Source of the DNA: a virus
IMG/VR virus record: IMGVR_UViG_3300045988_020086
Length of the DNA: 50,115 nucleotides
Reading direction: 5' to 3' (one strand)
In this document: in pieces, positions 1 through 50,115 of the stretch
Layout of the letters: each line of letters opens with the position of its first letter
Position numbering within the stretch: the stretch's first letter is position 1
Notes under the pieces: model-generated
What the model was told of the DNA's origin: nothing
Databases searched by the model: none
Seen by the model: the letters and a program-made list of their open reading frames with translations, nothing else
Program-made: the position numbers and the translations under genes

Positions 1-141
1 ATTTCCGAACGTCCATCTTGTAAGCCAGTTTACCACAGATCGGGGGTGATAGTCAAGCGGATACCCCAGCGGGGCCGCACCGCTCAAAGCGGCCCCGCCC
101 CACTACCCCGGCAGCCCGCCGGGGCAAACCTGAAAAGCAAA
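1..141. repeat. Direct terminal repeat (assembly overlap of a circular or terminally redundant genome)
   Basis: nt 1-141 are identical to 49975-50115, giving a unit length of 49,974 bp. Confidence 0.95.
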
Positions 142-155
142 AGGAGATTTGAACC
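57..155 (+). repeat. Early-operon intergenic module, copy 0 (continues from 49951 across the junction)
   Basis: Hairpin GGGGCCGC(71-78)/GCGGCCCC(89-96), then hairpin CCCCGGC(106-112)/GCCGGGG(118-124), then AAAAGGAG-N9-ATG. This copy lacks CACGAAA. Confidence 0.8.
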
Positions 156-503
156 ATGAGAATTTCAAAGAAGATCGCAACCGCCGCCGCTGCTCTGGCA
201 CTTGCCGCCGGGCTGCTGGCCCCCACCGCTGCAGCCGCCTGCCCCTACACCGTCGGCCCTTTGGGGCGGTACATCGCCCCGGCCATTGTGAAAGGCATGA
301 CCGCCACCGATGAAAACCAGATTGAAGTCTGGTGCAGTGACGCGCTGGACGGCGACGACTGGTATTTTCTGGTGGATGCCGAAACCGATCTGCGCATCTT
401 CGACCGGGTCCAGCTGGTTGTGAACGCCAACGGCACCCCGGACGATTTCAGCGACGACACCGTGGAAGATGCCTTTTGGAGCTGCTGCTCCATCGACGAT
501 TGA
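156..503 (+). CDS. Small secreted or lipoprotein-like early protein (115 aa)
   Basis: ATG lies 9 nt after AAAAGGAG. N-terminal signal peptide MRISKKIATAAAALALAAGLLAPTAAAAC with a possible lipobox Cys. Confidence 0.7.
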   Translation: MRISKKIATAAAALALAAGLLAPTAAAACPYTVGPLGRYIAPAIVKGMTATDENQIEVWCSDALDGDDWYFLVDAETDLRIFDRVQLVVNANGTPDDFSDDTVEDAFWSCCSIDD

Positions 504-618
504 CCCCCGCCGGACACCTTAGCAGGGCCGCACCGTAAAGCGACCCCGCCCCACTACCCCGGCAGCCGCCGGGAGATCATCCCGAACACCAACCACAACA
601 CGAAAAGGAGCAAGTACC
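504..618 (+). repeat. Early-operon intergenic module, copy 1
   Basis: CGGACAC..AGCAGGGCCGCACCG-AAAGCG.CCCC hairpin, CCCGGCAGCCGCCGGG hairpin, CACGAAA at 599, AAAAGGAG-N8-ATG. Confidence 0.85.
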
Positions 619-1662
619 ATGAAAGGCATGAGCAATAATCAGATCATCCTCAGCGAGGCCGAGAAGCTGGCCCCCGCCACCCTGCACGCCATCGCCACCG
701 CACACCACACCGCCGCCCAGATCGAAGCCCTGGCCGCTCAGATCACCGTGACTGAGGACGACGGCACCCAGCACCCCGGCACCACCCACGACGCGGAGAT
801 CATGTTGGCAGCCAGCGAGCTGCACACCTTCGACTACTGGAAGAAGGAAGGCAAGAGCGTCAAGCTCCACGAAAAGGCACTGATTGAATGCTACTTGTGG
901 AAGTACACCACGAAACCCAGCAAGGCCCAGCGGGAAGCGGCAGAGGCCGAAGGCAAGGAAGCTGCCCCCGATCCGCATTACTACCCGACAAAATCCCACC
1001 TGTTCAGCTGCCTGCAGGTGCAGGACAGCAAGCCCGCCCCCGCTGGCCGGTTCAGCTCCACCGCTGAGATCATCGCCTATAACAAGAAGCTGGCAGCCGA
1101 ACGCAAGGCCGCCGCAAAAGCAGCAGCAGAGCAGGCCGACACAAAAAACGCGCTGGACGTTCTCAAGCAGACGGAATGCAAGGCAAAGGCCGCTTTTCTG
1201 GCCGTGCCTGAAACCGACCGCAAAGCGCAGGCCGAAGCCCTCAGCGCGTGGCGCAAAGCCCGGCAGGATATAGCAGCCGCCGAGAAGCCCGCAGAGCCCA
1301 CCACGAAACCCGCCCCGGAGATCATCCCCGCCGGCGTGACGGACAAGAAGCCGGGCGGCTGGAAGAAGTGCAGCTTTTACGCTATCTGCACCACTCCGCA
1401 GAATCCCACCAACCACGCGGAGAAGCGGGACGGCTACACCGACGGCGTTTTCAACTACTACGCGCTCCACCTTGGCAAAGCCACGATCTGGTACGCCGTT
1501 CACCCTGCCTACGGTGTCAGCATCGGCCCCGGCCAGAACAGCCGGAGCGCAGCCAAAACCGCAGCGTTTGAACTTCTCGAATCCGTCGCAAAGATGGAGA
1601 AAACCCCCAGCGAACGCCTGAAGAACTGCGCCGCAATGGTCGCCGCCGCACAGAATGCGTGA
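619..1662 (+). CDS. Early protein of unknown function (347 aa)
   Basis: Strong RBS, long ORF, Ala/Lys-rich linker. The segment TFDYWKKEGKSVKLHEKA weakly recalls ArdC-N/DUF1738-type ssDNA-binding domains (unverified). Confidence 0.75.
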   Translation: MKGMSNNQIILSEAEKLAPATLHAIATAHHTAAQIEALAAQITVTEDDGTQHPGTTHDAEIMLAASELHTFDYWKKEGKSVKLHEKALIECYLWKYTTKPSKAQREAAEAEGKEAAPDPHYYPTKSHLFSCLQVQDSKPAPAGRFSSTAEIIAYNKKLAAERKAAAKAAAEQADTKNALDVLKQTECKAKAAFLAVPETDRKAQAEALSAWRKARQDIAAAEKPAEPTTKPAPEIIPAGVTDKKPGGWKKCSFYAICTTPQNPTNHAEKRDGYTDGVFNYYALHLGKATIWYAVHPAYGVSIGPGQNSRSAAKTAAFELLESVAKMEKTPSERLKNCAAMVAAAQNA

Positions 1663-1773
1663 ACACAACCCCGGACATCCCAGCAGGGCCGCACCGCCCA
1701 AAGCGGCCCCACCCCACTTCCCACCGGCAGCCCGCCGGGGGCATATCACGAAACATGAAAAGGAGTAAATACC
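1663..1773 (+). repeat. Early-operon intergenic module, copy 2
   Basis: Same two hairpins as copy 1, CACGAAA at 1747, AAAAGGAG-N8-ATG. Confidence 0.85.
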
Positions 1774-1956
1774 ATGAAAAAGTTTAACAACATCTTCGAG
1801 CAGATCAACGTGGAACTCCCCGCACTGTGGAAGATCCAGACCCTGCGCACCGAAATTCGGCTCAGCCCCTGCAAGGCCGCGGAACTTCAACCGCAGATCG
1901 ACGCGGCCCGGCTTACCGTCATCTGTGCCCGCCGCGGCTACCTGTACACCGCCTGA
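1774..1956 (+). CDS. Small early protein (60 aa)
   Basis: RBS AAAAGGAG-N8-ATG; flanked by modules on both sides. Confidence 0.6.
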   Translation: MKKFNNIFEQINVELPALWKIQTLRTEIRLSPCKAAELQPQIDAARLTVICARRGYLYTA

Positions 1957-2064
1957 CCCACCGCCGGACACTCTAGCAGGGTTGCACCGCCCAAAGCAGC
2001 CCCGCCCCATCGCCCCGGCAGCCCGCCGGGGAGCATACCACGAAACGAAAAGGAGATGCACACC
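1957..2064 (+). repeat. Early-operon intergenic module, copy 3
   Basis: Hairpin 1 is GGGTTGC(1979-1985)/GCAGCCC(1996-2002), i.e. changes on both arms that keep pairing. CACGAAA at 2039. Confidence 0.85.
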
Positions 2065-2637
2065 ATGACAGCATATCAACAGACCCACCAGCGCACCGCA
2101 TGGCTCCACTACGAGGGCAGCGACTACAACGGGCGGCAGATCGTCGTGGACGTGGCCGAGATCACCCCGGGCCGCTTCACCGTCGCCGCACTGGATGCCG
2201 AAGGGAACGAGATCGAGAGCGACGAGGTGGAAGACCTGGACACCGCCCGCCGCCTGTATGGGGAACTGTTCCGCCGCCTCACCGAGAAGCCCGCCACGAA
2301 ACCGCTTTCCGGCAAATACGCCAAGCTGCGGGATGACCTGCGGGCCGCGCTGGAAGCCGGACGCAACGCCGAACACGAAAACCCGGAAGACGGCGGCACC
2401 TGTAACTTTGATTCCGTCGCCCTCAGTCTTCCCCGCTGGCAGGCGGCAAAGGTGGAGCAGGCCGCCAAGGAAGCGGGCACGAGCTGCTTTTCTTGGGACC
2501 TGTTCGGGGGCCGTCGGTGGGTCTTCGGGCCGGACACCAGAGCGCAGGGCAACGCCCGCACACGAAACGCCGAAGCAATGACCCGGGCACTTGCCGGGAT
2601 GGGCTATCAGGCCATGGACTATTGCCAGATGGATTAA
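2065..2637 (+). CDS. Early protein of unknown function (190 aa)
   Basis: The start was moved to the second ATG (MTAYQQ), 9 nt after AAAAGGAG, because the track start at 2056 abuts the RBS. Acidic N-terminal half; C-terminal GTCNFDS..QGNARTRNAEAM segment. Confidence 0.7.
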   Translation: MTAYQQTHQRTAWLHYEGSDYNGRQIVVDVAEITPGRFTVAALDAEGNEIESDEVEDLDTARRLYGELFRRLTEKPATKPLSGKYAKLRDDLRAALEAGRNAEHENPEDGGTCNFDSVALSLPRWQAAKVEQAAKEAGTSCFSWDLFGGRRWVFGPDTRAQGNARTRNAEAMTRALAGMGYQAMDYCQMD

Positions 2638-2739
2638 ACGGACACCTTGACGGGCCGCACCGCAAAGCGACCCGATCCCACCGCCCCGGCAGCCCGCCGG
2701 GAGTATCACGAAATCCAACACGAAAAGGAGATACACGAA
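2638..2739 (+). repeat. Early-operon intergenic module, copy 4
   Basis: Same two hairpins; three CACGAAA copies (2707, 2719, 2734); AAAAGGAG-N9-ATG. Confidence 0.85.
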
Positions 2740-3675
2740 ATGCGTACTTACACCATCAACGAATCTGCCGCCCGCCTCTCTCACGAAATGCGGTCCTTCG
2801 ACGACTACGAGAAGGGCAGCGCAACCGCTGGCTACAATGCCGACGTTGCCGAGGCTGCCGCCATCCTGGAACGGGTCAAAGCCCTGTGCAGCACCGAGGC
2901 CCAGAAGGAACACGCCGAGTTTCTGTTTGACCGCTACGCCAAGACGCTGGCCGAAGCCATCAACCGAGACAACGAGATCGGCACCCGCTGCCCCAGCGTG
3001 ATGATCTGCGGGGCTGGCAACTTCCCGACCCGGAAGAAGGAGAAGCAGGTCAAAGCATGGGAAGCCAATCACGAAACCTTCCGCAAGGCGGAACACTATC
3101 TTGATCTGCTCAAGACCGCCCACACCCTCACCGTCAAGAGCAATGACCCCGAGGTGCTGGACTATCTCCGGGAGAAGCTGGCCGGGCTGGAAGCCGGGCA
3201 CGAAATGATGGTTTCCGCCAATGCCTATTACCGCAAAAACAAAACGCTGGACGGTTTCGATGGCATCCCCGCCGACACTATGGCATGGATCACGAAACCG
3301 AAGGTCTACCCCGCAGGCGGGCGGAACGGCGACGGGTCCCCGCTGCAGTTCCACGGCAAGCCCTTCCCGACCTACGCCCTCAGCAACAGCAACGCCAACA
3401 TCAAGCGGGTAAAGGAGCGGATCACGAAATTGGAAGCCGCCAAAGCCGCCGCCCCGGTGGAAGAAGAGCGCAGCGGCTACACCTACCGGGAAGACACCGA
3501 AGCCATGCGGGTGCAGCTGATCTTCGACGGCAAGCCCGATGACGAGACCCGCGAACTGTTGAAACGGAACGGTTTCCGCTGGTCTCCCCGCAACAGCGCA
3601 TGGCAGCGGCAGCTCACCGCAAACGGAAAGTATGCCGCACATCAGGTGATGGACGTTCTCGACGGCAACGTATAA
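2740..3675 (+). CDS. Early protein with a C-terminal GFRWSP module (311 aa)
   Basis: ATG lies after the RBS (the track start at 2647 is a TTG inside the module). The C-terminal segment LKRNGFRWSPRNSAWQRQL resembles the GF(R/K)W(S/A)P module of DUF3560-type proteins from mobile elements (recollection, unverified). Confidence 0.7.
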   Translation: MRTYTINESAARLSHEMRSFDDYEKGSATAGYNADVAEAAAILERVKALCSTEAQKEHAEFLFDRYAKTLAEAINRDNEIGTRCPSVMICGAGNFPTRKKEKQVKAWEANHETFRKAEHYLDLLKTAHTLTVKSNDPEVLDYLREKLAGLEAGHEMMVSANAYYRKNKTLDGFDGIPADTMAWITKPKVYPAGGRNGDGSPLQFHGKPFPTYALSNSNANIKRVKERITKLEAAKAAAPVEEERSGYTYREDTEAMRVQLIFDGKPDDETRELLKRNGFRWSPRNSAWQRQLTANGKYAAHQVMDVLDGNV

Positions 3676-3794
3676 CACGAAATCGGACACTCTGGCAGGG
3701 CAAGCACCGTAAAGCAGCCCCGCCCCACTACCCCGGCAGCCGCCGGGAGATCATCCCGAACACCAACCATAACACGAAAAGGAGCTGTCACGAA
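3676..3794 (+). repeat. Early-operon intergenic module, copy 5
   Basis: Near-identical to copy 1 over its 3' half; CACGAAA at 3676, 3773 and 3789. Confidence 0.85.
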
Positions 3795-4064
3795 ATGAAA
3801 CTGAAAGAGACCCGCATTCTGGACGCTGAGGGCGCACGTTACGCCTGCATTGCCAATAACTACTGCACCCGGTGCGATTGTGAAGAATACGACCGCATCT
3901 TGAACGATGCAGCCGAGAGCAGCCGCAAGCCGGGCGGCATCACGGCGGACGATCTGGCCCGCATCGCCGAGGCCATCAAAGCCCGCAGCGAAACGGACGA
4001 CGATGTGCCCGCCATCGCCTTTGCGCTGTCCCGCCGCACCGTCTCCCACTTCACCGAAGCCTGA
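3795..4064 (+). CDS. Small early protein (89 aa)
   Basis: AAAAGGAG-N10-ATG; internal start of track ORF 3600..4064. Confidence 0.65.
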   Translation: MKLKETRILDAEGARYACIANNYCTRCDCEEYDRILNDAAESSRKPGGITADDLARIAEAIKARSETDDDVPAIAFALSRRTVSHFTEA

Positions 4065-4104
4065 GCCGCCGCCCAGCACGAAACACGAAAGGAAGGATTC
4101 GAGT

Positions 4105-4323
4105 ATGAAAACCTATACCCGCCACAGCATTGCAGGATGGGACGTTTACACGGACGATGAAACCGGGCGCGTCCACCATCTCGTTGACCCGGATTCCAAC
4201 GACCCGCGCACCCTGTATCCCTACATTCCCGCCGCCGGGGGTGGATGGGATAACGCCTGCGGCAGTCTGACGCTCTCCGCCCTGCGCGGCCGCATGGCAC
4301 GAAACACCATCCGCTTTGCCTGA
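4105..4323 (+). CDS. Small early protein (72 aa)
   Basis: RBS GAAAGGAAGG-N8-ATG; internal start of track ORF 3907..4323. Confidence 0.6.
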   Translation: MKTYTRHSIAGWDVYTDDETGRVHHLVDPDSNDPRTLYPYIPAAGGGWDNACGSLTLSALRGRMARNTIRFA

Positions 4324-4331
4324 TTTCTGCG

Positions 4332-4358
4332 CCCCGGCCACCCGCCGGGGATTTTGTG
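4332..4358 (+). terminator. Intrinsic-terminator-like hairpin inside the early block
   Basis: CCCCGGC-CACCC-GCCGGGG followed by ATTTTGT. Confidence 0.5.
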
Positions 4359-4389
4359 GGATTCCACACGAAATCTTTCTTGCGTTTTA

Positions 4390-4418
4390 TTGCTTTTCTT
4401 TGCGTTTTGCCCTATCAT
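4390..4418 (+). promoter_or_regulatory. Candidate sigma70-type promoter for the distal early genes
   Basis: TTGCTT(4390-4395)-17 nt-TATCAT(4413-4418) in an AT-rich gap after the hairpin. Confidence 0.4.
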
Positions 4419-4464
4419 GGTTGTAACGAAATCCAGTAACAAAAACAGACAAGGAGGTATTCTC

Positions 4465-5349
4465 ATGTATACGATTCCTGCATTTGGCCCTTGGCCTGAA
4501 CAGAACGCCGGACCCGACGAAGAAAAGCGGCTGAACAGTGCCCAGCAGAGCAAGATCAGCCCCACCAGCATTGACCGGGAACACGAAACCGGGGTTTTCT
4601 ACGGCTCCGGCAAGCTGCCCTATCAGACCAGCCTTGCCGCCTGCACCTGCAACGATTTTGTGAAACGGAAAAAGCCCTGCAAGCATATCTATCGCCTTGC
4701 TATGGAGCTTGGGATCATCCCTCTGGACTATAAGACGGGCAGGAGCAGCGGCGAACGGAACGAAGCACAGATCAGCTTTGAGGACAGCATTGCCCTTGTG
4801 GAGCAGCTTTCCGAGGCTGCGCAAAAGCACATCGAAAATATGCTGTACTACACCAGCGATCGGGTAGACGACCGCCAGCGGGCTGTTACCTGCTATGATC
4901 TCGATCTCGCCGATGAACTGCGCACGTCGCCCCTGCTGCACGAAAATCCTTACCCCCTGGCCGAACAGCTTTCTAAGCTCTCGAAACCAGCTTTGGTAAT
5001 GACCTTGGATGCCATCCACCGCGATGACAAGCCCCGCCGCAACGCCGCCAAAGACAAAATTGCGGCATGGATCGCCGAAAACGTGCCCATGCTGGCAAAC
5101 GAGCTGCCGCCATGTGTGTCCTTCTCCTTCGTGGAGGTGTTCGACAAGGCCCAGCGGGACGTTTACAAGTATCTGCGCCGCAAGTATGAGATGGAAACAG
5201 ACTGGTGCACCGGGCTTGAATATCCCGCCGGGGCAGGTCTCCCCAACGAAAACGAACTTGTGTTTTACTTCCCGGAAGATCGTGTGACTGCCGCTCTCAC
5301 GAAATACGGCTGCAATCGCTGCCTGCATGGGTACATCCCCACGAAATAA
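4465..5349 (+). CDS. SWIM-type zinc-finger protein (294 aa)
   Basis: RBS AAGGAGG-N7-ATG. CxC..CxH signature CTCNDFVKRKKPCKHIYRL. Confidence 0.7.
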   Translation: MYTIPAFGPWPEQNAGPDEEKRLNSAQQSKISPTSIDREHETGVFYGSGKLPYQTSLAACTCNDFVKRKKPCKHIYRLAMELGIIPLDYKTGRSSGERNEAQISFEDSIALVEQLSEAAQKHIENMLYYTSDRVDDRQRAVTCYDLDLADELRTSPLLHENPYPLAEQLSKLSKPALVMTLDAIHRDDKPRRNAAKDKIAAWIAENVPMLANELPPCVSFSFVEVFDKAQRDVYKYLRRKYEMETDWCTGLEYPAGAGLPNENELVFYFPEDRVTAALTKYGCNRCLHGYIPTK

Positions 5350-5352
5350 ACT

Positions 5353-5847
5353 GTGCAAAAATGCACATTGGCGGCTAAGAATGCCATTTCCGCATATTTA
5401 ACCCGCTTTTTTGATACAAAACCTACAATTTATGGACTTAACTGCCCAAAAGGAGGTATTTCTACGAACGACGCAGAGTTTTTCGCCCCGTGGCGGCTGG
5501 TTGCCGCCTTTGCAGACGGCTCCCGCCTGACCTTCGACGGATTGACCGAAGAACAGGCCAAGGACGCAATGGAGGCCGCCCAGGAAGAGCACGGCGATAT
5601 TGGCTACTGGAACCGGGTCACGGATCAGAACTACGAGGACGGCAGATACTACAAACTGATTCCCGAGCCGCCCGCCGTGCATATCGTGGACTTCACCGGG
5701 TACGATGGGTCACTTGACGAGAACGGTTTCCCCGTCGGGCTGCCGGACGAGATTGCCCGGTATGCACAGGAGCAGGGAGCCGCCCCGGATGCCCCGCAGA
5801 TCATCCTCAAGCGCAACGCGCCCAACGAAAAGGAGGACAAGCAATGA
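5353..5847 (+). CDS. Hypothetical early protein; start uncertain
   Basis: The track start is GTG inside the palindrome TGTGCAAAAATGCACA. A strong AAAGGAGG at about 5449 has no canonical in-frame start close behind it. Confidence 0.5.
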   Translation: MQKCTLAAKNAISAYLTRFFDTKPTIYGLNCPKGGISTNDAEFFAPWRLVAAFADGSRLTFDGLTEEQAKDAMEAAQEEHGDIGYWNRVTDQNYEDGRYYKLIPEPPAVHIVDFTGYDGSLDENGFPVGLPDEIARYAQEQGAAPDAPQIILKRNAPNEKEDKQ

Positions 5848-6122
5848 GCCACATTCTCCCGGAAGCTCAATCGGTTATTGACCAACTGAAGCACGACTTT
5901 GTAAAAAACTGCACCCCTGCCTTGGAGCAATTCCAGCTGGATCAGAACGTACAGCAGGCGGAAGCTGCCGTGAAGCTAAAATATTGCATGATGCACGGTC
6001 TTTCTCCCGATGAAGTCACCGTGTCCAGTAGCGAAGACGAACACGGTGTCCGCACCTTCACCATCACCGAAACCCCATCCACGCAAATGGTTGACATAAC
6101 CTTTACCGTCCCCACAGAGTAA
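5844..6122 (+). CDS. Small early protein (92 aa)
   Basis: ATGA overlap with the upstream stop; last gene before the terminator. Confidence 0.6.
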   Translation: MSHILPEAQSVIDQLKHDFVKNCTPALEQFQLDQNVQQAEAAVKLKYCMMHGLSPDEVTVSSSEDEHGVRTFTITETPSTQMVDITFTVPTE

Positions 6123-6125
6123 CGA

Positions 6126-6158
6126 AAAGCCCGCCGGGTCCATGACCTGACGGGCTTT
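6126..6158. terminator. Bidirectional terminator between the convergent blocks
   Basis: AAAGCCCG...CGGGCTTT stem with T-rich flanks on both strands. Confidence 0.6.
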
Positions 6159-6165
6159 CTCAATT

Positions 6166-6498
6166 TTATGCTTGTTCTCCCAAGATTATTTTCTGCATTT
6201 CCTTCTCGGTCTTCCAGGTCAGCGGGTATGCAACCTCTGTGCATTCCCACCCATCCGGCGTTCCCTCGTCCTCGTCAAACACGAACTGCAAATAAGCATG
6301 AGGGTTTTCATCGTCTTCATCCGGGATAAGTGCGCTTACGCTGTTAAAGCACGGCACCCCCTTGAAGCTGTACGTCGCAGGGTGTTCCTCGTCAGCCGGG
6401 CGCATCATGCTCTCTGCGATGCTTTGCAGAATCGGCCCACGTTCGAGAACCTGCTTTTTTGTGATCGTACACCTCGGATTGTCACACCATTTGCACAT
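6166..6498 (-). CDS. Hypothetical Cys-rich protein (110 aa)
   Basis: Start re-picked at MCKWC, 7 nt after GGAGGG. Confidence 0.55.
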   Translation of the reverse strand: MCKWCDNPRCTITKKQVLERGPILQSIAESMMRPADEEHPATYSFKGVPCFNSVSALIPDEDDENPHAYLQFVFDEDEGTPDGWECTEVAYPLTWKTEKEMQKIILGEQA

Positions 6499-6669
6499 AA
6501 ATTTGCCCTCCAAAATTTCAGATTTCACAAAACCCGGCAGGCCGCACAGCCCGCCGGGTATTTCTTGCCAACTTTTCCACATTTCCGGGTAGTCATGTTT
6601 GTTTTTCTGCGCCGGGTGGACACAATTTGCGGAAGCTCGTTTGCGTGAGGCTCTGACGGTCGATCTTCC

Positions 6670-7197
6670 CTATAAGAGAATATCACCTTCAACCCATGCG
6701 TCAGCCCGGGGCAGGGTCTCGCGCACGTTATACGCGCGTGATAGTAAGGCGGGGCACTCGGGCAGCCGTTCCATGCCCCGGCCAAAGGCCAGCAAAGCCA
6801 CGTTCCGAAGCCGTTTCAAATGCTGGATGCTGTATCCCGCATCGACCTGCACTTCTGCCCATTTTTTGTGGCCGATGTAGTATTCTGTCAGGATCAGATT
6901 GTGGACACTGTCCAGGCGGTCAATTTGTCCCCGAATCAAAGCCTCGTCGGACTTCAAAAGAGCCTGCTGACGTTCCAGACTGCGCAGCCTGTCGCCAATG
7001 CCCAGATCATCCATCTTGCAAGCCATCGCCGCGGTGCTGTCACCGGGCAGCCCGCCGCCGGGCATACCGTCCATGTTGATGCCTTTCAGCGTGTCTACTT
7101 CGTCGTCCAGAGTGGCACACTGGCGGCGGATGATCGTAAGCCGACGGGGAATATCTGCGCAGTATTTCAAAATTGCTTCCGCCTCGTGTGTCTTCAT
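6670..7197 (-). CDS. Sigma-70 region-4-like / DUF1492-ArpU-like transcription regulator (candidate late activator)
   Basis: INMDGMPGGG motif followed by the HTH-like segment ILTEYYIGHKKWAEVQVDAGYSIQHLKRLRNVALLAF. Confidence 0.6.
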   Translation of the reverse strand: MKTHEAEAILKYCADIPRRLTIIRRQCATLDDEVDTLKGINMDGMPGGGLPGDSTAAMACKMDDLGIGDRLRSLERQQALLKSDEALIRGQIDRLDSVHNLILTEYYIGHKKWAEVQVDAGYSIQHLKRLRNVALLAFGRGMERLPECPALLSRAYNVRETLPRADAWVEGDILL

Positions 7198-7215
7198 GCT
7201 CTGCCTCCCGAAAAA

Positions 7216-7839
7216 TTAAAACTCGCTGCCGAAGATGGGGCCTTGCCCGTTCACCCGCTCAACCATAGCCCCCACGCCGTAGATGTCCTCCACCACACGG
7301 CGCAGCTTCTCGTAAGCCACCATCTCGCCATCTTCGGACCACCCAAGGAACTGCTCGAAGTTTGAGCAGGTCTCCTGCATGACAGCGGCAATCTGCTCCA
7401 CGGTATAGCTCATGTCGTGCAGGGCTTCCACGCAATACCGGGCCACCATGTCGGCAGCATCCCGGCGTTCGGCAAGGATTTCCCGCTCATTGGCCGTCTT
7501 GCCCAGCTTGCCCGCCGGGAGTAAGAACCGCTCAACCATCAGCGGCGTGGTGCGGTCTTCCAGTGCAATGCGGGCTTTCCGTGCCCCCCGTTTGTCCCGG
7601 TCAAGGGTGTACCGTTCCGCTGCATTGTTCATCTTGACGGTCAGGACAGCGGCGTTTCCTGCGTCGAAGTTCAGAATGTCGCGCGCCGCTGCTACAAAGC
7701 AGTAGGACACGACCTGCCCAATAGCTTCCCGGTTCAGCGATGCCGCCGTTTTGGTTTTGCCCAGGTTGATTTGCCGATTCACGGCGTTCTGGATGCTCTG
7801 TCGGTAGTACGAGGGCACCCTTGCTCTGCTTTTGCCCAT
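7216..7839 (-). CDS. Hypothetical protein (207 aa)
   Basis: Start at MGKSRA after GGGAAAGGAA. Confidence 0.6.
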   Translation of the reverse strand: MGKSRARVPSYYRQSIQNAVNRQINLGKTKTAASLNREAIGQVVSYCFVAAARDILNFDAGNAAVLTVKMNNAAERYTLDRDKRGARKARIALEDRTTPLMVERFLLPAGKLGKTANEREILAERRDAADMVARYCVEALHDMSYTVEQIAAVMQETCSNFEQFLGWSEDGEMVAYEKLRRVVEDIYGVGAMVERVNGQGPIFGSEF

Positions 7840-8366
7840 GATGATTCCTTTCCCGCCTGGTCTGCCAGGCGTTTCCACTCCTTGATTTCAGTTTTCGTAT
7901 CGGTGGTGATGATTTCCCGGAACACATAGCCCCGCGGCTCTGCGATCAGGTCAATAAACAGCCTGCGACGGTAGATGTAATCCCTCTGCGCCCGCCGGGT
8001 GAATTTTGACTTAATTTCCACCACTTCCACCGTTCCGTCGGCATATTCCAGCACATAATCCGCCGTATACCTTGCCGCCGGGAGATGAACAGCGCAGAAA
8101 TCCTTTGCGGGCAGCAAAGGAAAGGCAACGTGCGGCGTTGCCTTGATGATCCTGCCGGACTGGATGCCCGGCAGTACCGTGCCAATGTAAAAATCATACT
8201 CGCCCTTGCTCTCGAAGGTTTTCCCGATCTCCCCGGCAGCCTTGGCCGCTGCTTCCAGCGATACCGCCCCTACCGGGGCTTTCCGTGCGCATCGAGCGGC
8301 TATTTGCTTCTCCGCCTGGGCACGATACCGGGGCGGCAGGTCTTCCAGTTCCAGTCTCGCACTCAC
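7779..8366 (-). CDS. DUF1064-like (putative PD-(D/E)XK nuclease / resolvase-like) protein
   Basis: GTG start 6 nt after AGGAGGAA, with a GTGA overlap on the Rep stop. Motif pattern ESKGEYDFY..YTADYVLEY..VEVVEIKS. Confidence 0.65.
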   Translation of the reverse strand: MSARLELEDLPPRYRAQAEKQIAARCARKAPVGAVSLEAAAKAAGEIGKTFESKGEYDFYIGTVLPGIQSGRIIKATPHVAFPLLPAKDFCAVHLPAARYTADYVLEYADGTVEVVEIKSKFTRRAQRDYIYRRRLFIDLIAEPRGYVFREIITTDTKTEIKEWKRLADQAGKESSWAKAEQGCPRTTDRASRTP

Positions 8367-9202
8367 GGCTGATTCCTCCTGTTCTTGTTCTTCGGTGGTT
8401 CCTTGCGGTATAGGCTCACGATCAGGTGACGGGTAGAGTTGCCCGTGATGGTGACTTCGCACCGATGCAGGGTATACCCCGGATACATCCGTTCCCAGTA
8501 CGCCCGGTCTTCCAGACAGTTTTCACACACGTCCTTGAGCTTCGATCGGCTCATTTTGTTGTCGTTCGGCCTGGGCATTTTTGGCGGCTGCAGGCCGTGG
8601 CTCTGCCGCCAGTGCCGTTTGCAGCGGCGGTTCTTCACGATATACCGGGCAAGGCTCTCCACGCTGTTGTGGTCGAAGTGCAGCGGCTCACACCGGGCCA
8701 TTCCCCGGCCATTCCACGCCTGTTCTACCATTTCCCGGGTCAGCCCCGCCGGGTGCGTCATAATGACATGGTGATGGTGCCGCCCCAAAACTTCACCTGT
8801 TACAGGGTCCACAGTGCAATACTCCGTCACCACGACCCACTTTGGACGCTGGATGCCCTGTTTGTCGCAAAGGCGGTACAGCTTCTTGATTGCATTGGAG
8901 AAATCCCGGTCAGCCCGGGCAAGGTCATTTGGGGCAGGGTGATGATCGTCGTCGTAGGTGTATGTAACCGAGAAATCACCGGGCCGGAAGTTCGTATTTA
9001 CCAGCAGAACCAGGTAGCGGCCAGATTTGCGGAGGTTGTAGGCTTCCTTCGCCAGACTGGTGGCGAGTTCTTTCTTCCGCCGGGTGCTGGCCTTATGCTC
9101 TTTCTCGGAGACCTCGAAAAACTCCGCCTGCATGGTTGGCGCAGTGGCATAATCTTTGCCGCAGATGTATTTCTGTTCTCTGACATAAAAGCCGCTGCCC
9201 AT
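8363..9202 (-). CDS. HUH-superfamily rolling-circle replication initiator (Rep_1/pC194-like motif set)
   Basis: ATG lies 10 nt after GGAAGGAGGA. Motif 1 FSVTYTY, motif 2 GRHHHHVIM, motif 3 LARYIVKN (YxxK). Confidence 0.7.
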   Translation of the reverse strand: MGSGFYVREQKYICGKDYATAPTMQAEFFEVSEKEHKASTRRKKELATSLAKEAYNLRKSGRYLVLLVNTNFRPGDFSVTYTYDDDHHPAPNDLARADRDFSNAIKKLYRLCDKQGIQRPKWVVVTEYCTVDPVTGEVLGRHHHHVIMTHPAGLTREMVEQAWNGRGMARCEPLHFDHNSVESLARYIVKNRRCKRHWRQSHGLQPPKMPRPNDNKMSRSKLKDVCENCLEDRAYWERMYPGYTLHRCEVTITGNSTRHLIVSLYRKEPPKNKNRRNQP

Positions 9203-9339
9203 ACCCACTACGTCCTCCTTCCCGTAAACGTCCAATTTGCTGAATAAAGGCCAAGCCGCCAGCCGCCCGGGAACTTTTATGCTTGCCCCCGCCCCCGCTC
9301 CGGCAAGCTCTGCTGTCCGTTACGCCCTACTACCGCGGG

Positions 9340-9437
9340 GAGACAATACAGGGGGTTCCCCCTGTACCCCCGTCACGGGAACGGCTGCTTCTAATCAAGC
9401 TCTAAGCAAACTTTAAGCAAGCCGCTGCTCCCGTGTC
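9340..9437 (-). promoter_or_regulatory. Candidate double-strand origin (nick-site hairpin region)
   Basis: 9-bp hairpin TACAGGGGG-TT-CCCCCTGTA. Next to it, an imperfect 17-bp inverted repeat (9362-9378 / 9411-9427) flanks an AT-rich loop. On the - strand the loop carries CTTGATTA (9389..9382). Confidence 0.5.
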
Positions 9438-9536
9438 CCTTAGTTTATCCTCGGTATACAAGCCCCTTGCCGCCTCGTCAGGGCGGCAATTTTACGACGG
9501 GCTTGCTTATTCTCTGGAAACGACTTCAACCTGTAG

Positions 9537-9746
9537 TCACTTCAAAACGAAGCTGTTGAGATAGGGCAGCACCTCGCCGCCGCAGTTGGACACAATCAGA
9601 TAGAAGTTCTTTTGGAAGACGTGGAAGTAAAGAGCGTTGCTCACGTCCTTCGATCCTTCGGTGCGCTGCTCCTGAATCATCCGGGTTGCCTGGTTCCGGG
9701 ACAGCCCCATGCCCATCAGGAGCTTTTTCATTCTCTTGGTTGTCAT
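9537..9746 (-). CDS. Small hypothetical protein (69 aa)
   Basis: ORF with ATG start, co-oriented in the gene train. Confidence 0.5.
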   Translation of the reverse strand: MTTKRMKKLLMGMGLSRNQATRMIQEQRTEGSKDVSNALYFHVFQKNFYLIVSNCGGEVLPYLNSFVLK

Positions 9747-9747
9747 T

Positions 9748-9930
9748 TCAGTTTACCTCGTAGTCTTCAATGCCGTTTTTGTCCGTCCGCTTTTCCCAGT
9801 GTTCGCAGCTGTCCTCAACGTCGGTGACATCGGTGCAGTTCAGCGACAGGCCATTGAAGCAGACCCATGTATACTCCTCATGCCAGCGGCAGTTACAGCA
9901 AATTTTTTCAGGTCCCATGTTTTCCACCAT
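9748..9930 (-). CDS. Small Cys-rich protein; start uncertain
   Basis: Internal start MVENMGPEKICCNCRW. Confidence 0.4.
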   Translation of the reverse strand: MVENMGPEKICCNCRWHEEYTWVCFNGLSLNCTDVTDVEDSCEHWEKRTDKNGIEDYEVN

Positions 9931-10123
9931 TCCAGAATCCATCCATTGCCTCCCGGTACGCTTTGAAGCAGTCCGGGCACAGATCGCCAACGCCACAGAT
10001 TCTTTCGCAATCAAGTGCCCATCCGTCCAGCTGTTTGCTGTCATACTTTCCGTCGTCGAACCGCTCTGCAAATACCTGCTTGCGGCAGCGGTTGCAGATG
10101 AACATTGCGCCGTTCTTTCTCAT
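9908..10123 (-). CDS. Zinc-ribbon small protein (71 aa)
   Basis: CNRC...CPDC pairs; GAGG RBS. Confidence 0.55.
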   Translation of the reverse strand: MRKNGAMFICNRCRKQVFAERFDDGKYDSKQLDGWALDCERICGVGDLCPDCFKAYREAMDGFWNGGKHGT

Positions 10124-10132
10124 GTAAATACC

Positions 10133-10378
10133 TCACACATGATGCTGTATTTTTCCTCCGACCCCGAGCGGCCTTTTCCCGTACATTGCACGGCATTGCG
10201 GGCAAAGGTCAATTACTCTTGGATACTTCAAAGGGAATCCGTTGAAATCGGTGGTCACTTCCCAATCAGTCACCCAGTCCTGCGTTGTCAGCATATCCTG
10301 AAACCCACCCTCAAGCTGTTCCTGAAATGCAACTCTCCTGCATATATCGCAAAATATAGCCTTGAACATCTTTTGCAT
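10133..10378 (-). CDS. Zinc-ribbon small protein, paralog-like (81 aa)
   Basis: Start MQKMFKAIFCDIC after GGGAGGTG; CDIC...CPQC pairs. Confidence 0.55.
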   Translation of the reverse strand: MQKMFKAIFCDICRRVAFQEQLEGGFQDMLTTQDWVTDWEVTTDFNGFPLKYPRVIDLCPQCRAMYGKRPLGVGGKIQHHV

Positions 10379-10379
10379 A

Positions 10380-10895
10380 TCAGCACCTCCCGCACTTTGC
10401 GCACTTGCCATCACAGGTATGCTTTCCCTCGGTGGGTGCCTCGTACAGCTGCACCATCGGCTGCGGCTGGTCCGAACGGTTGAGCGGCTTGTCATACTGA
10501 ACCGTGTAGTCGCCCTTCGGGTTATCGTGCCATGCCAGAGCGTGACGGATCGCAAGCCAGATCTGTTCTGCCCGGTACGGGATTCTCATGCAGTAATCAA
10601 GCGGAGCGGAAAGGACGTATCTCTTGTACAGCTTGTCCACTTCCTCCTGCATGATGTTTCGGCGGTCAATCGAGATATGGAAGATTTCATCCCGTTCCTC
10701 TTTGCCGTCAAATGAATCATTTTCCAGCGCAGCATAGAACTTTGCCATGCAAAGCTCGTCAATCAGGTCTTCAAATTGCCCCAGATGCAGACGGAGGTAC
10801 ATCTCGCAGGCTTTTGCCACTGCCTCAGCCACCGGGCGGCTCATGGTGATGGTGACGGTTTCGATTTCTGCCGGCGCACTCTTTTTCTCGTCCAT
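10380..10895 (-). CDS. Hypothetical protein (171 aa)
   Basis: Start MDEKKS just after the upstream stop; C-terminal CDGKCAKCGRC. Confidence 0.55.
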   Translation of the reverse strand: MDEKKSAPAEIETVTITMSRPVAEAVAKACEMYLRLHLGQFEDLIDELCMAKFYAALENDSFDGKEERDEIFHISIDRRNIMQEEVDKLYKRYVLSAPLDYCMRIPYRAEQIWLAIRHALAWHDNPKGDYTVQYDKPLNRSDQPQPMVQLYEAPTEGKHTCDGKCAKCGRC

Positions 10896-10899
10896 GTCG

Positions 10900-11295
10900 T
10901 TACCCCCACAGCTTGACAGCCGGTGCGCCATAGCCATCGCGTACCATAATGCCGTCTTTTTCCGTAAGAAACATCGTTGTCTTAAACGGGAAGTTTGCGG
11001 TACTGATTCCCGCTTCATTGGCAGCATCGGCCAGCATCCCGCGCGGACCATAATCGCTCATAATGGAGAAGTGGCTAAACCTCCCACTTTCTGCGTATTC
11101 CGCCATGCGTTTTGCCAAGGTTTTTTTGAACGTATCCGCCTGATTTGGCGTTATGTTCTGCCGCCCAATGTCAGCAAGGAGACACGCAGTAACGGAAGTG
11201 AAGCTGTTATCTCCATTGCTGTGTGGCCGATCTTCGAGTATTCTTTCCGCCCACCAGTCGGCGGCTTTCTCGATTGCCTCTTTTGCTAAAATCAT
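10900..11295 (-). CDS. Hypothetical protein (131 aa)
   Basis: ORF in the co-oriented train; 4-nt overlap with its upstream neighbour. Confidence 0.55.
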   Translation of the reverse strand: MILAKEAIEKAADWWAERILEDRPHSNGDNSFTSVTACLLADIGRQNITPNQADTFKKTLAKRMAEYAESGRFSHFSIMSDYGPRGMLADAANEAGISTANFPFKTTMFLTEKDGIMVRDGYGAPAVKLWG

Positions 11296-11903
11296 TCTGC
11301 CTCTTTATCCTCCGTCTTGCACAGTCGCGCTGTTTCCCGCGCCATGTTCACCATCTTCTGCAGCGTTTCCAGCAAATTGCCGGACAGGTTGACGGGCAGA
11401 AGTGCTGCTCGCACGATCATGCCATCCCGGATAACGTAGTACCGGGAACCACTCGCCGTATGGCGCAAGCAGTAATTGATATAGTCACTTTTCTTGATTT
11501 CGTCCATAACGGGAACCAGCCTGCTTGCGGCGATGAAGTCAATGGTCTTTTCGTCCGGGTCTGTCAGCCCCATAAGAAGTGCCCCGCCGATGTTCAGGTT
11601 GATATAGCTGGTTTTGCACTCAACCTCATTCTGAACAGCATCTTCGAGGTTCAGACCACAGACATCCGTAATGTTGTTGCAGTCGTATGCGGTGTATATC
11701 ACATCTTCCCATTTCTTTTTCTCGATCCCGAGCATCGTCATAACTTCTGCTTCGCTCCACGGCTTAGGGAACCCTTCCAGCGAGTAAATTTCAGAATTTG
11801 TGCCGATGTAGAACTTCGTTTCAAGATCGTCCGATCCATGTACCCTATACAGGCGGCAGGAGCCACGGTCTTTAATTACTTTGGCAATCGCTGCAATTTT
11901 CAT
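11292..11903 (-). CDS. Hypothetical protein (203 aa)
   Basis: ORF in the co-oriented train. Confidence 0.6.
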   Translation of the reverse strand: MKIAAIAKVIKDRGSCRLYRVHGSDDLETKFYIGTNSEIYSLEGFPKPWSEAEVMTMLGIEKKKWEDVIYTAYDCNNITDVCGLNLEDAVQNEVECKTSYINLNIGGALLMGLTDPDEKTIDFIAASRLVPVMDEIKKSDYINYCLRHTASGSRYYVIRDGMIVRAALLPVNLSGNLLETLQKMVNMARETARLCKTEDKEAE

Positions 11904-12079
11904 GTGCGCACTTCTCCTATGGATTGAACATCAAACAGTTCAAATTCTGTATAGTGTTCTGCAGCTTGCTTCTTCGCCTCGCAAGCTGCTTCCTCTGTAT
12001 TGATAGCATCCAACGTATACTGCAGGCACTCTTTTGTTCCGCGTCTGTCGGATGCTCTCAGTAAGACACAGTACCTCAT
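11900..12079 (-). CDS. Small hypothetical protein (59 aa)
   Basis: Start MRYCV has an ATGA overlap with the upstream peptide stop. Confidence 0.4.
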   Translation of the reverse strand: MRYCVLLRASDRRGTKECLQYTLDAINTEEAACEAKKQAAEHYTEFELFDVQSIGEVRT

Positions 12080-12201
12080 ACAAACAGATACCCCCAGCAG
12101 AACTTCACCAGCGCAGCAGGCACCAGCAGCAAAACCGCCGCCCAAATTGCCGCGGCCAGCAGAAGCAGAACCGTACCGAGAGTTTTAACCAGTCCATCCA
12201 T
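12076..12201 (-). CDS. Small membrane peptide (41 aa)
   Basis: MDGLVKTLGTVLLLLAAAIWAAVLLLVPAALV, one TM helix; GAGG RBS. Confidence 0.35.
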   Translation of the reverse strand: MDGLVKTLGTVLLLLAAAIWAAVLLLVPAALVKFCWGYLFV

Positions 12202-12211
12202 GCTTTTTACC

Positions 12212-12832
12212 TCAACCTTCCTGCTCGTCTTCATCGTTCCGCACCTGACAGGCAGGTGCGGATATGGGATTTTTGATCTTGGCGACGGGGCGGACACCAG
12301 CCTCACCCGAGGCGTTGTCGTAGGTGCAATCCCCGTTGCCGGTCGCGTGGGCGAAATAGGCTGCCGAGTTCGGCACCCGATTCTGGAGCCAGTACCATTC
12401 CCATCCGCCGTTCAAGCCCTGGGAAGCAATGCGATTCTTCCTCTGCTTCATCGGCTTCCATTGGCTCACGCTTTCGGGTTCATCTTCACCACACGGGTTT
12501 GAGCCGAAGATTTCCTTTTCCGTCGGCAGGCGCAGCAGGTCGCCGTTTTCAAAAGGCAACAACAGCTTCCTGATTTTCTGGGGGAAGCGGTCAAGGATTT
12601 CACCGTTCAGCTTCTTCCGCAGGTCGGAGGCATCCCAGCCGCCCGCATTGGTGTTCTGTGCGTTCATGCTGTATTCCTTTGCCAGGCAGTCCGCAAAACA
12701 GAAGATCATACCGTCGTTTTCTTCCTTGACGGCCAGCATCTCTACCTTTTCACCATCGGACAGCTTAAAGCGAATGACATCGCCTACCCGGAACAGGTCA
12801 ACCTTGATTTTCTCGGTTCTTCTTACTTTCAT
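12212..12832 (-). CDS. Second DGR target protein with a C-type-lectin-fold-like variable C-terminus (206 aa)
   Basis: C-terminus WYWLQNRVPNSAAYFAHATGNGDCTYDNASGEAGVRPVA aligns to the TR-encoded peptide. N-terminal part has W..S.LRKKLN-type motifs seen in Firmicutes DGR targets. No signal peptide. Confidence 0.85.
   Translation of the reverse strand: MKVRRTEKIKVDLFRVGDVIRFKLSDGEKVEMLAVKEENDGMIFCFADCLAKEYSMNAQNTNAGGWDASDLRKKLNGEILDRFPQKIRKLLLPFENGDLLRLPTEKEIFGSNPCGEDEPESVSQWKPMKQRKNRIASQGLNGGWEWYWLQNRVPNSAAYFAHATGNGDCTYDNASGEAGVRPVAKIKNPISAPACQVRNDEDEQEG
12239..12261 (-). promoter_or_regulatory. Hairpin downstream of VR2 (DGR target-recognition element candidate)
   Basis: CCGCACCTG-5 nt-CAGGTGCGG, 19 nt 3' of the GC-rich VR end. 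Confidence 0.6.
12281..12368 (-). repeat. DGR variable repeat 2 (VR2)
   Basis: 88 nt align to TR. All 9 mismatches fall at TR adenines on the coding strand. Confidence 0.9.
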
Positions 12833-12844
12833 GTCGATTCCTTT

Positions 12845-13400
12845 CTATTCTAATTCATTGCCCCACGCATCCCAACCAGGAGTACGCTTTCGGGCGAACA
12901 ATTCAATACGAGGAACATCTCCCAGCAATTCTACAATTCGCTTACGCGTTTCGTCCGGCTTTGCACTATGTTCTTGTATCGGTGTTTCAATCACTTGATG
13001 TACAGCATGGCTCTTGACCCGATCAGCGGCCTTGAATCCAGGCGTTACACCAAGCAAACAGATTTCCGCATTTGCCCTCGTGTAAGCCCCCATGCCCCAA
13101 AAATTTGTATCGCTCTTGCGGTTTTTCTTGATCCAAACAAAGGCGCAGGTCTTGTACTCAAAACCCCACGCCTCCATAACTCGCAGAGCATCGGCAATTT
13201 GTGGAAACGTAGCCCACATGAAGCAGGCCGTGCCCCCCCCCCGCCAGGTCATTGACCGGCAATGCGCAGATGTCATCCGTCGTCATTGTGTGATAGTGCT
13301 GAGCCGCATTGCCCCGGCTTTTAGGTCCTGTTCCACACTGACGGTAGCTCCACGGCGGATCAGCATAGATTACGGAATACTTTTTATCCGGGAAATCCAT
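12845..13400 (-). CDS. MT-A70-family N6-adenine DNA methyltransferase, frame broken at a G10 tract as assembled
   Basis: N-terminal part carries DPPW (YADPPWSY). The C-terminal part CFMWATFPQ..AWGFEY..VWIKK..SAKPDE continues in the +1 frame. G9 would fuse the two parts (..LAGGGTACFMW..). Confidence 0.85.
13233..13242 (-). repeat. Homopolymer G10 (C10 on the + strand) inside the MT-A70 gene
   Basis: Read directly from the sequence; encodes a Gly run. Confidence 0.95.
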
Positions 13401-13402
13401 GT

Positions 13403-13915
13403 TTATCTCACCGCCTTTACCATCTGTTCAACCGTTCTTCTCCGCAGCCTACGCCAAGATTCACCGGGTTCGCGTTCTACTCCAACTGTCTTTGCCAATT
13501 TCTCAAGAACATCTTCTCCGATTTCCATGACCGCCACTGCCTCGGATTCGTCCGCCACGTCCAATCCAGAGTATTTGCTTAAATTCTCTGGATGCTCAAA
13601 ACGTCCATTCCGTACCCGAACGGAGCGATCATCCCAATATTCGGATGCTCCAACTTTCCGCGGGTTATTTCCATATTCTTTTTTCCAAGACGGCAGGCTT
13701 TCATTTACCGCATCGAAGTGTAATTCCCACTCCTCGCAGGCTTTCAAAGCGGCATCCAGCATTTCACCCTCTCGACAGGTCCAGAGGATCAGCCCTGCGC
13801 CATTTGCCTGTTCCATCTTCGCTTCTGCTATGATTTCCCAGTTCGGCTCTCCGATATTGGGATAATCATTTGTGCAAAGCGTTCCATCGAAATCAATGGC
13901 AATCGCTTTTTGCAT
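13403..13915 (-). CDS. HAD-superfamily hydrolase-like protein
   Basis: Start MQKAIAIDFDGTLC (DxDGT motif I). Confidence 0.6.
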   Translation of the reverse strand: MQKAIAIDFDGTLCTNDYPNIGEPNWEIIAEAKMEQANGAGLILWTCREGEMLDAALKACEEWELHFDAVNESLPSWKKEYGNNPRKVGASEYWDDRSVRVRNGRFEHPENLSKYSGLDVADESEAVAVMEIGEDVLEKLAKTVGVEREPGESWRRLRRRTVEQMVKAVR

Positions 13916-13916
13916 A

Positions 13917-14474
13917 TCAGCCGTCCTCCTTGATGATCCAGACCTGGTGTTCGCCGTATCCATCCCAGTTCAAAGCGTCTTCATGGCTGCCAGAAACAGC
14001 AACGTCCAGGTGATTGCCCTGCACCGCATTGCCCCTGTCCTGAACAATGCGGATTCCTACATCTTCGATGTAGATCACTGTGCCATAGGGTAGGAGCGTT
14101 TGGTCTGCCGCCACGGTCACGCCCGCCTGAATCGGCTGACCGCTGGCCGTGATCCCGGTTCCAGTGCCGCAAATGTGCGACCATTTCTCGGTGCAGTAGG
14201 CAGTGCATTTGAAAATCCCGGCATACTCGACATCTAATTTTTCGTCCAGTTTGCTCATGATTTTCAGTTCGTCCGCCAGATCGTCAGCGTACTGGGCGAC
14301 GATTCCAGCGGTGCCCTCCCAGTCCTCGGCGCGGGATTTGTAAATATCCCGCTGCATCTCCAAGTCATTGATCCGGCCGTTTGCCATGCCAACGGCAATT
14401 CCGCTGGCGACCGTTGCGCAAATCGCGGCAGTTACAGCCAGCTTCGACAGGGTATCAGGTCTCATTTTCTTCAT
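13917..14474 (-). CDS. Membrane-anchored 3D-domain (MltA/RlpA-like) protein
   Basis: N-terminal TM LSKLAVTAAICATVASGIAV. C-terminal FKCTAYC..GITASG..VAAD..LPYGT..IEDVG. Confidence 0.6.
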   Translation of the reverse strand: MKKMRPDTLSKLAVTAAICATVASGIAVGMANGRINDLEMQRDIYKSRAEDWEGTAGIVAQYADDLADELKIMSKLDEKLDVEYAGIFKCTAYCTEKWSHICGTGTGITASGQPIQAGVTVAADQTLLPYGTVIYIEDVGIRIVQDRGNAVQGNHLDVAVSGSHEDALNWDGYGEHQVWIIKEDG

Positions 14475-16398
14475 CCTCCGATTTTTGGAACACAACAGGC
14501 AGGTGCCCATGTGTTTGTGCGCGGAGTGTTCCTGTTACATTCACAGAAACGTCCATATTCTTCCCGCCTTGGTCGTTCAGCACCAGCGATTCCATCAGCC
14601 TTTGATCCTGTACGACGGCGGTTTTATTTCCGCCTGCCCCAGTCATCAGGGTCGGGCTGCATTCTTCTGAATAGCCGATTCCGCCAGAATTTCCAAGGTC
14701 AAACCCGGCAGCACGTTGGATCAGGCTTTGGTCTTGGCGTGTCGCCAGCGTCGCGGAAAGTTCCGTCTGCACCAGCGGACCTTTGCCGCCGCCCTCACAG
14801 CCTTGCCGGATTTTCAGGGTGTAGGCTCGTTCTGCCCCCCCCCCCTCGGAGCTTTCCTGCTTCCACCATGCGATCATGCCATGAATAGCAGTCAGGAGCA
14901 AGGCAGGCAACGGTCTGCCCCCCCTCCTGGAGGCGCGGTCTAAAATGCCATTCAGTGCCGTCATGCTCAAAAGCGACCATCGTGGCGGATTCTCCACGAG
15001 TATCGCAGACAGCATATATTCTTCGGCGACGGTGGGGGATTCCCCAATATTGAGCGTTGACAATTCGATAGGCAACAGCTCCGTAGGACACAGCCTTTGC
15101 CCATTTTCCATGCTGGCAAATAGGCTTATCTGTTCCACCTCCGGCAAAATCTCGGAGGTGCAAAAGCTCGTTGAGAACAATTTCAAAATCCTTTCCGCCA
15201 TGCGACGACAGCGCACCCGGCACATTTTCCCAAATGACAAAGCGCGGATACCTTCCGCCTGTAGCAGACAGCATTTCCCGGATGACCCGGATTGCTTCAT
15301 AGAACAGGCAGCTTCGGTCGCCGCCCAGTCCTTTGCGCTTTCCCGCAATGCTCAGGTCTTGGCAAGGAGAGCCGAAAGTGATGATGTCCACCGGCTCGAT
15401 CTGACCGCCTTTGATGTCCGTTATGCTGCCGAGGTGTTGCATCTCCGGCAGGTGTGTTTTGGTAACGGCAATAGGGTAAGGCTCCACTTCGCTTGCCCAT
15501 ACAGCCCGCCCGCCGCACATCACAGCACACAGTGGCATGGTCCCGCTTCCATCGAACAGGCTACCCAGCTTTACCTCCGCCGCAGGCTTCCCCAATTCCC
15601 GGAAAGCATTTTGGACGAAGAACAGGGCATTCGGCAAGGCCATTCCGTTGCCCCACATGGAATACTCCGCCGACGGACTGTGCAGCTCGTCGTGCCATCT
15701 CTTCACTGCGGCATCGCTTCTGGCTCCATCCGCCCGGGCAATAATCTTCTTCGGTTTCTGCCCTTTGATCTTGCAATTTCTCAGGTACACTTCCCGCCAG
15801 AACTTGGTTTCTTCTGCGTCCGTCAGCGGTGCGATTTCTCCCCAGCCATCTGGAAAACCCTGTAGCCGCCCGCATTCCATCGGCAACAGGCGGCGCACGA
15901 TCCATTCCGGCAGGCGCGGCACATCCGGCTGAATGACCGGGTTGATGTAATTCAAACTCCATCCCCCTGATTCTTTCGCTTGGAGCGTTCCGCTCACTGT
16001 ACCGTTCAGGCGGCTGTTTCTGGCATCGTAGGCCACCGCATGACGATCTTGTGTGTTCAGCGTGAACGAAGCATTCTCTCGGACACCACTTCCATTTTGG
16101 TTTGTGTTTCGGTCAACGAAGTTCCCAGCAAGGCAGAACGAGTTGTAGCCTACAATGGTTCTGTCCCTGTCCCGGCTCAGTGTCGGTGCGGTGTTCATCA
16201 GGCGTTCGGCGTTGGTCTGGGTGGATGCAATGCAGCACACGTCTTTCTCACCGTTCACGCCGCTGCCCCCCCCCCTCGAACCAGAATGGCCTGCGACCGC
16301 ATGGTGCTGGCGGTGTGCATCAGCGAAGGAGCTACGCCGTCCGCATCGTATACCCGTTTTCCCTGCGGGAAGTCCTGGGTCAAGCATTTAATCTCCAT
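14455..16398 (-). CDS. C5-cytosine DNA methyltransferase with permuted motif order, interrupted at two G tracts as assembled
   Basis: ATG at 16398 after AGAGGA. Motifs in this order: ECGRLQGFPDGW (IX), GNGMALP (X), LFDGSG (I), GSPCQDLS (IV), ENV (VI), QYWGIPHRRRRIY (VIII), then TL-type target-recognition segments. Total span is 1944 nt (a multiple of 3). Confidence 0.8.
14835..14845 (-). repeat. Homopolymer G11 in the C5-MTase (core / C-terminal module junction)
   Basis: Read directly from the sequence; G10 would join ..KLRGGG to AERAYTLKIRQ.. Confidence 0.95.
16266..16275 (-). repeat. Homopolymer G10 in the C5-MTase (after codon 44)
   Basis: Read directly from the sequence; G11 would join ..ILVRGGG to GSGVNGEKD.. 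Confidence 0.95.
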
Positions 16399-16416
16399 GG
16401 TTTTCCTCTTTTCTTG

Positions 16417-16490
16417 TGCGAACGGTCGGCATCGAACCGACCCGTCTGTTGATGATGGGGAATCGGAAACAGGCGGCACCTTGCGCTCGC
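16417..16490 (-). ncRNA. tRNA-like element (acceptor-like stem plus canonical T-arm; no full cloverleaf)
   Basis: 5' GCGAGCG pairs with 3' CGTTCGC (one G-U pair). T-arm GTCGG-TTCGATG-CCGAC. 74 nt long. The 3' end lies 18 nt upstream of the MTase ATG. Confidence 0.35.
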
Positions 16491-16828
16491 ATATCAGACC
16501 CGCTCCGTAAGAGAGGTACAGAGCGGGGCGGCCACTACAATGGCCTGTTGCTTTTGGCCTGAGCAAGTTGAACAGGGTGTTTCTACGCTCACACTGCGGC
16601 GCACCCGTTCCCGTCATATCCATGCGGGTGCGGCTTCGGCAAGAACGGCAGCCCGGTTTTGCATCGGGCTTGAACGGAAAGGAGGACGCTGCTGTACAGC
16701 ACCGCTCCGCCGTGCCGGGTGGCTGACTTCATGGCCGTGCTCGGCTTTCATGGAAAGCATTAAGCAGGCGCAGGCGGGGTCCGGCCCCGCTCACGGTGTC
16801 CCTGTACCAGAAAGGCACCCCGCGCCAC

Positions 16829-16864
16829 ATAAAAAGCAGCCCCGCTTCTGCGGGCAGGGCTGCC
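16829..16864 (-). terminator. Intrinsic terminator
   Basis: GCAGCCCTGCCCGC-AGAA-GCGGGGCTGC followed by TTTTTAT on the - strand. Confidence 0.7.
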
Positions 16865-16943
16865 TATCGTTCTACCGGGGACAATGCTTTGTATCAGCAG
16901 CATCGTTTCCCTCATAGTGCTTGCACTCCACGTCGTAACCACT

Positions 16944-17381
16944 TCACGGGGCGCAGTGAGCGGCAGTGATTTTGAATGTATGCTTGCACTGTTCTACGTC
17001 ATTCTTCTTCGTGCCCCTGTGCGGGGCGATTCCGATATGTGCGCTCCTCGCCAAACTCTTGACCCTCCTTGCTTTATGTAGGTAACTGCACCGTCCAAGT
17101 GGGGACGTGTTGCAGCGTTTGTCCTGCACCACTTCCCAGTGCTCCGGCGGGTTGAAGTTTATCCGCCGCCGAGGTTTCAACCACCCTTCGAGGAAGTAAG
17201 GATCGCTGCCCCATTCTATAGCTGTTTCATCCGCCCATTCCATCAGCTTTTTCACCGATTCCGGCAGTTCAAAGCTCCCGTCCCATAGGGTTCCGTCAGC
17301 TTCTGTGACATCCGGCATCTCCGCAGGTATCTCTATTCGCTCACCGCTCGGAAGTTCAAGATAGGCGGCACACCCGCTCAC
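16944..17381 (-). CDS. Hypothetical protein (145 aa)
   Basis: GTG start 7 nt after GGAGG, with a GTGA overlap on the HD-protein stop. Confidence 0.5.
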   Translation of the reverse strand: MSGCAAYLELPSGERIEIPAEMPDVTEADGTLWDGSFELPESVKKLMEWADETAIEWGSDPYFLEGWLKPRRRINFNPPEHWEVVQDKRCNTSPLGRCSYLHKARRVKSLARSAHIGIAPHRGTKKNDVEQCKHTFKITAAHCAP

Positions 17382-17950
17382 TTTTCTACCTCCATAATGT
17401 GCGTGGCAATCATATCCGCCATGTGAACGCACAGAGCCTCTGGGCAGCTGTCATATACTTTGCTCAGGGTATCCCAGTCCTGCTGCCCGGTGTAGGCACC
17501 CATGTGCCAGCGGATCGCCAGCGTCTCTTTTTCCGTGAGATACATCCAGTGCTGAATCAGGATGACCGATTCTTCACCATGCCCCAGCATCCGGGTGTCT
17601 CTGTACCGATACCCTCCCTCCGGCTTTGCAATGTACTTCCCAGCCTTGCAGACATCGTGCAGCAGGGCGGCAGTCAGCACAGCGTTCTTATCGCACTGTG
17701 CGAACCGTTCCGCCTCGCACAGTTCCATTGCAGCTTTCGCCACATTGAGGGAGTGGATCAGCAGACCGCCCGGTACATTCAGGTGATGATTTGCGCTGGC
17801 CGGGCTGTTGAAAAAGCCAATTTCGTCAAGCACTCGCCACATCACCATGCTACCAGGTCTCTTCCCGACCGCCTCAATAAACATCTGCTTGTACTGTTCT
17901 TTCGGGGAATATACGCCTTGTCCTTCCATGCCGTGTTCCTCCGAAATCAA
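17378..17950 (-). CDS. HD-domain phosphohydrolase
   Basis: HHLNVPGGLLIHS...LLHDVCK...GHGE motifs; ATGA overlap at the start. Confidence 0.75.
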   Translation of the reverse strand: MISEEHGMEGQGVYSPKEQYKQMFIEAVGKRPGSMVMWRVLDEIGFFNSPASANHHLNVPGGLLIHSLNVAKAAMELCEAERFAQCDKNAVLTAALLHDVCKAGKYIAKPEGGYRYRDTRMLGHGEESVILIQHWMYLTEKETLAIRWHMGAYTGQQDWDTLSKVYDSCPEALCVHMADMIATHIMEVEK

Positions 17951-18246
17951 GCCTTGCCCAGAGGTGTGGCAGGCAGATCAGCGGGACCAATAGCCTTGAA
18001 GTCTTCCGGGTTGATTTCCTGGGTAGGATGCTCCAACGCCTGATCGAGTGCTGCATCCAGCCCGATCTTCACATCCTGCAGCAGCTTTTCGGCCTCCTTC
18101 ACGTCATTGCCGCAAGCCGCAGCAACAATGTTCGCTGTCGCTGCAACGGCAAGGTTCACCAGCGTTTCATCGTCACCATGCGCCCACAGGTCAACATGGT
18201 TGTTTTCCAGTTCTACGGAAAAGCCAATTTTCTTTTCGTCGTTCAT
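17947..18246 (-). CDS. Hypothetical acidic protein (99 aa)
   Basis: Start MNDEKK after AAAGGA; the track ORF extends into a non-coding GC-rich leader. Confidence 0.55.
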   Translation of the reverse strand: MNDEKKIGFSVELENNHVDLWAHGDDETLVNLAVAATANIVAAACGNDVKEAEKLLQDVKIGLDAALDQALEHPTQEINPEDFKAIGPADLPATPLGKA

Positions 18247-18515
18247 ATCGTAGTCCTTTCTTTGGTGGGTGGATGTTCGGTCTTTGGCGGTACGCCCCGG
18301 GGTTAGTACCGGGCGGAAGGGAATGCACCCCTCCTGCACTGGCCGTACCAGATAAAAAGGCGGCATCGGACAGGTAGCCGTCACCCATGCGGGCTGCCCC
18401 GCTGTATTCTTTCTGCCCCCAGCAGGTAGGGCCCCGGCCTTGCGGTAGCCGGGCGGCCGCCCCCTAGATAGACTAGCCGCATGGTGGGCGGGTAGGTCTG
18501 CCCATGCCCGGAAGC

Positions 18516-18686
18516 TCACTCTTTAACGTGTTCTTCCTGTTTCATCTTGTCTATGTACTTCTGCGCCAGATCGTGAATCTGCTCTTTGAACACTGCCCGC
18601 TTACGGCGTTCCAGCAGCTCAAAGATTCCGGCGCAGGCAATCACCGTAATAATCCCAGCCATCACGATTTCCTTGATCCATGCCAT
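18516..18686 (-). CDS. Small membrane protein (56 aa), absent from the ORF track
   Basis: MAWIKEIVMAGIITVIACAGIFELLERRKR..., translated by hand from the - strand. Confidence 0.4.
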   Translation of the reverse strand: MAWIKEIVMAGIITVIACAGIFELLERRKRAVFKEQIHDLAQKYIDKMKQEEHVKE

Positions 18687-18916
18687 TTGTATAAATTCTC
18701 CCGGGTCTTATCCAACATATCCCGTCTGTGATTCGCCACCATCTTCCAGTAATGCGCCTCCTTGGACACCTCAAGAAATGCTTCCTCAGCTTCCTTTTTG
18801 GCGTAGTGGTTCAGGATGCCCCACAAAAGAAAAAGAGCCGTCGCCACATCTGTCGCAATCCTCACCGCCAGATCAGGGGTGCCGATGTGATATAGCCAGA
18901 TTGCAAGTTCAAGCAT
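18662..18916 (-). CDS. Small membrane protein (84 aa)
   Basis: Two hydrophobic segments; ATG start. Confidence 0.5.
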   Translation of the reverse strand: MLELAIWLYHIGTPDLAVRIATDVATALFLLWGILNHYAKKEAEEAFLEVSKEAHYWKMVANHRRDMLDKTRENLYKWHGSRKS

Positions 18917-18920
18917 TTTT

Positions 18921-19625
18921 CTACCTCATGTGAAATAAGCTGGTTTGGTTCGTGTAATTCGCAAAGCGTTCTTCCTGCGTCTTGAAATAGAACGGGTCGA
19001 TTTCAAAGCCGATAAAGTCAACACCCGCTTCATAGGCGGCAATTCTGCTGTTGCCACTTCCGAGGTGAGTATCAAGAACTTTCTGTCCAGGCTTTGCGAA
19101 ATTCTGAAAAATCCAGTCATACAGAACAATCGGCTTCTGCGTTGGGTGAACTCGTACTTCATTCAGGCTTTTGTTTCCCTGCATGATATGCCCTTCGGAA
19201 ATGCTCTTGCCCTGCATCATCCCGCTCCACATATAGCGGAATAGTCTGACCGTCTTGAGTAGGTCTGTTGCCGCAATCTCGCAGTCGGAAAAACTTGTTG
19301 CTTGGTTGCACTTATCCCATACGATACGCCCCGGAGCAAAGCCATAGCTGAAATAGTTGCAGCCCCATATAATATAGTGTCGGCTCACTCGCATCAGTTC
19401 GTCGAAATACTCTTTTCCCGGCACTTCCCATGCGGGAGATACTGGGTAATCCCGATGCACTCCGATCCGGCTGACCTTTGATCCATAGAAGCCGCGACGT
19501 TCTGGTCCGCTGAAATAAGGCGGGTCTACCACAGCGAGATCAAAATAGTCATTCGGAAATGCAGCCATTGCTTCCATGCAGTCCATGTTGTAGCAATGAT
19601 TCAATTCAAACGTCTGCGCCGTCAT
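18921..19625 (-). CDS. Beta-class N6-adenine/N4-cytosine DNA methyltransferase (N6_N4_Mtase-like)
   Basis: DPPY motif (VVDPPYF) precedes the C-terminal SAM motif LDTHLGSGNS. Confidence 0.8.
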   Translation of the reverse strand: MTAQTFELNHCYNMDCMEAMAAFPNDYFDLAVVDPPYFSGPERRGFYGSKVSRIGVHRDYPVSPAWEVPGKEYFDELMRVSRHYIIWGCNYFSYGFAPGRIVWDKCNQATSFSDCEIAATDLLKTVRLFRYMWSGMMQGKSISEGHIMQGNKSLNEVRVHPTQKPIVLYDWIFQNFAKPGQKVLDTHLGSGNSRIAAYEAGVDFIGFEIDPFYFKTQEERFANYTNQTSLFHMR

Positions 19626-19879
19626 TCTTTCAGCCCTCCGGGGTATTCCGCCCGATACCGTAACCGCTGCTTTGCATTGTAGAGCCGCATCTGCCCCAGT
19701 TCTGCGCTGTAGCCCGCACGTCCGTTGCTGTCAATCTCGCCGGTGTCGCCACGCTGCAGCTCTCTGTAAATAGTGGACCAGTTAAACGACATGGCACGGG
19801 CGATTCCCGTGATGCTCTGGCCGTTGTTATATCTGGCTTCCAAAACCTTGCGGTCTTCCAGCGTCATGTGCCTTGCCAC
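19622..19879 (-). CDS. Stand-alone IS30-N-terminal-like HTH protein; start uncertain
   Basis: LEDRKVLEARYNNGQSITGIARAMSFNWSTIYRELQRG parallels the HTH of IS30 transposases. GTG start after AGGGAG. The stop overlaps the MTase start. Confidence 0.5.
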   Translation of the reverse strand: MARHMTLEDRKVLEARYNNGQSITGIARAMSFNWSTIYRELQRGDTGEIDSNGRAGYSAELGQMRLYNAKQRLRYRAEYPGGLKE

Positions 19880-19910
19880 TTCTTTCTCCCTCTCTTCCTG
19901 AAAAATGCGC

Positions 19911-19952
19911 AAAAAAATAACGCAAGAGAATCCGCTTGATTTCTCTTGCGTT
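19911..19952 (-). terminator. Strong intrinsic terminator
   Basis: 12-bp stem AACGCAAGAGAA/TTCTCTTGCGTT followed by ATTTTTTT on the - strand. Confidence 0.7.
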
Positions 19953-20019
19953 TTCTCTTGCGTTTATTTTACAATCTCAGTTCCGATAAATCAATCACTA
20001 AGTTCAACAAATTTTCGCC

Positions 20020-21310
20020 TGATTTTTTGTGTATTTTAGCGCAACACAAACAGGCCGTCAAGTTTTGCTTCCTTGCAGCCTCTTTCATTCGTTCAGTTTT
20101 ACCAATCCTTTCTTCCCACCCCGCCTTTCCAGCTATGCGCTCGCTCTCTTATATAATGGTTACTTTACTTTTCGTTATGCGGTCAGCCCCAGTTCCCGCA
20201 GGCATTGGCGGAACATGGTCGCCGCACTCTTATACCCGTGAATCTTCCGGGGGTAGTTGTTGATCCAGTTCTCCGTAGCTGCGATTTCTTCCTGGGTCAC
20301 ATTGGCAAAGTTCGTTCCTTTGGGATGACGTCTGCGAATCATGCCATTCACATTCTCATTGCTGCCCCGCTCCCAAGAGGAATACGGGTGGCAGTAGTAC
20401 ACCTTCGTCCGCTGGCCGTCGATCAGGCAGGAACGCTCGATCTCGTCCGCCATTGCGAACTCGGTTCCGTTGTCCACAGTGATGCTCTTATATATAGTGC
20501 CGAACTTCTCTGCGCCAAGCTTCCGTTCTATGGCATCCAGTGCCCGCACGGTCGTTTCCGCACGGCGGTTCGGAACAAGGATGATCTTCTCATTCCTGGT
20601 CTTGCGCTCGGTCAGTACCAGCAATGCCGCGGTGCTTTTCTTTTTGCCGGAGTATACCGTGTCCATTTCCCAGTGTCCAAATTCTTCCCGGCTCTGGATT
20701 TCTTCCGGGCGTTTATCAATGCTTTCTCCTGCCGGCGCACGGGCAGGTTCCTTCTTCTTCACCTTTTTATATTCGTTCTTATGTACGCCATGCCTGGGCA
20801 AAGCTACCTGTGTCAGGTTCAGAAACACGCCTTTCTTGATGTAGCTGTAAATGGTAGGAACGGAGATGTGGGTCTTGAATGTCCGTCCTTCTTCCATTGC
20901 ATAGCCATACACTGCCGCCGGGGAGCAGTCTTTCTCTATAATAGTCTGTTCGATATAAGCTGCCAACTCATGGTCCTTTCCGATTTTAAGGTCCGGTCCT
21001 TTTTCTCGGAGGTTTGCTTGATACCTCTGTTCCGCTATATCTGGGCTGTACGTCGGGATTATCTCCCATGTTTTGCCGTCCAGCCTGTCATAGCTGCCCC
21101 GTTTTAGTTCCCGGTATACCGTCGAAGGATCAACACGCAACTTTTCCGCTATCTCTCGTGTCCTCATTCCTTCCTTTTTCCACTTCTCAATGCGAAGACG
21201 GTCCGTAAAGTTTAGGTGTTTGAACACTCTCACGCCCTGTTCCTCCTTTCAATTCTGGCGTTTCTTTGCATTTCAAGCGTAAAAGATACGATGTGCTGTT
21301 GTCAATATGC
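20020..21310 (-). mobile_element. IS30-family insertion sequence (ends approximate)
   Basis: Single transposase ORF in a lower-GC segment lying between two terminators. Terminal inverted repeats are only tentatively seen (near 20028-20045 and 21285-21300). Confidence 0.6.
20175..21233 (-). CDS. IS30-family transposase
   Basis: N-terminal HTH (REIAEKLRVDPSTVYRELKRG) plus DDE core (WEMDTV...VDNGTEF...NENVNGMIRR). Confidence 0.9.
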   Translation of the reverse strand: MRVFKHLNFTDRLRIEKWKKEGMRTREIAEKLRVDPSTVYRELKRGSYDRLDGKTWEIIPTYSPDIAEQRYQANLREKGPDLKIGKDHELAAYIEQTIIEKDCSPAAVYGYAMEEGRTFKTHISVPTIYSYIKKGVFLNLTQVALPRHGVHKNEYKKVKKKEPARAPAGESIDKRPEEIQSREEFGHWEMDTVYSGKKKSTAALLVLTERKTRNEKIILVPNRRAETTVRALDAIERKLGAEKFGTIYKSITVDNGTEFAMADEIERSCLIDGQRTKVYYCHPYSSWERGSNENVNGMIRRRHPKGTNFANVTQEEIAATENWINNYPRKIHGYKSAATMFRQCLRELGLTA

Positions 21311-21354
21311 AGACTTTCCACATTTTTCACTGTTCCTTTGTGCAAAACTTCCAG

Positions 21355-21406
21355 GCAAAGAAAAAAGCCCCCGCCAGCAACCCTAAAACAGGCTGCCAGC
21401 GGGGGC
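21355..21406 (-). terminator. Late-operon terminator after the lysis genes
   Basis: 12-bp GC stem GCCCCCGCTGGC.../...GCTGGCGGGGGC followed by TTTTTTCTTTG on the - strand. Confidence 0.75.
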
Positions 21407-21481
21407 AGATTGCCCCGCTTTTCCTACATCAATACCCCGCGTGGAACGCAGGGCTTCAGGAAAAGCAGAGCCGTGGTCTTA

Positions 21482-21745
21482 TTACAGCTGGTTCTTGTAC
21501 CGCTTCAAATCCTCGTCGGCTTTCAGTGCCGCTTTGGTGAAGCTGTTATTGAACCAAAAGCCGGGGATCGCCGCGGCGATGGTGAATCCAGCGGACACCA
21601 GCTGTTCAATGGTGCTGTTCTCAATGGGCAGGATGGGCTTTCCCATCGCAGAGAGCAGCTGGTTTGCCAGTGCCACCGCGAGGCAGATGGTGCGGGTAAC
21701 AGTGCCGGCGGAAACAGTCTTCTCGGTGTAGATATGAGCGTTCAT
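21482..21745 (-). CDS. Holin, SPP1/XhlB family
   Basis: TRTICLAVALANQLL...FWFNNSFTKAALKAD signature. Confidence 0.8.
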   Translation of the reverse strand: MNAHIYTEKTVSAGTVTRTICLAVALANQLLSAMGKPILPIENSTIEQLVSAGFTIAAAIPGFWFNNSFTKAALKADEDLKRYKNQL

Positions 21746-21748
21746 AAT

Positions 21749-22189
21749 TCAGTTCTCCTTACTGTCCTGTTCGGACTTCTGCTTCAAAATTTCAATAGCC
21801 CCGGTCAACGCCTTTGGGATGGGAATACCCATCAGACCAGCGTTTTCGATGATCGACAAGGTTTCGTTTGCGATAAAGGCAATGACAACGGCGTCCCTGA
21901 TAAAATTCGATCCCATCACCGTATCGAGGTGGCAAGCCACCAACACGATCAGCAGGGTCACACCTTTACGGCACAGCCCTTTCCATCCTGCCCGAGATTC
22001 CAACGCACCGTTTTTGCTCTTGGGGCTGGCATGAAACACACCGGCGACCACCAGCCCCGTGACATAATCCACGGCCATAAAAAGAACCAGCGTGGAAAGT
22101 GCTGCATCCCATCCGCCGAACTGACTTGCGATCAGGCTTCCAACCAGTCCAATCATCCCGCACACTCCATTCTTTACTGCGTCACCCAT
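21749..22189 (-). CDS. Holin, phage_holin_4_1 (TcdE-like) family
   Basis: GGWDAAL..LFMAVDYVTG...IANETLSIIENAGLMGIPIP. Confidence 0.85.
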   Translation of the reverse strand: MGDAVKNGVCGMIGLVGSLIASQFGGWDAALSTLVLFMAVDYVTGLVVAGVFHASPKSKNGALESRAGWKGLCRKGVTLLIVLVACHLDTVMGSNFIRDAVVIAFIANETLSIIENAGLMGIPIPKALTGAIEILKQKSEQDSKEN

Positions 22190-22578
22190 CTGGATTTCAC
22201 CTCCCGTACATCAACGTGAACGAAACCGTCCGTGTAGTACCGACCAATGCCGCCCTTGCCGGGCAGCAGAGTTTCGGCATAAGCGGCCAGTGCGTCAACC
22301 GAAACACCAGCGATCCAGATGTCAGCCGCTTTGCCATAAAGGTGCTGGCTGTGCTTGGATGCTTTCTTCTGCCTTGCGTTGTGGCTGGCGGTGCGGAAAG
22401 CACTATTGATATTCACCGCCTTACCGAAGTGATCCCGGATTTTCTGCAGCAGGGTCACAAGCTCGTCGTCGATAAAGATCGGGTCGCTGTGGTCCTTACA
22501 CTGAAACTCCCGGACGTGAAAGTTCTTGCTCAGAGCTTTGCTCCCGTCCTTTGCATAGGAATAGGCTTTAATCGCCAT
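22174..22578 (-). CDS. Endolysin, peptidase M15A-like (zinc D-Ala-D-Ala carboxypeptidase fold)
   Basis: SAFRT..HN...SQHLYGKAADI...FVHVD motifs; start MAIKAY after GGAAGGAG. Confidence 0.8.
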   Translation of the reverse strand: MAIKAYSYAKDGSKALSKNFHVREFQCKDHSDPIFIDDELVTLLQKIRDHFGKAVNINSAFRTASHNARQKKASKHSQHLYGKAADIWIAGVSVDALAAYAETLLPGKGGIGRYYTDGFVHVDVREVKSRWVTQ

Positions 22579-22741
22579 CTTCAACATCTCCTTCCGGGCG
22601 CAGGTCTGCCCCGCACCCTCTCATGCAGCAGCCCACCATCAGTACGCCAAACTCGGCCCGCTCGGTGGCGGTGTCCGCTCCCATCGTTTCCAGCCTGTCC
22701 AGCAGGCTTTCGCAGAGAGCAGGCCAGCTTTTATGCTGCAT
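22568..22741 (-). CDS. Possible small protein (57 aa)
   Basis: ATG overlaps the XkdX-like stop; no recognisable motif. Confidence 0.3.
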   Translation of the reverse strand: MQHKSWPALCESLLDRLETMGADTATERAEFGVLMVGCCMRGCGADLRPEGDVEDGD

Positions 22742-22886
22742 ACGGTTCACCAACGATCTCCGCATACTCTTCGGCTGTGATCCAGCCCTTCTTGACGGAC
22801 TTTGCCACAGTAGCCTTGCTCCAAATACGGTGATCGTAGTAGCTTTTGACATCGTGGAACTTCTTGCTATGTTCAGTCATATTCAT
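22731..22886 (-). CDS. XkdX-family small protein (51 aa), absent from the ORF track
   Basis: Hand translation MNMTEHSKKFHDVKSYYDHRIWSKATVAKSVKKGWITAEEYAEIVGEPYAA matches the XkdX pattern (YY..LW....V...V.KGWIT.EEY.EITG). Confidence 0.7.
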   Translation of the reverse strand: MNMTEHSKKFHDVKSYYDHRIWSKATVAKSVKKGWITAEEYAEIVGEPYAA

Positions 22887-22887
22887 A

Positions 22888-23241
22888 TTACATATCCTCC
22901 AGGTCAATATCGCTGTTCATGGCGAGGTAATCAAGCTGTGCCCGTACCCGCATTTTGAACAGTTCATCTTCGGACAGTTCCCGCAGGATGAACCACCACT
23001 TGCCATCCGGGTTATCCTCGGGCGGGGTAATCTGCACAAGCTCCGCGTTGTGCAGGGTGTCCGAGTAGGCGCACCCGGTCATATCGCCGTCACTGGCAGA
23101 AATATGCACCTCCGATAAATTGCCGTCGAAAATATCCGCCGTGATCTCAGTCTCCGACTGGAAGTTATTGCCGCCCAGCGTCAGGTTTTCAATCAGTGTG
23201 CCATCAGCCAGCGCAACCGTCCATGTCCGTGTTTCTTCCAT
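22888..23241 (-). CDS. Hypothetical tail-fiber-associated protein (117 aa)
   Basis: GGAAGGAG RBS. Sits in the position equivalent to XkdW, ahead of XkdX. Confidence 0.55.
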   Translation of the reverse strand: MEETRTWTVALADGTLIENLTLGGNNFQSETEITADIFDGNLSEVHISASDGDMTGCAYSDTLHNAELVQITPPEDNPDGKWWFILRELSEDELFKMRVRAQLDYLAMNSDIDLEDM

Positions 23242-24443
23242 GTTGGCTCCTTCCCGAACAAGTCCTTAAACAAGTTCGTCATATTGTGAATTTGCTTCCT
23301 GCTCATGTACTTGTAATTGGCGCAAATCCATGATTTGTAAGAATTTTCGATTTCCTCATAGGTCATTACTCCGGCATCCATTTTCCGCTTGTACGCTTTG
23401 AGCTTCCGTCGTTCTCTCGTGATGGCTTTTGGGTTGATCTTTCGGATAATCCGCCCATCTTCCTGCAAAGAATAAAGCACTTGCAAGTGGCGATACTGGC
23501 CGGACAATTTACAGATGTGGGTTTTCTTTTCGTTGATGATGATTCCCAACTTTTCTGCCCACTGCCTGACCCCGGCCATTACCTCTTGCAAATGCTCTTT
23601 GCTTTTGTCGATGATGTAGAAATCGTCCGAATATCTTCCATAGCCCTTCACTGCGCACACGATCTTGACGTAGTTATCAATGGGCACCGGGAGAAATATT
23701 CCTGTATTTTGTGAAACTTGGTTGCCTATATCTGCGCCCTTCCGCAGCATTTTCTCGCCCGTCAGGGCGGATGATGGAACGCCAATATTGAGCGTTGAAC
23801 GCACCTTTTCATGGTACATTTTCTCGATTTCCTCATCTGCGAAACGGGAAACATCCAATTCAAAAGTGCGGAATGCCAACCGCAGTTTGTCCATAACATC
23901 CGCCAGTTCTTCCGGGTCTTTGATTTCCCGCGCAAGATACTGGCTGAACTGGGCCAATGCGACTTCATGCACAATGTTGTCGTAGTAGCCGGAGAAGTCC
24001 GAGAATCCGATGTAACCTTCATTCGTGCCCTCCCGCTCATAGTATTTTCGCAGCTGGATTTCAAAGCGATGCCGATGAAACGCAACACCTTTTCCAACCT
24101 GTGAAGACGAATTGTCGTACTGCAAATATTTTTGAAGCAGCGGTGTGAGGTATTCGTCGCAGGTAATGTGGTTCACCGCCTTGTCTGCGGTTGCTGCACT
24201 CGTGATATACCGTGCGTGACCTCTTTCCTTGATGCCAAATTTCAAGCCCGGCTCAGGCTTATATGTGCCGTCCTCCATGGCTTTCTGAATATGCGCAGTT
24301 TCGAGCAGATGATTTATCTCGTATAACTGCGTTTTATATTTGAACATCGACGCTTTCATTGCTTTGGTTCCTGCTTCATGGATATAATTTGCATCTGTGT
24401 ATTTACTCATATTTCCCTGAAATAAACTGTACAATAGCTCCAT
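23193..24443 (-). CDS. DGR reverse transcriptase
   Basis: RT motifs include the DGR-typical IGNQVSQ (I/LGxxxSQ) and YSDD (GRYSDDFYII). Lies immediately 3' of TR. Confidence 0.95.
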   Translation of the reverse strand: MELLYSLFQGNMSKYTDANYIHEAGTKAMKASMFKYKTQLYEINHLLETAHIQKAMEDGTYKPEPGLKFGIKERGHARYITSAATADKAVNHITCDEYLTPLLQKYLQYDNSSSQVGKGVAFHRHRFEIQLRKYYEREGTNEGYIGFSDFSGYYDNIVHEVALAQFSQYLAREIKDPEELADVMDKLRLAFRTFELDVSRFADEEIEKMYHEKVRSTLNIGVPSSALTGEKMLRKGADIGNQVSQNTGIFLPVPIDNYVKIVCAVKGYGRYSDDFYIIDKSKEHLQEVMAGVRQWAEKLGIIINEKKTHICKLSGQYRHLQVLYSLQEDGRIIRKINPKAITRERRKLKAYKRKMDAGVMTYEEIENSYKSWICANYKYMSRKQIHNMTNLFKDLFGKEPTWKKHGHGRLRWLMAH

Positions 24444-24560
24444 CGGTCGTAACCGGGAACGTCACAGTTAGTATTTATCGCAGATTTCCTACGAAAGGAT
24501 GACCTTTCCTTTCACAGAGCCGCACCGGGTCTTGCCCTTTGTGTGGTTGTGAAATCCAAA

Positions 24561-24660
24561 AGCCCGGCGACGGGGCGGACACCAGCCTCATTCGAGGCGT
24601 TGTTGTAGTTGCAATTCCCGTTGTTGTTCGCGTTGGCGAAATAGGCTGCCGAGACAACGT
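24561..24660 (-). repeat. DGR template repeat (TR)
   Basis: 100 nt homologous to VR1 and VR2. The coding strand is rich in AAC/AAT codons (NVVSAAYFANANNNGNCNYNNASNEAGVRPVAG). Confidence 0.95.
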
Positions 24661-24683
24661 ACAAAAGTCACCCTATTGTGTTG

Positions 24684-25070
24684 TTATTTTCCTTCCATCT
24701 GTTTGAAACGCTTTGCATCTGATTTCCGCAGAGCTTTAATTTTGTTCACCAGTTCCTCAATTTTCAGAGCCAGCTTTGTGAATTTGTTAAAATCTGCGGG
24801 CAATGTTTCCGCAACATATTGCAGCTCATCCATCAGCATCCAGCAGGCGGCAATGGCCTTGTCGAGTTCCAGCCGTCGCGCGTCCAATTCCAGCTGGCAG
24901 CTCGGCCAGATGGAGTTTGCCGCACGGAGGTGGAGCGGAATGTCGCGGGAAAGATCGTGCATCCGCTTCCGCTCCTGCTCGATCAGCCAAAGGTTGAAGT
25001 CTTGCTCCTGCTCCCGGATTTGTGCGACTGCCTTTTCTCGCTCCGGGCCTGCAGGGATGTACTTCGTCAT
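24684..25070 (-). CDS. Avd-like DGR accessory protein (128 aa, helical)
   Basis: Called on size, predicted helical character and its position between VR1 and TR (the mtd-avd-TR-rt order of BPP-1). Confidence 0.65.
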   Translation of the reverse strand: MTKYIPAGPEREKAVAQIREQEQDFNLWLIEQERKRMHDLSRDIPLHLRAANSIWPSCQLELDARRLELDKAIAACWMLMDELQYVAETLPADFNKFTKLALKIEELVNKIKALRKSDAKRFKQMEGK

Positions 25071-25238
25071 GGCTTCGAGGTGTTTTTCAAACTTTGTCCT
25101 GCTATACCCAAAGGTGCGGGCAAGTTCCGTCGTAACCTCTTTGCTGATCTCAAGCGCAAGGTGGTGCGCTTCCAGTCTGGAAGGTGTTCGTTTGTGTACT
25201 GGTACAGACGTTTTCTTTCACTTCCTGTCCTGCTCTCA

Positions 25239-25263
25239 ATCCCACGGTACAAGCCCGTGGGAT
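25239..25263 (-). promoter_or_regulatory. Hairpin downstream of VR1 (DGR target-recognition element candidate)
   Basis: ATCCCACGG-7 nt-CCGTGGGAT, 21 nt 3' of the GC-rich VR end. Confidence 0.6.
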
Positions 25264-25269
25264 GTTCGA

Positions 25270-26598
25270 TCAGCCGATCAGCCCGGCGACGGGGCGGACA
25301 CCAGCCTCATACGAGGCGTAGTAGTAGTAGCAACGCCCGCCGCCGCCCGCGTCGGCGAAATAGGCTGCCGAGACAACGTCTCGCAGCCAGCACCAATAAC
25401 TACTGGTGAAGCTCAACCACGGTGCCAGCCGGAACAACGGCAGTTGGGATTTGGAGATCGTGTAGTTGTTCGGGATGTTGGTGCCGTCAGAAGCGGGTGC
25501 AAAAATGTGGCTGCCATACATCATGTTCTCATTGGGAAGTTCCACCGTGCTGTCGTACCAGGTACCGCCGGACGGTCTGCCGTTGGACACGGCGTTCGTC
25601 AGATGCTCACGGTGGTTCAGGATATGGGCAGAGCCAAATGCAGCATTGAAGGTTGTTTTTGCCTGCGTCAGGCCATTCTTGTACATATCGCTGCCGACAT
25701 AGCCGCCCTCGGTCGTGTTGCTGGCGTTCATGTGGTAGGTATACAGGTGGTTGCGAGGGATGATGACAACATGGTGCGTGGTGCAGGCTGTGTCGCCGCA
25801 CTGATACCAGTAGTCAAAGCCAGCAACGAGGTAGTCTACGCCGCCGATCTGCCAGTAATCGCCGAGGTAAATGTCCTTGAACGTACCAGCTTTGATAGCC
25901 GCGGCCTGCTCTGCGGTCAGGCTGCTGCCAAGGTTCTTGCCGCGATAGATCATGTTGTGAGTGGCAGCATTGTCCATGATGCTGACAGTCTCACCGCCGC
26001 CGGGCATAACCAGCGGGCCAGTCAGCGTACCGCCGGACAGAGGCAGGTAGGTTTCCTGTGTTTCCTTTTGCAAATCCTCTTTGGCTTTGTCGATTTTGGT
26101 ATTGACCTGTGCGATCTGCTGGTTCACCATCTTCACGGACGCAACAGCGTTCGGGTCAACGGTCACGCTGATGTTGGCAAGGTTCGAGATTGCCATAATT
26201 CCGTACAATTCGATGGAAAAATCGCTGTTCTCCGTGTGGGACGGAATCTCCACGCCGCGGTCGTCCTGCATAATAATCAGCAGGGTTTCCTCGCCGTCTG
26301 CCAGCTTCGCATAGATACCGACCTGATGCAGGATGTACCCGGTTTCCAGATCGCCATTGGTGATCTGGATTTTGATGCGCTTGCCCACGTCGTCGTCGCT
26401 GCTGTCGGTTGCATCCTCGATGCCAAGGATTTTAAGGGTCTGCTTCTGCTCTTTCACGTCGGTCAGAGCTGCCAGCGATTCCGCCGCCGTGGTGCCAGAG
26501 CCGCCCACGGCTTTGGTGATCGTCATAGTCGCGCCGGAAAGCACTTCGGACATCATTTTCGTGCCGACGTTGGTGTACAGACTGTTGTTCCAACTCAT
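25270..26598 (-). CDS. Tail fiber / receptor-binding protein with DGR-diversified C-terminus
   Basis: Follows gpI. C-terminus WCWLRDVVSAAYFADAGGGGRCYYYYASYEAGVRPVAGLIG contains VR1. Confidence 0.9.
   Translation of the reverse strand: MSWNNSLYTNVGTKMMSEVLSGATMTITKAVGGSGTTAAESLAALTDVKEQKQTLKILGIEDATDSSDDDVGKRIKIQITNGDLETGYILHQVGIYAKLADGEETLLIIMQDDRGVEIPSHTENSDFSIELYGIMAISNLANISVTVDPNAVASVKMVNQQIAQVNTKIDKAKEDLQKETQETYLPLSGGTLTGPLVMPGGGETVSIMDNAATHNMIYRGKNLGSSLTAEQAAAIKAGTFKDIYLGDYWQIGGVDYLVAGFDYWYQCGDTACTTHHVVIIPRNHLYTYHMNASNTTEGGYVGSDMYKNGLTQAKTTFNAAFGSAHILNHREHLTNAVSNGRPSGGTWYDSTVELPNENMMYGSHIFAPASDGTNIPNNYTISKSQLPLFRLAPWLSFTSSYWCWLRDVVSAAYFADAGGGGRCYYYYASYEAGVRPVAGLIG
25280..25379 (-). repeat. 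DGR variable repeat 1 (VR1)
   Basis: 100 nt align to TR. All 13 mismatches fall at TR adenines. Confidence 0.95.
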
Positions 26599-27452
26599 GT
26601 GTTCATACCTCCAATTTTGATTTCAATCTGCTGTCGATATGCCGCCACGCCCACCGGGTCGGTTGCTGTTACCGTATGGTCTGCCGGGCGAATATCGCCC
26701 TTGATGCGGGCTGCCATCTGCATACGGTACGCAGCACAGCCCACCGGGGCGTATGTGGTGGCTTTGTGATCTTTCGGCCGCAGAGTGCCAGCGATGCGGG
26801 CGGCTTCCTGCTGCCGGATGCCCCACAGCCCAGCTTTCGCATAGGTGGTGGAAAGCAGCTCGCGGGGGCGCAGCTTGCCCACGATGGGCACGGCCACGCG
26901 CTGGGCCGTGCCGTGGTAGCCAGCTCCGACGTAGGCTGTGGTCGTATCGTTGAAGATCAGGTAGCTGATTCCTTCCAGGTGCGCCGTACAGCGGCGGGCA
27001 TATCCCAGCAGGTCTTCCATTCTCTTGATGGTGTAGTAGGAGATGTCGGCGTTCTCCGTGATGTTGACACGAAGCCGCCAGTGTCCTGGCGTTCCGCCGT
27101 AGTCGTACCACTCCATGATCTCCGAGTTGGGGTAGATTGCTGAGATTGCCTGCTTCACCGCCCATTCAGTTCCGCAGTACCGCCGCACCTCCATGGCCGT
27201 CTTGATTACCCGGCGTTTTGTTTCCACCGGGTAATCATCCCGATACCAGTCCACCTTGAACTGAACCGCCAGAACATCCAGCAGGTCTTCCGGCAAAGAA
27301 TCTATTGCGGTGTAGACGTGGATGCGCTCGATGACTTTCAGTTCTTTTTTCAGCCGCTCCCGATATACTGCGTCAACGACCTTAACCCAGTGCTGCTCTG
27401 CAATGCCGGGCGGCAGACCTTCCAAAAGGCCGGTATCACCGATCTTAATCAT
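26595..27452 (-). CDS. Tail protein I (P2 gpI-like) with C-terminal tandem repeats
   Basis: LPEDLLDVLAVQFKVDWY..ETKRRVIK..RYCGTEWAV pattern. The C-terminus has about 3.5 repeats of roughly 30 aa. Confidence 0.8.
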   Translation of the reverse strand: MIKIGDTGLLEGLPPGIAEQHWVKVVDAVYRERLKKELKVIERIHVYTAIDSLPEDLLDVLAVQFKVDWYRDDYPVETKRRVIKTAMEVRRYCGTEWAVKQAISAIYPNSEIMEWYDYGGTPGHWRLRVNITENADISYYTIKRMEDLLGYARRCTAHLEGISYLIFNDTTTAYVGAGYHGTAQRVAVPIVGKLRPRELLSTTYAKAGLWGIRQQEAARIAGTLRPKDHKATTYAPVGCAAYRMQMAARIKGDIRPADHTVTATDPVGVAAYRQQIEIKIGGMNT

Positions 27453-28593
27453 CTTCGATACCTCCGTAGGTGATTTTGCACTCCGTCACCTTCGACACCT
27501 GGATTTTGGACACTACGGTATCAACCGGGGCAGTCAGCCGCGGGCGTTTCGCCCCGGCCTCCCGCACCCGCATGATGAGTTCCGCCGGGTCGATGTCCAA
27601 GCCGATTTTTCTTTGCCAGGTCTTATATTCCTCCACGGCTTTCTCTACGTTCTTCTGGATCAGTCCTGCATTTTTGACATTGCTGGATGCGATGTAATAG
27701 GTCAGGTTGATGCTGTACGGCACTTCCTCCGGGGGAACGCCGACCACAAGATCACCCATCGGCTTCTTTATGTCTGCAAAGTAGCGTTCCAGCTCTCGGC
27801 ATTCTTCCTCCGTCGGAAGCCGGCCGTCTTTCAGCAGGAAATAGATATAGACCGTGTACCCATCCTCGCAGATAGGCTTTGCGGCGGTGACGTCGCTGCG
27901 CCAGCTTCGGGCAAAGTATTCATACAGATCGACCGGGCCAGCCACGGACACATTGGACGGCGCAATGTAGGCACGTTCTGTCAGGGAATCGTCGTCCTCT
28001 TTTCCCACGCCGCCGCTGGTTACGGAGGTATTCTCCACCGATGCCACATACGGGATCGGGTCAACCAGCACGTTGATCTCGCCAATGGCAATTCCCGTGC
28101 TGTCTGCGCCGGCATCTACCGCCACCGCCGGAACATCCACGGTCAACTTACCAGCCGGAATCTCCGCATACTCGCTCGTGATGAAATACCGTTTGTCTGC
28201 CGTCCGGGTTTGCGTTCCTTCCGGGATGATCGTTGCACTCGTCCGGGCAGCGGCCAGCGTGAACCGCAACACCGTGGTGGCATATCCAGCCTGCAGGCGT
28301 TCCGTTCCCACGAAAGGAACGAGGTTGTCCAGGTTTGCCCCGGTGCTTGTGGGCAGAAGTTCCGCTTTCAGAGCGTTCGTGGCATACTCGATTGTGTGAT
28401 GGGATCGGTGCGCCAGTGTAAGCAGGACAAGCCGCGCCTCATTGCACCGTGCCAACGGGGTGCTTTCTGTTCCGTCAAGCTCCTTATCGAACTTCGCATA
28501 CAGAGCCTTGCAGTCTTCAATGGCTTCTTCCAGCGTTTCAGCACCTTCAACTTCAATGTCGGGGAGATTTTCAAAAGCCTTGATCTTAGACAA
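27445..28593 (-). CDS. Baseplate protein J
   Basis: Called on size, position and Baseplate_J-like sequence pattern. Confidence 0.85.
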   Translation of the reverse strand: MSKIKAFENLPDIEVEGAETLEEAIEDCKALYAKFDKELDGTESTPLARCNEARLVLLTLAHRSHHTIEYATNALKAELLPTSTGANLDNLVPFVGTERLQAGYATTVLRFTLAAARTSATIIPEGTQTRTADKRYFITSEYAEIPAGKLTVDVPAVAVDAGADSTGIAIGEINVLVDPIPYVASVENTSVTSGGVGKEDDDSLTERAYIAPSNVSVAGPVDLYEYFARSWRSDVTAAKPICEDGYTVYIYFLLKDGRLPTEEECRELERYFADIKKPMGDLVVGVPPEEVPYSINLTYYIASSNVKNAGLIQKNVEKAVEEYKTWQRKIGLDIDPAELIMRVREAGAKRPRLTAPVDTVVSKIQVSKVTECKITYGGIEDD

Positions 28594-28903
28594 GTTCGTA
28601 CACCACCTTCGGGATCACTTCGCCGCGGACGACGTCGCTTTCCTGCCAGTCAACCCGCACCACCCGTGCCCGCGGCTCAAACTCTGCCGTCTTCTCGGTC
28701 ACTTCCCGGACATACAGAGCCTTTGCCACTTCGATGGGCTTATCAAGAAAAACGCCCTGGTCGATACCAAGGCTGCGGTCACCCTCCTGGCTTCCAAGAG
28801 GGGTGGAGTACAGTGTGCGCAGGCACCGCGCAACATCCTGTATTTCCTCCTGCGTTGCGCTGTCTTCGGACAGGGCAAGCATCGTGTTGCTGATGTCGAT
28901 CAT
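28586..28903 (-). CDS. Baseplate protein W (gp25-like)
   Basis: LRTLYSTPLGSQEGDRSLGID pattern; ATGA overlap at the start. Confidence 0.8.
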   Translation of the reverse strand: MIDISNTMLALSEDSATQEEIQDVARCLRTLYSTPLGSQEGDRSLGIDQGVFLDKPIEVAKALYVREVTEKTAEFEPRARVVRVDWQESDVVRGEVIPKVVYELV

Positions 28904-29292
28904 ACATACTCCTTTATTGTCAGGCTCACCTTGCACTGTACCAGCAGGCCGTGTTTTATCACGGCATCCCAGCTTTCACTTACATCGGTGATTCTGAATC
29001 GGTTTTCTGACAGCGGGGCAAAGCCGATGATGAAGTAGTGAACCTCACCGTCTTCCGCCATCTGCGTCAAGCGTTTCAGCATCTTGCGCGGATTCACGCC
29101 ATGGGCGGCATCCAGCAGAATATCGCAGGTGTACTCCTTGAGCTTCGGGCCGACGTACTCCGGCTTCGCCTTGCCGTTGATGACCTTATGCTCAACCCAC
29201 TCTGCGCCGGTTCTACCCTTGAAGTTGGAGAGGGTCAGCGTCCGCAGGTGCCCCACGGAGAAAATCACATCTCCGAAAATGCCAACATACAT
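28900..29292 (-). CDS. Tail protein, P2 gpU-like
   Basis: 130 aa; sequence pattern similar to the GpU family (recollection). Confidence 0.55.
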   Translation of the reverse strand: MYVGIFGDVIFSVGHLRTLTLSNFKGRTGAEWVEHKVINGKAKPEYVGPKLKEYTCDILLDAAHGVNPRKMLKRLTQMAEDGEVHYFIIGFAPLSENRFRITDVSESWDAVIKHGLLVQCKVSLTIKEYV

Positions 29293-29304
29293 TTCCGCGC
29301 CTCC

Positions 29305-29910
29305 TTACGTCGGTGGGCTGGTCTGATTGCCCAGGTTGCCCGTGTGCGTGTGGTTCACCAAAGACTTGCCAGACACTACCACGTCGCCACCGCCGCCGGT
29401 GATGTTCACCGTTCCGGCACTGGCCGTGATCGTGCTGGCGGACAGTTCCAGCGTTCCGGCAGCCTTGATGGTGATTCCCGCCGGGGAGTTTACCGTCACG
29501 GCTCCGCTTTCGCTGATCGTAACGGTTGCGCCGCCCACCTTGATTTCCAGGCTCTTTGCTTCGAGAATGTGCTTCCCGTCCACATGGTCCGTCAGTTCTT
29601 TTGCGTTTGCATCAAACTTTCGGTATGCTTGTCCATCCTTGTTGGAGAACTCCTTGCGGTAGATGCCCTTCTTGCCCTCCGCCGGTTTGATTTTCTCGTT
29701 CCAGATCGTGCCCACCACCACCGCATCTTCCGGGCTATCCCCGGGGTGCAGCACAAGCACCATATCTTCCACTTCCGGCGTTCGATACTCCCGGTTGGAG
29801 AGAAACGGCACCATCTCGGTCACGGTATCGTCACGATCCGGGTAGTGAATCTCGCAAAGGCCGTTTTCGTAGTCGATGGAACTCACATAGCCCACTCTAA
29901 CTTCGCTCAT
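29305..29910 (-). CDS. Baseplate spike / assembly protein V
   Basis: N-terminal OB-like VGYVSSIDYENGLCEIHY...VLVLHPGD; C-terminal beta-helical repeats. Confidence 0.85.
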   Translation of the reverse strand: MSEVRVGYVSSIDYENGLCEIHYPDRDDTVTEMVPFLSNREYRTPEVEDMVLVLHPGDSPEDAVVVGTIWNEKIKPAEGKKGIYRKEFSNKDGQAYRKFDANAKELTDHVDGKHILEAKSLEIKVGGATVTISESGAVTVNSPAGITIKAAGTLELSASTITASAGTVNITGGGGDVVVSGKSLVNHTHTGNLGNQTSPPT

Positions 29911-30977
29911 GCAAATTCCTCCTGTTCCACCTTGCTGGCCTTGACCTGGGTTTTATATCCGCCGGATGGCGAATAGCTATGTTCCATCTCGTCAATGAAG
30001 TATTTCCCGGCCATTTTCCCGAAGCCCACCACGTTGATGCACTGCGCCGATGCTCCCACCGGGTAGCCCGGAATCGTGAAGCTGATGGTCGTTGCGCCGT
30101 GGTTGGCGTTTTTGAGCTTGGCGATCAGCCGGGCTTTTGCGTCTGCCTCACTGCTCACCTTGCCGGAAAGTTTCAGCTGCCGTTCCTCGGTGCCCACCTT
30201 GACGTTGATATTGATTTTCTTGGTCTTGTTGGTATAGGTGTACACGCCGCCGGTGTAGGTGCCCGTCAACTTGGTACTCCACTTGAAGCTGCCCCGCTCC
30301 ACGCACAGCGCGGTCGGATTCCCGGGCGGAGCCGCCTCGTATACCGTCCAGACCGCATCCTTCGCTTTGTACTTCTCCCGGTCATAGACCCACAGCTTTG
30401 CAGCGTAGACCTTGATAACCAGGGCGTAGGTGTCGCAGAGGTCCTGCAGGAATGAACTGTCGGTGGCATCCTGTTCCTTGGCGTCAATGTCGTGGTCGTC
30501 GCCGTCGAACTCAAAATCCAGCCCGTACCGCCCGGCAATGGTTTCCGCAATTTTCTTCACGCTGGTCTTTTTCCAGGTGAAGGTGCGGTTCCGTTCACTG
30601 AAACTGGTATCGTTCGGCTTTGCCACGCCGCCCATTGTCAGGGTGTCCGGGGTGCTGGAAAAGCTCATGTCGTCCAGCACAAATGCGCCGCATTCGGCAC
30701 TGTAATCCCGGTAGCCGCTGCTCACCCCTCCAATGTTCCAGTCCTTGACTACGATGGTCGGGTAGAGTTTCACGCCCTTTTCCGGCATCCAGTCATTCTT
30801 CCACTTGTCGGCTTTGGCATTCACCGTAATACTCACGCTGTCGCTCTGCGATGCTGCGGCATCTGTATACCGAAAACTTTCAATGTCAGGTGCGATCTCT
30901 GCCGAAACGTCTTTGTTTTCATATTTCAGCAGGATCGTTGCCTGACGGCCTTTGGGTCTCGCTATTGCAAACACCAT
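29907..30977 (-). CDS. Late control protein D-like baseplate hub
   Basis: gpD-family pattern (..SQSDSVSITV..LYPTIVV..FVLDDMSF..IAETIAGRYGL). Confidence 0.8.
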   Translation of the reverse strand: MVFAIARPKGRQATILLKYENKDVSAEIAPDIESFRYTDAAASQSDSVSITVNAKADKWKNDWMPEKGVKLYPTIVVKDWNIGGVSSGYRDYSAECGAFVLDDMSFSSTPDTLTMGGVAKPNDTSFSERNRTFTWKKTSVKKIAETIAGRYGLDFEFDGDDHDIDAKEQDATDSSFLQDLCDTYALVIKVYAAKLWVYDREKYKAKDAVWTVYEAAPPGNPTALCVERGSFKWSTKLTGTYTGGVYTYTNKTKKININVKVGTEERQLKLSGKVSSEADAKARLIAKLKNANHGATTISFTIPGYPVGASAQCINVVGFGKMAGKYFIDEMEHSYSPSGGYKTQVKASKVEQEEFA

Positions 30978-30979
30978 GC

Positions 30980-31189
30980 TTATGCCCCCGCTTTCCACGG
31001 CGGCAGGGTGCCGCTCTTTTCAGCCGGGAGAGTCGGTGTTGACAACACCAGCCCGGAATCGAACCGGGTAAATTCGATATACTCAGGATTGGCCTGCATC
31101 AGCCAGTCAGCTTTCAACTCGCTGCCGTACACGTTGTAGGCGATTTGGTCCCAGGTGTCACCAGACTTCGTTGTGTACTCAAGTGCCAT
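30980..31189 (-). CDS. Tail protein X (LysM-like)
   Basis: YTTKSGDTWDQIAYNVYG...ANP pattern. Confidence 0.75.
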   Translation of the reverse strand: MALEYTTKSGDTWDQIAYNVYGSELKADWLMQANPEYIEFTRFDSGLVLSTPTLPAEKSGTLPPWKAGA

Positions 31190-34100
31190 AATCCATACGC
31201 TTCCTTTCCCGCTCGTACTTCTCCACATACTCACAGAACCGCTCGTACCCGTCATCCATGAGAGAACGCAGGTCTTCCGGGTTCATGCTTCCGTAGATGA
31301 TGAAGTTCGGAGCGTAAACGTAGGTGTTTCCGCTGGAACTGGTATAGCTTCGCTGATAGCCTCCCGTTCCGCCGGGCTGCCCGGAGCCGGAGTTTGTGCC
31401 ATTGTCGCCCGTGATGGACGGCACTTCCACCTCCTGCTGGTGATCCCGCAGGTTTTCCAGCATGGCAAGGTTCTGCCGCGTCAAGGCCGCATCGCCCGCC
31501 GTCGGGAAGAAGGTGAGGTTGCTCAAATCGTAACCGTCCAAATCAGACAGCCGCTCAAGCTGCGCCTGCGCCACATCTGCCCTTCGAGCAAAGCTCAATG
31601 CCTGCTGCACTCTGGAATTATCCAGCACCTTCTGCGCCGTTGCGTTGCCCGATGCCGCTGCACCTTCCAGTGCATCCGCCGCATAGTTGGCAAGTTCCGT
31701 CGTGCGCCGGAACGCCACACCGAAGTCAGAGCCTTGGATCATAGCCGACGCAATGGGAACGCCCAGCATCTTGCCAGCCTGCATCCATGTGTCGATGTTC
31801 TGCTCACGCTGAGAGCGGCGGAAACTGATGATTGCTTCGGTGCCTGCTTCGCCAGCCAGAGACGGCCCATTGGTAAAGCCGCCGTCCGCAAACTTCGGCA
31901 GGGTCACTTCGGTCAGGTTGAAGCCGAACTGCTTTCCGCCCAGAGCGGGCACCCAATCGGGAACCGTGAAGTTGATCTTGTTCAGTGTGCGGATAATGGC
32001 GTTCACCACGTTCACCACAACGCCGACAATGCCCTTCACCAGCCCGATGATGCCCAGTACCACAGGCTCCGCCACCGGCAGCAGCTTACCGATCACGTCA
32101 ATTACCGTCTTGATGGCATTCACAAGAACTGTGCCCACCAGACTGACGACGGTAGAAAGCAGCGGCATGACCGCCGGGATGCCCTGGTTCACAACAAAGC
32201 CGAACACCTCAACCAACAGCGGTTTGATGTGGTTCACGCCGAGGTCTACGATCTGGCTGAATACCCCCGCAAAGGACTGGATCAGCGGCATGACCGTCTG
32301 GATGGCAGGCATTGCCGCCGAGAACACGTCGCCCAGATTCAGGCCGCCGATGTTGAAGCCAGACAATTTCTGCTGGATGCTCTGTAGCCCTTCTGGGGTG
32401 GTGAGCTGGCCGAAGATCTGTTTGATTGTGTCTCCAATGCCAGAGATTTTCCCTGTGAACGCATCAAAAACGGCAAGACCACCCTCGCCAAATATCTGGC
32501 CGACGATGTTCCGCACATCTTCAAAATGGTCGCCCAGCAGGGAGACCACCGCAACCATGGTTCCAAGGCTCGTAATCGCCGGGCCGAAGGTTCCAAGCAG
32601 TGACATAAAGCCACCGCCCAGCTTTCCAGCCACAGCACCAATGCCGCCCGTCAGGTTCAAGCCACCTTTGCCAAAGATGGCCTTTGCGCCAGCACCAAGG
32701 ACATTTCCAATAGTTGCCGTCGCCGTACCCGCCGGGTTCGCCGCTGCGATCATGGCGTTCACCGCATTGGTCGGAATGTTCGCCACGTTGTTGATGTAGC
32801 CAGCCGCCCCGAAGATTTTCCCAGCAACAGCCTGCATCGGCTTCTTCTTCCCACTCGTCAACGCATCTGAGTTCAAAGCACCGATCACGCCGCCCGCCAA
32901 AGAACTCAGCCGTCCGGCAATGCCGCCCTGTCCAGAGCTGTTTGCCATCCATGCGCCAATTTTTGCAGATCGCAGGATATTTCCCCGGTTGCTCCACAGC
33001 CCCTTTCCGCCGGAAACAGTGTTCTGGAAAAGGCTGGTCGGACTGAGCAGCCCCATCAGGTTGCCGACGGTGATCCCGCCGAACTTTCCGCCCGGGGCAC
33101 CACTGGCCTTGCCGCCCAGCGTCAGGTTCTTCACTACGCTCAGCGCAGTGCTTCCCGCGCTGTATGCAGTAGGAGCCATGCTCATAGCGGCCAGCGTTGC
33201 CAGAATTGCACCGATTGCGCCTGCGGCTTCCGGGCCGTGGTCGGTCAGGTAGTCAATACCCTGCTGAATCCATGGCAATGCTCCCTGTACCGCCCCGCCG
33301 ATGCCTTCAACTGCCGTGCGCAGCAGGGGCAGGATGGAGTTTGCCAGATTGGACAGGTCGGGCAAACTCTCGTCGATTCCCTTGTAGATGTCCAGCTGTA
33401 AGCGGGTCAGTTCCTTTTGCGCTGGTAAGAGCTGCTCTCCAAGGTCTTGCATCAGCACAGTCTTGGCGTTATCCCGCATGGTGCGCAGGCTTTCTTCCGT
33501 TCCCGTGTTGATGGCAAACTCCCGCTCCATGCTGTTCGCATAAGCCGCCTCATCGCTGACTTCCGATAGGGTCTTCATCAGCAGATCAAGGTTGTTCGTT
33601 ACCTTTGCCGATCCTTCAACCGCCCACTGGTTAAACAGCGTATTCAGTGCGGCAATTTTCCGTTCGTCCGGCAGTTGGTTGATGGCTCCGAAGACCTTCA
33701 TCAAGGTTCCCGTTCCGTCTTTCTGCATGGAGGATGCAATGCCCGTGGCCGTGAATCCCAGTTCCTCCCACATTTCATGTTGTGCTTTGGTTGCGCTGCT
33801 TCCCTTGGAGATGTTTGTATAGATTCTGGAAATCGTGGTGCCGGTACGTTCCGTATCAACGCCTGTTGCCTGCATCGCCGTCGCAATGGCCGCCGTGGTC
33901 GAGGGATCAACACCGGCAAGCTGACCGATGGAAGCCGATTTGTTCACACTGGATGCAATTTCCGCCGCCGTGGTTGCGTTATTTGCGCCCAAATAGTTAA
34001 TCTGATTCATCAGCCGCATAACATCGTCGTGGGAGTAGTTGACCTTATTGCCGTCAGCATCTCTCTTTGTGAAAGACGCTTCCCACTTCGCCATGTAGTC

Positions 34101-34649
34101 ACCGGCGGTCTGATCGTCCAAATCCATTGCCGTGGCTGCCACAGCGGTATCGCGGAGGATGCCAGTCTTGGTTTGCTCAGTCACGTCCTTGCCAGACTGA
34201 CCCAGCGCAGCACTCATAGTCGTAAGCTGCTCTGTGGTGCGGGGGATGTCCATACTAAGCCGCTGGATGTAGTTCTCCATATCGGAGTAGTTCTGCTTGA
34301 ACGTCTTTCCGTTGTCAGCTATCGCATCGGACACCTTGCCGCTTGCATCTGCCAGACCATTCACATAGCGCACGACCGGGGCCATCTGCGCTTCCAGCTT
34401 GGATGCCTCGTTCGTCACCCGCTTCATGCCTACCAACACACTGCCTGTCAGCGTAGCGGCCAGCCCAAGTCCTGCCTTGCCGATGACACCTATCGTGTTG
34501 GCTACCGTACTCGCAAGAGAGTTGGTTGTCCGTAGCCCGCCCGTCAGGGAGTTTGTCAGCCCCTTCACCTGGCTTATGCTTTTCGCCAGAGAAGGATCGA
34601 CCTTGCCCATAATGCGGATGCTGAGGTCTAACGCGCCATTTCCTGCCAT
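31179..34649 (-). CDS. Tail tape measure protein
   Basis: 1156 aa, Gly/Ala-rich and helical; positioned after the chaperone. Confidence 0.95.
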   Translation of the reverse strand: MAGNGALDLSIRIMGKVDPSLAKSISQVKGLTNSLTGGLRTTNSLASTVANTIGVIGKAGLGLAATLTGSVLVGMKRVTNEASKLEAQMAPVVRYVNGLADASGKVSDAIADNGKTFKQNYSDMENYIQRLSMDIPRTTEQLTTMSAALGQSGKDVTEQTKTGILRDTAVAATAMDLDDQTAGDYMAKWEASFTKRDADGNKVNYSHDDVMRLMNQINYLGANNATTAAEIASSVNKSASIGQLAGVDPSTTAAIATAMQATGVDTERTGTTISRIYTNISKGSSATKAQHEMWEELGFTATGIASSMQKDGTGTLMKVFGAINQLPDERKIAALNTLFNQWAVEGSAKVTNNLDLLMKTLSEVSDEAAYANSMEREFAINTGTEESLRTMRDNAKTVLMQDLGEQLLPAQKELTRLQLDIYKGIDESLPDLSNLANSILPLLRTAVEGIGGAVQGALPWIQQGIDYLTDHGPEAAGAIGAILATLAAMSMAPTAYSAGSTALSVVKNLTLGGKASGAPGGKFGGITVGNLMGLLSPTSLFQNTVSGGKGLWSNRGNILRSAKIGAWMANSSGQGGIAGRLSSLAGGVIGALNSDALTSGKKKPMQAVAGKIFGAAGYINNVANIPTNAVNAMIAAANPAGTATATIGNVLGAGAKAIFGKGGLNLTGGIGAVAGKLGGGFMSLLGTFGPAITSLGTMVAVVSLLGDHFEDVRNIVGQIFGEGGLAVFDAFTGKISGIGDTIKQIFGQLTTPEGLQSIQQKLSGFNIGGLNLGDVFSAAMPAIQTVMPLIQSFAGVFSQIVDLGVNHIKPLLVEVFGFVVNQGIPAVMPLLSTVVSLVGTVLVNAIKTVIDVIGKLLPVAEPVVLGIIGLVKGIVGVVVNVVNAIIRTLNKINFTVPDWVPALGGKQFGFNLTEVTLPKFADGGFTNGPSLAGEAGTEAIISFRRSQREQNIDTWMQAGKMLGVPIASAMIQGSDFGVAFRRTTELANYAADALEGAAASGNATAQKVLDNSRVQQALSFARRADVAQAQLERLSDLDGYDLSNLTFFPTAGDAALTRQNLAMLENLRDHQQEVEVPSITGDNGTNSGSGQPGGTGGYQRSYTSSSGNTYVYAPNFIIYGSMNPEDLRSLMDDGYERFCEYVEKYERERKRMDYGT

Positions 34650-35385
34650 ACCTCGGACACCTCCTCACACAGCTGGATCAATTCTTTCCGCGGCATGGAA
34701 AGATAGTCGGTCATGTTAGAGTGCGTGGCAATAGACAGCCGAATTGCCGCCCGGCGCAGAGCCTTGGCTCCACCCTTTACTCGAAAAAATCCGCATCCAC
34801 GGCGTCACGCAGTTTTGCCGCCTCGCACAGGGGCAGACCCGTGAAATAGTCCACCGGGTAGCCGGTGCCCATGCTTGCGATGATGCACACATAGGCATAG
34901 TTGTGCCCGGTGTTCACCGGGGTAAAGCCATAACCCGCCAGGCGATTCTCCGCCATGGATTCACTCATGGTGTTCAGTTCACCTACGCCGGACAGATCGA
35001 CGCTCTCAAAGGTTTTGCCTTTGATGTCGGCTTTTTCCTCACCGTTGTATGTGTAGGGCGCGTCGAACTTGACGATATGCTTGGCGGGGTCGCTCTTGGT
35101 CTTGGCGTTCAGGCTCAGCAGGATCGCCGTCTGCACCTGCTTGATCTTGGCGCGTGGCATGAGCTTGAAGAACTCAACGGGCTTGCCGCTGGCCTTGGTC
35201 GCCATCTCCTGTGCAAAGGACGTGGTTGCTTCCAGTGCAGCCAGAGAAGCAAGCTCGTTGGCGAGGCTCTTCTGGATGTCGATCATATCCTGGATCGTCA
35301 GCTTATCCATGCCGGAGAGGTCAACCTCGGTGTACTCGGTGCCCTCGAAGCTGTACGGTTTTGCGAACTTAACGATATTGCCCAT
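34628..35385 (-). CDS. Tail assembly chaperone, predicted -1 frameshift extension product
   Basis: Slippery T-TTT-TTC (34789..34783) lies two codons before the stop. The -1 frame stays open for 51 codons (RVKGGAKALRRAAIRLSIATHSNMTDYLSMPRKELIQLCEEVSEVWQEMAR). Confidence 0.6.
34777..35385 (-). CDS. Tail assembly chaperone (short form)
   Basis: Lies between the tube and tape measure genes; internal duplicated FAKPYSFEG / FDAPYTYNG halves; start MGNIVKF after AAAGGA. Confidence 0.75.
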   Translation of the reverse strand: MGNIVKFAKPYSFEGTEYTEVDLSGMDKLTIQDMIDIQKSLANELASLAALEATTSFAQEMATKASGKPVEFFKLMPRAKIKQVQTAILLSLNAKTKSDPAKHIVKFDAPYTYNGEEKADIKGKTFESVDLSGVGELNTMSESMAENRLAGYGFTPVNTGHNYAYVCIIASMGTGYPVDYFTGLPLCEAAKLRDAVDADFFE

Positions 35386-35450
35386 CTTGATATTCCTTTC
35401 TCTAAAAAGAATCAGCCGCCCCACAGTGGAGCGGCTGAATTTCCAACTTA

Positions 35451-35984
35451 TCAGATCAGCGCGTTTACTTCGGCGAGGATGTCCTCACCATCAACATAGT
35501 AGCGACCAGCGTACTTGTCGATGTCGATGACGGTCACGCCGTCGATCTCGACAAGATAGCGGGTCACTTCCAGCGTAGTGGAACTGTCCATGGTGGATGC
35601 CCGCTTCAGCTTGCCGGGGTCAAGCTCTTTCGGCTTGCCGCCCAGCACAATGCGCAGGCCCTTGTAAGTATAGCCGCCGTCTTTGTCTTCGTTCTGCATA
35701 GCAGCACGAAGGGTAATCTGCACAGAGCGGCCGGGATGCAGCATCTTGGTGGCATAGCTGTACAGCGTGTTCCAGGTCAGGGTGGCTTCCATGCTCTCAA
35801 ACTGACCCGGCACAGGGCTGTCAACATCGCCGCCGATACCCATACCGTTCACGGTGGTGGTTTTGTTTTTGATCTTGGGCAGCGTAACTTCATCTGCCAG
35901 ACCGATCATCTTGTCATCCCCGGTATAGGCATTGTAATTATTGACAACCTGGGGAACAAGATTGCTCGAAATAGTCAGGCTCAT
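35451..35984 (-). CDS. Tail tube protein (P2 FII-like)
   Basis: Called on sequence pattern and its position after the sheath gene. Confidence 0.85.
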   Translation of the reverse strand: MSLTISSNLVPQVVNNYNAYTGDDKMIGLADEVTLPKIKNKTTTVNGMGIGGDVDSPVPGQFESMEATLTWNTLYSYATKMLHPGRSVQITLRAAMQNEDKDGGYTYKGLRIVLGGKPKELDPGKLKRASTMDSSTTLEVTRYLVEIDGVTVIDIDKYAGRYYVDGEDILAEVNALI

Positions 35985-36000
35985 TGCTCATATCCTCCTA

Positions 36001-37461
36001 TCACAGATTCAGGGCAGTAACCAGCGAGGATGCCTCATACTCCATCGTGACGTTCATCTGCTTCAAGGGCGGGAACGGGGTGCAGTAGAGGTAGAAGTGG
36101 TAGTGACCCGCCACCAGTTCAGCGGCGGTGTTCTTCTCGGTGTCGGCCACTATGCGGTAGCTGGCGCAGGCTTCCTCCGAGACATACTTGCTGCCCTTCA
36201 TGTTCTCGCTGTCAATGATGGACTGCAGCCGCTTGGGATTCATGGGCTTGTCCAGCTTGCTCATGTTATCCAGAACAAAGCTGGTCCATGCGTAGTTGAA
36301 GAAGCGGCGGATGCACAGGAACGCATCCTTCGGGTCGGTGTTTTTCGGGTAGGCAGCAGTTTCATTGCCCCAAATCACAAAGTCGGTGCCGGAGCGGATG
36401 AAGGTTGCGATGCCCTGATCGTTCAGGAAGGTGCCCTGCTCCTGATCCATCAGGACTTCCGTGCCGTCTTCCAAACAGGCGGCAGAGATGGGAACGGTGA
36501 CGTTGGAAGGGCTTGCAACGGGGCGGTCACCGTTCTGGCTGTCGTTGTACACGGTTGCCGCTGCCGCCATGGAGCTGCCGCTGTACACTGTTTCGCCAAC
36601 CTTGACGTACAGCCACAGGGCGTATGCCTCACGGGAGGTTGCCGTCTGTTTTGCTTTCTGCTTTGCGACATCAGTGTACTTCTGTGCGCCGTCTGCACTG
36701 CAGTCCAGGTCAACAAAGCACACAGCGTTGAACAGACCGTTGTTCTTGCGGCACTTGGCCTGCAGCGCAGCGCACACCTGCGCATTTTTCGAGAAACGCG
36801 GGGCCAGCAGGATACCGGGTGCCTTGCTCAGTTTGGGGTAGACCTGACGGACCACCTCAAGGCCGGTCTCTGCGCCAGTGGCAGCATTCACGCCACCAAC
36901 AATATCATCAGCGGTAACTTTGGACGCATCCAGGATGGAGCCGGAAACGGTCAGCGTGGTTGCTCCATCGCCTGCACCGCCGATGATAAGCGCAAGGCTC
37001 ACAGTGCCGTCATCGTTGAAGCTGGCGATGTAGTCCACATCCGCCGTCAGCGTGGTGGTGTCTTTCTTCACCACCAGCTTTTCCAGCAGAATGCCCACTT
37101 TGTCGATCTCAGCAACGCCATCATTGACCTGCACAGAGGTTTCGTCCAGGGCGGTGATGTGCTTCTTATTTTTCGGATCAAGAACATTGATTACGACGAT
37201 AGGTGCAGTGCCAACCACCTGGAAGTTGGCGGAGATTGCCTCGCAAAGGGTGTACTTTGCAAAATCGCTGGACCAGCCCACCGCTGCCACAGCCTCCTTG
37301 TAGGTGCTGACGTACAGCGGGGTGTTTACTGCCGCCGCCGGGTTTGCCAGCTGGTTGACAGGGGCAGTGCCAACGATGATCTGTAAGCCAGAGCTGACCT
37401 GTACCGGCGCGGAAACGCTGGTGGTCGCTTCGGTCAGATTAAAGCCATGAGAAACAGCCAT
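36001..37461 (-). CDS. Contractile tail sheath protein
   Basis: 486 aa; sheath-family pattern. Confidence 0.9.
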   Translation of the reverse strand: MAVSHGFNLTEATTSVSAPVQVSSGLQIIVGTAPVNQLANPAAAVNTPLYVSTYKEAVAAVGWSSDFAKYTLCEAISANFQVVGTAPIVVINVLDPKNKKHITALDETSVQVNDGVAEIDKVGILLEKLVVKKDTTTLTADVDYIASFNDDGTVSLALIIGGAGDGATTLTVSGSILDASKVTADDIVGGVNAATGAETGLEVVRQVYPKLSKAPGILLAPRFSKNAQVCAALQAKCRKNNGLFNAVCFVDLDCSADGAQKYTDVAKQKAKQTATSREAYALWLYVKVGETVYSGSSMAAAATVYNDSQNGDRPVASPSNVTVPISAACLEDGTEVLMDQEQGTFLNDQGIATFIRSGTDFVIWGNETAAYPKNTDPKDAFLCIRRFFNYAWTSFVLDNMSKLDKPMNPKRLQSIIDSENMKGSKYVSEEACASYRIVADTEKNTAAELVAGHYHFYLYCTPFPPLKQMNVTMEYEASSLVTALNL

Positions 37462-37475
37462 AGTTCACATCCTCC

Positions 37476-37787
37476 TTACTCTGCTGCCGCAGTGTTCGTG
37501 ACGGCATCTTTCAGCAGAGCATCCGCCCGCTGATAGAGGGTGTTCTCCCTGGTGCCGTCCTGCTCGACCTTCACCCGCATCTCTGCGAACTTCTCACGGG
37601 GAACCGTCAAGGCTTTCAGCACAGGGATTGCCTCCATCTTCTCCGCCAGCTTCGCGGGCACACCGCCCACAAAAACGGTGTACTGCGGAGCCAGACCTTT
37701 GATGGTCGGGCCACAGTACACCACAGCTTCCTCCTGCACCTCCGCGGCTTTCTTTGCCGCCGCAGTGGTTTTCTTTTCGTCACTCAT
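37476..37787 (-). CDS. Hypothetical structural protein (103 aa)
   Basis: ORF in the structural gene train. Confidence 0.55.
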   Translation of the reverse strand: MSDEKKTTAAAKKAAEVQEEAVVYCGPTIKGLAPQYTVFVGGVPAKLAEKMEAIPVLKALTVPREKFAEMRVKVEQDGTRENTLYQRADALLKDAVTNTAAAE

Positions 37788-38290
37788 ATCAGAGCCTCCA
37801 CTTCTTCATTTTTCAAACCATTCGGGGTTTTGCAAATGAGGTTCACGATTCCCCAATAGTAGTAATCCGCGTCATCGTCCGAAAGCTCCCATTTCCTGGG
37901 GTATGACACTTCAAAAGCACCGCCGAAAATCGGCTTCCGCTTGAAGTGCTGCATAATAGTTTCTTTCACGTTCACGGTGTCTACATACCCTTGTCGGTCA
38001 ATTCCGCGGTCATAGCAGCAGATCACAAGCTGCAACAGGACAAGTTGCGGGTCATCCTCGTTGTCCTGTTCGCCGCTGCTCTCGATTACGATGATGCAGG
38101 GGTAATGGGAATCGTTTGTATCCGCCTCATCATCGTCGGTCGTCTGGATCGGCAGGAACTGCTTGAAGATTTGCAGGGGTTTGGGGCTTTCCTGCCCGCC
38201 AAACGTCATTCCCCGGAAAAGTTCAGTCAATTCGTCGATCATGGCCTGCTGGCACATCTCGCTGGTATATCCAGCGATTTTCTCCGCCAT
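37784..38290 (-). CDS. Hypothetical neck / tail-completion protein (168 aa)
   Basis: Called on position only. Confidence 0.5.
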   Translation of the reverse strand: MAEKIAGYTSEMCQQAMIDELTELFRGMTFGGQESPKPLQIFKQFLPIQTTDDDEADTNDSHYPCIIVIESSGEQDNEDDPQLVLLQLVICCYDRGIDRQGYVDTVNVKETIMQHFKRKPIFGGAFEVSYPRKWELSDDDADYYYWGIVNLICKTPNGLKNEEVEALI

Positions 38291-38291
38291 A

Positions 38292-38996
38292 TCAGATCAC
38301 GCCCTTTCGCTTCGCATTGGCAATCAACTGCCGAACGCGCCGTTCGGTGTTGTCCTGCAACATCTGCTCCACTGTCTGTTCCTGCATCTCCCACACAGTA
38401 TGGTGCATGGCAGAGCCAGAAGGGCTGGGCATCGTCACAAGTTTCTCATTGGGCTTCCAGCGTTTCTTGCCGCTGGCGGTATAGTCTTTGTCAGCCGGTA
38501 CGCCAAGCTGCCGCTGAACCATACCGATATGCCCAGACTGGAATTTCACAAGGAAGCCCTTGCTCTTGCTGCTCGTGCCGCCAAGGTCAATCATCGGGCT
38601 GCCTTTCAGGACGTGTGCCTGGAAAAATGGCGGCGCATTGCGGACAGATGGACCCATATAGGGTTTTGTGGGGCTGGTTCGGAAATAGCCCAGGTCTGCC
38701 CGGAATGCGCCGGGGTCGTTTTTCATAATGGCAAGGATTGCCGCCGGGCGGCGGTTTGTGGCTTTCTGCCTTTGGCGCAGGTCTTCGATCATGCGCTTTC
38801 CGGCAGCATTGAGATCATACCGTTCCTTCACTTCCTGCAGCATCACCTTTCGGGTCTGCCGCGCCGTGGTGTTGATCGCCACTTTCAGTGCCGCCGGGGT
38901 TTTGTCCGCCAGCACTCCGAGGGCACGGGCAACCTGTTCATCGTCGATAGACAGCGTGGTGCTGGAAGCATCGTAGCTGGTTTTGAAGTAGGCCAC
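38292..38996 (-). CDS. Lambda gpZ-like tail completion protein
   Basis: ALKVAINTTARQTRKVMLQEV... and ..GHIGMVQRQ resemble gpZ (recollection). Confidence 0.5.
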   Translation of the reverse strand: MAYFKTSYDASSTTLSIDDEQVARALGVLADKTPAALKVAINTTARQTRKVMLQEVKERYDLNAAGKRMIEDLRQRQKATNRRPAAILAIMKNDPGAFRADLGYFRTSPTKPYMGPSVRNAPPFFQAHVLKGSPMIDLGGTSSKSKGFLVKFQSGHIGMVQRQLGVPADKDYTASGKKRWKPNEKLVTMPSPSGSAMHHTVWEMQEQTVEQMLQDNTERRVRQLIANAKRKGVI

Positions 38997-39001
38997 TTAT
39001 C

Positions 39002-39394
39002 TCACCCTCTCACGCGCTCAAGCTCCATGCGGTATACGCCGGCTTTCAGAGAGCAGGATTTGATCTTGTAATCCCGCTTCTTGTCCAGCGTTATGAGCTT
39101 ATCGTTCTTCGGCATAGGACCGTAGTCCTCCTTCTTGACATACAAGAGCAGGTCAGCCTTGTACATTCCCTGGTCGAAGCTCTGCTTTGCGCCGCCTTCC
39201 CAGTGTGCTGCACGTTCGGTCACGCCGGGGTGCTGGGTAATGCAGGCCATTTCTTTCCCGTCGATGTAGCGTTTCTCGGCGAACTCGTCCAGATTAAAGA
39301 AAACGGTCTGCACATCCTGCGCCACAAAGTCCTTGAACGTGGGCAGCTGCAATGGGGTGTCGGGTGTGCCGTACTTGTCATCCACGTCCAGCAT
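39002..39394 (-). CDS. Head-tail connector / head completion protein
   Basis: Lies directly after the capsid gene; start MLDVDD. Confidence 0.5.
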   Translation of the reverse strand: MLDVDDKYGTPDTPLQLPTFKDFVAQDVQTVFFNLDEFAEKRYIDGKEMACITQHPGVTERAAHWEGGAKQSFDQGMYKADLLLYVKKEDYGPMPKNDKLITLDKKRDYKIKSCSLKAGVYRMELERVRG

Positions 39395-39398
39395 GGCC

Positions 39399-40448
39399 TT
39401 AGCAGACCTCCGCAACGAGCCAGCTGTCCACCTTGTCAGGAATCGTCAGCGGGCGGGTCTGCAGTTCGAGAATCATACGGTCAGGCCCGTGCTTCACATA
39501 GGTACGCAGCAGGCGCGGGGTCTGTGCGGTGATGGTGCGCTTGGTGTCGTCGATGTACGAGGTCAGCGCATAAGCCCGCATAAAGCCCGGATTAGACGGC
39601 AGCAGAGCGACCTTGTTGTCGTCCACCAGCCGCTTGGTGACGGGGTTGGCCGGATCAGTCCAGTTGTCCAGATAGACTTCGCCGTAGCTGTAGATGTCCA
39701 GGTTGGGCTTGTTCAGGTGACCGATGTAACGCACACCGTTGGGCAGGTCCTTGGGGTCAATCTTACCCAGTTCGATGCGACGGTTGTCCAGCATCTTCTG
39801 CACCTCGGTATCTGCCAGGAAGTTCCGCAGGGCAGTCTTGCCCATGACGGCGTGATCCACATTGGCAAAGCCGTTCGTCAGCACCTGATCCACCCAGTCT
39901 TCCAGATCGTCCAGCGGCTTTGCGGCAGACTTGCCCCACTGCTTGGTTCCTTCCAGCTTTACCTTGTTGGTGAAGCCGAAGTCGATGACCTTACTCACAC
40001 CGTTGCCGATAATGGGAATCTGGCCGTCCATGATGGTCTTGACGGCCATCCACTCCTCGCGGCGGGTAGCAGCATCGTCCAGACGCTTATAGTCCTCGAT
40101 CAGCTGCTGTGCGGCGCGTTCCTCCGGGGTCTTGCCGGAGTACAGGTCTTCGCCGGGTGCGCGCTCCAGAGCATCATTGGCGGTGGTGATCGTCAGCGGG
40201 TTGATGAGGGGCGGGGTAAAGCTCTCGGTCTTGTAGCCCTGATCGCGGAGTACCTGACCGCCCACCAGCGGATGCACGAAAGATGCCATCTGGCGGTCAC
40301 CCTTCACGATGTCGATGTCCACACCCTTGGTCGGGAAGGTCTTGATGTTGCTGAAATAGGTATCAAGGAAGAAGGTATGCACCGGGGGAGTGGTGCGCAC
40401 GACCTCTGCCAGATACCGGGGATCGTAAATGCTTACTTCGTTAGCCAT
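39399..40448 (-). CDS. Major capsid protein, lambda gpE family
   Basis: 349 aa; gpE-like pattern (YDPRYLAEVV..FFLDTYF..). Confidence 0.85.
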   Translation of the reverse strand: MANEVSIYDPRYLAEVVRTTPPVHTFFLDTYFSNIKTFPTKGVDIDIVKGDRQMASFVHPLVGGQVLRDQGYKTESFTPPLINPLTITTANDALERAPGEDLYSGKTPEERAAQQLIEDYKRLDDAATRREEWMAVKTIMDGQIPIIGNGVSKVIDFGFTNKVKLEGTKQWGKSAAKPLDDLEDWVDQVLTNGFANVDHAVMGKTALRNFLADTEVQKMLDNRRIELGKIDPKDLPNGVRYIGHLNKPNLDIYSYGEVYLDNWTDPANPVTKRLVDDNKVALLPSNPGFMRAYALTSYIDDTKRTITAQTPRLLRTYVKHGPDRMILELQTRPLTIPDKVDSWLVAEVC

Positions 40449-40465
40449 AGCTTTTTATCCTCCTA

Positions 40466-40816
40466 TCACTTCAGGAAAATGCCCAGGTTGCGCAGGGCAA
40501 CTTCGATGTCCGCTGCTTTCACGCCCTCGGGCAGCACCAGCGCATCGGCGAAGAACTCACCCGTCAGATAAACAGGAACTTCCTCACCCGCTTCGGCACT
40601 GTCTGCGGTAATGCCGTACAGCCCGGTAACGGACAGAGGATTGCTGCCGTCCACCTTTGCGATGGGCTTCACCTCGTCACTGTCCAGCAGAACCGGGGCG
40701 TGTGCTGCAACTGCTGCGCTTGCCTTTTTGGTGGCCTTGGCAATGCCAATGGTCGCGCCGGCAAGGAAATGCTCCGGCGCAGTGCTGAACGTCTTCTTTT
40801 CCAGATCCATGCTCAT
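40466..40816 (-). CDS. Head decoration protein, lambda gpD-like
   Basis: 116 aa, between the protease and capsid genes; VYLTGEFFADAL pattern. Confidence 0.75.
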   Translation of the reverse strand: MSMDLEKKTFSTAPEHFLAGATIGIAKATKKASAAVAAHAPVLLDSDEVKPIAKVDGSNPLSVTGLYGITADSAEAGEEVPVYLTGEFFADALVLPEGVKAADIEVALRNLGIFLK

Positions 40817-40829
40817 AGCCTTGTCCTCC

Positions 40830-41987
40830 TTACTTCACGCCGTTCACCTTGTGGATGGCATCCAGCAGGGCGTTGCCCTTTGCGTTCTCCGGCTCAACAT
40901 CTGCGGGCGGCGGGTTGCCGATGGCGTTTGCGCCAGAGTTCTGTGCTGCGGCCTGCGCCTGTGCCAGGTAGGTCTTGCTCTGCGTCTGCTGCTTGGCCTT
41001 CATGTTGGCGATGACGGTCTTGGCATAGGATGCAGAATCCACCGGCTTGGTGAACTTGGCTTCCTCCGCCTGATCCTCGGTGCCCGGGATCGTGATAGCC
41101 TCGATTTCTTGAATGCGGGTGCGCTCTGCAACGGCGGCGTCATTCTCGATCTGCGCCACCATATCAGGGTACGCCTTGCGGAGATCATCCGTGGTCTTGA
41201 TTTCCATGTCTTTTACCTCCCCATGGTCGTTGTGTTCCGGCGGTTCCGCCGGGTGGTTATTTTCAGGCCGGACGGCGGGCGGTTTAGCCTTTGCCCGGTT
41301 TCTGACAAATTCGGGTGCCTCGTTGAAAGGCAGGTGGGTGCCGACGCTGTTGACGAACAGGATGCCGTTGCGGTTCTCCACCACAGCGTCTTCCTCAGCG
41401 TCGTCCACCTCGTCCACAAAGCCGTTTTCCTTGGCTTCGTCTGCCGTCCACCAGTTTGTTTCATCCATCCACTTTGCGCACTCATCCGCATCATGGCCGG
41501 TCTTTTTGGCATACAGAGATACAATGCTCTCCCTGGTAGCATCCAGAGCTTTCAGGTAGTTCCGCATCTCGTCCGCCGTCAGATACCCGCACAGCCCCAT
41601 GCTGACCGGGTGGACCATGTAGGTGCTGTCCGCTGCTGCCACCACCTTGTCGGCGTGGCAGGCAACAATGGTGGCGGCACTGGCGCACAGGCCGTCGATG
41701 TGGGCGGTCACAGTGGCAGCATTGCGGGCCAACTGATTGCCAATGGCCTGAGCTGCAAAAACATCACCTCCGCCGGAGTTGATGTACACGGTGATTTCGG
41801 TCACATCGCCCAGAGCGGCGAGATCGTCCGCAAACTGTTTCGGGGTAACTTCATCACCCCACCAGCTCGTTTCAGAAATATCGCCGTAAAGAAAAAGCTC
41901 CGCTTTCTGGCTGCCAGCCAGATTGCAGAACTTCCAGAACTTGTTATTTGTCATCTTCGGGGCCGTCTTGGAACTGGTTTTGCCCAT
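40830..41987 (-). CDS. ClpP-like prohead protease / scaffold fusion
   Basis: YINSGGGDVFAAQAI...DGLCASAATIV motifs with a helical C-terminus; AAGGAGG RBS. Confidence 0.85.
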   Translation of the reverse strand: MGKTSSKTAPKMTNNKFWKFCNLAGSQKAELFLYGDISETSWWGDEVTPKQFADDLAALGDVTEITVYINSGGGDVFAAQAIGNQLARNAATVTAHIDGLCASAATIVACHADKVVAAADSTYMVHPVSMGLCGYLTADEMRNYLKALDATRESIVSLYAKKTGHDADECAKWMDETNWWTADEAKENGFVDEVDDAEEDAVVENRNGILFVNSVGTHLPFNEAPEFVRNRAKAKPPAVRPENNHPAEPPEHNDHGEVKDMEIKTTDDLRKAYPDMVAQIENDAAVAERTRIQEIEAITIPGTEDQAEEAKFTKPVDSASYAKTVIANMKAKQQTQSKTYLAQAQAAAQNSGANAIGNPPPADVEPENAKGNALLDAIHKVNGVK

Positions 41988-43551
41988 CGCACCCTACCTC
42001 CTTTATTTTCTCCATTTCGGACTTGCGCTGGCGCATATTTGCCCGCCAGCTTCCGCCGGTCATCTGCGCAGTTTCCTGCTCGGCAGTGCTGATTCCCTTG
42101 TCCATGCGCAGGATCGCCGCCTCGATTTCCTTCTTGGCATCAAGGTTCGTCCGAGCAGGTCCGTTCCAGATGCAGCCCGTATAGGCTTTTGCAATGGCCG
42201 GGTCATCAAAAAAGTCCGGGGCATTGATACGCCCACGGGCTACCGCCTCGGCAAACCACTTCTCGTAAGTTGGTTGGCAGAAATCGTCTGCAAAGCTATC
42301 CCGCATCACCCCGCACGTCCTCCAAAATTCATTGAGGGAGCCTCTGGATGCAGAATAGTTGGAGCTGAATTTCTTGTACAGCACTTCACTTGGCACTTCG
42401 ATTCCCGTTGCAACCTGATTCGACATTGCCGACATAAAGCCGTCGTATGTCGTGGTCGGGTGCTTCGGGTCGATCAGGTTCGCCTTTTCGCCCGGGGCGA
42501 GATCAAACACCGCCGCCGGGCCAAGGTTGATTGCCAGTTCATCGGGAGGGGTATTCGGATCAGCAGCTTTATCCTGCGGTTCTTCGCCAAACGGTGCCTG
42601 GTTCGTTTCTGCATCTCGCTGGATGAACAGCGTTGCAGACGACGAAACAATGGCCGCCGCCAGTTCCGCTTCCGTGTACCGCCCCATCTGTTTCAGAGTG
42701 GGCAATACCGGGGCAAGGATCGGAACGCCCCGCCGCTGCCCGGCGCGTTCTCTCTGCGTGATGCACAGGATGTTCGGTGCGCCAGTTGCCGGGTCGTGGG
42801 CTTCTACTCGGTTCCATGCCAGCGGCACCGGGTTGTCATATTCCAGCGGGTGCCGATTGGCGACCCAGTAAGCGATTATTTCTCCGGCCTCATTTGTTTC
42901 CACGCCCTGTACGATCTGGAACACATCTTCGCCGCCCACCTTGCAGGGTGCCAGTCGGTCCGAACGCCCAGGGCTGCACACCTGGTCCGCTTCGATCAAG
43001 CGCAGCTGCAAAGCATACGGCCAGTTCGGGCGTTCTCTGTACTGGACTGCGGCAAAAGCGTCACCGTTCATCAGAAAACTGGTGAACGCCAATGTCTGCA
43101 TCCGCCAGAAATTGTCCATGCCGCTTGCATCGCAAGCCGTGCTGTCCGCCCAGAGATTAAATTCCCGGGTGATCTGCGCTTGCAGCTTGTCTGCCTGTTC
43201 TTCGGTCAGATGCAGATAATCTGCATCGACCTGCGGCGTTGGCACAAGACCAGACCCCACTACGTTGGTGCGCAAAGTCTTCAATGCGCCAGCCGCCAGA
43301 GGGATACCCATGTAAGCATCCCGGCTCCGCTTGCGCAGGGTATCAAGGTTGTCCTCGATGTCCTCTTTTGACGATCCGCCGCCGACGTGCCAGCTGCGCA
43401 TGGCTCTGGACGTATGGGATGCGCCATAGTTTCCATAGCCCGTGCCGTTGTTCAGGATGGACAGGGCTGCTCTGGCCGTGGCGCGTCGATAGCCCGCAAT
43501 GGGGGAAACCGCCGCGATTGCCTTATCCAGAATATTTACCATGGTTCCCAC
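41944..43551 (-). CDS. Portal protein, lambda family
   Basis: 535 aa; Phage_portal_2-like N-terminus. Confidence 0.9.
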   Translation of the reverse strand: MGTMVNILDKAIAAVSPIAGYRRATARAALSILNNGTGYGNYGASHTSRAMRSWHVGGGSSKEDIEDNLDTLRKRSRDAYMGIPLAAGALKTLRTNVVGSGLVPTPQVDADYLHLTEEQADKLQAQITREFNLWADSTACDASGMDNFWRMQTLAFTSFLMNGDAFAAVQYRERPNWPYALQLRLIEADQVCSPGRSDRLAPCKVGGEDVFQIVQGVETNEAGEIIAYWVANRHPLEYDNPVPLAWNRVEAHDPATGAPNILCITQRERAGQRRGVPILAPVLPTLKQMGRYTEAELAAAIVSSSATLFIQRDAETNQAPFGEEPQDKAADPNTPPDELAINLGPAAVFDLAPGEKANLIDPKHPTTTYDGFMSAMSNQVATGIEVPSEVLYKKFSSNYSASRGSLNEFWRTCGVMRDSFADDFCQPTYEKWFAEAVARGRINAPDFFDDPAIAKAYTGCIWNGPARTNLDAKKEIEAAILRMDKGISTAEQETAQMTGGSWRANMRQRKSEMEKIKEVGCDGQNQFQDGPEDDK

Positions 43552-43556
43552 CGTCC

Positions 43557-43793
43557 TTACACATCATGCGGGGCGAAATGGTAGATACGGTTTCTGCCCC
43601 GCCCCTGTTCCTCCCGCTCGGCTTCTGCCACCTTGCCCTCCCAAAAGGAAATGCTTTCCCGGATTTGTTTCAGGCTTGCGCGGGTAAGCTGCATCTGCTC
43701 GATCTGGTAGCTCTGGCCGGTAGAAACTGCTTCCTCCGCCTTGAGCCACATCTCCAAATGCTGCTTTGCGATTTCTTTTGATATGATCGACAT
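43557..43793 (-). CDS. gpW-like head-tail joining protein
   Basis: 78 aa, located between TerL and the portal as in lambda. Confidence 0.6.
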   Translation of the reverse strand: MSIISKEIAKQHLEMWLKAEEAVSTGQSYQIEQMQLTRASLKQIRESISFWEGKVAEAEREEQGRGRNRIYHFAPHDV

Positions 43794-43796
43794 CGG

Positions 43797-45638
43797 TTAA
43801 ATTCCTCCCGATCTTCTTCTGCGGTACTGGTGCTGCGGCTTTGCCGGGCGTGGTGCATCCTCGCCCGGGATTTCCAGGCCGGGGGGATTGCTGATTTCCA
43901 GCGCGGCGGTGGCATAGTTTCTGATGTCAAAAGCCTCATTGCGCTTCTGCGCCGGGTCTTTCAGCTCCCACCGTTCCACCTTGCGCCCGCCTTTCCAGCG
44001 GGTCACTTTATGCTCTGCGGTCAGCATCTTGAAATAAGCCTCGTCATAGCCTGCATCCTCTGCCGCCGGGAAGTGGCAGTAGTTCGGACCCTTGATAAGC
44101 ACTTTCAACCGGGCAAGCACCGCATTTTTGCCGGTGTCAACACCCAACACGAAAAGCTCACCGCCGACGCGGTTGTTCTTGGTCGGGTTTCGGATGTAGG
44201 GCACATCCATACCGCCGCGGCCTTTGATTGCCCAAATGTGGCGGTCTTCCCGCTCTTTGCAGAATCGAATGACCTGATCCGGGAAATGTCCGCCGCTGTC
44301 CATACAGGCCGCACGGATGGAAAGCTCTGTGCCATCCCGCTTCTTCCATGTGGTGGAAAGAAAAGCGTCAAGGTCAGCCCATACCTGGCCCCGTTTCAGG
44401 TCGCCGTAAATGCGCTGGTAACGAATGCCCCAGCTTTCCTTGCCGACGCCCCAGCCCACAACTTCCGCCTCGAAACGGTTATCTTGGGTGTCAATGCCGC
44501 AGGTCAGGTAGAGAACGCCGTCGGGCACCTCGGCCTCGTAGAACTCGCGGCGGTCGATCAGGGCGGTGGTTTCTACCGTTTCGCCCGGTTCCTCCCACGG
44601 CAAGCCCAGGTTCGTGTTCACGAAGACCTGCATCTTCTCGTAGTCGCCCCGGGAAGCGTCCAGATCGGCCGCAATGAATTTCTCGACGATCTCATTCCAG
44701 CCGCAGAGCGTTGACCCCATTTTGTTCATGTGGAAGCCCCGGACTTTCCGTTCAGGGTGTGCCGCCACCCACTTGCCGTGGATGCTGTTTTTCTTCCACC
44801 TGAACTCATTATCCAGGCACCCACATTCAGCGCAGCGGTATTGTACGCCGCCCTCCGGCCACTTCTCCTTGTCGAACACCATCCCATCCCACACAAAAGG
44901 CTGGTACTTGCCGCAGTTTGGGCAAGGGATGTTCCATTCCTCTTGTGTGGAAGCGTTGAACTCGTCCAGGATACGGCTGCTGGCTTTGGTGGTCGGGGTG
45001 GAAACCAGCACCGTTTTGTGATCCCAGTAGGTGGTCTGGCGTTCCTCGGCCAGCATGATCGGGTCGCCTTCTTTGCCAGCACTGGCTTTGTAGGCATCTA
45101 CCTCGTCCGCCAGCAGCACCTTGATGGGGCGGCCACGGAGATCGGTCGGCGAGTTTGCGCCGATGATCGTCAGCTGTCCGCCGGGGAAATTTTTCTTGGT
45201 GATAGTGTTGCCGGAGTAGCGGCTTTTGTTGTCCACCAGCCCCCGGAGAATCGGCGTATCCCGGATCATGGTTGCCAGACGGTCTTTTGAAAAGCTCTCG
45301 CCCAGGTTCACGGTTGGCTGCACGATCATAATGGGAGCCGGGTAGTAACTCATGTAGAAGCCGACGGTGTTGAGGATCAGCCCCTCCGTTTTCCCGGCCT
45401 GGGCGCACATCATCGCCACCACCTTGCGGATATGGACATCGCCGATTGCGTCCATGATTTCCCTCTGAAAGGGGGCGTTGTCGGTGTTCCACTGGCCTTT
45501 TGCCGAAGACGCTTCGGCGGACAGGCGGCGGTATTTATCCGCCCACTGGCTCAGTGTCAGGTTCGGGGGCGGTTTCAGCGTTCCCAGGACCCGCTCGAAC
45601 AGCTGCAGCGTCTGCGGTTCCATGTGGATCATCGCCAT
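43797..45638 (-). CDS. terL: Terminase large subunit, GpA family
   Basis: Clear colinearity with lambda gpA: PFQREIMDA, Walker-A-like AQAGKTE, zinc-finger-like CPNCG...CAECG. Confidence 0.92.
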   Translation of the reverse strand: MAMIHMEPQTLQLFERVLGTLKPPPNLTLSQWADKYRRLSAEASSAKGQWNTDNAPFQREIMDAIGDVHIRKVVAMMCAQAGKTEGLILNTVGFYMSYYPAPIMIVQPTVNLGESFSKDRLATMIRDTPILRGLVDNKSRYSGNTITKKNFPGGQLTIIGANSPTDLRGRPIKVLLADEVDAYKASAGKEGDPIMLAEERQTTYWDHKTVLVSTPTTKASSRILDEFNASTQEEWNIPCPNCGKYQPFVWDGMVFDKEKWPEGGVQYRCAECGCLDNEFRWKKNSIHGKWVAAHPERKVRGFHMNKMGSTLCGWNEIVEKFIAADLDASRGDYEKMQVFVNTNLGLPWEEPGETVETTALIDRREFYEAEVPDGVLYLTCGIDTQDNRFEAEVVGWGVGKESWGIRYQRIYGDLKRGQVWADLDAFLSTTWKKRDGTELSIRAACMDSGGHFPDQVIRFCKEREDRHIWAIKGRGGMDVPYIRNPTKNNRVGGELFVLGVDTGKNAVLARLKVLIKGPNYCHFPAAEDAGYDEAYFKMLTAEHKVTRWKGGRKVERWELKDPAQKRNEAFDIRNYATAALEISNPPGLEIPGEDAPRPAKPQHQYRRRRSGGI

Positions 45639-45727
45639 TGCCGCTGCCTCCCTTTTTGACGCACTGCCGGAACGGGCAGAACGCCGTGATCTCGTTCAGC
45701 CGGGTGCCCCATACACAGCCCCGGCAT

Positions 45728-46222
45728 TTATTCTTCCTGCTCATCTTCGGCAGCCTCCCCCTCGGGTGCTTGCAGGGCAATATCGGGATCAGACAGTTCC
45801 ACCAGTGCCTCTTGGATGGCCTTGCGTAGGATGTCGCTTGCATCCGCCGGGTCGGTCAGCTGGGCCATGGTGTCCGCATACTTGGTCGGGATGGCTTCCA
45901 GCCTGTCCTTGAAATTTGCAAAGGCGGTCTTCAAGCCGTTCTCGATGTCCTCCGTGCGGTGGAGGTTTCCCTTGGCTTCCTCCATCTTCATCTTCTCGAT
46001 CTTGCCCCGGGTTTCCTCCCGGTCCGCCCGGGCAGCGGCCAACCGGGATTGGTCGTCCTTGGTGCCGCCGGTCTTGTAGGCGACGTACTGCCGCACCACT
46101 GTTTTCAGGTTGAAAATGCCCGGGCGTTCCTCGGTCAGCACGCCTTCATCCCGCAGTTCCCTCACGCGGCGTTCTGTCAGGTTCAGGCAATCCGCGATTC
46201 CCTTAGTCGTGAACAAGGCCAT
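45728..46222 (-). CDS. Nu1-like terminase small subunit (HTH)
   Basis: Start MALFTTKGIADCLNLTERRVRELRDEGVL...; coiled-coil C-terminus. Confidence 0.6.
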   Translation of the reverse strand: MALFTTKGIADCLNLTERRVRELRDEGVLTEERPGIFNLKTVVRQYVAYKTGGTKDDQSRLAAARADREETRGKIEKMKMEEAKGNLHRTEDIENGLKTAFANFKDRLEAIPTKYADTMAQLTDPADASDILRKAIQEALVELSDPDIALQAPEGEAAEDEQEE

Positions 46223-46940
46223 CTTTGTCACCGTCCTCCGGCACTTCGCCCGTTGCTCTGATCCGCAGCAGTTCCAACCGTTGCTTTTCCAGTTCCATGC
46301 GGCGGTCGGATTCCTCCGCTGCCCGTAGCGCACCGGCAACAGCAGCAATGCGCCCCTGGGTCTTGTACAAGGCATCCTGCAATTTCAGAATGCGGGCAAA
46401 GGGAGTATCACGGCTGTACATTCCCATGGTCTGCACATTGCCGTCTTCCTTCTTGCCACCCTTCCCGGTCTTGCCCGGAACACGCATATCCAGTACGCTG
46501 GATGTTATCAGCGTGTCCGGGTCCATGTCCTCGTACTCTTTGATCTTTTCCAGAATCTTCAACTCCCGCAGTTTGAGAAGACCCATCTCATGCTGCAGGG
46601 CTTCCACGCCGTTCCGGGGTGCATCGTCAAAGGCTCCCTGTTCCGCCGGGGTGAGCTTATCAAAGAAGATTCGGGAATAGGCACCGTCCTTCTCGGCGTT
46701 CAGGTTGCCCGCCGGTGCCCCGCCGCCGGAGTTGCCCGCGGCGTTCTGGTTTCCCGGCTGTCCGCCGGGCTTCCTGCCGGTGGGAGTATCCCACCCGTCT
46801 TTCGACTTCCACCGCCGGACAGTATCGTACTTGAGGTGCAGATCATCCGCCAGCTGCCGGAGATTGACTTCGCCGCCCTTTTTCTTCCGGGCCATGTACT
46901 CAGCGCGGGCGGCTTCTCGCTCATCGCTTCGCCTTGCCAT
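46203..46940 (-). CDS. Terminase small-subunit-like protein
   Basis: N-terminal HTH plus GNQNAAGNSGGGAPAGNLNAEKDGAYS, the repeat typical of a TerS family. Confidence 0.7.
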   Translation of the reverse strand: MARRSDEREAARAEYMARKKKGGEVNLRQLADDLHLKYDTVRRWKSKDGWDTPTGRKPGGQPGNQNAAGNSGGGAPAGNLNAEKDGAYSRIFFDKLTPAEQGAFDDAPRNGVEALQHEMGLLKLRELKILEKIKEYEDMDPDTLITSSVLDMRVPGKTGKGGKKEDGNVQTMGMYSRDTPFARILKLQDALYKTQGRIAAVAGALRAAEESDRRMELEKQRLELLRIRATGEVPEDGDKDGLVHD

Positions 46941-46964
46941 TTATGACCCCTCCGTTTTCGAGCA

Positions 46965-46999
46965 ATAAAAAATGCCCTGCCAGACAAAAAGTCTGACAG
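46965..46999 (-). terminator. Terminator-like hairpin 2 in the late-operon leader
   Basis: CTGTCAGAC-TTTTT-GTCTGGCAG followed by GGCATTTTTTATT. Confidence 0.5.
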
Positions 47000-47043
47000 A
47001 GCATCTATGTGGTGCCGCCGGTCCTGCGGCACACCCGGATATG

Positions 47044-47078
47044 AGAAAAGCCCCTCGGTGCTTCCACCGTGGGGCTTC
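47044..47078 (-). terminator. Terminator-like hairpin 1 in the late-operon leader
   Basis: AAGCCCCACGGTG-GAAG-CACCGAGGGGCTT followed by TTCTCAT. Confidence 0.5.
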
Positions 47079-47099
47079 TTCCATAAATCCACTGTACCA

Positions 47100-47133
47100 A
47101 TTATACCACTAAAAACGTCTCATAGTGTCTCAT
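47100..47133 (-). promoter_or_regulatory. Candidate late promoter (extended -10) with tandem ATGAGAC repeats
   Basis: TGGTATAAT on the - strand (-10 at 47105..47100). ATGAGAC occurs twice, 10 bp apart (47123..47117 and 47133..47127), in place of a -35. Confidence 0.5.
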
Positions 47134-47377
47134 CTTTTTCCACAAAGGGCGGTTTTTAGGGGGATATTTGTAAACATTTTATGAACAGGCACTACTTGCC
47201 ACCACTTCAACAAGCTGTCCTTCTGCTCCGGGCGTTCCATGCACCATCTGCAAAACGTACAGGATCACCAGCACTGCAATGGCAAAGAAGTGGAAACAGT
47301 AAACGTATGGATACCGATGCCAAGAGCGGCAAGATGGTTTTTAAGGCGATTCTGTTAATCTCAACAAAATCGAAACA

Positions 47378-48444
47378 TCATTCTGTACAGTCATACAGCA
47401 GCGCACCCATCGCCGCTGTACACAAAACATAGTCGTGATCCACATCGTTCAGGATGTTTATTACCGATACATAGTCGCCATACCCGTTTTCTACTAATTT
47501 ATCCTGTATGGTCTTGGACGCTTCAACTGTTGTCGATACAATATTCTTCCACGCGTTTTTCTGTGCCGCATTTCCCGACTTCGCCAGCGTAGCGCACATT
47601 GCATTGCCATCCGACCAGATATAGATTGTATACCCCGAATCGTCCTTTTCCAGTTGATAGTCAGAGCCAAAACCACGCTCTAAAGCATTTTCAAGCAATG
47701 CGGTCATCTCATTCTCTGAAATTTGATGGGAAGATTCGTTTTCTTCACTTACGGCTGTGTATGGATATTCCAGATAAACATACTGCGCATTTGAATCGTC
47801 TTTTTTTCTGACCAGTTCTCCTGTAAGGCATTCACCCTCAATTCCAACTTCGTTAGATACGCCGTTCCAAAGCTGGTCTTTCATGTCCATTGTGACGGTG
47901 AAAACGTATTCTCCCTGCAATGGCCTGCTTCCATGAAATGCGTCATTGCTTTCTGCTGTTCCATTTTGCACTTTAACCGTTTCGCTTTTCTCAAAGTCAT
48001 TTCCTACTAAGCTAAATCGCAGTGTCGCACCCTCCGGCAAATTGGTATGAACAACAAATATAGGGGCATCGCTTTCTCCATTTGTCTCCACATTCATTTC
48101 CACGGGGAACTGCTTTAGCTTGTACGAAGTGATTTCAACTGGAACATTGCTCTCCCACGCCTGATCCTTTTTATAATTATCCTCGCCGTCAATGGTAATG
48201 CTTTCCACCTTGTCATTTTTAGACAACGAGACCGTTTCAACTTCTTCCGTTGTTATTTCAGTAAAGCCAGCAGTCTGCAATTCAGAGATGGCATCTTCCA
48301 AAGACAGCTTTTTACAATCCGTGCTGCTGAATGGTGCCTTTGCTGGATTTTTCAACCCGCAGCCCACCATAAAGGCACAACAAGCAACTGTGGCGGCAAG
48401 AGCTACGAATCTCTTACCCCCCCCCCGGGTATTTTGAACATCAT
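47378..48444 (-). CDS. Lipoprotein moron with PASTA-like segment, frame broken at a G10 tract as assembled
   Basis: GAAAGGAG-N9-ATGATG start. With G11 the N-terminus would read MMFKIPGGGGKRFVALAATVACCAFMVGC (signal peptide plus lipobox). The region is AT-rich relative to the genome. Confidence 0.7.
48417..48426 (-). repeat. Homopolymer G10 at codons 7-10 of the lipoprotein gene
   Basis: Read directly from the sequence. Confidence 0.95.
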
Positions 48445-48478
48445 TTATAAACGCTCCTTTCAATTTTGCGTTATTTTT

Positions 48479-48507
48479 ATTATGGCATAGTATCCATGTG
48501 CCGTCAA
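48479..48507 (-). promoter_or_regulatory. Moron promoter
   Basis: TTGACG-17 nt-CATAAT on the - strand. It lies inside the 5' extension of the track ORF, which argues against that extension. Confidence 0.55.
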
Positions 48508-48791
48508 TGCACATAATCGCCTGTGTTCATCAGGCTTTTTTGTGATTTTTGACCCCCACCCTTATTTTTCGGGCCGGAGGGGGGAAGCCCTTCAAAAAAA
48601 TTGACACCTAGAAAACTTTTGGGGCTTCGGAACCCGCATTCGCCCCGCCCCCGGGGGGCAGTACCTTGCTCATCGGGGCGGCCGCGGTGCCGGAGAGGGC
48701 CGAGGCCGGGCCGGAGAAGGAAGGGGGCAGGGGGGATAGATAAGGCGAGTTCTAGCCCTCTAGGTCTAAGCCCTAAGCCTAAAGCTCTATC

Positions 48792-48819
48792 CCGTTAGGT
48801 GGAGAATCTGACCCCTCCG
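48792..48819. repeat. Left arm of 28-bp inverted repeat
   Basis: CCGTTAGGTGGAGAATCTGACCCCTCCG matches the reverse complement of 49330-49357 at 25 of 28 positions. Confidence 0.8.
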
Positions 48820-49041
48820 GCGTTGGGCTGGCGGCGGGGTGCTGGCGGGATGGCGGCTGGCGTTGTCGGCAGGTCTGGCAGGGGTGCGGGCAGCAGGGCG
48901 GCGGGGTCATCAGGGCGGCGGCGTGGTCCGGCTGGAAGGAGTAGGCCGGGCAGATGATCGGGCGGGCGGTCCGCTGCTCATCGGGTAGGCCGACACCACC
49001 TAGGCCGGGCAGATCGGGCAGGCCGTCACCGTGGGCGGCGC

Positions 49042-49066
49042 GGTCCTTCCCGGTGCTGATCGGGGC
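49042..49066 (+). repeat. Iteron-like direct repeat, copy a
   Basis: GGTCCTTCCCGGTGCTGATCGGGGC is identical to 49176-49200. Shorter TGCT(G/C)ATCG(G/A)GG variants lie near 48667, 48975, 49073 and 49153. Confidence 0.8.
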
Positions 49067-49175
49067 GGCGGCGGTGCTGATCGGGGCGGGCCGTGAGCAG
49101 AAGAAAAGCCAGGGCGGGCGGCGTTGGCCGTTCGCTCTGGCTTTTTCGTTTCTGCTGCTGATCGAGGCAGGGGCG

Positions 49176-49200
49176 GGTCCTTCCCGGTGCTGATCGGGGC
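49176..49200 (+). repeat. Iteron-like direct repeat, copy b
   Basis: Identical 25-mer. Confidence 0.8.
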
Positions 49201-49329
49201 CGGGGCCGTCTGGCACTGGTTCCGGCTGCACCTGATCCACCCGCACGGGGCACCGGGCACGGGTCCCGCTGGCACCGTTCCAGGGCAGCACAGTTTCGCC
49301 GCCGGATGATCCGGCAAAATGCCGCCGGG

Positions 49330-49357
49330 CGAAGGGGTCAGATTCTTCACTTAACGG
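49330..49357. repeat. Right arm of 28-bp inverted repeat
   Basis: See the left-arm entry; the arms are separated by 510 bp of about 70% GC DNA. Confidence 0.8.
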
Positions 49358-49413
49358 CATATCGCCCCATCGGTAACGGTGAACTAGGTTCTATGCCGCC
49401 CTATTATCCCCCC

Positions 49414-49629
49414 TTAGCCCCCTTCTTCCCCGGATTCCGCCGGGGTGAATCCATCACGGGCCATTCTTTCGGCGCAAGCCTGCAAGATATAGGCCTGCAC
49501 ACTCTGTCCAGCCGCCGCCGCTGCTGCCCGGATTTCTCCGCCCCGATCTTTCGAGGGTCGAATCTGGATTGAATCGCATTTTGCAATATATCGGCTATTT
49601 GTGATTTTCTTTTTCTCCGAGATTGGCAT
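49414..49629 (-). CDS. Ribbon-helix-helix (CopG/Arc-like) DNA-binding protein, candidate early-operon repressor
   Basis: IQIRPSKDRGGEIRAAAAAAGQSVQAYILQACAERM fits a beta-alpha-alpha RHH. RBS AGAGGTG. Divergent from the early promoter. Confidence 0.65.
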   Translation of the reverse strand: MPISEKKKITNSRYIAKCDSIQIRPSKDRGGEIRAAAAAAGQSVQAYILQACAERMARDGFTPAESGEEGG

Positions 49630-49662
49630 TATATCACCTCTTTTCGCGCCTGCGTTTATTAT

Positions 49663-49671
49663 ATTATAGCA
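49663..49671 (-). promoter_or_regulatory. Extended -10 (TGCTATAAT) for the RHH gene
   Basis: Read on the - strand. Operator repeat R1 lies where the -35 would be. Confidence 0.45.
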
Positions 49672-49680
49672 AATTCAGCG

Positions 49681-49776
49681 GCATTCCGCCATGCAAAAAT
49701 CAACAAGCATTCCGTCATGTTTTTGTGCAAAACGTAGAAAGCATTCCGTCATGCTTGACAGTGGCATTCCGTCATG
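49681..49776 (+). promoter_or_regulatory. Four direct operator-like repeats GCATTCCG(C/T)CATG
   Basis: Copies at 49681, 49707, 49741 and 49764. The last two bracket the -35 and fill the spacer of the early promoter. Confidence 0.75.
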
Positions 49777-49783
49777 CTAAGAT
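49755..49783 (+). promoter_or_regulatory. Early promoter
   Basis: TTGACA(49755-49760)-17 nt-TAAGAT(49778-49783). Confidence 0.7.
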
Positions 49784-49851
49784 TAGGCCACAGCAAGCGA
49801 GCCGGACGACAAGCCGGAGCGGTTGCGAGTAAGCCGAAAGGAGTGAACCGC

Positions 49852-49950
49852 ATGAGCAAAGAGTTTTTCCAGCTCCCCGAATCCGTCAAGCGGCGGATTT
49901 GGGCGGAACTGCTCGAACAGTGGGCAAAAAGAAAGCCCGCCACCCACTGA
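49852..49950 (+). CDS. First small early ORF (32 aa), absent from the ORF track
   Basis: AAAGGAG-N8-ATG; MSKEFFQLPESVKRRIWAELLEQWAKRKPATH. Confidence 0.45.
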   Translation: MSKEFFQLPESVKRRIWAELLEQWAKRKPATH

Positions 49951-49974
49951 GCAGGTGACAGGCTTGCAAGATGA

Positions 49975-50115
49975 ATTTCCGAACGTCCATCTTGTAAGCC
50001 AGTTTACCACAGATCGGGGGTGATAGTCAAGCGGATACCCCAGCGGGGCCGCACCGCTCAAAGCGGCCCCGCCCCACTACCCCGGCAGCCCGCCGGGGCA
50101 AACCTGAAAAGCAAA
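49975..50115. repeat. Direct terminal repeat (second copy)
   Basis: Identical to nt 1-141. Confidence 0.95.

What the first reader, a model, noticed from the sequence alone, without database searches (positions are those of the whole stretch)
23193..26598. Complete diversity-generating retroelement acting on the tail fiber
On the - strand the order is tail fiber with VR1 (25280-25379), Avd-like gene (24684-25070), TR (24561-24660), then a reverse transcriptase with the DGR-typical IGNQVSQ and YSDD motifs (23193-24443).

TR and VR1 are identical over 100 nt except at 13 positions. All 13 are adenines in TR. On the coding strand, TR AAC/AAT codons become GAC, GGC, CGT, TAC and TAT in VR1. This is the hallmark of DGR mutagenic retrohoming and implies programmable receptor-binding specificity.
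Basis: partly seen in the sequence, partly recalled or inferred. Interest (0 to 1): 0.7.

Follow-up and report, generated by a model that had tools for sequence, protein, structure and literature searches.

The report
Two-target phage diversity-generating retroelement
This is a genuine, complete diversity-generating retroelement in a gut-phage genome that rewrites the tip of the tail fibre and also a second small protein 12 kb away; it is a well-supported new member of an already known kind of system rather than a new kind.

Summary
TR (24561-24660) and VR1 (25280-25379) are 100-nt repeats with 13 mismatches, all at TR adenines (P=1.6e-10).

The interpretation, a DGR acting on the tail fibre, is supported, with corrections and additions:
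1. A second variable repeat, VR2 (12281-12368), lies in a 206-aa DUF6273 protein 12 kb away.
2. The RT starts at 24410, not 24443.
3. The accessory gene encodes about 175 aa, not 128. It has no sequence similarity to bAvd (PF22296) but folds like Avd-like helical bundles. In this clade it lacks a canonical start codon.
4. Both VRs, but not the TR, are followed by GATC-N3-4-[A/C]ATCCC plus a hairpin.
5. The 150-nt TR-RT spacer is a structured RNA with strong covariation. Its two duplexes bracket the TR in the same arrangement as the template:primer and cPRT-Stop duplexes of Bordetella phage BPP-1.

Across 38 related IMG/VR loci the TR is invariant. VR1 (11 of 12 distinct) and VR2 (20 of 21 distinct) vary almost only at TR-adenine sites, which shows activity in nature.

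The same cassette lineage occurs in at least 80 viral contigs and in Acutalibacter phage Fontainebleau. Two-target DUF6273 DGRs are already published for Faecalibacterium phages. Verdict: new member of a known kind, moderate interest.

The parts
25270..26598 (-). DGR target 1: tail fibre gene (442 aa). The N-terminal ~205 aa form a tail-fibre attachment/shaft region. The C-terminal ~240 aa form a DUF6273-related ligand-binding domain ending in VR1.
   Evidence: PHROG tail-fibre families match residues 1-205 (phrog_27381, 6.7e-47). The gene lies directly downstream of Tail_P2_I and Baseplate_J genes. The C-terminal domain is homologous to the DUF6273 small target (BLASTP 2e-12; hhalign 96.9%).
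25280..25379 (-). VR1, the variable repeat at the 3' end of the tail fibre gene
   Evidence: 100 nt with 13 mismatches to TR, all at TR adenines. 11 distinct versions occur among 12 related contigs, with 117 of 121 differences at TR-A sites.
25241..25271 (-). Candidate target-recognition element after VR1: GATCGAACATCCC motif (25271-25259) overlapping a 9-bp/7-nt-loop hairpin (25261-25241)
   Evidence: DNA fold z = -2.7. The same motif-plus-hairpin arrangement follows VR2 and both VRs of phage Fontainebleau, and is absent after the TRs.
24684..25211 (-). Accessory gene, a fold-level Avd analogue of about 175 aa. The only canonical start is ATG at 25070 (128 aa). The conserved, selected coding frame continues upstream to the TGA at 25220-25218. 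A GTG at 25221-25219 lies in the frame displaced by one nucleotide.
   Evidence: The homolog family is 171-201 aa with a conserved N-terminus. Substitutions in the N-terminal extension are 16 synonymous to 3 nonsynonymous. The AF2 model has pLDDT 81 and is all-helical. Best structural matches are 'Avd-like protein' (probability 1.0, TM 0.80) and the four-helix bundles 2gsc and 2rld. There is no hit to PF22296 bAvd, and hhalign to bAvd gives 0.1%.
24663..24674 (-). 5' strand of a long-range RNA duplex (AGGGUGACUUUU) lying 2 nt upstream of the TR. It is the candidate cPRT-Stop duplex strand.
   Evidence: It pairs with 24507-24496 in all lineage members. 93.9% of cells pair versus 47-61% in slid controls, and 7 of 12 pairs show compensatory changes.
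24561..24660 (-). TR, the template repeat (non-coding). It contains 9 AAY and 2 TAY codons in the VR frame.
   Evidence: The TR is invariant in 14 contigs except for one C-to-T change, which is mirrored in the cognate VR1s. No stop codon can arise from A-mutagenesis, and there are about 2.5e12 possible peptides.
24411..24560 (-). Spacer (Sp) RNA, a structured RNA 3' of the TR. P1 is 24554-24548/24516-24510 (candidate template:primer duplex, followed by GG at 24509-24508). The Stop-duplex 3' strand is 24507-24496. P2 is 24546-24541/24525-24520. P4 is 24494-24490/24482-24478. P5 is 24469-24463/24431-24425. P6 is 24460-24452/24447-24437.
   Evidence: RNAalifold on 24 lineage members gives 37 pairs, 22 with compensatory changes. 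98.3% of cells pair versus about 42% in slid controls, the covariation score is 0.44 versus <=0.09, and 0 of 500 shuffles reach the observed values. No Rfam family reaches threshold; the best is RT-2 at 17.3 bits against a gathering score of 40.
23193..24410 (-). DGR reverse transcriptase (405 aa from the conserved ATG at 24410; the maximal ORF starts at 24443)
   Evidence: Pfam RVT_1 6e-11 and PHROG RT 2e-35. It aligns to bRT with SDFSGYY/SDFSKFF, IGNQVSQ/IGSLTSQ and RYSDD/RYMDD; R78 and I239 align with bRT R74 and I181. The start codon is fixed by the family alignment and by an indel in relatives.
12212..12832 (-). DGR target 2: a small (206 aa) DUF6273 protein in the accessory/early region, among DNA methyltransferase genes
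   Evidence: Pfam DUF6273 at 26.6 bits (cut-off 23.5) and phrog_21980 at 2e-24. Neighbours are described. A homolog with its own VR sits between PolI and a helicase in phage Fontainebleau.
12281..12368 (-). VR2, a second variable repeat matching TR 24566-24653
   Evidence: 88 nt with 9 mismatches, all at TR adenines, in the same reading frame as VR1. 20 distinct versions occur among 21 contigs, with 200 of 212 differences at TR-A sites.
12239..12278 (-). Candidate target-recognition element after VR2: GATCAAAAATCCC (12278-12266) and a 10-bp/5-nt-loop hairpin (12261-12239)
   Evidence: DNA fold z = -3.3, with 0 of 200 shuffles folding as well.

Best explanation
The locus is a functional diversity-generating retroelement of a temperate, contractile-tailed gut phage. 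The genome is a 49,974-bp circular contig and is also found integrated in a bacterial chromosome.

Proposed mechanism:
1. A transcript spanning the 3' end of the accessory gene, the TR and the 150-nt spacer folds so that the spacer forms two duplexes bracketing the TR. P1 lies at the TR's 3' edge and positions a spacer adenosine (about 24510, followed by an invariant GG) as the cis-primer. A 12-bp duplex with the sequence just upstream of the TR acts as the stop.
2. The RT, together with the helical-bundle accessory protein, copies the TR into cDNA and misincorporates only opposite adenines.
3. The cDNA replaces the homologous VR at the 3' end of two genes: the tail fibre (VR1) and a small DUF6273 protein 12 kb away (VR2). 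Targeting uses the shared GC-rich 3' homology, a GATC...ATCCC motif and a hairpin, which are present after the VRs but not after the TR.
4. Because the adenines sit in AAY and TAY codons, up to about 2.5e12 peptides can be made per target without ever creating a stop codon.

Shown here: the repeat anatomy, adenine specificity, RT motifs, RNA structure by covariation, VR-flank elements, and natural VR hypervariation.

Inferred: cis-priming at the named adenosine, the stop function of the duplex, the RT-accessory complex, the tail fibre's role in receptor binding, and the role of the small target.
For: - TR/VR1: 13 of 13 mismatches at A, P=1.6e-10. TR/VR2: 9 of 9 at A.
- Population data: TR has 14 copies and 2 variants. 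VR1 has 11 of 12 distinct sequences, with 117 of 121 differences at A sites. VR2 has 20 of 21 distinct, with 200 of 212 at A sites. 21 of 23 A sites vary. Flanks stay 93-100% identical. A TR C49T variant in two contigs is copied into their VR1s.
- The RT is intact and aligns with bRT at all catalytic and DGR-signature motifs.
- The accessory protein is always syntenic with TR and RT in 80 of 80 related loci, where 726 of 770 TR/VR mismatches are at A.
- The accessory model matches Avd-like proteins.
- Hairpins follow the VRs only, and this is conserved in phage Fontainebleau.
- The spacer RNA structure and the long-range duplex are supported by covariation with controls. Their arrangement, a primer-strand duplex, then 2 nt, then the stop duplex, equals that seen by cryo-EM for BPP-1 (bioRxiv 10.1101/2023.10.23.563531).
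- Tail-fibre assignment.
- Codon design.
Against: - No read-level data for this genome, so activity in this particular phage at present is not shown.
- In the window's own clade (16 IMG/VR loci) the accessory gene has no canonical start codon for its conserved N-terminal helix. Expression of the full-length protein is therefore unexplained.
- The accessory protein has no detectable sequence homology to bAvd.
- The C-lectin-like fold of the target domain could not be confirmed here (model pLDDT 34). It rests on homology to DUF6273 and on published models (PMC10743442).
- Cultured relatives with two VRs (Lelie, CP11) showed no read-level DGR signal in one study (PMC11792537).
Confidence: 0.92

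Rival explanations
1. A decayed DGR. The cassette was active in the recent past and left A-biased VR differences, but the copy in this window is now inactive because the accessory gene lost its start codon.
For: The window clade lacks any ATG/GTG/TTG in frame upstream of the conserved N-terminal helix. Three near-identical genomes carry different 'repair' mutations: GTA to GTG in L039 and L040, and a 1-nt deletion in L041. Related two-VR Faecalibacterium prophages showed no read-level variation in culture (PMC11792537).
Against: All 12 VR1-bearing contigs of the clade share the start-less configuration yet carry 11 different VR1s, and their VRs show almost no non-A drift. The N-terminal extension is under strong purifying selection, 16 synonymous to 3 nonsynonymous. 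The RT, TR, Sp RNA and VR flank elements are intact and nearly invariant.
Confidence: 0.07
2. An ordinary duplicated segment (paralogous repeat) diverging by point mutation or gene conversion, next to an unrelated retron, group II intron or defence RT.
For: The NCBIfam scan gives weak sub-threshold hits to group II intron, retron and Drt RT models.
Against: All 13 and all 9 mismatches fall on TR adenines (P=1.6e-10). The directionality is constant, with an invariant TR and variable VRs, across dozens of contigs. All NCBIfam hits are far below their cut-offs (51 vs 300 bits, 20 vs 235 bits). The DGR-specific IGxxxSQ motif is present.
Confidence: 0.01

Closest known systems
Bordetella phage BPP-1 DGR (mtd-avd-TR-brt), the prototype
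   Same: - Same gene order, target(VR)-accessory-TR-Sp-RT.
- Adenine-specific mutagenesis.
- RT motifs align.
- A VR-only downstream hairpin and TR/VR flank asymmetry, comparable to IMH/IMH* (PMC3240598 listed).
- The spacer RNA forms a duplex at the TR 3' edge, then 2 nt, then a duplex with sequence upstream of the TR, as in the BPP-1 cryo-EM structure.
   Different: - The accessory protein is about 175 aa with an extra N-terminal helix and no sequence similarity to bAvd/PF22296.
- The RT has a ~45-50-aa insertion between motifs A and B.
- The target domain has no detectable similarity to Mtd.
- There are two DGR-templated targets. The 'VR2' annotated in the BPP-1 record is a different feature (a 330-nt repeat_region in bbp36); whether the TR templates it was not examined here.
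- The TR is 100 nt rather than 134 nt.
Acutalibacter phage Fontainebleau (ON453893), unannotated cassette
   Same: Closest deposited relative: RT 55%, accessory protein 51%, target C-domain 46% identity. TR-VR spacing is 715 nt versus 719 nt. It also has a second small DUF6273 target with a VR far from the TR, the same VR-flank motif and hairpins, the same TR-flank motif, and the same Sp RNA structure.
   Different: The phage has a different tail module (tape measure and minor tail proteins). Its proximal target is 311 aa and lacks the P2-type fibre N-terminus. Its accessory gene has a normal ATG start. In the record only the RT is named; the accessory gene and both targets are 'hypothetical'.
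Two-target DUF6273 DGRs of Faecalibacterium and gut phages (Toutatisvirus, Lelie, CP11, nd4/nd12)
   Same: One TR serves a proximal target and a remote small DUF6273 protein of unknown function, with the VR at the C-terminus of DUF6273. Population alignments show variation at both VRs (PMC11792537; PMC10743442; bioRxiv 10.1101/2024.10.15.618418).
   Different: The RTs are only ~25-29% identical. The layouts differ: Table S3 puts the VR ~1.9-2.0 kb from the TR, and in Toutatis the proximal target lies downstream of the RT. The proximal targets there are Hoc-like 'tentaclins' or other proteins, not a baseplate-attached tail fibre. The accessory family found here is absent from those phage records.
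Rfam RT-2 RNA (RF03077)
   Same: A sub-threshold match on the same strand covering the spacer between TR and RT (17.3 bits, E=0.064).
   Different: The score is well below the gathering threshold of 40 bits, and no lineage relative matches any Rfam family at E<=0.01.

Membership tests
Diversity-generating retroelement (DGR) | TR/VR repeat pair whose mismatches are restricted to adenines of the TR | tested here: met
   VR1 has 13 of 13 mismatches at A and VR2 has 9 of 9, P=1.6e-10. Across the lineage 726 of 770 are at A.
Diversity-generating retroelement (DGR) | Reverse transcriptase of the DGR type: intact catalytic YxDD plus the [I/L/V]GxxxSQ motif in place of the group II intron QG motif | tested here: met
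   IGNQVSQ and YSDD are present and align with bRT IGSLTSQ and YMDD. D149, D273 and D274 are conserved. Pfam RVT_1 is above its cut-off.
Diversity-generating retroelement (DGR) | Non-coding TR adjacent to the RT, and a VR at the 3' end of a protein-coding target in the same reading frame, with adenines in AAY codons | tested here: met
   The TR lies between the accessory gene and the RT. VR1 and VR2 end 8 and 69 nt before their stop codons. There are 9 AAY codons and no stop codon is possible.
Diversity-generating retroelement (DGR) | Target-recognition asymmetry: IMH-like sequence and hairpin/cruciform 3' of the VR but not of the TR | tested here: met
   Hairpins follow both VRs (z -2.7 and -3.3) and not the TR (z +0.2). 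The VR-only motif GATC-N3-4-[AC]ATCCC is conserved in Fontainebleau. Function is inferred by analogy with BPP-1.
Diversity-generating retroelement (DGR) | Unidirectional TR-to-VR information flow and ongoing diversification | tested here: met
   The TR is invariant while VR1 and VR2 are hypervariable at A sites across 38 IMG/VR loci. A TR C49T change is mirrored in the cognate VR1s. This is population-level evidence only; retrohoming itself is not testable with these tools.
Diversity-generating retroelement (DGR) | Structured RNA flanking the TR (template:primer duplex and stop duplex formed with the spacer) | tested here: met
   Covariation-supported helices with matching topology, compared with BPP-1. 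The priming chemistry is not testable here.
bAvd-like accessory variability determinant (Pfam PF22296) | Sequence membership in the family | tested here: not met
   bAvd itself scores 123 bits to PF22296. The window protein (128-aa or 175-aa form) and its homologs have no hit even at E<=10. hhalign of the family profile against bAvd gives probability 0.1%. NCBIfam, PHROGs and PDB sequence searches are negative.
bAvd-like accessory variability determinant (Pfam PF22296) | Small basic four-helix-bundle protein encoded immediately upstream of the TR | tested here: met
   The AF2 model has pLDDT 81 and is all-helical. The Foldseek top viral hit is 'Avd-like protein' (probability 1.0, TM 0.80). The best PDB superpositions are the four-helix bundles 2gsc and 2rld (TM 0.78-0.83), although E-values are only 0.09-0.3. 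pI is 9.0. The position upstream of the TR holds in 80 of 80 loci.
bAvd-like accessory variability determinant (Pfam PF22296) | Pentameric barrel that binds the RT and the Sp RNA | not testable with these tools
   No multimer prediction or binding assay was available.
DUF6273 / C-type-lectin-fold DGR target domain | Pfam DUF6273 match with the VR at its C-terminal end | tested here: met
   Target 2 scores 26.6 bits against a cut-off of 23.5. Target 1 has no direct Pfam hit but is homologous to target 2.
DUF6273 / C-type-lectin-fold DGR target domain | C-type-lectin-like fold displaying the VR residues on the surface | tested here: inconclusive
   The AF2 model of the tail-fibre C-domain failed (pLDDT 34). 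There is no PDB or Mtd sequence similarity. The fold is taken from published models of DUF6273 (PMC10743442).
Rfam RT-2 RNA (RF03077) | Score at or above the family gathering threshold | tested here: not met
   17.3 bits against 40. Relatives have no hit.
Retron / group II intron / defence-associated RTs | Score above the NCBIfam cut-off for those RT classes | tested here: not met
   group_II_RT_mat scores 51 bits against 300. Retron St85 scores 20 against 235. Drt3a scores 18.5 against 200.

The most novel reading that the evidence does not exclude
The small DUF6273 protein carrying VR2 may not be a virion receptor-binding protein. It may instead be an early-expressed, intracellular or released diversified binder, for example one aimed at variable host defence or surface-modification factors, or at superinfection control. 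In that case one TR would simultaneously diversify an adsorption protein and a non-structural effector.

Its conserved placement fits this reading. It sits among methyltransferase and regulator genes here, and between DNA polymerase I and a helicase in phage Fontainebleau. It lacks any signal peptide or tail-attachment domain. It is diversified as heavily as the tail fibre (20 of 21 distinct VR2s).

A second, smaller unexplained point: in this clade the accessory gene's conserved N-terminal helix has no canonical start codon. Production may depend on a +1 shift after GTG-AAA (AAA-G to AAG) or on non-canonical initiation, which could throttle DGR activity.
Probability: 0.15. Interest if true: 0.7.

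Novelty: new member of a known kind. Interest (0 to 1): 0.4.

Why it matters
The finding is a textbook-quality natural example of a phage DGR, and its activity is documented by population data rather than assumed. It extends three known themes.

1. It shows that the TR-bracketing RNA architecture seen by cryo-EM in Bordetella phage BPP-1 (primer duplex, 2 nt, stop duplex) is preserved by covariation in a Clostridia-phage lineage. This holds even though the accessory protein has diverged beyond sequence recognition from Avd. The result supports a conserved reverse-transcription mechanism and gives precise nucleotides to mutate.

2. It defines an unannotated Avd-analogue family. Among 50,697 deposited phage genomes it occurs only in phage Fontainebleau, as 'hypothetical', yet it is present in at least 80 IMG/VR contigs. 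DGR-finding tools that rely on Avd HMMs would probably miss it.

3. It adds a myovirus-type tail fibre to the set of proximal partners of the recurrent small, remote DUF6273 target, whose function is still unknown.

None of this changes the concept of what a DGR is.

Tried and rejected
- Megablast of the cassette and of 24 kb of the structural region against GenBank phages found nothing useful: no match, and a single 100-bp hit to FP_Toutatis.
- The genome-collection scan returned one short contig binned as Barnesiella, which is probably mis-binned. The host could therefore not be identified directly. L039 shows the phage integrated next to prfC-like and aldo-keto reductase genes in an NCBI assembly, but that record's organism name was not available.
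- I tested whether the window is one of the published Faecalibacterium phages (Lelie, CP11, Roos, Pioen, Lagaffe). It is not: the TR/VR lengths and spacings in Table S3 differ and the RT is only ~25% identical.
- Sequence routes from the accessory protein to Avd (Pfam, PHROGs, NCBIfam, PDB phmmer and hmmsearch, hhalign against bAvd) all failed.
- Structure prediction of the tail-fibre C-domain gave pLDDT 34, so no fold search was run on it. Profile searches against the PDB and Mtd were negative.
- A single-sequence fold of the TR-Sp region was uninformative (z -1.3). Only the comparative analysis resolved the structure.
- RNAalifold's small invariant GGA/UCC hairpin (P3) is probably superseded by the covarying long-range duplex that uses the same 3' nucleotides.
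- My first regex screen for RT motifs missed 32 loci. tblastn then showed that all 80 have the RT.

Full report
OBSERVATION. The repeat finder returns one outstanding direct repeat in the region, 24561-24660 versus 25280-25379, 100 nt at 87% identity. Read on the coding (-) strand, the 13 mismatches all have A in the 24561-24660 copy. Homology stops sharply on both sides. The chance that 13 mismatches all fall on the TR's 23 adenines is 1.6e-10.

A SECOND TARGET. Searching the conserved 3' end of the repeat across the window gave a third copy at about 12.3 kb. Aligned in register, window 12281-12368 matches TR 24566-24653 with 9 mismatches, all at TR adenines. This copy is in the same reading frame as VR1. 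It lies at the C-terminus of a 206-aa ORF (12212-12832, - strand). That ORF passes the Pfam threshold for DUF6273 and matches phrog_21980. The C-terminal half of the tail fibre is homologous to this small protein well beyond the VR (BLASTP 2e-12; hhalign 96.9%). The small target sits among DNA methyltransferase, regulator and unknown genes, not in the structural module.

CONTEXT. The window is a closed contig with an exact 141-bp terminal overlap, giving a unit of 49,974 bp. The proximal target follows Baseplate_J and Tail_P2_I genes, and its N-terminal 205 residues match tail-fibre PHROGs, so 'tail fibre' is justified. The same phage is found integrated in a 1.6-Mb NCBI contig next to host genes.

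IS IT ACTIVE? A scan of IMG/VR with the invariant 24-mer at the 3' end of the repeat returned 38 loci. After sorting the copies by type:
- The TR is represented by 14 copies with only 2 variants.
- VR1 has 12 copies with 11 distinct sequences, and 117 of 121 differences from the TR are at TR-adenine sites.
- VR2 has 21 copies with 20 distinct sequences, and 200 of 212 differences are at TR-adenine sites.
- 21 of the 23 adenine positions vary, while 300-nt flanks stay 93-100% identical.
- The single TR variant (C49T, in two contigs) is reproduced in the VR1 of exactly those contigs, which is direct evidence of TR-to-VR information flow.

REVERSE TRANSCRIPTASE. The ORF hits RVT_1 and the PHROG RT family. 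It aligns with Bordetella bRT at SDFSGYY/SDFSKFF, IGNQVSQ/IGSLTSQ and RYSDD/RYMDD. R78 and I239 align with bRT R74 and I181, residues that contact the incoming nucleotide in the BPP-1 structure. A ~45-50-aa insertion between motifs A and B is shared with the closest relative. Group II intron, retron and Drt models score far below their cut-offs. A family alignment shows a conserved ATG followed by ...GATGCAAAY, which corresponds to window 24410. A 1-nt indel in four relatives lies upstream of that ATG. The RT is therefore 24410-23193 (405 aa), not 24443-23193.

ACCESSORY PROTEIN. Its homologs are 171-201 aa and share a conserved N-terminal ~47 residues. In the window that extension is in frame and intact but has no ATG, GTG or TTG between a TGA (25220-25218) and the ATG at 25070. 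The same DNA is found in 13 IMG/VR contigs, and all 16 loci of this clade lack a canonical start. Every more distant member has ATG, GTG or TTG.

Substitutions in the extension are 16 synonymous to 3 nonsynonymous in its own frame, against 3:16 and 1:18 in the other frames. The extension is therefore translated. Three near-identical genomes carry different fixes: GTA to GTG in L039 and L040, and loss of one G so that GTG-AAA-AAA-ACG is in frame in L041. How the window-type gene is started remains unexplained. The options are a +1 shift at GTG-AAA-G, ACG or CTG initiation, or use of the truncated form.

An AlphaFold model of the 175-aa form is confident (pLDDT 81, pTM 0.70) and has five helices, with the extension providing the first. 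Foldseek's top hit in the viral library is an 'Avd-like protein' (probability 1.0, TM 0.80), and another ranks fourth. In the PDB the best superpositions are the four-helix bundles 2gsc and 2rld (TM 0.78-0.83), although E-values are weak. Authentic bAvd belongs to PF22296, which this protein does not hit. hhalign of the family profile against bAvd gives 0.1%. So it works like Avd in position and fold class, but it is not a member of the Avd sequence family.

TARGET-SITE ELEMENTS. Single-stranded DNA folding shows a strong hairpin 3' of VR1 (z -2.7) and of VR2 (z -3.3), and nothing after the TR (z +0.2). In phage Fontainebleau both VRs are likewise followed by GC-rich hairpins and the TR is not. 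All four VRs share GATC-N3-4-[A/C]ATCCC immediately before the hairpin. Both TRs instead continue with GGATTTCACAACC. This parallels the IMH/IMH* asymmetry and the hairpin requirement described for BPP-1 (PMC3240598, listed).

THE LINEAGE. Using the accessory-protein alignment, 80 IMG/VR loci were retrieved at 42-100% identity. All 80 have an RT homolog downstream. Nearly all loci with enough upstream sequence have a TR/VR pair offset by 701-798 nt. Across them, 726 of 770 mismatches are at TR adenines. The only deposited phage with this accessory family is Acutalibacter phage Fontainebleau, where it is 'hypothetical'. That phage also has a homolog of the small target, with its own VR (17 of 19 mismatches at A), between DNA polymerase I and a helicase about 25 kb from the TR. 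The dual-target design is therefore ancestral to this lineage.

THE RNA. The spacer between TR and RT is almost invariant among close relatives. Among 24 diverse lineage members it folds into a common structure of 37 pairs, 22 with compensatory changes. In the control analysis 98.3% of cells pair versus about 42% when partners are slid. The covariation score is 0.44 versus <=0.09, and no shuffle of 500 reaches the observed values.

Helix P1 (24554-24548 with 24516-24510) begins 7 nt after the end of TR/VR homology. Its 3' strand ends in an invariant GAAA followed by GG. Two nucleotides later, 24507-24496 pairs with 24674-24663, which lies 2 nt upstream of the TR. This 12-bp long-range duplex is found in every member and covaries: 93.9% paired versus 47-61% slid, and 7 of 12 pairs compensatory.

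The cryo-EM study of BPP-1 describes the same layout. A TR:Sp template:primer duplex ends at the priming Sp A56, followed by G57. Two nucleotides further on, an avd:Sp 'cPRT Stop' duplex forms with sequence upstream of the TR (bioRxiv 10.1101/2023.10.23.563531). I infer that the window's RNA uses the same cis-priming and stop logic. The inference is structural, not biochemical. No Rfam family covers this RNA; the best is RT-2 at 17.3 bits against a threshold of 40.

DIVERSITY. In the VR frame the TR carries 9 AAY, 2 TAY, one GCA and one GAG codon. Adenine substitution can create about 1.8e13 DNA and about 2.5e12 peptide variants and can never create a stop codon.

COMPARISON WITH THE LITERATURE. 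DGRs with one TR and two DUF6273 targets, one of them small, remote and of unknown function, are already described:
- Faecalibacterium phages Lelie and CP11, with population-level variation at both VRs (PMC11792537).
- Gut phages nd4 and nd12 (PMC10743442).
- Toutatisvirus, with a VR 17.5 kb from the TR (bioRxiv 10.1101/2024.10.15.618418).
The window is none of these. Their RTs are ~25-29% identical and their published coordinates differ. But it is the same kind of system. Those authors model DUF6273 as a C-type-lectin-like fold. I could not confirm this independently because my model of the tail-fibre C-domain failed (pLDDT 34).

VERDICT. This is a complete and, at population level, demonstrably active DGR. 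It is a new member of a known kind. Three points go beyond the routine: an Avd analogue that sequence models do not recognise and that lacks a canonical start codon in this clade; a covariation-supported DGR RNA architecture matching the BPP-1 structure; and the conserved small early-region target. Interest is moderate.

Noticed in passing
window 57-109, 510-560, 1671-1723, 1964-2016, 2638-2687, 3683-3734 (+ strand; 50031-50083 is the terminal-overlap copy of 57-109): Six distinct copies of the RAGATH-5 motif (Rfam RF02685, typed as ribozyme), all above the gathering score (63-72 bits) and all on the + strand. They lie in a 4-kb region with unusual composition (GC 62%, AT skew +0.31). Several sit immediately after + strand ORFs (619-1662, 2056-2637, 2647-3675), as if punctuating an operon. 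None of those ORFs, nor the long antisense ORF 577-3690, has any Pfam hit.
   Followed up: partly
window 1-141 and 49975-50115: Exact 141-bp terminal direct repeat, so the window is a circularly closed or terminally redundant contig with a unit length of 49,974 bp.
   Followed up: yes
window 21409-21474 (- strand): DUF3800-VIII RNA motif (RF03075) at 67.6 bits against a gathering score of 40.2, located between the IS30-like transposase gene and the holin genes.
   Followed up: no
window 20175-21233 (- strand); L039 13964-15022: An intact IS30-family transposase gene (352 aa; HTH_38 + rve; phrog_4646, 1.5e-124) sits just past the lysis module. In the integrated copy in L039 the same gene is split into 157-aa and 188-aa ORFs.
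   Followed up: partly
window 25209-25221 (- strand); L039, L040, L041: The accessory gene start region reads GTG-AAA-G-AA-AAC. The conserved N-terminal coding frame has no canonical start codon in the window or in any of the 16 IMG/VR loci of its clade. Three near-identical genomes carry independent changes that restore an in-frame GTG. Possible explanations are a +1 shift or non-canonical initiation.
   Followed up: partly
window 22888-23241 (- strand): A 117-aa ORF overlaps the RT's 3' end by 49 nt and has no family hit. It is conserved in the same position after the RT in phage Fontainebleau (38% identity, 2e-21), followed here by XkdX-like and holin genes in related loci. It may belong to the tail/lysis junction rather than to the DGR.
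   Followed up: partly
window 25273-25986 (- strand; tail fibre residues 205-442): The tail-fibre C-terminal domain belongs to a very large family in metagenomes (at least 7,998 90%-identity clusters at E<=1e-3, capped by the candidate limit). None of the 120 best hits listed carries a precomputed Pfam domain.
   Followed up: partly
L042 (CAVKKE010000125.1, 8.96-kb contig): The only hit in the species-representative genome collection is a short contig of a MAG labelled Barnesiella intestinihominis. The phage's gene content (XkdX, SPP1-type holin, M15 peptidase) and its closest relatives (Acutalibacter and Faecalibacterium phages) point to a Clostridia host, so the contig is probably mis-binned.
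   Followed up: no

What the first reader, a model, noticed from the sequence alone, without database searches (positions are those of the whole stretch)
47378..48507. AT-rich lipoprotein moron with its own promoter and a G10 tract at codons 7-10
A TTGACG-17-CATAAT promoter (48479-48507, - strand) and a GAAAGGAG RBS lead to ATGATG at 48444. After MMFKIP comes a run of ten G (48417-48426), and the frame stops 4 codons later. G11 would read MMFKIPGGGGKRFVALAATVACCAFMVGC.., a textbook lipoprotein signal, followed by a PASTA-like segment and about 330 more residues.

The ATG at 48514 in the track lies upstream of the promoter and has no good SD. The region is clearly lower in GC than the rest of the genome, which indicates acquired cargo. 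A phase-variable surface lipoprotein expressed from a phage is a plausible superinfection-exclusion or host-surface-modifying factor.
Basis: partly seen in the sequence, partly recalled or inferred. Interest (0 to 1): 0.65.

Follow-up and report, generated by a model that had tools for sequence, protein, structure and literature searches.

The report
Poly-G switched phage lipoprotein gene
A gut-bacterial virus carries a surface-lipoprotein gene whose reading frame depends on the length of a run of G bases. The run length differs between otherwise near-identical copies of the virus, as expected of a random genetic on/off switch, and the same virus has similar runs in two DNA-methylase genes.

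Summary
G10 lies at 48417-48426 (- strand), 6 codons after ATGATG (48444). Upstream are a GAAAGGAG RBS and a TTGACG-17-CATAAT promoter with a TG-extended -10. G10 puts this start out of frame; G8, G11 or G14 give a 354-356 aa protein with a canonical lipobox.

Relatives show the tract is hypermutable. Sixteen independent assemblies of the same allele lineage (CDS 97-100% identical where comparable) carry G7 to G12. Protein clusters contain GGG, GGGG and GGGGG N-termini as well as truncated calls. A pure tract persists in lineages down to 36% amino-acid identity, although synonymous sites are saturated (dN/dS <0.1). More distant family members lack it.

The gene is a low-GC moron (44.7% against 55.7%) directly upstream of terS, in a complete 49,974-bp circular genome of a Faecalibacterium-phage-like myovirus. 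The protein is a divergent PASTA domain, an FN3-like sandwich and an α/β domain, with no known family match.

The window has three more G10-11 tracts, all inside two DNA methyltransferase genes. All three break the frame here and all vary in relatives. This makes a multi-locus poly-G "phasome".

The superinfection-exclusion function is untested. I rate it a new variant of a known kind.

The parts
48479..48507 (-). Sigma-70/sigma-A type promoter: TTGACG, 17 nt, CATAAT, with TG at the extended -10 position
   Evidence: 10 of 12 matches, TG present. TTGAC and TATGCnAnAnT are conserved in four diverged lineages. Activity was not tested.
48454..48461 (-). Shine-Dalgarno GAAAGGAG, 9 nt upstream of ATG 48444
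   Evidence: TTGAAAGGAGCG is invariant in the 5-lineage alignment.
48439..48444 (-). True start, ATGATG (MM...)
   Evidence: Homologues in four clusters start M(M/K)F(K/R)I(P/V/F)GGG. The lipobox positional rule is met only from this start.
48417..48426 (-). G10 homopolymeric tract (codons 7-10, n-region of the signal peptide). Out of frame here. ON lengths are 8, 11 and 14.
   Evidence: Lengths of 7-12 in 16 independent assemblies of the same lineage. Alleles 99.2-99.6% identical carry 6 different lengths.
48359..48416 (-). Rest of the signal peptide (KRFVALAATVACCAFMVGC). The lipobox Cys codon is 48361-48359.
   Evidence: The PROSITE-type lipobox pattern is matched, Cys is at position 28-29 and a K lies in the first 7 residues. 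Cys is nearly invariant in the 31-sequence family alignment.
47378..48358 (-). Mature lipoprotein CDS, about 327 aa plus stop. PASTA-like domain about 48346-48116, FN3/Ig-like sandwich about 48103-47753, C-terminal α/β domain about 47716-47381.
   Evidence: AF2 model with pLDDT 84.9. Foldseek gives FN3 and DUF5067-type hits only. PASTA Pfam hits in 11 of 31 homologues. Purifying selection.
46970..47006 (-). Terminator-like hairpin (16-pair stem plus T run) between the lipoprotein gene and terS
   Evidence: This is a pattern match only.
48512..48514 (-). Upstream ATG used by ORF callers for the 378 aa ORF. Rejected as the biological start.
   Evidence: It lies upstream of the -35. It is not conserved and is absent in the P0004 lineage. 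It fails the lipoprotein positional rule.
46203..46940 (-). Terminase small subunit, the gene immediately downstream. It anchors the conserved moron slot.
   Evidence: phrog_1889, E = 1.4e-49. Same neighbourhood in relatives at 30-75% identity.
13233..13242 (-). G10 tract inside the MT-A70 DNA methyltransferase gene (13400..12845). In frame at 9 or 12, so OFF here.
   Evidence: Relatives carry 8, 9, 10 and 11.
16266..16275 (-). G10 tract (codons about 42-45) in the C5 DNA methyltransferase gene (16398..14455). In frame at 8 or 11, so OFF here.
   Evidence: Relatives carry 7, 8 and 11. The Gly run has 2-5 residues in homologues down to 55% identity.
14835..14845 (-). G11 tract near codon 505 of the same C5 methyltransferase. 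The full-length frame needs 7, 10 or 13, so the protein is truncated here.
   Evidence: Relatives carry 7, 8, 10 and 11. Full-length 636-658 aa homologues confirm the reconstruction.
14918..14924 (-). G7 run in the C5 methyltransferase. It is in frame here but is G8-G10 in six related genomes.

Best explanation
The gene is an autonomous moron cassette: its own promoter, an RBS, the ORF and a terminator-like hairpin. It sits directly upstream of terS in a temperate, Faecalibacterium-phage-like myovirus. It encodes a membrane-anchored lipoprotein built from a signal peptide with lipobox, a divergent PASTA domain, an FN3-like spacer and an α/β domain.

Expression is governed by a hypermutable poly-G tract in the part of the ORF that encodes the n-region of the signal peptide. 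Slipped-strand mispairing during replication adds or removes G residues. Lengths of 8, 11 or 14 put the SD-linked ATG (48444) in frame (ON). The other lengths stop translation 0-4 codons after the tract (OFF). The genome in this window has G10 and is OFF.

The same genome carries equivalent tracts in an MT-A70 and a C5 DNA methyltransferase gene, so the phage holds a small set of independently switching contingency loci.

Shown here: the anatomy, the frame logic, tract-length polymorphism among near-identical genomes, long-term retention of the tract, and purifying selection on the protein.

Inferred: that switching happens at high frequency and reversibly within a clone; that the protein is lipidated and surface-exposed; and that it acts in lysogens as a cell-envelope or superinfection-exclusion-type factor whose cost-benefit balance favours bet-hedging.
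For: Anatomy and frame logic.

Natural ON alleles with exactly the predicted N-terminus, and GGG, GGGG and GGGGG variants within each >90% identity cluster, next to truncated or alternative-frame calls.

DNA found by a flank pattern, and so unbiased for frame, from 15 other assemblies of the same lineage: G7, 8, 9, 9, 10 (x6), 11 (x3), 12 (x2). Nine of these have a CDS 99.2-99.6% identical to the window. In a second lineage, G8, G9, G10 and G11 sit on identical flanks.

A pure G11 is retained in three lineages at 65-77% amino-acid identity, where pS = 0.69-0.79 and dN/dS is <0.1. Tracts sit at the same codons in lineages at 36-38% identity (P0080; L059). The tract is absent from most of the 1384-member wider family and from a 30% identity homologue in the same slot. 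It is therefore a derived feature that has been maintained.

Locked in-frame alleles with an interrupted tract exist (L028 and P0025).

The lipobox rule is met only from ATG 48444.

Moron features: low GC, a terminator-like hairpin, and no homologue in FP_Toutatis or any of 50,697 phage records.

Sister tracts in the methyltransferase genes also vary.

The assembly is a short-read-style circular contig (141-bp overlap), and no other gene in it is broken at shorter homopolymers.
Against: No reads were available, so within-population heterogeneity and reversibility are not shown. The G10 call in this particular assembly could be off by one.

In the unbiased sample of this lineage only 5 of 16 genomes are ON. 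That is what random frames would give, so no selection for ON is visible at that level.

Promoter, terminator and lipidation are pattern-level predictions.

Nothing ties the protein to a function. There is no Pfam, NCBIfam or PADLOC hit, PHROGs gives only a family of unknown function, and only generic fold matches were found.
Confidence: 0.75

Rival explanations
1. Sequencing or assembly artefact. The real tract is a fixed in-frame G11 and the gene is an ordinary, constitutively readable lipoprotein gene. The length differences between assemblies are homopolymer miscalls.
For: Long G runs are error-prone on all platforms. The window needs only +1 to be in frame. The frame distribution in 16 assemblies looks random.
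Against: The lengths span 7-12, not +/-1. In-frame G8, G11 and G14 alleles each recur on many contigs from different projects and assemblers (for example P0041 with GGG on 69 contigs, P0039 with GGGG on 53, and P0046 with GGGGG on 3). The sister methyltransferase tracts differ at G7 against G8, lengths that short reads call reliably. The four tracts in this genome need corrections of different sign (+1, -1, +1, -1). No other homopolymer-linked frame breaks occur in the genome.
Confidence: 0.06
2. In the G10 state the 378 aa ORF from ATG 48514 is a genuine second product with a long N-terminal extension. The tract would then switch between two protein forms rather than ON and OFF.
For: The frame is open back to an ATG in this lineage. 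Comparable upstream extensions are called in three other clusters (P0002, P0052, P0057).
Against: ATG 48514 lies upstream of the conserved -35 and has only a weak AGG in front of it. The extensions start at non-homologous codons (ATG, TTG, or an ATG overlapping the RBS). The P0004 lineage has a stop in that frame. Cys at position 52 with no early K/R violates the lipoprotein signal rule. About 30 stop-free codons is not unusual.
Confidence: 0.07
3. Recoding rather than heritable switching. RNA-polymerase slippage or ribosomal frameshifting on the G run yields some full-length protein from every allele, so DNA tract length is nearly neutral.
For: Long homopolymers are known slippage sites for RNA polymerase (established knowledge, mostly for A/T runs). 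This would explain why out-of-frame alleles are so common while the ORF stays under strong purifying selection.
Against: Ordinary phase variation also explains purifying selection together with frequent OFF alleles. Slippage on G/C runs is generally inefficient (knowledge, not tested here). TAA lies immediately after the tract in one OFF frame. Naturally locked alleles are in frame. This can operate alongside DNA-level switching and is not exclusive of it.
Confidence: 0.1
4. A decaying pseudogene remnant of cargo that is no longer used.
For: It is out of frame in this genome and in 11 of 16 close relatives.
Against: dN/dS is 0.04-0.08 against lineages with saturated synonymous sites. The ORF is intact at 344-345 codons in every lineage. 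The only lesion ever seen is tract length. The promoter and RBS are conserved.
Confidence: 0.02

Closest known systems
Simple-sequence-repeat contingency genes with the repeat in the leader-peptide coding region (Neisseria opa CTCTT repeats; Helicobacter pylori oipA/hopZ CT repeats; Campylobacter jejuni poly-G genes). From established knowledge; poly-G phase variation in C. jejuni is reviewed in PMC8437040 and PMC11868660.
   Same: An uninterrupted repeat just after the start codon. Slipped-strand changes move the ATG in or out of frame with an otherwise intact surface-protein ORF. Several such loci occur per genome.
   Different: Here the loci are on a temperate phage of a gut Clostridia-type host, not on the chromosome of a small-genome pathogen. 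The product is a PASTA-type lipoprotein of unknown function.
Hypermutable poly-G tracts of lytic Campylobacter Fletchervirus phages (Sorensen et al. 2021, Cell Rep 35:109214; cited in PMC12823448 and PMC10877375; the paper itself is not held in the library)
   Same: Phage-borne poly-G tracts that create phenotypically mixed phage populations.
   Different: By its title and by how it is cited, that case concerns phenotypic diversity and evasion of resistance in virulent phages of a host that itself relies on poly-G. From memory only, the tracts lie in receptor-binding protein genes; I could not read the paper. Here the tracts are in a lysogenic-conversion-type lipoprotein moron and in two DNA methyltransferases of a temperate phage. 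No tail gene carries one.
Prophage lipoprotein morons and exclusion lipoproteins: lambda Bor, T5 Llp, Streptococcus thermophilus TP-J34 Ltp (established knowledge)
   Same: A phage-encoded lipoprotein with its own promoter, placed outside the structural operon logic and plausibly acting at the cell envelope.
   Different: There is no sequence or fold relation (no Pfam hit at E<=0.1; Foldseek gives generic hits). None of those genes is switched by a repeat tract.
Phasevarions: phase-variable Mod/HsdS methyltransferases (PMC5909438, PMC7383803)
   Same: DNA methyltransferase genes interrupted by SSR tracts whose length varies between strains. This applies to the two methyltransferase genes in the same genome.
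   Different: The enzymes here are phage-borne orphan MT-A70 and C5 enzymes, not Type I or III R-M components. One gene carries two to three tracts. A regulatory role is unknown; evasion of restriction is at least as likely.
Phase-variable prophage surface modification, P22 gtrABC (Dam/OxyR epigenetic switch; established knowledge; the gtr system is mentioned in PMC10883804)
   Same: A prophage-encoded envelope-modifying function expressed in only part of the lysogen population.
   Different: That mechanism is epigenetic, not a change in repeat length, and the host is Gram-negative.

Membership tests
SSR-mediated phase-variable (contingency) gene | Uninterrupted repeat tract of mutable length (at least about 8 for G/C) inside the ORF or promoter | tested here: met
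   G10 at 48417-48426, codons 7-10. 0.22 such runs are expected per window and 4 are observed.
SSR-mediated phase-variable (contingency) gene | Tract length polymorphic among otherwise near-identical genomes | tested here: met
   G7-G12 in 16 assemblies. Six lengths occur among alleles 99.2-99.6% identical. G8 to G11 sit on identical flanks in a second lineage.
SSR-mediated phase-variable (contingency) gene | Length changes switch translation of an otherwise intact ORF on and off | tested here: met
   In-silico alleles. Natural 353-356 aa ON proteins against truncated calls. The ORF is intact with dN/dS <0.1.
SSR-mediated phase-variable (contingency) gene | High-frequency, reversible switching within a clonal population, with a phenotype | not testable with these tools
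   Needs reads, colony lineages or reporters.
Bacterial lipoprotein (Lgt/Lsp substrate) | N-terminal signal peptide with K/R n-region, hydrophobic core and lipobox [LVI..][..][AGS]C, with Cys at residue 15-35 | tested here: met
   The PS51257-type pattern and positional rules are met for the G8 and G11 alleles (Cys 28/29, K4) and not for the 378 aa ORF. Cys is nearly invariant in the family. SignalP and LipoP were not available.
Bacterial lipoprotein (Lgt/Lsp substrate) | Demonstrated diacylglyceryl modification and signal peptidase II cleavage | not testable with these tools
   Experimental.
PASTA domain (PF03793) | Significant match to the Pfam model | tested here: inconclusive
   The window protein has no hit at E<=0.1. 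However, 11 of 31 aligned full-length homologues hit PASTA (best E = 5.7e-6). Remote homologues with 4-7 repeats of this segment are PASTA-positive. The model shows a small α+β unit.
Phage moron (Hendrix/Juhala sense) | Extra gene between genes that are adjacent in related phages | tested here: met
   FP_Toutatis goes from gp50 to terS with no such gene, and tblastn finds none in 50,697 phage records. In this phage group the slot is occupied at 30-99% identity.
Phage moron (Hendrix/Juhala sense) | Own promoter and terminator; deviant base composition | tested here: met
   Promoter and terminator-like sites (pattern level only). GC 44.7% against 55.7%.
Phage moron (Hendrix/Juhala sense) | Expressed from the repressed prophage | not testable with these tools
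   Needs a lysogen transcriptome.
Ltp-type or other known superinfection-exclusion / defence proteins | Sequence membership in a described Sie or defence family | tested here: not met
   No family in Pfam (which should hold the Ltp lipoprotein model), NCBIfam or PADLOC. PHROGs gives only phrog_29396, unknown function.
Phasevarion methyltransferase (for the sister tracts) | DNA methyltransferase ORF with a length-variable SSR | tested here: met
   MT-A70 (PF05063, E = 1.7e-25) and C5 (PF00145, E = 2e-32). Tract lengths vary in relatives.
Phasevarion methyltransferase (for the sister tracts) | Belongs to a Type I/III R-M system and controls a regulon | not tested
   No restriction subunit was noticed next to either gene. 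The regulon is not testable here.

The most novel reading that the evidence does not exclude
A widespread family of temperate phages of human-gut Clostridia (Faecalibacterium-type hosts) carries a multi-locus poly-G "phasome". One tract gates a PASTA-domain surface lipoprotein moron. Three to four tracts gate or truncate two orphan DNA methyltransferases.

Each lysogen or burst would then be a mixture of envelope states and methylation states. This would be a phage-encoded bet-hedging system. The methylation states could, for example, balance classical restriction against methylation-dependent restriction. The envelope states could balance exclusion benefit against the cost of the lipoprotein.

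It would also be the first SSR contingency system described in phages of Gram-positive gut commensals.
Probability: 0.5. Interest if true: 0.75.

Novelty: new variant of a known kind. Interest (0 to 1): 0.62.

Why it matters
SSR contingency loci are textbook features of a few host-adapted pathogens. In phages I found them described only for lytic Campylobacter phages. I found no paper reporting them in phages of Faecalibacterium or related gut commensals.

The tract-bearing methyltransferase clusters have thousands of member sequences in public gut metagenomes, and the lipoprotein clusters have hundreds. If the switching is real, three things follow:
1. Gene callers systematically mis-annotate these genes, giving wrong starts and split ORFs.
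2. Lysogens of a major gut commensal are phenotypically heterogeneous at the envelope and in phage or host DNA methylation.
3. It gives a simple, testable handle on an uncharacterised, widespread PASTA-lipoprotein family (1384 representative clusters) and on how temperate gut phages hedge against restriction and superinfection.

Tried and rejected
- First flank pattern was mis-specified, with 5 fixed N where the window has 4. It found nothing in viral contigs or the window and was corrected.
- Genome contigs: neither the DNA pattern nor a protein query found a relative in the species-representative genomes. The host is therefore inferred only from TerL similarity (59.5%) to Faecalibacterium phages FP_Toutatis and Lelie and a short DNA match.
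- First AF2 run with 11 close sequences gave pLDDT 51 and was unusable. Adding two homologues at 30-37% identity gave 84.9.
- The profile search of PDB sequences found nothing at E<=1. Foldseek against PDB and BFVD gave only generic FN3, adnectin and DUF5067 matches with TM about 0.2, so no functional assignment was possible.
- The second protein search, using a profile, added only 4 sequences.
- The CJIE1 prophage paper (PMC4004267) looked like a precedent. Its homopolymeric tracts are in host genes, not prophage genes, so I rejected it as a precedent.
- I considered whether the C5 methyltransferase reconstruction across two tracts was an artefact, because FP_Toutatis gp14 resembles an alternative frame. 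Full-length homologues of 636-658 aa with 100% coverage support the single 645 aa ORF.
- I looked for a link between ON state and being integrated (long bacterial contigs). Both ON and OFF occur on contigs of 63-220 kb, so no pattern emerged.
- A Markov simulation timed out and was replaced by an analytic expectation.
Full report
OBSERVATION

On the - strand the sequence reads TTGACG(48507)-17 nt-CATAAT(48479), with TG at the extended -10 position. GAAAGGAG follows at 48461-48454, then ATGATG from 48444, TTCAAAATACCC, ten G (48426-48417) and TAAGAG.

From ATG 48444 the G10 allele gives MMFKIPGGGVRDS*. G8, G11 or G14 give 354-356 aa proteins beginning MMFKIPGGG(G)KRFVALAATVACCAFMVGC. G9 and G12 stop on the TAA that abuts the tract. 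G10 is in frame only with ATG 48514, which is why mechanical ORF listing returns a 378 aa ORF.

A first-order Markov model of the window expects 0.22 G/C runs of 10 or more. Four are present (P = 8e-5), and there is nothing between length 7 and length 10. The CDS is the lowest-GC kilobase of the genome, 44.7% against 55.7%.

WHICH START IS REAL

Ten homologous clusters were found at 58-99% identity, none with a Pfam domain.

An alignment of the 5' regions of four lineages plus one interrupted allele shows these elements conserved while the surrounding bases diverge: TTGAC, the TG-extended -10, TTGAAAGGAGCG, and ATGA(A/T)GTTCA(A/G)AAT.

The upstream extension is not conserved. Its start is ATG in the window lineage, a different ATG in P0002, TTG in the P0039 lineage, and an ATG overlapping the RBS in P0057. 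In the P0004 lineage that frame holds a stop codon.

The PROSITE-style lipoprotein rule has three parts: the pattern, Cys at residue 15-35, and K/R within the first 7 residues. It is met from ATG 48444 (Cys 28/29) and fails from ATG 48514 (Cys 52). ATG 48444 is therefore the biological start, and this genome's allele is OFF.

IS THE TRACT HYPERMUTABLE?

I searched public viral and metagenome contigs with a pattern made only of the flanks. This sampling is blind to tract length and frame.

In the window's own lineage there are 15 further assemblies. Their G runs are 7, 8, 9, 9, 10 (x6), 11 (x3) and 12 (x2). The preceding C run also varies (CC, CCC, CCCC).

Nine of them have a CDS 99.2-99.6% identical to the window, yet they carry six different lengths. 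In the P0004 lineage (75% amino-acid identity), identical flanks carry G8, G9, G10 and G11.

At the protein level, every >90% identity cluster contains three kinds of member: GGG, GGGG and GGGGG N-termini (353-356 aa), truncated calls (309-330 aa), and sometimes alternative-frame calls (361-382 aa). Each recurs on many contigs from different projects.

The range of 7-12 and the recurrence of in-frame 8, 11 and 14 alleles are not what miscalls of +/-1 would give. The window itself is a short-read-type circular assembly with a 141-bp terminal overlap, and it has no other homopolymer-linked frame breaks.

In the unbiased sample, 5 genomes are ON, 4 are in the upstream frame and 7 are OFF. That is about random, so the sample does not show selection for ON. 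In the listed cluster members, which are not an unbiased sample, roughly 59% of contigs are ON.

IS THE GENE ALIVE, AND IS THE TRACT SELECTED?

Against three diverged lineages pN is 0.13-0.21, while pS is 0.69-0.79 (saturated). dN/dS is 0.04-0.08 where it can be calculated. Every lineage keeps a 344-345 codon ORF after the tract.

Despite saturated synonymous sites, L001, L015 and L052 all keep a pure G11. A representative at 38% identity begins MRTKIFGGGGK (P0080).

A lineage at 36% identity has ATGAAAATGTCACAAATTC-G12-TACGCTGG. It is out of frame there; G10 or G13 would give MKMSQIRGGG(G)TLVAVMLAVTLTAC.

By contrast, most of the 1384 representative relatives have ordinary MKK-type n-regions. 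A 30% identity homologue in the same genomic slot has no tract. The tract is therefore a derived feature that has been maintained for its own sake.

Alleles with an interrupted tract exist and are in frame (CGGGGAGGG, giving MKFKIGEGK, on 49 contigs).

THE PROTEIN

The window protein has no Pfam, NCBIfam or PADLOC family. PHROGs gives only phrog_29396, of unknown function.

A profile search of 1.84 billion representatives finds a large modular family. Residues about 5-99 recur 4-7 times in 500-940 aa proteins. Residues about 98-220 and about 222-341 also occur separately.

Those repeat proteins, and 11 of 31 full-length family members, hit Pfam PASTA.

AlphaFold2 with 12 sequences gives pLDDT 84.9: a small α+β domain, a β-sandwich and a C-terminal α/β domain. 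Foldseek finds only FN3, adnectin and DUF5067-type sandwiches, and the PDB sequence search finds nothing.

The function is therefore inferred: a membrane-anchored, wall-facing protein. PASTA domains bind peptidoglycan fragments (established knowledge).

CONTEXT

The window is a complete 49,974-bp circular genome. TerL is 59.5% identical to TerL of Faecalibacterium phages FP_Toutatis and Lelie.

The lipoprotein gene is followed by a terminator-like hairpin (47006-46970). Downstream come terS (phrog_1889), a second small terminase-like ORF, GpA-type TerL, the portal and ClpP.

The same slot upstream of terS holds homologues down to 30% identity. FP_Toutatis has nothing there, and no record of the 50,697-phage collection encodes a relative.

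Relatives lie on bacterial contigs of 63-369 kb, so the phage is temperate.

Together with its own promoter and low GC, this meets the sequence-level definition of a moron.

THE OTHER TRACTS

The only other runs of 10 or more are also poly-G on the coding strand, and all lie in DNA methyltransferase genes.

- MT-A70 gene (PF05063): G10 at 13233-13242 splits the gene. In-frame lengths are 9 and 12. Relatives have 8, 8, 9, 10 (x4), 11 and two interrupted tracts.
- C5 methyltransferase gene (PF00145), 645 aa when reconstructed: G10 at 16266-16275 (in frame at 8 or 11) and G11 at 14835-14845 (in frame at 7, 10 or 13) both break it.
- Relatives at those two sites have 7, 7, 8 (x4), 11 and 7 (x8), 8 (x5), 10, 11 respectively.
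- The G7 at 14918-14924 is G8-G10 in six relatives.

Full-length homologues of 636-658 aa with 100% coverage validate the reconstruction. The first Gly run varies from 2 to 5 residues in homologues down to 55% identity. Clusters of thousands of members start just after it or in the alternative frame.

The cultured FP_Toutatis has exactly one long run, a G9, and it lies in its C5 methyltransferase gp14.

In the window all four long tracts are OFF. They need corrections of different sign, which again argues against a systematic length-calling bias.

MECHANISM

The best reading (0.75) is classical SSR phase variation, located on a temperate phage. Slipped-strand mispairing changes the G run. Only lengths of 3n+2 connect the SD-linked ATG to the lipoprotein ORF. 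Progeny lysogens or virions are mixtures of ON and OFF.

Rival readings and my estimates:
- Assembly error: 0.06.
- A real 378 aa isoform: 0.07.
- Recoding by transcriptional or ribosomal slippage, which may coexist with DNA-level switching: 0.10.
- Pseudogene: 0.02.

What the lipoprotein does is open. An envelope or superinfection-exclusion role is plausible by analogy with Ltp, Llp and Bor, but no membership test supports it.

KNOWN RELATIVES AND NOVELTY

Mechanistically this is the opa, oipA or Campylobacter poly-G design. The only phage precedent I could find is poly-G tracts in lytic Campylobacter phages (Sorensen et al. 2021, cited in PMC12823448 and PMC10877375). Phase-variable methyltransferases are known as chromosomal phasevarions (PMC5909438, PMC7383803).

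Full-text searches found nothing on poly-G switching in Faecalibacterium or other gut-commensal phages, or on a tract-gated phage lipoprotein.

I rate it a new variant of a known kind. The interest is moderate to high because the phenomenon is abundant in gut metagenomes, is multi-locus, and is directly testable.

Noticed in passing
window 13233-13242, 14835-14845, 16266-16275 (and G7 at 14918-14924): Three further G10-11 tracts, all poly-G on the coding strand, sit inside an MT-A70 and a C5 DNA methyltransferase gene. All break the frame here and all vary in length in related phages. The 14918 run is G8-10 in six relatives.
   Followed up: yes
window 1-141 and 49975-50115: An exact 141-bp terminal direct repeat. 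The window is a circularly closed assembly of a 49,974-bp genome. The overlap length suggests a k = 141 short-read assembler.
   Followed up: yes
window 57-109, 510-560, 1671-1723, 1964-2016, 2638-2687, 3683-3734 (+ strand; 50031-50083 is the repeat of the first): Six distinct copies of the Rfam RAGATH-5 motif (63-72 bits, gathering score 50). Most lie just upstream of a small + strand ORF in the block transcribed opposite to the rest of the genome. The arrangement looks like a ribozyme-punctuated polycistronic unit.
   Followed up: partly
window 20175-21233 (-) and 21409-21474 (-): An IS30-type transposase (HTH_38 plus rve) lies inside the phage genome. A DUF3800-VIII RNA motif (67.6 bits) sits next to it.
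   Followed up: no
window 23193-24443 (-): A reverse transcriptase ORF (RVT_1, E = 6e-11). FP_Toutatis has a DGR (Avd plus RT) in the equivalent place, so this phage probably combines a DGR with the poly-G tracts.
   Followed up: no
window 48650-49360: A GC-rich stretch with no convincing ORF, just upstream of the lipoprotein promoter. It holds about 5 copies of a motif like GGTGCTGATCGGGGC (shown on the + strand; the - strand reads CCCGATCAGCACC) and is bounded by a 32-nt inverted repeat (48788-48819 and 49330-49361, 88% complementary). It could be a cos/packaging region, a small mobile element or a structured RNA. Several Logan contigs of relatives end about 1.35 kb upstream of the lipoprotein gene.
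   Followed up: partly
window 14455-16398 (-): In the 645 aa C5 methyltransferase the Pfam match (profile positions 2-164, motifs I to about VI) starts only at residue 276. The N-terminal 275 residues contain RLQGFPDGW and GNGMALP, which look like motifs IX and X. This suggests a circularly permuted motif order, judged by eye from memory of the motifs and not tested.
   Followed up: no
L056 (FP_Toutatis NC_047915) 6783-6791: The only G/C run of 7 or more in the first 50 kb of this cultured phage (record length 54,725 bp) is a G9 inside DNA methyltransferase gp14. In the annotated frame, homology to the window enzyme ends just before the tract (aligned through gp14 residue 95; the tract is at residues 108-110). 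The methyltransferase region is annotated as several short ORFs (gp13-gp15), so the reference may be in an OFF state.
   Followed up: partly
window 14835-14845 and relatives L031-L051: Tract C of the C5 methyltransferase is 7, 8, 10 or 11 in 16 genomes and never 9 or 12. It therefore toggles between a full-length (645 aa) form and a form of about 530 aa. The sample is small and the pattern is unexplained.
   Followed up: partly
window 18921-19625 (-): A third DNA methyltransferase-like ORF, with an N6_N4_Mtase match to the C-terminal part of the profile only. It has no homopolymer tract.
   Followed up: no

What the first reader, a model, noticed from the sequence alone, without database searches (positions are those of the whole stretch)
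48792..49357. GC-rich 0.5-kb module bounded by 28-bp inverted repeats and filled with GATC-containing iteron-like repeats
Arms at 48792-48819 and 49330-49357 match at 25 of 28 positions in inverted orientation. They enclose 510 bp that is much more GC-rich than the genome and has no credible gene; the 193-aa track ORF spanning it exactly is Pro/Arg/Gly-rich noise.

Inside the module are:
- an exact 25-bp direct repeat (49042-49066 and 49176-49200)
- at least four shorter TGCT(G/C)ATCG(G/A)GG variants
- further GATCGGGC strings
- a central imperfect 17-bp palindrome (about 49095-49155)

The module sits between the RHH gene and the lipoprotein moron. It could be an iteron-type origin or plasmid-maintenance locus (no integrase is present), the cos/terminase recognition region, an invertible segment, or a non-autonomous mobile insertion.
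Basis: partly seen in the sequence, partly recalled or inferred. Interest (0 to 1): 0.65.

Follow-up and report, generated by a model that had tools for sequence, protein, structure and literature searches.

The report
GC-rich end tract beside phage cos
The inverted-repeat "module" is a real, conserved, non-coding stretch at one end of the packaged chromosome of a gut Faecalibacterium phage, next to the DNA-packaging cut site; it is not a mobile element, a flip-switch or a gene, and its function remains an inference.

Summary
The arms match 25/28 (32 nt at 88%), the interior is 73% GC, and the 25-bp direct repeat and central hairpin are present.

The window is a circular 49,974-bp temperate Faecalibacterium phage.

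About 50 related viral contigs and 4 Faecalibacterium genomes carry the same arrangement. The interior always has the same orientation, and the module is intact inside an integrated prophage. It is therefore not an inverton, a MITE or attP. No reading frame and no RNA fold is conserved.

The arms are the inner ends of a ~100-nt element present twice in inverted orientation. The R copy overlaps the stop codon of the RHH gene. The L copy lies next to cos. FP_Toutatis has only R, and phage Lelie has neither, yet both keep the GC-rich, G-skewed tract.

Lelie has experimentally typed 5' cohesive ends, and its record starts at the homologue of window 48634. One virome contig starts at the same base. 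So cos lies about 160 bp left of the module, and the tract (48635-49330) is the right end of the virion DNA.

The hairpin is a bidirectional terminator that ends the RHH transcript. A packaging or DNA-end function is inferred, not shown.

The parts
48621..48634 (-). Predicted cosN region. The left virion end begins at 48634 reading downward (minus strand GGTTCCGAAGCCCC).
   Evidence: The phage Lelie record (PP479942.1) was rearranged by PhageTerm to start at its cos, and Lelie was typed as having 5' overhangs (PMC11792537). It starts at GGTCCGAAAGCCCG, the homologue of this sequence. Virome contig IMGVR_UViG_3300001528_000004 starts at exactly the homologous base.
48545..48620 (-). Conserved A-tract-rich block on the terS side of the cut. 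It is a candidate cosB-like terminase-binding or bending region.
   Evidence: The block is conserved across terS types, while the DNA further left (the moron cargo) is unrelated between close relatives. The role is inferred.
48659..48666 (+). Invariant CAGTACCT, exactly 24 nt from the predicted cut in the lineages read. It is a candidate cosQ-like element.
   Evidence: The same motif sits at the same 24-nt spacing in the window, the L011 type, the L008 type, Toutatis and Lelie. The role is inferred by analogy with lambda cosQ (own knowledge).
48635..49330 (.). GC-rich (about 70-74%) non-coding tract, G-skewed on the + strand.
   Evidence: Composition is nearly the same in all lineages (A .11-.14, C .25-.30, G .40-.46, T .14-.18) although the sequences do not align. 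The tract is present in Toutatis and Lelie, and in further contigs with Toutatis-type terS where an AT-richer spacer separates it from cos. Within the window's lineage it is 95.7-98.1% identical, against 81-94% at terS third codon positions.
48720..48819 (+). L copy of the ~100-nt element. The left arm is 48788-48819. It is an inverted duplicate of the RHH 3' end plus its flank, and lies 85-185 nt from the predicted cos end.
   Evidence: Alignments of L and R copies from more than 100 distinct sequences. The L copy is absent in Toutatis-type contigs (L001, L015, L048) and in Lelie.
49330..49432 (-). R copy of the element. The right arm is 49330-49361. It overlaps the last codons (GEEGG) and the stop codon of the RHH gene.
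   Evidence: 85.6% identical to FP_Toutatis over 49330-49432. It is the junction at which different RHH/operator alleles are swapped between close relatives. The AGAATCTGACCCCTCCGGC core is nearly invariant across the 18 diverse copies aligned (one or two variable positions near its 3' end, including the window's own R copy, CCCCTTCGCC). The R copy of two contigs departs further.
49103..49146 (.). Bidirectional intrinsic terminator. It ends the RHH transcript on the minus strand and any inward + strand transcript.
   Evidence: The terminator scan finds a 20-bp stem followed by a T run. RNA folding gives -46.3 kcal/mol (z -8.0) on the + strand and -32.3 (z -4.6) on the - strand, each followed by a U tract. 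A hairpin with an upstream A run (a minus-strand U tract) is seen in four of the five other module types read. L033 has lost it through a deletion.
49042..49075 (+). Direct repeat copy 1 (GGTCCTTCCCGGTGCTGATCGGGGC...).
   Evidence: family D1. In L033, a deletion whose end-points lie at these repeats removes the hairpin.
49176..49209 (+). Direct repeat copy 2.
   Evidence: family D1: 91% over 34 nt, exact over 25.
48779..49360 (-). 193-aa open frame. It is not a gene.
   Evidence: There is no PHROG hit. Several long open frames exist on both strands in every lineage, and their boundaries shift with indels. All six frames give the same weak low-complexity similarity between lineages. The frame also runs through the terminator hairpin.
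49414..49629 (-). RHH gene whose 3' end and 3' flank form the R element.
   Evidence: phrog_13890. Weak NikA-like and MobA-like hits fall below the curated cut-offs. Homologues sit next to the tract in nearly every locus that extends that far.

Best explanation
Identity. The module is the inner part of a conserved non-coding 'end tract' of a lambda-like cos phage.

Shown or inferred by homology:
- The genome is cut for packaging at about 48634/48635. This rests on homology to phage Lelie, whose ends were typed experimentally.
- Packaging then runs leftward through a lipoprotein moron, a late promoter and terS/TerL.
- The 0.7-kb GC-rich, strand-skewed tract 48635-49330 is therefore the last DNA to enter the capsid. 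By analogy with lambda it would be the first to leave it.

Contents of the tract:
1. The 3' flank of the RHH gene (the R element).
2. A bidirectional intrinsic terminator that ends the RHH transcript before it reaches cos.
3. An inverted second copy of the RHH 3' element (L) close to cos.

The two 28-32-bp 'arms' are simply the best-conserved inner tips of these two copies.

Function (inferred, not shown). The tract acts at the DNA level as a cos-accessory or end zone. It keeps transcription away from the packaging site. It also provides sequence that terminase, or a host or phage DNA-binding factor, uses when the terminal cos is approached, or when the leading end enters the cell.

The L/R elements are optional protein-binding islands within the tract. 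They also serve as the homologous junction where RHH immunity alleles are exchanged.
For: Phage type and ends:
- TerL is GpA-type, with both the ATPase and nuclease domains.
- The Toutatis-like phage Lelie packages with 5' cohesive ends, and its record starts at cos (PMC11792537).
- That start aligns to window 48634, and one virome contig starts at the same base.
- CAGTACCT sits exactly 24 nt from the cut in the lineages read.

Conservation:
- The tract lies between RHH and cos in every lineage examined, with nearly identical base composition and the same skew sign.
- It evolves more slowly than terS third codon positions.
- The region 48545-49432 stays constant while the left cargo and the RHH/operator alleles are swapped.

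Terminator.

Alternatives tested:
- The module is intact and in the same orientation inside a 241-kb F. prausnitzii chromosomal contig.
- There is no coding frame, no Rfam family and no compensatory base pair in 18 diverse element copies.
Against: - The physical ends of this particular phage were not measured. The cos position rests on homology plus one contig end.
- No protein is shown to bind the tract or the L/R elements.
- Lambda itself has no comparable 0.7-kb tract, so the packaging or end role is an analogy.
- L is missing in Toutatis, and both L and R are missing in Lelie. L033 lacks the hairpin. None of these parts is therefore indispensable.
- Tract types are only loosely linked to terS types. 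L044 combines a type-B terS with the window-type tract, and L003 and L008 share about 140 nt of near-identical interior sequence just inside the left arm across terS types.
- Many assemblies break inside the module. This is explained by the inverted repeat and the high GC content, and it says nothing about termini.
Confidence: 0.55

Rival explanations
1. RNA-level regulation. R is a functional 3'-UTR element of the RHH mRNA. L is the same element in a convergent + strand transcript. Both run into the shared bidirectional terminator. The elements could act as processing, stability or antitermination signals, or could pair with each other in a read-through RNA.
For: R starts within the last RHH codons and lies 180-250 nt upstream of a terminator. 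The hairpin in the window terminates both strands, and its three G-U pairs make it stronger on the + strand. The two copies face the terminator symmetrically.
Against: RNAalifold on 18 diverse copies gives -8.5 kcal/mol, and 0 of 14 pairs show a compensatory change. Single-sequence folds differ from one another. L and R in one genome do not co-vary to keep complementarity beyond a shared core of about 17-19 nt. No promoter-like site lies upstream of L. There is no Rfam hit. In Lelie the RHH gene is followed directly by its own terminator, with no R element.
Confidence: 0.15
2. Replication origin for the adjacent divergent operon. That operon holds a protein that PHROGs calls a primase. Short repeats would act as iterons, and L/R as a pair of single-strand initiation sites on opposite strands, as in IncQ oriV (ssiA/ssiB; own knowledge).
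For: Oriented short repeats are present. An inverted pair of conserved elements is present. The neighbouring operon contains phrog_19458, annotated 'primase', and Toutatis annotates the homologue as primase.
Against: The repeat motif is absent from other lineages: ATCGGG occurs 0 times in L011 and L092. No AT-rich unwinding element lies inside the tract. Toutatis has one element and Lelie none. The 'primase' has no Pfam, NCBIfam or PDB sequence match, even when searched as a profile. The HUH Rep-like gene is at 8363-9235, about 40 kb away along the window.
Confidence: 0.1
3. No dedicated function. The tract would be a by-product of recombination at the cos end and at module junctions. This could be biased gene conversion or repeated illegitimate duplication, with L being a tolerated inverted duplication of the RHH 3' end.
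For: Mosaic break-points sit at the cos motif and at R. Indels lie at direct repeats. L, R and the hairpin are each dispensable in some lineage. Sequence does not align between lineages.
Against: Within a lineage the tract is better conserved than synonymous sites of terS. A 72% GC non-coding tract runs against the usual AT-directed mutation bias (own knowledge). It persists at 350-950 bp in compact phage genomes of every lineage seen. The core of L and R is nearly invariant across phages whose TerS proteins are only 45-65% identical.
Confidence: 0.12
4. Invertible DNA switch (inverton). A recombinase flips the 510-bp interior between the arms.
For: Inverted repeats of 28-32 bp flank about 0.5 kb, which is the typical geometry.
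Against: The interior has the same G-skew orientation relative to the flanks in all 38 two-armed contigs measured and all 4 genome loci, including an integrated prophage. No recombinase gene lies near the module. The only integrase-like gene is 28 kb away. Toutatis keeps the tract with one arm only.
Confidence: 0.02
5. Mobile or recombination site: a MITE-like insertion, or the ends/attP used by the IS30-family integrase.
For: Terminal inverted repeats are present, and the genome encodes an IS30-family enzyme, which acts on inverted repeats (PMC5883640).
Against: The element occurs only at this locus in the window. In 185,579 species-representative genomes, only 4 stretches match, all in Faecalibacterium and all with the same two-arm plus cos-motif arrangement. 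In the 241-kb chromosomal contig L098 the module is contiguous, so it is not split by integration. The right arm is present alone in Toutatis, which uses a serine recombinase.
Confidence: 0.02

Closest known systems
Phage lambda cos region (cosQ-cosN-cosB), cut by gpNu1/gpA terminase
   Same: The large terminase is GpA-type. A close relative of Toutatis (Lelie) has 5' cohesive ends. The site lies upstream of terS. The cut site is partly symmetric. A short invariant motif sits a fixed 24 nt on the right-end side, as cosQ does in lambda, and an A-tract-rich block sits on the terS side, as cosB does (lambda features from own knowledge).
   Different: Lambda has no 0.4-0.9-kb GC-rich, strand-skewed non-coding tract on the right-end side, and no inverted pair of ~100-nt elements there. 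In the window a moron and the late promoter lie between cos and terS.
IncQ (RSF1010) oriV, with iterons, a GC-rich stretch and ssiA/ssiB on opposite strands
   Same: Short direct repeats, GC-rich DNA and two inverted copies of a conserved element lie near a gene annotated as primase. The resemblance is recalled from memory.
   Different: The repeats are not conserved between lineages. There is no AT-rich region. The elements are optional. The 'primase' has no detectable relation to any solved primase by sequence.
Invertons (for example fimS, the Mu G and P1 C segments, gut Bacteroides invertible promoters)
   Same: Inverted repeats of about 30 bp bracket about 0.5 kb.
   Different: Only one orientation is seen in all 38 two-armed contigs measured and the 4 genome loci. 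No invertase gene lies nearby. The repeats are part of a longer duplicated gene end.
Conserved linker sequences at module boundaries of mosaic temperate phages
   Same: The R element and the cos motif are the points at which RHH/operator alleles and moron cargo are exchanged between otherwise near-identical genomes.
   Different: Here the linker is about 100 nt, is duplicated in inverted orientation, and is embedded in a compositionally extreme tract.

Membership tests
Lambda-type cos region | Encoded GpA-family large terminase | tested here: met
   PF05876 at 4e-75 and PF20454 at 8e-86 on 43797-45638(-).
Lambda-type cos region | Physical genome termini (cohesive ends) map to the site | tested here: inconclusive
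   This was not measurable for the window itself. The Lelie record starts at the homologous base, and Lelie was typed as 5' cos by PhageTerm. One of about 100 related contigs starts exactly there.
   The predicted cut is at 48634/48635, about 160 bp outside the left arm.
Inverton (invertible DNA switch) | Both orientations of the segment occur | tested here: not met
   The skew sign of the interior is the same in all 38 two-armed contigs measured and all 4 genome loci. Read-level data are not available.
Inverton (invertible DNA switch) | A site-specific recombinase is encoded nearby | tested here: not met
   The neighbours are RHH, the lipoprotein and terS. The only integrase-like gene is 28 kb away.
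MITE / non-autonomous transposon | Several dispersed copies, with presence/absence polymorphism at precise ends and a target-site duplication | tested here: not met
   Only the two arms are found in the window. All 4 genome hits show the same two-arm plus cos-motif arrangement. Toutatis has R alone. No duplication is seen at the decaying outer ends.
attP / transposase end pair | The site is split by integration into the host chromosome | tested here: not met
   The module is contiguous within the 241-kb F. prausnitzii contig L098.
Iteron-type replication origin | Regularly spaced iterons conserved with their initiator, plus an AT-rich unwinding element | tested here: not met
   The motif is absent from other lineages. 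The only periodicity is 3 nt, from GGC runs. The tract is 70-74% GC throughout.
Intrinsic (Rho-independent) terminator (hairpin 49103-49146 only) | A stable GC-rich stem followed by a U tract | tested here: met
   on both strands. Termination itself was not assayed.
Structured non-coding RNA | Match to a described family, or covariation supporting a fold | tested here: not met
   No Rfam match in the module at E up to 10, other than noise. 0 of 14 predicted pairs show a compensatory change.
Protein-coding gene | One frame conserved across relatives and better preserved than the DNA | tested here: not met

The most novel reading that the evidence does not exclude
The GC-rich, G-skewed tract and its optional L/R islands could be a previously undescribed cis-acting 'chromosome-end' element of cos phages of gut Firmicutes. 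A host or virion factor would read it to control the last step of packaging, or to protect or anchor the first DNA that enters the cell. Alternatively, it could be a primase-specific initiation region for the adjacent ribozyme-rich operon.
Probability: 0.18. Interest if true: 0.65.

Novelty: new variant of a known kind. Interest (0 to 1): 0.4.

Why it matters
Toutatis-like and related Faecalibacterium phages are common in human gut viromes.

Placing their cos site gives correct genome starts for hundreds of metagenomic contigs. It also explains why assemblies of these phages so often break at this spot.

The tract shows selection on a non-coding region of up to about 0.9 kb whose sequence differs between lineages but whose composition does not. 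If it proves to act in packaging termination or at the leading DNA end, it would add a new accessory part to the lambda-type cos paradigm. If it does nothing, it is a clear example of how recombination junctions shape phage mosaics.

Tried and rejected
- Rfam at gathering threshold and at E up to 10: nothing in the module.
- Coding: no PHROG hit; six-frame comparison between lineages shows no preferred frame.
- RNA fold of the L/R element: single folds are inconsistent and the alignment shows no covariation.
- Promoter inside L/R: none found by the scan. By eye, only a weak -10-like GAGAAT with no -35.
- G-quadruplex enrichment: 0-1 motif per tract, no more than in shuffles.
- Helical or 21-nt periodicity: only a 3-nt signal from GGC runs.
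- Dam/GATC or P1-pac-like hexamer idea: GATC and ATCGGG are lineage-specific.
- Chi-like anti-exonuclease array: rejected on orientation. The G-rich strand is the 5'-ended strand at the predicted right terminus, whereas a Chi site must lie on the 3'-ended strand (own knowledge of RecBCD/AddAB). The Faecalibacterium Chi sequence is unknown.
- Similarity to the experimentally placed cos of FP_Lagaffe: not above shuffles. An earlier by-eye match was dropped.
- Contig ends as evidence of termini: most ends fall inside the interior, or 40-120 nt beyond cos at the edge of the inverted repeat. These are assembly breaks.
- Link to the IS30-type integrase: rejected, because the module is intact in a prophage.
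- The 'primase' as a RepB'-like enzyme: no PDB, Pfam or NCBIfam match.
- L002 as a test of linkage to RHH versus cos: it is a deletion or chimeric contig that joins the tract to the lysis module, so it is uninformative.
- Literature: the two Faecalibacterium phage papers read and one hotspot preprint do not describe the tract.

Full report
**1. The observation**

The sequence is as described.
- The arms 48792-48819 and 49330-49357 pair at 25 of 28 positions. The repeat finder extends them to 32 nt at 88% (48788-48819 / 49330-49361).
- In 200 shuffles that keep the composition of the GC-rich core and of the flanks, no 28-mer inverted repeat reached 25 matches.
- The interior is 73% GC with GC skew +0.20 on the + strand. 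Most of the genome is about 50-60% GC.
- The exact 25-bp direct repeat is present, as are five copies of GCTGATCGGGGC with at most one mismatch and a 20-bp hairpin at 49103-49146.

Three details need correcting.
- The GC-rich zone starts near 48635, outside the left arm.
- Weaker inverted similarity runs on to about 48720 and 49432.
- The genome does encode an integrase-like protein (see section 2).

**2. The genome**

- The first and last 141 bases of the window are identical, so this is a circular assembly of 49,974 bp.
- The large terminase is of the lambda GpA type.
- The minus strand carries terS (46203-46940), TerL, head and tail genes, a reverse transcriptase (23193-24443), a holin, and an HTH_38+rve protein (20175-21233). 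The last is 52% identical to the IS30-family integrase of Faecalibacterium phage FP_Lagaffe (PMC5883640).
- The only phage record that matched the module region at DNA level in the first search was FP_Toutatis. The match is 85.6% over window 49330-49432, which is the right arm plus the following 75 nt.

**3. The arms belong to a ~100-nt element present twice**

An exact-pattern scan for the arm found 91 viral-contig stretches. With up to 5 mismatches allowed, most loci that reach far enough have two copies. They always lie in the same convergent order and are 348-705 bp apart.

Alignment of 112 distinct copies shows an element of about 100-130 nt. It has nearly invariant blocks (the AGAATCTGACCCCTCCGGC core and G-run blocks) around a variable centre.

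- The R copy overlaps the last codons (GEEGG) and the stop codon of the RHH gene 49414-49629(-).
- The L copy even retains a degenerate image of those codons.
- L is therefore an old inverted duplication of the RHH 3' end and its flank.
- FP_Toutatis-type contigs have only R. Phage Lelie has neither.

**4. What it is not**

*Not invertible.* The interior has the same skew sign relative to the flanks in all 38 two-armed viral contigs measured and in all 4 Faecalibacterium genome loci.

*Not attP or a transposon.* In the 241-kb F. prausnitzii APC923/61-1 contig the module is contiguous within an integrated prophage. The element occurs nowhere else in the window. It occurs in only four of the species-representative genomes scanned, each time with the same two arms and cos motif.

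*Not coding.* Long open frames occur on both strands and shift with indels. All six frames give the same low-complexity similarity between lineages, and there is no PHROG hit.

*No known RNA and no supported fold.* Rfam finds nothing in the module. An RNAalifold consensus of 18 diverse copies is weak (-8.5 kcal/mol) and has no compensatory pair.

*Not an iteron array.* The TNATCGGG-type repeat is frequent in the window lineage and in Lelie, but absent in the L011 and L092 lineages.

**5. Where it sits: next to cos**

A search with the Toutatis region found phage Lelie (PP479942.1). Its record ends and starts inside the homologous region. Lelie was induced, sequenced from particles and typed by PhageTerm as having cohesive ends with 5' overhangs. 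Its record was rearranged to start at the cos site (PMC11792537).

- Lelie position 1 (GGTCCGAAAGCCCGAAAATTTTCTAGG) aligns with the window's minus strand GGTTCCGAAGCCCCAAAAGTTTTCTAGG. This puts the corresponding end at window 48634.
- Virome contig IMGVR_UViG_3300001528_000004 starts at exactly the homologous base.
- CAGTACCT lies exactly 24 nt to the right of the cut in the window, the L011 type, the L008 type, Toutatis and Lelie.
- To the left of the cut is an A-tract-rich block of about 90 nt, conserved across terS types.
- Left of that block the DNA is unrelated between close relatives. This is moron cargo, in the window a lipoprotein gene.

Packaging therefore proceeds leftward towards terS. 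This step is an inference by homology, not a measurement on this phage.

**6. The tract as a unit**

Every lineage examined has, between the RHH gene and cos, 350-950 bp of non-coding DNA with almost the same base composition (A .11-.14, C .25-.30, G .40-.46, T .14-.18 on the window's + strand) and the same skew sign. The sequences themselves do not align between lineages. The lineages include the window type, the L011/L003/L008 types, Toutatis and Lelie. Further contigs with Toutatis-type terS also keep the tract, but with an AT-richer spacer between it and cos.

Within the window's lineage the tract is 95.7-98.1% identical. The third codon positions of terS are 81-94% identical in the same pairs. 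The tract is therefore constrained, or was homogenised recently.

The stretch 48545-49432 stays constant while the cargo to its left and the RHH/operator alleles to its right are exchanged. Break-points fall at the cos motif and at the R element.

Tract type follows terS type only loosely.

**7. The hairpin**

- It folds at -46.3 kcal/mol (z -8.0) on the + strand and at -32.3 kcal/mol (z -4.6) on the minus strand. A U tract follows on each strand.
- In four of the five other module types read, a hairpin with an upstream A run (a minus-strand U tract) sits at the equivalent place.
- It is therefore at least the terminator of the RHH transcript.
- In Lelie the RHH gene has its own terminator directly after the stop codon.
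- L033 has lost the hairpin through a deletion whose end-points lie at the 25-bp direct repeats.

By eye, a TATAAT (47105-47100, minus strand) followed by a hairpin with a U tract (47075-47041) lies between the moron and terS. The same layout occurs upstream of terS in Toutatis and Lelie, and Toutatis has an annotated Q antiterminator. If this is the late promoter, late transcription would start left of cos and would not need the tract. This was not tested further.

**8. Most likely mechanism, and how sure**

The anatomy is firm, at about 0.85. It is a conserved, non-coding, right-terminal tract that abuts cos. It contains the RHH 3' element, a terminator and an inverted duplicate of that element.

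The function is inferred, at about 0.35. I favour a DNA-level, cos-associated role. The tract would stop transcription before the packaging site. It would also supply sequence or physical properties, plus optional protein-binding islands (L/R), used when terminase approaches the terminal cos or when this end leads the genome into the cell.

The reasons for favouring this reading:
- The tract has a fixed position and polarity relative to cos.
- Composition rather than sequence is conserved between lineages.
- Sequence is constrained within a lineage.
- No coding or RNA signal is present.

The rivals are an RNA-level 3'-UTR or convergent-transcript role, an origin for the neighbouring operon, and a by-product of recombination. 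They are listed with their tests in the rival explanations. A Chi-like array was considered and set aside because the G-rich strand has the wrong polarity at the predicted end.

**9. Comparison and novelty**

The closest known system is the lambda cos region. Terminase type, position and end type agree. However, the module does not contain the cut site, and lambda has nothing like this tract or the inverted element pair.

The papers on Faecalibacterium phages that I could read do not mention the tract. I rate it a new variant of a known kind. It is of moderate interest, is useful for annotating a common group of gut phages, and is testable with simple deletions and end mapping.

Noticed in passing
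window 57-109 (= 50031-50083), 510-560, 1671-1723, 1964-2016, 2638-2687, 3683-3734, + strand: Six distinct RAGATH-5 RNA hits (63-72 bits, gathering score 50) lie on the + strand within the GC-rich divergent operon, mostly between its long + strand ORFs. That operon starts opposite the RHH gene. The seventh hit is the assembly overlap.
   Followed up: no
window 21409-21474, - strand: A DUF3800-VIII RNA motif (67.6 bits) lies between the holin gene and the IS30-family integrase gene.
   Followed up: no
window 20175-21233, - strand: An IS30-family (HTH_38 + rve) protein is 52% identical to the FP_Lagaffe integrase, so the phage is probably temperate. No clear IS-type inverted repeats flank the gene.
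   Followed up: partly
window 48417-48444, - strand (lipoprotein moron): The likely true start, ATGATG behind AAAGGAG, is followed by a C3G10 homopolymer. The lipoprotein signal peptide is in frame only with G11. Relatives carry G7, G10, G11 or G12, and C2 or C3. This could be phase variation or homopolymer assembly noise.
   Followed up: partly
window 49680-49790: Four copies of GCATTCCGYCATG overlap a TTGACA-17-TAAGAT promoter between the RHH gene and the divergent operon. Relatives have different repeats at the same place together with different RHH alleles (CGGTACAGGG in Toutatis, AACCGTCTACGG in L028, GCACGTGGACGTG in L088). This looks like an immunity-type operator/repressor pair.
   Followed up: partly
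window 47041-47105, - strand: A TATAAT is followed about 25 nt later by a hairpin with a U tract, between the moron and terS. The same layout occurs upstream of terS in Toutatis and Lelie, and Toutatis has an annotated Q antiterminator. This is possibly a Q-type late promoter with its terminator. Seen by eye only.
   Followed up: no
window 1-141 and 49975-50115: An exact 141-nt terminal overlap shows that the window is a circular assembly of 49,974 bp.
   Followed up: yes
window 23193-24443 and 12212-12832, - strand: A reverse transcriptase (RVT_1) and a DUF6273 protein are present. DUF6273 is the domain reported as a DGR target in related Faecalibacterium phages. A diversity-generating retroelement is therefore likely.
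   Followed up: no
window 8363-9235, - strand: A weak but above-threshold match to the rolling-circle Rep domain REP_ORF2-G2P.
   Followed up: no
L102 1900-2130 (Lelie), L210 2270-2460, L219 2230-2440: Lelie-type tracts lack L and R. They carry 2-3 direct copies of an AT-richer island, CCCTACATAGCTATATAGGAGAGGG, inside the C-rich tract. These may be counterparts of the L/R centres.
   Followed up: no
L002 5700-9100: In this contig the RHH gene, the R element, the terminator and about 420 nt of tract are joined directly to endolysin, hemolysin-like and IS30-type transposase genes. This is a deletion of the whole structural region or a chimeric assembly.
   Followed up: partly
L174 1-50: A viral contig in the public collection begins with an Illumina adapter sequence.
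   Followed up: no
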